From contig NW_003314553.1 of assembly GCF_000143415.4 (NCBI RefSeq), positions 1-13,383 of the forward strand: 13,383 nucleotides of DNA. Reading direction: 5' to 3'. Below, piece after piece: positions 1-13,383 of this stretch (position 1 is the stretch's first letter; each line of letters opens with the position of its first letter). Source of the stretch: Selaginella moellendorffii (Eukaryota; Plantae; Lycopodiophyta). The notes beneath the pieces are model-generated. The model was not told where the DNA came from. It saw only the letters and a program-made list of their open reading frames with translations, and ran no database searches. The translations under genes were made by a program, and so were the position numbers.

Positions 1-281
1 CACCCTAAACCCTAAACCCTAAACCCTAAAACCCTAAACCCTAAACCCTAAACCCTACCCCTAAACCCTAAACCCTAAACCCTAAACCCTAAACCCTAAA
101 CCCTAAACCCTAAACCCTAAACCCTAAACCTAAACCCTAAACCCTAAACCCTAAACCCTAAACCCTAAACCCTAAACCCTAAACCCTAAACCCTAAACCC
201 TAAAACCGGCTAAACCCTAAACCCTAAACCCTAAACCCTAAACCCTAAACCCTAAACCCTAAACCCTAAACCCTAAACCTA
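1..281. repeat. Terminal telomere tract (CCCTAAA)n, C-rich strand on +
   Basis: About 40 tandem CCCTAAA units from the window start, with occasional variants (CCCTAAAA, CCTAAA, AAAACCGGCTAAA at ~202-214). A C-rich + strand at position 1 fits a left chromosome end. Confidence 0.97.
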
Positions 282-404
282 CGACCAGCGACATCAAGCT
301 CTCCTTGCACGCTCGCGCCGCTCTAGCGACGCCTGTCGACGGGCCCCCCTCGCCTTCAAGCTGCCTTACACACTCCACAGTGCACAGCTAGGCTTGGGGG
401 ACAT

Positions 405-418
405 CCTAAACCCTAAAC
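405..418. repeat. Short internal telomeric stretch CCTAAACCCTAAAC
   Basis: Two telomere units inside otherwise unique sequence, in the same orientation as the flanking tracts. Confidence 0.85.
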
Positions 419-595
419 AGGTGATGGATGAAGCTCCCGCAGACACACTCCCCCGAGTGATTACGTGCTGGAGACGCTCCCCGAACCTCGGTTCGTTCCT
501 GGTCAGGGCCAAGCTCCCTCCGCGAGCTTAGCCACGTCTTGTACCACACTTTGCAAGACATGGAAGCATATGTTTGCATCTTTCTCCGCGTACCC

Positions 596-1031
596 GATGA
601 CTCCCAGGGTCTGGCCGATGGACTTCAGGTATGTCCAAAGTCACTCCAGGCCACCCCCCTTTCGAGTCAACGCCCGGTCAACGCGGAGTCAACGGTCAGA
701 ACGGAATATTCCCCAATATTCCGACTGTATCCCTGTTGACCGAGTCAAAACGGCATATACCGTTGGATTCCGCTCTTCCTTCCGATCGTGAATATGTGAG
801 TTTCAACTCTGAACTCCACACACGATTCGTTGAAAAGCGTGTATTCCGTTAAAACGGTACCGCTCCTTCGACATCGGCGATGCACGCCGACAGCTCGCGG
901 GATGGCTCTCCCCTGCACCACCGCTGGACTTCGGGTATGTATGAGTGACCTCAGGCCCTCCACCATCCCAGTCCACACACGGTCAACGCGGGGTCAACGG
1001 TCAACGACGGAATATTCTCAGAATATTCCCT
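596..1031 (+). repeat. Degenerate direct repeat, ~130 bp x2 (~596-722 and ~901-1031), period ~305 bp
   Basis: Collinear blocks: TGGACTTC(A/G)GGTATGT (619, 925), CAGGCC, CGGTCAACGCGG(A/G)GTCAACGGTCA (675, 980), ACGGAATATTC...AATATTCC. Confidence 0.85.
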
Positions 1032-1306
1032 GCAAAGTGGACCACGTTTTTCGTCGCCGGGTACGTACGAGTGACACAAGCATTGTGGACGTAACGCATG
1101 CATCATATCATGCTGCGTTTACAAGTTATCTTGCGTCAAAGGTACGTCACCCGCCGGCCGAACGCTTACTGTCTTCGGCGATCCGCCGAAGTCATTCTCC
1201 GCGACTACCACTGCTGTGGAGTAACCAACACCAGCTGTGCTACGTTCGCAACCTCGCGAGCCAACGCTGCCACGCCACTTCGCATGGCCGCCACACGGAC
1301 TCGCGC

Positions 1307-1330
1307 CACGTGACAGAGCCAAAATATAAG
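1307..1330 (+). promoter_or_regulatory. Possible core promoter upstream of the hammerhead (G-box plus TATA-like)
   Basis: CACGTG at 1307-1312 and TATAAG at 1325-1330, about 40 nt upstream of the ribozyme. Motif match only. Confidence 0.3.
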
Positions 1331-1366
1331 TAGAGTCGGCACCGAGCTAGGGTTAGGGTAGACACT

Positions 1367-1424
1367 AGACGACTACACCCGGCTGATGAGTCCCAAAAAG
1401 GACGAAACCGGTCTCGGGTTGTCT
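1367..1424 (+). ncRNA. Type I hammerhead ribozyme (minimal, palindromic stem III)
   Basis: Core CUGAUGA at 1383-1389. Stem II GUCC (1390-1393)/GGAC (1400-1403) with loop CAAAAA. GAAA at 1404-1407. Stem III is the palindrome ACCGGU at 1407-1412, with the GUC triplet at 1411-1413 (predicted cut after C1413). Stem I is CCGG (1379-1382)/UCGG (1414-1417), extended after a UACAC bulge by AGACGAC (1367-1373)/GUUGUCU (1418-1424). Confidence 0.93.
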
Positions 1425-1445
1425 CTTGTCCTCTCCCTCGCTCAC

Positions 1446-1465
1446 GAATGAATGAAAATTCATTC
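1446..1465 (+). other. Perfect 8-bp hairpin with GAAA (GNRA) tetraloop
   Basis: GAATGAAT-GAAA-ATTCATTC. Confidence 0.75.
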
Positions 1466-1583
1466 CCTCGCATCCTCTACTTGCTCTCGATCACGCCGTT
1501 TCGACAACGGCACACGGAGAATGTGGATTGCACAAAGTGGTGCCGCGATCTCGCCGGATTGCAGCACTGCGGGGTGTCTTTGA

Positions 1584-1883
1584 CCCTAAACGCCTAAACG
1601 CGCCTAAACCCTAAACCCTAAACCCTAAACCCTAAACCCTAAACCCTAAAACCGGTTAAACCCTAAACCCTAAACCCTAAACCCTAAACCCTAAACCCTA
1701 AACCCTAAACCGGTAAACCCTAAACCCTAAACCCTAAAACCCTAAACCCTAAACCCTAAACCCTAAACCCTAAACCCTAAACCCTAAACCCTAAACCCTA
1801 AACCCTAAACCGGTAAACCCTAAACCCTAAACCCTAAAACCCTAAACCCTAAACCCTAAACCCTAAACCCTAAACCCTAAACC
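1584..1883. repeat. Internal telomere tract (CCCTAAA)n with CCGGT-containing variants; probable earlier chromosome end
   Basis: About 300 bp of CCCTAAA. It starts with degenerate units (CGCCTAAA, CGCGCCTAAA at 1591-1608) and has variants ACCGGTTAAA (1651-1660) and CCGGTAAA (1710-1717, 1810-1817). Confidence 0.96.
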
Positions 1884-2164
1884 GCTTCGAGGGCATCGAT
1901 CCGAATTGGCTGGGCCCCCCATGCCATGCTGGCACCGTGCGTGCCTTGTCGAAAACGGCACACCCTTGCGACCGCTGGGCGAAAGGGGCAAACCCCGAGA
2001 GGTCCTTGCACCTCCTGTCACTGGGGAGGGTGCCCCCCACGAACACGAACCCAACGGCGCCAGTCCCACGCGAAACGCACGCACGGTTCGCGAGAAAACG
2101 GCCCCCAACGCCCGCATTCTCCATTATTCCGAGAGAATATTCCCTCCACTACTTAAATTGTGCC

Positions 2165-2264
2165 AAAAAGAGGTGGCTCCGGGTGGGTCTCGACCCAGGG
2201 ACCTATTTGAGTGGACTTGTTTTTAGATTGGGGGTCTCTGCCACTAGGCCTCTACCACCTCTCC
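2165..2264 (-). ncRNA. Candidate ~100-nt Pol III small RNA with vault-RNA-like/tRNA-derived architecture, copy 1
   Basis: Minus strand: GGAGAGGUGGUAG-AGGCCUAGUGG (A-box-like, 2241-2251)...GGGUCGAGACCC (B-box-like, 2185-2196)...GCCACCUCU-UUUU. There is a 9-bp terminal stem AGAGGUGGU/GCCACCUCU and a T5 run at 2165-2169. Confidence 0.55.
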
Positions 2265-2283
2265 GTTACATATTTCGTGTCGG

Positions 2284-2341
2284 TTAAATTTATTGGGTTT
2301 GTGGGGGAGGGGGTTTAACTAGCAAAGGGCGATTATGGGGA
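2284..2341 (-). promoter_or_regulatory. Putative upstream promoter for the small RNA: TATA-like plus USE-like; repeated in each unit
   Basis: On the minus strand, AATAAATTTAA lies at about -30..-20 (2284-2294) and TCCCCATAATCG at about -77..-66 (2330-2341), resembling the plant snRNA USE RTCCCACATCG. Confidence 0.4.
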
Positions 2342-2481
2342 GCGCTTAGTGCGATTAAGTGGGGCTTAAGTTGGGGCAATCGCGGCCGTCGGTGCGGTGG
2401 GGTGGTTGACCGGCGGCGATGAGTTTGACCGGCGGTCCCCGTGACACGTGGCTAGGGCTAGGGTCTGGATATGGGTTTTGC

Positions 2482-2765
2482 GCGAGTGGGCAAGATCCAT
2501 GGCTCGGTTTGCGGTGGGACTTGAACCGTTGGAAAGCTTGCGTGAGTCCACCCGTTTCCACAGAAACGGATCTGGATTTCGTCGCTCCACCGGCCCGCAC
2601 CATTGCGATGGGTTTGACGCTGGGTTTTCGAGCGAGTGGGCAACATCCATGGCTCGGTTTGCGGTGGGACTTGAACCGTTGGAAAGCTTGCGTGAGTCCA
2701 CCCGTTTCCACAGAAACGGATCCCGATTTCGTTGCTCCACCGTCCCACACCATTGCAATGGGTTT
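2482..2765 (+). repeat. Internal direct duplication within each unit (~134 bp x2, period 150 bp); recurs in every copy
   Basis: GCGAGTGGGCAA(G/C)ATCCATGGCTCGG...CACCATTGC(G/A)ATGGGTTT at 2482-2615 and 2632-2765, with a few substitutions. Confidence 0.95.
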
Positions 2766-3413
2766 TGTGCTGTTCCCGTTGCCATATCTCGTGGACCGTG
2801 GGCCCCCTTTCGCCCTTGGGCACATGGGAGCAACTGGGGCGGTGCGCGCAACTGGCCCATGTGGCCAAGTACATTTTTCCATGTCCTGGGCGCCTGCTTT
2901 TGTGGTTTTTCCCACGGAAGAAGATGCGTCCCACGTGGCGATCCGTGTGCCCGCCCGCACTCCGGCACCAACGGGGCCGGCCGGCGTGACGCCCCGGTCG
3001 CGGCCGTGCCAACGGATCGCGGGCCCCATGCGTGGGCTGCCGCCGGGAGTGCATCTCACTCTCGAGGAAAACACCGCACTGGCGCTCGGGCCTGCACTGG
3101 AACGCGACCCCAGGAGCGCCGTGGCGAAGCCCGCGTCGAGGGCATCGATCCGAATTGGCTGGGCCCCCCATGCCATGCTGGCACCGTGCGTGCCTTGTCG
3201 AAAACGGCACACCCTTGCGACCGCTGGGCGAAAGGGGCAAACCCCGAGAGGTCCTTGCACCTCCTGTCACTGGGGAGGGTGCCCCCCACGAACACGAACC
3301 CAACGGCGCCAGTCCCACGCGAAACGCACGCACGGTTCGCGAGAAAACGGCCCCCAACGCCCGCATTCTCCATTATTCCGAGAGAATATTCCCTCCACTA
3401 CTTAAATTGTGCC

Positions 3414-3513
3414 AAAAAGAGGTGGCTCCGGGTGGGTCTCGACCCAGGGACCTATTTGAGTGGACTTGTTTTTAGATTGGGGGTCTCTGCCACTAGGCCT
3501 CTACCACCTCTCC
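3414..3513 (-). ncRNA. Candidate Pol III small RNA, copy 2
   Basis: Same sequence as 2165-2264. Confidence 0.55.
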
Positions 3514-4662
3514 GTTACATATTTCGTGTCGGTTAAATTTATTGGGTTTGTGGGGGAGGGGGTTTAACTAGCAAAGGGCGATTATGGGGAGCGCTTAGTG
3601 CGATTAAGTGGGGCTTAAGTTGGGGCAATCGCGGCCGTCGGTGCGGTGGGGTGGTTGACCGGCGGCGATGAGTTTGACCGGCGGTCCCCGTGACACGTGG
3701 CTAGGGCTAGGGTCTGGATATGGGTTTTGCGCGAGTGGGCAAGATCCATGGCTCGGTTTGCGGTGGGACTTGAACCGTTGGAAAGCTTGCGTGAGTCCAC
3801 CCGTTTCCACAGAAACGGATCTGGATTTCGTCGCTCCACCGGCCCGCACCATTGCGATGGGTTTGACGCTGGGTTTTCGAGCGAGTGGGCAACATCCATG
3901 GCTCGGTTTGCGGTGGGACTTGAACCGTTGGAAAGCTTGCGTGAGTCCACCCGTTTCCACAGAAACGGATCCCGATTTCGTTGCTCCACCGTCCCACACC
4001 ATTGCAATGGGTTTTGTGCTGTTCCCGTTGCCATATCTCGTGGACCGTGGGCCCCCTTTCGCCCTTGGGCACATGGGAGCAACTGGGGCGGTGCGCGCAA
4101 CTGGCCCATGTGGCCAAGTACATTTTTCCATGTCCTGGGCGCCTGCTTTTGTGGTTTTTCCCACGGAAGAAGATGCGTCCCACGTGGCGATCCGTGTGCC
4201 CGCCCGCACTCCGGCACCAACGGGGCCGGCCGGCGTGACGCCCCGGTCGCGGCCGTGCCAACGGATCGCGGGCCCCATGCGTGGGCTGCCGCCGGGAGTG
4301 CATCTCACTCTCGAGGAAAACACCGCACTGGCGCTCGGGCCTGCACTGGAACGCGACCCCAGGAGCGCCGTGGCGAAGCCCGCGTCGAGGGCATCGATCC
4401 GAATTGGCTGGGCCCCCCATGCCATGCTGGCACCGTGCGTGCCTTGTCGAAAACGGCACACCCTTGCGACCGCTGGGCGAAAGGGGCAAACCCCGAGAGG
4501 TCCTTGCACCTCCTGTCACTGGGGAGGGTGCCCCCCACGAACACGAACCCAACGGCGCCAGTCCCACGCGAAACGCACGCACGGTTCGCGAGAAAACGGC
4601 CCCCAACGCCCGCATTCTCCATTATTCCGAGAGAATATTCCCTCCACTACTTAAATTGTGCC

Positions 4663-4762
4663 AAAAAGAGGTGGCTCCGGGTGGGTCTCGACCCAGGGAC
4701 CTATTTGAGTGGACTTGTTTTTAGATTGGGGGTCTCTGCCACTAGGCCTCTACCACCTCTCC
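4663..4762 (-). ncRNA. Candidate Pol III small RNA, copy 3
   Basis: Same sequence as 2165-2264. Confidence 0.55.
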
Positions 4763-5911
4763 GTTACATATTTCGTGTCGGTTAAATTTATTGGGTTTGT
4801 GGGGGAGGGGGTTTAACTAGCAAAGGGCGATTATGGGGAGCGCTTAGTGCGATTAAGTGGGGCTTAAGTTGGGGCAATCGCGGCCGTCGGTGCGGTGGGG
4901 TGGTTGACCGGCGGCGATGAGTTTGACCGGCGGTCCCCGTGACACGTGGCTAGGGCTAGGGTCTGGATATGGGTTTTGCGCGAGTGGGCAAGATCCATGG
5001 CTCGGTTTGCGGTGGGACTTGAACCGTTGGAAAGCTTGCGTGAGTCCACCCGTTTCCACAGAAACGGATCTGGATTTCGTCGCTCCACCGGCCCGCACCA
5101 TTGCGATGGGTTTGACGCTGGGTTTTCGAGCGAGTGGGCAACATCCATGGCTCGGTTTGCGGTGGGACTTGAACCGTTGGAAAGCTTGCGTGAGTCCACC
5201 CGTTTCCACAGAAACGGATCCCGATTTCGTTGCTCCACCGTCCCACACCATTGCAATGGGTTTTGTGCTGTTCCCGTTGCCATATCTCGTGGACCGTGGG
5301 CCCCCTTTCGCCCTTGGGCACATGGGAGCAACTGGGGCGGTGCGCGCAACTGGCCCATGTGGCCAAGTACATTTTTCCATGTCCTGGGCGCCTGCTTTTG
5401 TGGTTTTTCCCACGGAAGAAGATGCGTCCCACGTGGCGATCCGTGTGCCCGCCCGCACTCCGGCACCAACGGGGCCGGCCGGCGAGACGCCCCGGTCGCG
5501 GCCGTGCCAACGGATCGCGGGCCCCATGCGTGGGCTGCCGCCGGGAGTGCATCTCACTCTCGAGGAAAACACCGCACTGGCGCTCGGGCCTGCACTGGAA
5601 CGCGACCCCAGGAGCGCCGTGGCGAAGCCCGCGTCGAGGGCATCGATCCGAATTGGCTGGGCCCCCCATGCCATGCTGGCACCGTGCGTGCCTTGTCGAA
5701 AACGGCACACCCTTGCGACCGCTGGGCGAAAGGGGCAAACCCCGAGAGGTCCTTGCACCTCCTGTCACTGGGGAGGGTGCCCCCCACGAACACGAACCCA
5801 ACGGCGCCAGTCCCACGCGAAACGCACGCACGGTTCGCGAGAAAACGGCCCCCAACGCCCGCATTCTCCATTATTCCGAGAGAATATTCCCTCCACTACT
5901 TAAATTGTGCC

Positions 5912-6011
5912 AAAAAGAGGTGGCTCCGGGTGGGTCTCGACCCAGGGACCTATTTGAGTGGACTTGTTTTTAGATTGGGGGTCTCTGCCACTAGGCCTCT
6001 ACCACCTCTCC
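5912..6011 (-). ncRNA. Candidate Pol III small RNA, copy 4
   Basis: Same sequence as 2165-2264. Confidence 0.55.
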
Positions 6012-7160
6012 GTTACATATTTCGTGTCGGTTAAATTTATTGGGTTTGTGGGGGAGGGGGTTTAACTAGCAAAGGGCGATTATGGGGAGCGCTTAGTGCG
6101 ATTAAGTGGGGCTTAAGTTGGGGCAATCGCGGCCGTCGGTGCGGTGGGGTGGTTGACCGGCGGCGATGAGTTTGACCGGCGGTCCCCGTGACACGTGGCT
6201 AGGGCTAGGGTCTGGATATGGGTTTTGCGCGAGTGGGCAAGATCCATGGCTCGGTTTGCGGTGGGACTTGAACCGTTGGAAAGCTTGCGTGAGTCCACCC
6301 GTTTCCACAGAAACGGATCTGGATTTCGTCGCTCCACCGGCCCGCACCATTGCGATGGGTTTGACGCTGGGTTTTCGAGCGAGTGGGCAACATCCATGGC
6401 TCGGTTTGCGGTGGGACTTGAACCGTTGGAAAGCTTGCGTGAGTCCACCCGTTTCCACAGAAACGGATCCCGATTTCGTTGCTCCACCGTCCCACACCAT
6501 TGCAATGGGTTTTGTGCTGTTCCCGTTGCCATATCTCGTGGACCGTGGGCCCCCTTTCGCCCTTGGGCACATGGGAGCAACTGGGGCGGTGCGCGCAACT
6601 GGCCCATGTGGCCAAGTACATTTTTCCATGTCCTGGGCGCCTGCTTTTGTGGTTTTTCCCACGGAAGAAGATGCGTCCCACGTGGCGATCCGTGTGCCCG
6701 CCCGCACTCCGGCACCAACGGGGCCGGCCGGCGTGACGCCCCGGTCGCGGCCGTGCCAACGGATCGCGGGCCCCATGCGTGGGCTGCCGCCGGGAGTGCA
6801 TCTCACTCTCGAGGAAAACACCGCACTGGCGCTCGGGCCTGCACTGGAACGCGACCCCAGGAGCGCCGTGGCGAAGCCCGCGTCGAGGGCATCGATCCGA
6901 ATTGGCTGGGCCCCCCATGCCATGCTGGCACCGTGCGTGCCTTGTCGAAAACGGCACACCCTTGCGACCGCTGGGCGAAAGGGGCAAACCCCGAGAGGTC
7001 CTTGCACCTCCTGTCACTGGGGAGGGTGCCCCCCACGAACACGAACCCAACGGCGCCAGTCCCACGCGAAACGCACGCACGGTTCGCGAGAAAACGGCCC
7101 CCAACGCCCGCATTCTCCATTATTCCGAGAGAATATTCCCTCCACTACTTAAATTGTGCC

Positions 7161-7260
7161 AAAAAGAGGTGGCTCCGGGTGGGTCTCGACCCAGGGACCT
7201 ATTTGAGTGGACTTGTTTTTAGATTGGGGGTCTCTGCCACTAGGCCTCTACCACCTCTCC
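7161..7260 (-). ncRNA. Candidate Pol III small RNA, copy 5
   Basis: Same sequence as 2165-2264. Confidence 0.55.
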
Positions 7261-8409
7261 GTTACATATTTCGTGTCGGTTAAATTTATTGGGTTTGTGG
7301 GGGAGGGGGTTTAACTAGCAAAGGGCGATTATGGGGAGCGCTTAGTGCGATTAAGTGGGGCTTAAGTTGGGGCAATCGCGGCCGTCGGTGCGGTGGGGTG
7401 GTTGACCGGCGGCGATGAGTTTGACCGGCGGTCCCCGTGACACGTGGCTAGGGCTAGGGTCTGGATATGGGTTTTGCGCGAGTGGGCAAGATCCATGGCT
7501 CGGTTTGCGGTGGGACTTGAACCGTTGGAAAGCTTGCGTGAGTCCACCCGTTTCCACAGAAACGGATCTGGATTTCGTCGCTCCACCGGCCCGCACCATT
7601 GCGATGGGTTTGACGCTGGGTTTTCGAGCGAGTGGGCAACATCCATGGCTCGGTTTGCGGTGGGACTTGAACCGTTGGAAAGCTTGCGTGAGTCCACCCG
7701 TTTCCACAGAAACGGATCCCGATTTCGTTGCTCCACCGTCCCACACCATTGCAATGGGTTTTGTGCTGTTCCCGTTGCCATATCTCGTGGACCGTGGGCC
7801 CCCTTTCGCCCTTGGGCACATGGGAGCAACTGGGGCGGTGCGCGCAACTGGCCCATGTGGCCAAGTACATTTTTCCATGTCCTGGGCGCCTGCTTTTGTG
7901 GTTTTTCCCACGGAAGAAGATGCGTCCCACGTGGCGATCCGTGTGCCCGCCCGCACTCCGGCACCAACGGGGCCGGCCGGCGTGACGCCCCGGTCGCGGC
8001 CGTGCCAACGGATCGCGGGCCCCATGCGTGGGCTGCCGCCGGGAGTGCATCTCACTCTCGAGGAAAACACCGCATTGGCGCTCGGGCCTGCACTGGAACG
8101 CGACCCCAGGAGCGCCGTGGCGAAGCCCGCGTCGAGGGCATCGATCCGAATTGGCTGGGCCCCCCATGCCATGCTGGCACCGTGCGTGCCTTGTCGAAAA
8201 CGGCACACCCTTGCGACCGCTGGGCGAAAGGGGCAAACCCCGAGAGGTCCTTGCACCTCCTGTCACTGGGGAGGGTGCCCCCCACGAACACGAACCCAAC
8301 GGCGCCAGTCCCACGCGAAACGCACGCACGGTTCGCGAGAAAACGGCCCCCAACGCCCGCATTCTCCATTATTCCGAGAGAATATTCCCTCCACTACTTA
8401 AATTGTGCC

Positions 8410-8509
8410 AAAAAGAGGTGGCTCCGGGTGGGTCTCGACCCAGGGACCTATTTGAGTGGACTTGTTTTTAGATTGGGGGTCTCTGCCACTAGGCCTCTAC
8501 CACCTCTCC
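8410..8509 (-). ncRNA. Candidate Pol III small RNA, copy 6
   Basis: Same sequence as 2165-2264. Confidence 0.55.
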
Positions 8510-9658
8510 GTTACATATTTCGTGTCGGTTAAATTTATTGGGTTTGTGGGGGAGGGGGTTTAACTAGCAAAGGGCGATTATGGGGAGCGCTTAGTGCGAT
8601 TAAGTGGGGCTTAAGTTGGGGCAATCGCGGCCGTCGGTGCGGTGGGGTGGTTGACCGGCGGCGATGAGTTTGACCGGCGGTCCCCGTGACACGTGGCTAG
8701 GGCTAGGGTCTGGATATGGGTTTTGCGCGAGTGGGCAAGATCCATGGCTCGGTTTGCGGTGGGACTTGAACCGTTGGAAAGCTTGCGTGAGTCCACCCGT
8801 TTCCACAGAAACGGATCTGGATTTCGTCGCTCCACCGGCCCGCACCATTGCGATGGGTTTGACGCTGGGTTTTCGAGCGAGTGGGCAACATCCATGGCTC
8901 GGTTTGCGGTGGGACTTGAACCGTTGGAAAGCTTGCGTGAGTCCACCCGTTTCCACAGAAACGGATCCCGATTTCGTTGCTCCACCGTCCCACACCATTG
9001 CAATGGGTTTTGTGCTGTTCCCGTTGCCATATCTCGTGGACCGTGGGCCCCCTTTCGCCCTTGGGCACATGGGAGCAACTGGGGCGGTGCGCGCAACTGG
9101 CCCATGTGGCCAAGTACATTTTTCCATGTCCTGGGCGCCTGCTTTTGTGGTTTTTCCCACGGAAGAAGATGCGTCCCACGTGGCGATCCGTGTGCCTGCC
9201 CGCACTCCGGCACCAACGGGGCCGGCCGGCGTGACGCCCCGGTCGCGGCCGTGCCAACGGATCGCGGGCCCCATGCGTGGGCTGCCGCCGGGAGTGCATC
9301 TCACTCTCGAGGAAAACACCGCACTGGCGCTCGGGCCTGCACTGGAACGCGACCCCAGGAGCGCCGTGGCGAAGCCCGCGTCGAGGGCATCGATCCGAAT
9401 TGGCTGGGCCCCCCATGCCATGCTGGCACCGTGCGTGCCTTGTCGAAAACGGCACACCCTTGCGACCGCTGGGCGAAAGGGGCAAACCCCGAGAGGTCCT
9501 TGCACCTCCTGTCACTGGGGAGGGTGCCCCCCACGAACACGAACCCAACGGCGCCAGTCCCACGCGAAACGCACGCACGGTTCGCGAGAAAACGGCCCCC
9601 AACGCCCGCATTCTCCATTATTCCGAGAGAATATTCCCTCCACTACTTAAATTGTGCC

Positions 9659-9758
9659 AAAAAGAGGTGGCTCCGGGTGGGTCTCGACCCAGGGACCTAT
9701 TTGAGTGGACTTGTTTTTAGATTGGGGGTCTCTGCCACTAGGCCTCTACCACCTCTCC
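9659..9758 (-). ncRNA. Candidate Pol III small RNA, copy 7
   Basis: Same sequence as 2165-2264. Confidence 0.55.
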
Positions 9759-10907
9759 GTTACATATTTCGTGTCGGTTAAATTTATTGGGTTTGTGGGG
9801 GAGGGGGTTTAACTAGCAAAGGGCGATTATGGGGAGCGCTTAGTGCGATTAAGTGGGGCTTAAGTTGGGGCAATCGCGGCCGTCGGTGCGGTGGGGTGGT
9901 TGACCGGCGGCGATGAGTTTGACCGGCGGTCCCCGTGACACGTGGCTAGGGCTAGGGTCTGGATATGGGTTTTGCGCGAGTGGGCAAGATCCATGGCTCG
10001 GTTTGCGGTGGGACTTGAACCGTTGGAAAGCTTGCGTGAGTCCACCCGTTTCCACAGAAACGGATCTGGATTTCGTCGCTCCACCGGCCCGCACCATTGC
10101 GATGGGTTTGACGCTGGGTTTTCGAGCGAGTGGGCAACATCCATGGCTCGGTTTGCGGTGGGACTTGAACCGTTGGAAAGCTTGCGTGAGTCCACCCGTT
10201 TCCACAGAAACGGATCCCGATTTCGTTGCTCCACCGTCCCACACCATTGCAATGGGTTTTGTGCTGTTCCCGTTGCCATATCTCGTGGACCGTGGGCCCC
10301 CTTTCGCCATTGGGCACATGGGAGCAACTGGGGCGGTGCGCGCAACTGGCCCATGTGGCCAAGTACATTTTTCCATGTCCTGGGCGCCTGCTTTTGTGGT
10401 TTTTCCCACGGAAGAAGATGCGTCCCACGTGGCGATCCGTGTGCCCGCCCGCACTCCGGCACCAACGGGGCCGGCCGGCGTGACGCCCCGGTCGCGGCCG
10501 TGCCAACGGATCGCGGGCCCCATGCGTGGGCTGCCGCCGGGAGTGCATCTCACTCTCGAGGAAAACACCGCACTGGCGCTCGGGCCTGCACTGGAACGCG
10601 ACCCCAGGAGCGCCGTGGCGAAGCCCGCGTCGAGGGCATCGATCCGAATTGGCTGGGCCCCCCATGCCATGCTGGCACCGTGCGTGCCTTGTCGAAAACG
10701 GCACACCCTTGCGACCGCTGGGCGAAAGGGGCAAACCCCGAGAGGTCCTTGCACCTCCTGTCACTGGGGAGGGTGCCCCCCACGAACACGAACCCAACGG
10801 CGCCAGTCCCACGCGAAACGCACGCACGGTTCGCGAGAAAACGGCCCCCAACGCCCGCATTCTCCATTATTCCGAGAGAATATTCCCTCCACTACTTAAA
10901 TTGTGCC

Positions 10908-11007
10908 AAAAAGAGGTGGCTCCGGGTGGGTCTCGACCCAGGGACCTATTTGAGTGGACTTGTTTTTAGATTGGGGGTCTCTGCCACTAGGCCTCTACCA
11001 CCTCTCC
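10908..11007 (-). ncRNA. Candidate Pol III small RNA, copy 8
   Basis: Same sequence as 2165-2264. Confidence 0.55.
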
Positions 11008-12155
11008 GTTACATATTTCGTGTCGGTTAAATTTATTGGGTTTGTGGGGGAGGGGGTTTAACTAGCAAAGGGCGATTATGGGGAGCGCTTAGTGCGATTA
11101 AGTGGGGCTTAAGTTGGGGCAATCGCGGCCGTCGGTGCGGTGGGGTGGTTGACCGGCGGCGATGAGTTTGACCGGCGGTCCCCGTGACACGTGGCTAGGG
11201 CTAGGGTCTGGATATGGGTTTTGCGCGAGTGGGCAAGATCCATGGCTCGGTTTGCGGTGGGACTTGAACCGTTGGAAAGCTTGCGTGAGTCCACCCGTTT
11301 CCACAGAAACGGATCTGGATTTCGTCGCTCCACCGGCCCGCACCATTGCGATGGGTTTGACGCTGGGTTTTCGAGCGAGTGGGCAACATCCATGGCTCGG
11401 TTTGCGGTGGGACTTGAACCGTTGGAAAGCTTGCGTGAGTCCACCCGTTTCCACAGAAACGGATCCCGATTTCGTTGCTCCACCGTCCCACACCATTGCA
11501 ATGGGTTTTGTGCTGTTCCCGTTGCCATATCTCGTGGACCGTGGGCCCCCTTTCGCCCTTGGGCACATGGGAGCAACTGGGGCGGTGCGCGCAACTGGCC
11601 CATGTGGCCAAGTACATTTTTCCATGTCCTGGGCGCCTGCTTTTGTGTTTTTCCCACGGAAGAAGATGCGTCCCACGTGGCGATCCGTGTGCCCGCCCGC
11701 ACTCCGGCACCAACGGGGCCGGCCGGCGTGACGCCCCGGTCGCGGCCGTGCCAACGGATCGCGGGCCCCATGCGTGGGCTGCCGCCGGGAGTGCATCTCA
11801 CTCTCGAGGAAAACACCGCACTGGCGCTCGGGCCTGCACTGGAACGCGACCCCAGGAGCGCCGTGGCGAAGCCCGCGTCGAGGGCATCGATCCGAATTGG
11901 CTGGGCCCCCCATGCCATGCTGGCACCGTGCGTGCCTTGTCGAAAACGGCACACCCTTGCGACCGCTGGGCGAAAGGGGCAAACCCCGAGAGGTCCTTGC
12001 ACCTCCTGTCACTGGGGAGGGTGCCCCCCACGAACACGAACCCAACGGCGCCAGTCCCACGCGAAACGCACGCACGGTTCGCGAGAAAACGGCCCCCAAC
12101 GCCCGCATTCTCCATTATTCCGAGAGAATATTCCCTCCACTACTTAAATTGTGCC

Positions 12156-12255
12156 AAAAAGAGGTGGCTCCGGGTGGGTCTCGACCCAGGGACCTATTTG
12201 AGTGGACTTGTTTTTAGATTGGGGGTCTCTGCCACTAGGCCTCTACCACCTCTCC
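12156..12255 (-). ncRNA. Candidate Pol III small RNA, copy 9
   Basis: Same sequence as 2165-2264, offset by 1 because of the deletion near 11647. Confidence 0.55.
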
Positions 12256-13383
12256 GTTACATATTTCGTGTCGGTTAAATTTATTGGGTTTGTGGGGGAG
12301 GGGGTTTAACTAGCAAAGGGCGATTATGGGGAGCGCTTAGTGCGATTAAGTGGGGCTTAAGTTGGGGCAATCGCGGCCGTCGGTGCGGTGGGGTGGTTGA
12401 CCGGCGGCGATGAGTTTGACCGGCGGTCCCCGTGACACGTGGCTAGGGCTAGGGTCTGGATATGGGTTTTGCGCGAGTGGGCAAGATCCATGGCTCGGTT
12501 TGCGGTGGGACTTGAACCGTTGGAAAGCTTGCGTGAGTCCACCCGTTTCCACAGAAACGGATCTGGATTTCGTCGCTCCACCGGCCCGCACCATTGCGAT
12601 GGGTTTGACGCTGGGTTTTCGAGCGAGTGGGCAACATCCATGGCTCGGTTTGCGGTGGGACTTGAACCGTTGGAAAGCTTGCGTGAGTCCACCCGTTTCC
12701 ACAGAAACGGATCCCGATTTCGTTGCTCCACCGTCCCACACCATTGCAATGGGTTTTGTGCTGTTCCCGTTGCCATATCTCGTGGACCGTGGGCCCCCTT
12801 TCGCCCTTGGGCACATGGGAGCAACTGGGGCGGTGCGCGCAACTGGCCCATGTGGCCAAGTACATTTTTCCATGTCCTGGGCGCCTGCTTTTGTGGTTTT
12901 TCCCACGGAAGAAGATGCGTCCCACGTGGCGATCCGTGTGCCCGCCCGCACTCCGGCACCAACGGGGCCGGCCGGCGTGACGCCCCGGTCGCGGCCGTGC
13001 CAACGGATCGCGGGCCCCATGCGTGGGCTGCCGCCGGGAGTGCATCTCACTCTCGAGGAAAACACCGCACTGGCGCTCGGGCCTGCACTGGAACGCGACC
13101 CCAGGAGCGCCGTGGCGAAGCCCGCGTCGAGGGCATCGATCCGAATTGGCTGGGCCCCCCATGCCATGCTGGCACCGTGCGTGCCTTGTCGAAAACGGCA
13201 CACCCTTGCGACCGCTGGGCGAAAGGGGCAAACCCCGAGAGGTCCTTGCACCTCCTGTCACTGGGGAGGGTGCCCCCCACGAACACGAACCCAACGGCGC
13301 CAGTCCCACGCGAAACGCACGCACGGTTCGCGAGAAAACGGCCCCCAACGCCCGCATTCTCCATTATCCGAGAGAATATTCCC

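Follow-up and report, generated by a model that had tools for sequence, protein, structure and literature searches.

A type I hammerhead in a non-coding, telomere-flanked unit of Selaginella moellendorffii, a likely terminal copy of a Penelope-like element

A non-coding insert between two telomere tracts

The window, by which we mean the whole 13,383-bp stretch of DNA that was analysed, begins in telomere repeats and ends in a satellite. Its outer (distal) telomere tract (2–279, plus strand) is made of (CCCTAAA)n (TRF: period 7, 39.4 copies, 94% matches), and a unit-by-unit parse revealed a few variant units, among them ACCGGCTAAA at 205. Four further features follow on the same strand: a unique, non-coding stretch of 124 bp delimited by reading the sequence (280–403, hereafter fragment A); two C-strand telomere repeats at the next joint (404–418, from reading the junction); a non-coding unit of 1164 bp, unit B (419–1582), defined by reading and by ORF and protein searches and carrying a hammerhead near its 3′ end; and an inner (proximal) telomere tract (1583–1883, TRF and unit parse), in which irregular repeats give way to regular ones. 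Junction reading and unit parsing resolve the irregular C-strand repeats abutting unit B (1584–1608, plus strand) into CCCTAAA, CG-CCTAAA and CGCG-CCTAAA, and TRF reports a period-10 unit, CGCCTAAACG, at 1591–1609. The remainder (1884–13383), to which we assign no strand, is a subtelomeric satellite with a 1249-bp unit in ~9.2 copies, as determined by TRF and junction comparison.

With the C-strand on top at its left end, the window has the orientation expected of a true chromosome terminus, and (CCCTAAA)n runs in the same orientation on both sides of the insert, at the very start of the window. The ribozyme-sense strand is the telomere C-strand, and thus the 3′ end of unit B faces the centromere and the proximal tract. 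At their 5′ ends both inserted pieces are abruptly capped, with telomere repeats abutting positions 280 and 419.

Are the two pieces related? A homology between fragment A and unit B was considered and rejected: they share no significant similarity, and the best local alignment, between the last 22 nt of fragment A and 1339–1364 of unit B, was equalled in score by 126 of 300 shuffles. Fragment A has no notable ORF. It is probably a second, very short terminal addition, and because it is unrelated to unit B, the chain of additions is heterogeneous.

Both telomere tracts contain CCGG-bearing variant units, at 205 (ACCGGCTAAA) and at 1651, 1710 and 1810 (ACCGGTTAAA, and CCGGTAAA twice). We considered a connection between these variants and the CCGG of the hammerhead stem III and discarded it, having found no priming scheme that yields them. 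The inner tract also shows a 100-bp higher-order duplication (1703–1802 versus 1803–1880).

Satellite copies are 99–100% identical, and each unit has an internal 150-bp tandem duplication (91%). The junction with the telomere tract falls at an arbitrary point inside a satellite unit, and such a mid-unit join is as it would be after break healing. Long ORFs on both strands of the satellite gave no Pfam match. The segment around 2165–2264 resembles the 3′ half of a minus-strand tRNA; ARAGORN called no tRNA in the satellite.

What does unit B contain? Eight ORFs taken from the insert and the satellite matched no Pfam family (a sub-threshold HN match with an E-value of 0.034 was disregarded), and six ATG-initiated ORFs had no exact copy in the protein collection. 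The longest reading frame of unit B, a pseudo-ORF at 830–1330, matched just two proteins among 5.8 billion, and both are hypothetical gene models of Selaginella moellendorffii, SELMODRAFT_432087 (E-value 1e-29) and SELMODRAFT_428228. The matches are near-identical blocks (836–937, 1064–1138 and 1232–1330) that reach the stop codon just before the ribozyme; two segments of unit B, 935–1060 and ~1139–1231, are missing from the gene models. We considered reading these gaps as introns and rejected this. The first gap lies between direct repeats and does not end in AG at its 3′ side, and we read it as variation of internal modules from copy to copy. The direct repeat that bounds 935–1060, CGGGTAYGTAYGAGTGAC, suggests that this segment may have been gained or lost as a module by slippage or recombination. 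From the near-identical blocks in two gene models it follows that unit B is one copy of a multicopy S. moellendorffii family with variable internal modules. Unit B also carries an internal, imperfect 110-nt duplication (615–722 versus 921–1029, 77%).

A regular-expression scan of both strands of the insert (280–1582) found just one TATA-like motif, TATAAG at 1325–1330 (plus strand) toward the 3′ end of unit B, a putative promoter that precedes the hammerhead by 42 nt. A G-strand-like motif, UAGGGUUAGGGU (1348–1359, plus strand), lies immediately 5′ of the ribozyme. In the minimum-free-energy fold of 1335–1640 this motif pairs with the C-strand repeats at 1608–1620 (12 bp with one bulge), enclosing the ribozyme and the tail; a motif of this kind arose by chance in 75 of 5000 shuffles (1.5%). 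The 3′ tail, 169 nt from the predicted cleavage site to the telomere-type repeats (1414–1582, plus strand), folds into three local hairpins. We rejected a specially structured tail as not significant: its folding energy of −54.4 kcal/mol corresponds to a z-score of only −1.69, and 13 of 200 shuffles were as good.

Two further observations touch both unit B and the satellite. The palindrome GAATATTC, mostly present as GGAATATTCC, occurs 13 times in the whole window against 0.07 expected, with three sites in the internal repeats of unit B (704, 1010 and 1021) and one fixed site per satellite unit (2135, 3384 and so on). It resembles a pair of heat-shock-element half-sites and could reflect either common ancestry or a regulatory motif that both sequences share. 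In addition, a hairpin of the unit B tail (1466–1515, GCCGTT-TCGAC-AACGGC-ACAC) matches 1915–1963, 30 nt into the first satellite unit, at 68% over 50 nt, a marginal similarity (E-value 0.035) that is possibly due to chance.

The hammerhead motif and its class

We scanned the whole window against Rfam at gathering thresholds and obtained a single match, to RF00163 (Hammerhead_1) at 1377–1419 on the plus strand. This search had been proposed beforehand, and the match cleared the cutoff of 34 with 40.5 bits (E-value 1.6e-7), covering model positions 1–45 of 45. A base-by-base reading found the catalytic core complete, with CUGAUGA at 1383–1389, GAAA at 1404–1407 and GUC at 1411–1413. Stem II is GUCC/GGAC, 1390–1393 pairing with 1400–1403 without a mismatch, and is closed by loop II, CAAAAA (1394–1399). 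Stem III consists of the palindrome ACCGGU (1407–1412), that is, 2 bp and a 2-nt "loop", and its hairpin is sterically impossible in a monomer. The topology seen in the RF00163 alignment is that of type I: stem I is open and stems II and III are closed, stem III only nominally. Thus, the core, the perfect stem II and the bare ACCGGU of stem III are all as the original prediction, made from the sequence alone, had described them. Its cleavage position, after C1413, coincides with C17, which places the predicted cut between C1413 and U1414. Likewise, a relaxed Rfam scan of 1–3200 and the gathering-threshold scan of the whole 13.4-kb window returned no second hammerhead, in line with the single copy claimed.

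The Rfam core extends into a longer distal stem I, so that the complete type I hammerhead occupies 1367–1424 (plus strand), as delimited by Rfam, folding and class-wide stem I covariation. The stem I bulge was originally given as UACAC and as positioned for a possible tertiary contact with loop II. The placement agrees with the curated models; the exact bulge is one of three near-equivalent registers, UACAC, UAC (RF00163) and CUAC (the HH9 model). In every register a bulge containing UAC lies on the 5′ strand, 4 bp from the core in the UACAC register and 5–6 bp in the two Rfam models. The bulge is predicted to be positioned for docking on loop II, consistent with both models.

Is this structure conserved? 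We scanned a metagenome collection by pattern, requiring the same stem II and a CCGG stem III and leaving stem I unconstrained, which yielded 12 environmental loci in about five families. The resulting alignment holds nine distinct sequences, eight from these loci plus the copy in the window. In 5 of 6 stem I pairs, compensatory changes altered both sides. The covariation score was 0.381 against 0.148 for shuffles, none of 500 shuffles reached the observed value, and every shifted stem I register scored lower. Because stem I covariation exceeds both the shuffles and the shifted registers, the hammerhead class, as judged from this alignment, is under structural constraint; the evidence is cross-family and does not come from genomic copies of one element.

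At three of the environmental loci (L001, L009 and L010), an RT ORF adjoins a hammerhead that shares this stem II and the CCGG of stem III, and the RT ORFs of L001 and L009 carry a C-terminal GIY-YIG. These loci link the hammerhead subtype to Penelope-like elements (PLEs). L009 (760–3877) is an endonuclease-positive environmental PLE with RVT_1 and the C-terminal GIY-YIG, and L010 (100–4246) is an environmental PLE with RVT_1 that is listed as endonuclease-positive; in both, the same hammerhead subtype lies in a flanking repeat, with repeats of the CCCTAA/CCTTAA type ~720 nt upstream of the ribozyme. Another environmental locus, L004 (1–1518), contains a retrozyme-like tandem array in which four identical hammerheads of this subtype are spaced 607, 185 and 607 bp apart.

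Monomer, dimer or protein-assisted cleavage

How could a ribozyme with such a stem III cleave? We computed folding energies for 1367–1424 with a nearest-neighbour model; since these energies ignore the tertiary contact, folding serves as a plausibility check only. The minimum-energy monomer fold (−19.4 kcal/mol) is inactive, with CCGG at 1379–1382 pairing with CCGG at 1408–1411, and the monomer hammerhead fold lies at −12.0 to −13.2 kcal/mol. The classic double hammerhead, with stems I and III intermolecular and stem II intramolecular, reached −32.9 to −35.3 kcal/mol. This structure is nested, has a 6-bp intermolecular stem III and outdoes a pair of monomer hammerhead folds (−24 to −26.4) by ~9 kcal/mol, and it is not the predicted dimer optimum, which in the unconstrained two-strand calculation was −41.9 kcal/mol. 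ACCGGU is self-complementary: alone it is too short, and two copies form an extended helix III.

According to published work, a helix III of 1–2 bp with a small palindromic loop prevents efficient cleavage of the monomer and allows an active dimer, and the Selaginella PLE hammerheads are described as being of this "canonical" type (Cervera & de la Pena 2014, PMC4209133). The original prediction had cited as known that such hammerheads cleave poorly as monomers and efficiently as dimers; the same statement is made in that paper, and our folding energies agree with it in direction. It had further concluded that dimerisation is required, through a second transcript or a tandem source element. The structural reasoning behind this conclusion matches the literature (PMC4209133). 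The requirement itself may be too strict, because a protein-assisted route is reported for an Anolis PLE hammerhead (PMC11167929), and the telomere context had been left out of account. Dimerisation thus fits the motif as the standard published inference for a stem III of this kind, and would not be the sole route.

Alternatively, the monomer could cleave with help from an element-encoded protein or another chaperone, making dimerisation unnecessary. A precedent is a PLE hammerhead of Anolis, which did not cleave alone and cleaved with the element's protein, with core mutants as controls (2024, PMC11167929); insertion in vitro was unimpaired in the HHR-dead core mutants of that element (PMC11167929). 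Dimeric PLE minimal hammerheads themselves cleave poorly in vitro, which suggests that further factors act in vivo (PMC4209133), and in our calculations the double hammerhead was not the two-strand optimum. Against this, stem III cannot be closed by a 2-nt loop in a monomer, and the palindromic CCGG is exactly what a dimer requires and is kept in several unrelated environmental families, though these were selected by a pattern that included it. We consider cleavage that dispenses with dimerisation rather unlikely; dimerisation and help from a protein are compatible with each other.

No dimer partner lies nearby, the hammerhead being the only one in 13.4 kb; any partner would be supplied by a different transcript or locus. 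We read this copy as the retro-copied end of an element that has no partner within 13 kb, and for this locus the whereabouts of a partner are therefore probably not an issue. Source copies, or head-to-tail chains elsewhere, would supply the relevant RNA.

Origin of unit B and comparison with known systems

Where does unit B come from? For plants, fungi and protists, endonuclease-deficient (EN-) PLEs have been reported from telomeric regions (Gladyshev & Arkhipova 2007, via PMC4209133), and the PLE of Selaginella moellendorffii is given as a rare plant telomeric TE (PMC12477314). In the accepted model, such elements attach to G-rich overhangs via 3′ reverse-complement telomere repeats beside a hammerhead, and their units are 5′-truncated, capped by short telomere stretches and arranged in chains (PMC8557442; PMC6431247). 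Canonical type I hammerheads with typical helices I–III and tertiary-contact nucleotides have been described in the terminal repeats of S. moellendorffii PLEs (PMC4209133). At our locus we find (i) a chromosome end in telomere repeats; (ii) a sense strand that is the C-strand; (iii) 3′ reverse-complement repeats together with a hammerhead; and (iv) telomere caps at the 5′ ends. A PLE-type RT ORF without GIY-YIG, which also belongs to the EN- telomeric PLEs, is absent. Every testable feature of the accepted EN- PLE model is present here except an RT, and the spacing between ribozyme and repeats differs.

We consider it likely that the hammerhead is a conserved ribozyme module from the 3′-terminal region of a telomere-attached, endonuclease-free S. 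moellendorffii PLE system, and that unit B arose by non-coding retro-copying of this 3′ region, being either a 5′-truncated copy or a non-autonomous relative. With no RT in the window, it is context and the literature, and no shared ORF, that tie unit B to an autonomous PLE; as neither an RT nor any other Pfam domain was found, we describe unit B as a terminal module of an EN- PLE system and not as a complete member.

From this arrangement we infer the following course of events. A telomere would have capped a break in the 1249-bp satellite. Element RNA with degenerate CCCUAAA-type 3′ repeats would then have annealed to the G-rich overhang, and the element's RT may have extended the chromosomal 3′-OH, so that the sense strand would become the C-strand and point its 3′ end toward the centromere. 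By analogy with the published model (PMC6431247, PMC8557442), the irregular repeats at 1584–1608 probably served for priming, as a reverse-complement telomere tail encoded by the element. Telomerase would have added repeats, fragment A would have been added in the same way, and telomerase would have capped the end again. The RNA itself would be cut after C1413 only if the 2-bp stem III were extended, by a second hammerhead (in cis on head-to-tail read-through transcripts, or in trans) or by the element's protein. At this locus the ribozyme was most likely just carried along in the retro-copied tail and owes its intactness to the young age of the copy.

Alternatively, unit B could belong to a separate kind of hammerhead element, non-autonomous and non-coding like a retrozyme but telomeric, that borrows the RT of the autonomous telomeric PLE; it would then not be a 5′-truncated autonomous copy. 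The Pfam searches found no RT domain in the window, and the 958 nt upstream of the ribozyme are without RT similarity; the two Selaginella gene models, taken as other copies, run further upstream into more of a repeated, non-RT module. A truncated autonomous copy with a long 3′ UTR would look identical, and we regard the dedicated element as a possible, though less likely, reading.

A speculative extension would make unit B a dedicated telomere-attaching RNA with a ribozyme-gated priming tail. Transcription would start just behind the TATA-like motif, the G-strand-like motif at 1348–1359 would mask the C-strand tail, and cleavage that depends on a dimer or a protein would separate the mask from the 169-nt tail RNA, freeing its C-rich end for annealing to the overhang. 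We think this scheme improbable.

Telomere repeats on both sides and a fixed orientation are also produced by sequence-specific LINEs, and unit B might on this ground be taken for an endonuclease-driven, site-specific insertion into telomere repeats by a TRAS/SART-like LINE or its SINE, instead of a terminal addition. Unit B has neither a poly(A) or A-rich tail nor an AATAAA, and neither an ORF nor a LINE RT or endonuclease domain. Moreover, the transition at its 3′ end to degenerate C-strand repeats is gradual, as in EN- PLEs, and its hammerhead subtype is linked to PLEs. All of this makes such an insertion very improbable.

The hammerheads of plant retrozymes are of type III, whereas the motif in unit B fits type I models. 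Plants carry hammerhead retrozymes (PMC5680766), and L004 shows the same hammerhead subtype in tandem arrays. In the window the hammerhead is single, with no other within 13 kb; it is part of no tandem unit, and a pair of flanking LTRs is absent. We give hardly any credence to a retrozyme of the plant LTR type, or to a hammerhead repeat of the satellite type, giving circular RNAs. Finally, PLE-X, the Chlamys-related, hammerhead-bearing PLE lineage of spike mosses that targets 28S rDNA (PMC8557442), was rejected as unlikely, because it requires a fixed 28S rRNA gene site and the flanks of the insert are telomere repeats, with no rRNA match in the whole window in the Rfam scan.

A terminal copy of the EN- PLE system thus remains our preferred reading of unit B. 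Its hammerhead is of the ribozyme type already published for Selaginella telomeric PLEs (the elements in 2007, the hammerheads in 2014), here found in a non-coding terminal copy, and this locus adds no new kind of element or ribozyme. PLEs that attach to telomeres draw attention as relatives of telomerase, and among plants only a few, Selaginella included, have them. The locus is a clean example of terminal additions alternating with telomerase capping, with the ribozyme intact. It is of use for annotation, and as an additional copy for work on the role of hammerheads in PLEs.

How does unit B compare with known systems? The hammerheads of endonuclease-positive (pLTR) PLEs, for example those of L001, L009 and L010, share its stem II and CCGG stem III and lie a few hundred nucleotides beyond the RT ORF. 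They differ in the sequences of stem I and loop II, and in that their elements code for an endonuclease and have no pair of flanking telomere tracts. With the amniote HH9 and Schistosoma-type type I hammerheads (RF02275 and RF00163), the motif shares the core, loop II CAAAAA and the UAC-containing stem I bulge. HH9 has a 3-bp stem III with a 5-nt loop, and it is precisely this loop that the hammerhead of the window lacks, leaving ACC|GGU. It scored 40.8 bits against the HH9 model RF02275 in the relaxed Rfam scan, below the cutoff of 52.

The 3′ ends of the Athena/Terminon elements of bdelloid rotifers (Arkhipova et al. 2017, as presented in PMC6431247) resemble unit B in that a hammerhead fold sits close to the end and reverse-complement telomere repeats come after it. 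In the same account, Terminons stand head to tail at chromosome ends as 5′-truncated units with short telomere caps (PMC6431247). As described there, their repeats lie immediately downstream of the ribozyme, whereas the 169-nt tail intervenes in unit B; the repeats are ACACCC/TCACCC in place of CCCTAAA; and the elements span tens of kilobases and contain ORFs, in contrast to the 1.2 kb of non-coding sequence here.

The closest counterparts are the hammerheads of the EN-deficient PLEs of S. moellendorffii itself (PMC4209133, Fig. 3A). Unlike these elements, unit B contains no RT ORF; it could be a truncated or a non-autonomous copy. The species, as judged from the protein matches, and the telomeric setting are the same. 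So are, by description and not by a letter-by-letter comparison, the canonical type I fold, the 6-bp helix I, the 4-bp helix II, the loop nucleotides for the tertiary contact and the short palindromic helix III (PMC4209133).

What the first reader, a model, noticed from the sequence alone, without database searches (positions are those of the whole stretch)
2165..2264. Each subtelomeric repeat unit hides a vault-RNA-like ~100-nt Pol III gene
Seen on the minus strand: GGAGAGGUGGUAGAGGCCUAGUGGCAGAGACCCCCAAUCUAAAAACAAGUCCACUCAAAUAGGUCCCUGGGUCGAGACCCACCCGGAGCCACCUCUUUUU. It can fold as a nested panhandle: AGAGGUGGU/GCCACCUCU, GG/CC, GUGG/CCAC and GACCC/GGGUC, closing an A/C-rich central loop, and it ends in a U-run. 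Known: vault RNAs are ~100-nt Pol III transcripts with a terminal panhandle, an A box near the 5' end, a B box containing UCGAGAC near the 3' end, and a variable centre. In human vtRNA1-1, as I recall it, the GCGG ending the A box is complementary to CCGC after UCGAGAC; the equivalent here is GUGG/CCAC. Inference: this is a vault-like or novel tRNA-derived small RNA amplified as a telomere-adjacent gene array and transcribed towards the telomere. Both boxes deviate from consensus (A for T at the A-box start, G for T in the B box), so the identity is uncertain.
Basis: partly seen in the sequence, partly recalled or inferred. Interest (0 to 1): 0.8.

Follow-up and report, generated by a model that had tools for sequence, protein, structure and literature searches.

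The report
Orphan tRNA-like Pol III cassette, subtelomeric satellite
Each 1.25-kb unit of a repeat that here runs right up to a chromosome end carries a 100-base stretch with all the DNA signals of a small RNA polymerase III gene. It is not a vault RNA or a tRNA, and nothing yet shows that the RNA is made.

Summary
The 100-nt minus-strand sequence is exactly as quoted and occurs nine times without a single difference, once per 1249-bp unit. It has a box A (10/11), a box B (10/11) 44 nt downstream, a T5 stop, no internal T4, a TATA-like AT-rich patch at -30 to -20, and a robust 9-11 bp terminal stem.

Box A, box B, their spacing and the T-run stop arise together by chance about 0.0004 times per shuffled unit.

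The vault reading fails:
- No Rfam family (Vault, tRNA, Y RNA or any other) matches this strand, even at E<=10 on 151 nt.
- ARAGORN finds no tRNA.
- Only the terminal stem is stable. The whole fold is not clearly better than shuffles (z -1.6).
- Vaults are probably missing from plants.

The best reading is an orphan, probably tRNA-gene-derived, type-2 Pol III cassette carried along in a satellite. Here it points towards a telomere that joins the array directly.

All copies are identical, so the window gives no evidence on conservation. No relative was found elsewhere.

The scan has already followed up this same 1249-bp repeat on at least six other pieces of the genome, which its notes call Selaginella moellendorffii, with the same verdict.

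The parts
2165..2264 (-). Pol III-type cassette, copy 1 of 9. Identical copies lie at 3414-3513, 4663-4762, 5912-6011, 7161-7260, 8410-8509, 9659-9758, 10908-11007 and 12156-12255.
   Evidence: Exact-match scan and pattern search giving 9 matches against 0 in shuffles.
2241..2251 (-). Box A-like 11-mer AGGCCTAGTGG, cassette positions 14-24. It matches 10 of 11 positions of TRGCNNAGTGG.
   Evidence: It is the only site in the unit, on either strand, with one mismatch or fewer.
2186..2196 (-). Box B-like 11-mer GGGTCGAGACC, cassette positions 69-79. It matches 10 of 11 positions of GGTTCGANNCC and lies 44 nt after box A.
2165..2169 (-). T5 run, the predicted Pol III terminator. There is no T4 inside the cassette.
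2254..2262 (-). 5' arm of the terminal stem, cassette positions 3-11.
   Evidence: Pair probabilities 0.95-1.0. The stem is present in the minimum-energy and centroid folds.
2169..2177 (-). 3' arm of the terminal stem, cassette positions 88-96.
2284..2294 (-). TATA-like AT-rich element AATAAATTTAA at -30 to -20. It sits in the most AT-rich 50-nt stretch of the unit (GC 0.42).
1884..13383 (.). Tandem array of 1249-bp units: nine cassette-bearing copies plus a 260-bp partial tenth copy, cut by the window end. Each unit holds an internal 150-bp duplication, for example at 2473-2772.
   Evidence: Only 6 variant columns separate the units, and none lies in the cassette.
1583..1883 (+). Inner CCCTAAA telomere tract, joined directly to the array at 1883/1884.
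2..279 (+). Terminal CCCTAAA telomere tract at the window start.

Best explanation
The 100-nt segment is an orphan type-2 (tRNA-gene-style) RNA polymerase III cassette. It most likely descends from a tRNA gene or a tRNA-derived repeat, and it is copied once per unit because it is part of a 1249-bp satellite.

Inferred mechanism, none of it shown here:
1. TFIIIC would bind box A and box B.
2. It would place TFIIIB on the AT-rich, TATA-like patch at about -30.
3. Pol III would start within a few bases of the first G and stop in the T5 run.
4. The product would be an RNA of about 96-100 nt. Its two ends would form a 9-11 bp stem with a short oligo-U tail, the usual La-binding end of Pol III transcripts.

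The centre of the RNA has no significant structure. The cloverleaf of the supposed ancestor is gone.

By analogy with the tandem tRNA gene clusters of Arabidopsis, which keep canonical signals yet are silenced by DNA methylation, most copies are probably silent most of the time.

At this chromosome end the array joins telomere repeats directly and the cassettes point outwards. This looks like a consequence of where the array ends, not a telomere function. It is not a vault RNA.
For: - Signals: box A 10/11, box B 10/11, a 44-nt gap, T5 and no internal T4 occur together 0.0004 times per shuffled unit.
- Promoter context: a TATA-like element sits at -30 to -20, and the cassette is flanked by the two most AT-rich patches of a 61% GC unit. 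Plant tRNA genes are described as using an upstream AT-rich/TATA-like motif and a downstream poly-T (PMC7544208).
- Terminal stem: pair probability is at least 0.95, and a terminal helix of 8 or more Watson-Crick pairs occurs in 0.3% of shuffles.
- Passenger status: nine copies are identical, in strict 1249-bp register with the satellite.
- Separate history: CpG observed/expected is 0.27 in the cassette and 0.96 in the unit.
- Not coding: the unit's long ORFs have no Pfam match, no codon-position bias and no relatives.
- Analogy: clustered tRNA genes in Arabidopsis are silent although they keep their cis-elements (PMC7544208).
- The scan's earlier follow-ups on other pieces reached the same reading. 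These are leads, not independent evidence.
Against:
- tRNA ancestry rests on the promoter boxes and their spacing only. The Rfam tRNA model does not match at E<=10. ARAGORN finds no credible tRNA, even at lowered thresholds. In the box A/box B register the would-be acceptor stem keeps only 4 of 7 pairs (read directly from the sequence).
- No CAA triplet lies between -1 and -20. That motif is reported to matter for initiation on plant tRNA genes (PMC7544208; sequence).
- Both boxes deviate at positions that are nearly invariant in tRNAs (T8 and T54).
- Across a genome of 100 Mb or more, the box and terminator combination alone would arise by chance a few tens of times (my extrapolation). The case therefore needs the terminal stem and the -30 element as well.
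- The identity of the copies reflects homogenisation of the satellite, not selection.
Confidence: 0.55

Rival explanations
1. It is a real, functional, lineage-specific small RNA gene family. A Pol III RNA of about 100 nt would be expressed from arrays in the way 5S RNA is, with a role of its own, for example in subtelomeric chromatin or as a ribonucleoprotein component.
For: The set of signals is complete and the terminal stem is stable. All nine copies are intact. The scan's notes say site-specific LINEs land at one nucleotide in box B on other pieces. That habit is otherwise known for multicopy RNA genes, but it was not tested here.
Against: No transcript is shown. No RNA family matches. 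The core has no significant structure, z -0.9. No relatives were found outside this genome. The copies are identical, so there is no evidence of covariation or selection. The CAA initiation motif is missing.
Confidence: 0.17
2. It acts on DNA, not as a gene. The unit would be an array of TFIIIC-binding sites of the ETC/COC or tDNA-barrier type, organising or bounding heterochromatin next to the telomere.
For: Four box-B-like 11-mers per unit, all on the minus strand: 1892-1902, 2186-2196, 2517-2527 and 2667-2677. About 0.53 are expected per unit on both strands together. GGTTCAAGTCC in the 150-bp subrepeats is a good box B with no box A or tRNA-like arm around it. That tRNA genes and TFIIIC sites act as barriers in yeasts is established knowledge, not tested here.
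Against: Two of the four sites are copies of one duplication, so only three are independent (Poisson P about 0.005 by my estimate). Each has one mismatch. A barrier role for TFIIIC sites has not been shown in plants, to my knowledge. There are no occupancy data.
Confidence: 0.1
3. It is a chance resemblance, or a fully dead relic such as the head of a decayed SINE. No polymerase or factor would use the boxes.
For: Both boxes are imperfect. There is no cloverleaf. The fold is not significant overall. A 7-nt direct repeat, AATTTAA, lies at -26 and +6 and could be a target-site duplication from an old insertion. The cassette is CpG-poor, like old methylated DNA.
Against: The joint probability of boxes, spacing, terminator and terminal stem is about 1e-6 per unit. 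A TATA-like element sits at the right distance. The window shows no SINE body, A-rich tail or dispersed copies. The T5 follows directly after the stem.
Confidence: 0.15
4. It is a vault RNA.
For: It shares length, box A and box B, a terminal panhandle and a U-run.
Against: The Rfam Vault model (RF00006) gives no hit, even at E<=10 on 151 nt. The vault-like fold is a minor conformer. [quoted passage not shown] The shared features are common to most type-2 Pol III transcripts.
Confidence: 0.02

Closest known systems
Tandem tRNA gene clusters of Arabidopsis thaliana (Ser-Tyr-Tyr, Pro and Cys clusters; PMC7544208, PMC12308677)
   Same: They are unit repeats of roughly 0.4 kb upwards (the Cys units are 0.4 kbp, PMC10701932), each carrying type-2 Pol III genes with box A, box B, an upstream AT-rich element and a poly-T. 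They are embedded in repeat or heterochromatic DNA and are largely silent despite intact signals.
   Different: Those units hold real tRNAs with cloverleaf folds. The cassette here is recognised by no tRNA model and has no anticodon arm.
tRNA gene arrays of Entamoeba (PMC2652664)
   Same: They are tandem arrays whose units carry Pol III genes. They were proposed, but not shown, to lie at chromosome ends.
   Different: They encode the cell's working tRNAs, and Entamoeba has no telomere repeats. Here ordinary TTTAGGG telomeres are present, and the RNA is not a tRNA.
Vault RNAs (Rfam RF00006)
   Same: They are about 100 nt long, have internal box A and box B, a terminal stem, a variable centre and an oligo-U end.
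   Different: The covariance model gives no match. No vault particle is expected in plants. The preferred fold is Y-shaped rather than a single panhandle.
tRNA-derived SINE heads
   Same: They are decayed tRNA-like sequences that keep box A and box B.
   Different: There is no SINE body, no A-rich or LINE-derived tail, and a terminator directly after 95 nt. In this window it is seen only in register inside a satellite.
TFIIIC-only sites (ETC/COC) and tDNA chromatin barriers of yeasts
   Same: Box-B-like motifs are clustered on one strand next to a heterochromatin-prone region.
   Different: A complete gene-like cassette is present as well. There are no binding data, and such sites are not established in plants.

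Membership tests
Vault RNA (RF00006) | Match to the family covariance model (sequence plus structure) | tested here: not met
   No hit at the gathering score. No hit at E<=10 on 3.8 kb or on 151 nt.
Vault RNA (RF00006) | Internal box A and box B, oligo-T terminator, length about 90-140 nt | tested here: met
   These features are shared with all type-2 Pol III genes, so they are not diagnostic.
Vault RNA (RF00006) | Terminal panhandle as the dominant fold | tested here: inconclusive
   The terminal stem is robust. The full nested panhandle holds about 4% of the ensemble.
Vault RNA (RF00006) | Host encodes the major vault protein, and the RNA associates with vaults | not testable with these tools
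   Only this window is available. The literature says vaults are probably missing from plants (PMC3762200).
tRNA (RF00005) | Cloverleaf recognised by tRNA models | tested here: not met
   ARAGORN finds none at default settings or with -ps. At -ps90 with introns allowed it gives only a spurious call with a 1135-nt intron. The Rfam tRNA model gives no hit at E<=10.
Type-2 Pol III transcription unit (generic) | Box A and box B at tRNA-like spacing, T4 or longer terminator, no internal T4 | tested here: met
   Box A 10/11, box B 10/11, gap 44 nt, T5. Expected 0.0004 per shuffled unit.
Type-2 Pol III transcription unit (generic) | Plant-type upstream elements: TATA-like motif near -30 and a CAA triplet between -1 and -20 | tested here: inconclusive
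   A TATA-like AATAAATTTAA lies at -30 to -20. There is no CAA between -1 and -20; the nearest are at -31 and -37. The criteria come from PMC7544208.
Type-2 Pol III transcription unit (generic) | Actual Pol III transcription or occupancy | not testable with these tools
Y RNA (RF00019) | Match to the covariance model, including the Ro-binding helix | tested here: not met
   No hit.
tRNA-derived SINE | tRNA-like head plus body plus A-rich or LINE-like tail, dispersed copies with target-site duplications | tested here: not met
   Within this window the terminator follows the head directly and there is no tail. Copies occur only in satellite register. The only flanking repeat is a weak 7-nt one. 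Genome-wide dispersal was not testable.

The most novel reading that the evidence does not exclude
The cassette is the gene of a so far undescribed lycophyte Pol III RNA of about 100 nt with a terminal stem. It would be kept in hundreds of tandem copies, some reaching the telomere and transcribed outwards. It would be old and constant enough to have become the dedicated landing site of sequence-specific LINEs; that last point comes from the scan's notes and was not tested here.
Probability: 0.12. Interest if true: 0.7.

Novelty: new member of a known kind. Interest (0 to 1): 0.33.

Why it matters
If the RNA is made, it would be a new plant Pol III small RNA family. It would be encoded in satellite-like arrays that reach chromosome ends, which is rare outside 5S and tRNA genes. 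It would also give a handle on how Pol III units behave in plant heterochromatin and next to telomeres.

If the RNA is not made, this is a tidy case of a tRNA-derived promoter fossil amplified passively by a satellite. That is useful for annotation: the repeat should not be called a vault RNA, a tRNA or a coding gene. Otherwise it is ordinary.

Tried and rejected
- Rfam at gathering and at E<=10 on 13.4 kb, 3.8 kb and 151 nt gave nothing on the cassette strand. The two weak plus-strand hits (a trypanosomatid snoRNA at 16 bits and mir-1281 at 14.5 bits) are chance.
- ARAGORN at default and lowered thresholds gave only a spurious call with a 1135-nt intron.
- Relatives elsewhere: a metagenome scan for box A, a 38-52 nt gap and box B found one hit, a chance match in a GC-rich contig with no tRNA and no other similarity.
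- I tried to reach other copies or other species through proteins called on the satellite. Two exact look-ups and two word searches found nothing. The ORFs have no Pfam match and no codon bias, so the unit is non-coding.
- Homology between the cassette and the 150-bp subrepeats, which also carry a box B, scored no better than shuffles.
- No telomerase-template-like motif is present in the unit.
- Literature searches for a description of this satellite or of a Selaginella Pol III small RNA found none in the held library.
- The nine copies are identical, so a covariation test was impossible.

Full report
WHAT IS IN THE WINDOW

The window is a chromosome end. CCCTAAA repeats, the C-strand of the plant-type TTTAGGG telomere, fill 2-279 and again 1583-1883. 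Between the two tracts lies a 1.3-kb non-coding insert with a hammerhead ribozyme at 1377-1419 (RF00163, 40.5 bits against a gathering score of 34).

From 1884 to the end of the window runs a tandem array of 1249-bp units. There are nine cassette-bearing copies plus a 260-bp partial tenth copy cut by the window end. Each unit has an internal 150-bp duplication. The units differ at only six alignment columns.

The scan's own notes name the genome as Selaginella moellendorffii. I could not verify that independently. The telomere repeat agrees with what is published for that species (PMC3400083).

THE OBSERVATION

The minus strand of 2165-2264 reads exactly as quoted. It recurs eight more times without any difference, in strict register with the satellite.
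- Box A: cassette positions 14-24 are AGGCCTAGTGG, 10 of 11 against TRGCNNAGTGG.
- Box B: positions 69-79 are GGGTCGAGACC, 10 of 11 against GGTTCGANNCC.
- Spacing and stop: the gap is 44 nt, five T follow 16 nt after box B, and there is no internal T4.
- Chance: in 5000 dinucleotide-preserving shuffles of one unit, both strands, this combination appeared 0.0004 times per unit.
- Upstream: AATAAATTTAA at -30 to -20 sits in the most AT-rich 50 nt of a unit that is 61% GC.

The chromosome end is at the left of the window, so a minus-strand transcript would run towards the telomere.

HOW MUCH OF THE FOLD IS REAL

Only the terminal stem is robust. Positions 3-11 pair with 88-96: eight Watson-Crick pairs plus a U-G, extendable by two G-U pairs into the T-run. 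Pair probabilities are 0.95-1.0. A terminal helix of 8 or more Watson-Crick pairs occurs in 0.3% of shuffles.

The whole molecule folds at -32.7 kcal/mol with z -1.62, and 11 of 200 shuffles do as well. The core without the stem gives z -0.9.

The optimum is a Y shape, in which box A pairs with 51-65 and box B sits in a 3' hairpin.

WHAT IT IS NOT

No Rfam family matches this strand, whether Vault, tRNA, Y RNA, 7SL or any other. This holds at gathering thresholds and at E<=10 on 3.8 kb and on 151 nt.

ARAGORN finds no credible tRNA, even at lowered thresholds with introns allowed. In the register set by the two boxes, the would-be acceptor stem keeps 4 of 7 pairs and the anticodon arm is gone (read from the sequence). 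The T arm is reduced to 4 bp with a 6-nt loop.

Vault particles are held to be probably missing from plants (PMC3762200). The features shared with vault RNA (length, boxes, panhandle, U-run) are those of most type-2 Pol III transcripts. Vault membership therefore fails on the one diagnostic test available.

The unit is not protein-coding either. Its 300-360 aa ORFs lie on both strands, have no Pfam match, no codon-position GC bias and no relatives.

WHAT IT MOST LIKELY IS

It is most likely an orphan type-2 Pol III cassette, probably a much-decayed tRNA gene or tRNA-derived repeat. The 44-nt box spacing fits long-variable-arm tRNAs; that is an inference. It has been carried to high copy number as a passenger of the satellite.

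The mechanism I commit to is the standard one, and every step is inferred rather than shown:
1. TFIIIC binds boxes A and B.
2. TFIIIB sits on the -30 AT-rich element.
3. Pol III starts near the first G.
4. Termination in T5 gives an RNA of about 96-100 nt with a stem-closed end and an oligo-U tail.

The closest documented parallel is the tandem tRNA gene clusters of Arabidopsis. They keep canonical cis-elements yet are silenced by CG methylation and heterochromatin (PMC7544208). I therefore expect most copies to be silent.

Two points weaken the case for efficient transcription. No CAA triplet lies between -1 and -20, a motif reported to matter for plant tRNA genes. Both boxes also deviate at positions that are nearly invariant in tRNAs.

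The cassette is the most CpG-poor 100 nt of the unit (observed/expected 0.27 against 0.96 for the whole unit). This hints at a history different from its CpG-rich surroundings.

THE TELOMERE CONTEXT

The inner telomere tract joins the satellite directly at 1883/1884, with no transition sequence. The order is array, 300 bp of telomere repeats, hammerhead element, terminal telomere repeats. This reads as an array that ends at a telomere which was later extended by a retro-addition.

Nothing in the window ties the cassette itself to telomere function. The unit contains no telomerase-template-like motif. According to the scan's notes the same satellite lies on many other pieces, one with at least 51 units. 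'Subtelomeric' is true here but is not shown to be the rule.

RIVALS

- A real new small RNA gene family is not excluded (about 0.17). The signals are complete and every copy is intact. The notes report site-specific LINEs landing in box B elsewhere (untested here).
- A DNA-level role as a TFIIIC site array has a small hook (about 0.1). Four box-B-like 11-mers per unit, all on the minus strand, compare with about 0.5 expected.
- A dead relic or chance resemblance remains possible (about 0.15).
- Vault RNA is at about 0.02.

WHAT COULD NOT BE DONE

- All nine copies are identical, so no covariation or conservation test was possible.
- A metagenome scan found only a chance match.
- Attempts to reach other assemblies through proteins called on the repeat found nothing.
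- No paper in the held library describes this satellite or its RNA.

EARLIER WORK IN THIS SCAN

The same 1249-bp repeat and cassette were already followed up on at least six other pieces of this genome: s1-361215, s1-419596, s1-402712, s1-418731, s1-424090 and s1-432118. All reached the same verdict: an orphan tRNA-like Pol III cassette, not vault, with no transcript seen.

My tests reproduce that verdict on this copy. They add the direct junction with a telomere, the outward orientation, the ensemble weight of the vault-like fold, the missing CAA motif, the CpG contrast and the one-strand cluster of box-B-like sites.

VERDICT

Noticed in passing
window 280-1582 (+), hammerhead at 1377-1419: A non-coding 1.3-kb insert lies between two telomere tracts and carries a type I hammerhead (RF00163, 40.5 bits, above the gathering score; HH9 model 40.8 bits, below it). 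Its 3' end runs into degenerate telomere repeats at about 1573-1610. This is the layout expected for a telomere-primed Penelope-like retro-addition. It is already listed as separate findings (s1-402716, s1-402876).
   Followed up: partly
window 704, 1010, 1021 (insert) and 2135 (every satellite unit): The palindromic octamer GAATATTC occurs 4 times in 2.55 kb of non-redundant sequence, against 0.016 expected. The 11-mer GGAATATTCTC is shared by the telomeric insert (+ strand) and the satellite unit (- strand, 20-30 nt downstream of the cassette's T5). The stretch 701-722 looks like a heat-shock-element-type array of GAA/TTC units. It may be a common protein-binding site of the two end-associated repeats.
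   Followed up: partly
window 676, 735, 981, 992, 999 (insert) and 2405 (unit): GGTCAAC/GTTGACC (a W-box-like TTGAC core) occurs 6 times, against 0.32 expected. Most copies lie in two clusters inside the insert, next to the GAATATTC motifs.
   Followed up: partly
window 1892-1902, 2517-2527, 2667-2677 (all minus strand): There are three further box-B-like 11-mers per unit besides the cassette's own, all on the same strand. They include GGTTCAAGTCC in both 150-bp subrepeats. None has a box A or a tRNA-like arm, and they show no significant homology to the cassette.
   Followed up: partly
window 1884-3132, against 2165-2264: The satellite unit is CpG-rich (observed/expected 0.96, GC 61%), like unmethylated or recently homogenised DNA. 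The cassette is the most CpG-poor block, at 0.27.
   Followed up: no
window 1883/1884, and position 1886: Telomere repeats join the satellite directly. The first unit differs from all the others at its third base (T instead of G), right at the junction.
   Followed up: no
window 206, 1652, 1710, 1810: Variant telomere repeats containing CCGG (CCGGCTAAA, CCGGTTAAA, CCGGTAAA) occur in both tracts. The two at 1710 and 1810 are 100 bp apart, which suggests a duplication inside the inner tract.
   Followed up: no
window 2284-2290 and 2153-2159 (minus-strand -26 and +6 of the cassette): A 7-nt direct repeat, AATTTAA, flanks the cassette together with its promoter-proximal 19 nt. It could be an old target-site duplication, but it is weak in AT-rich flanks.
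   Followed up: no
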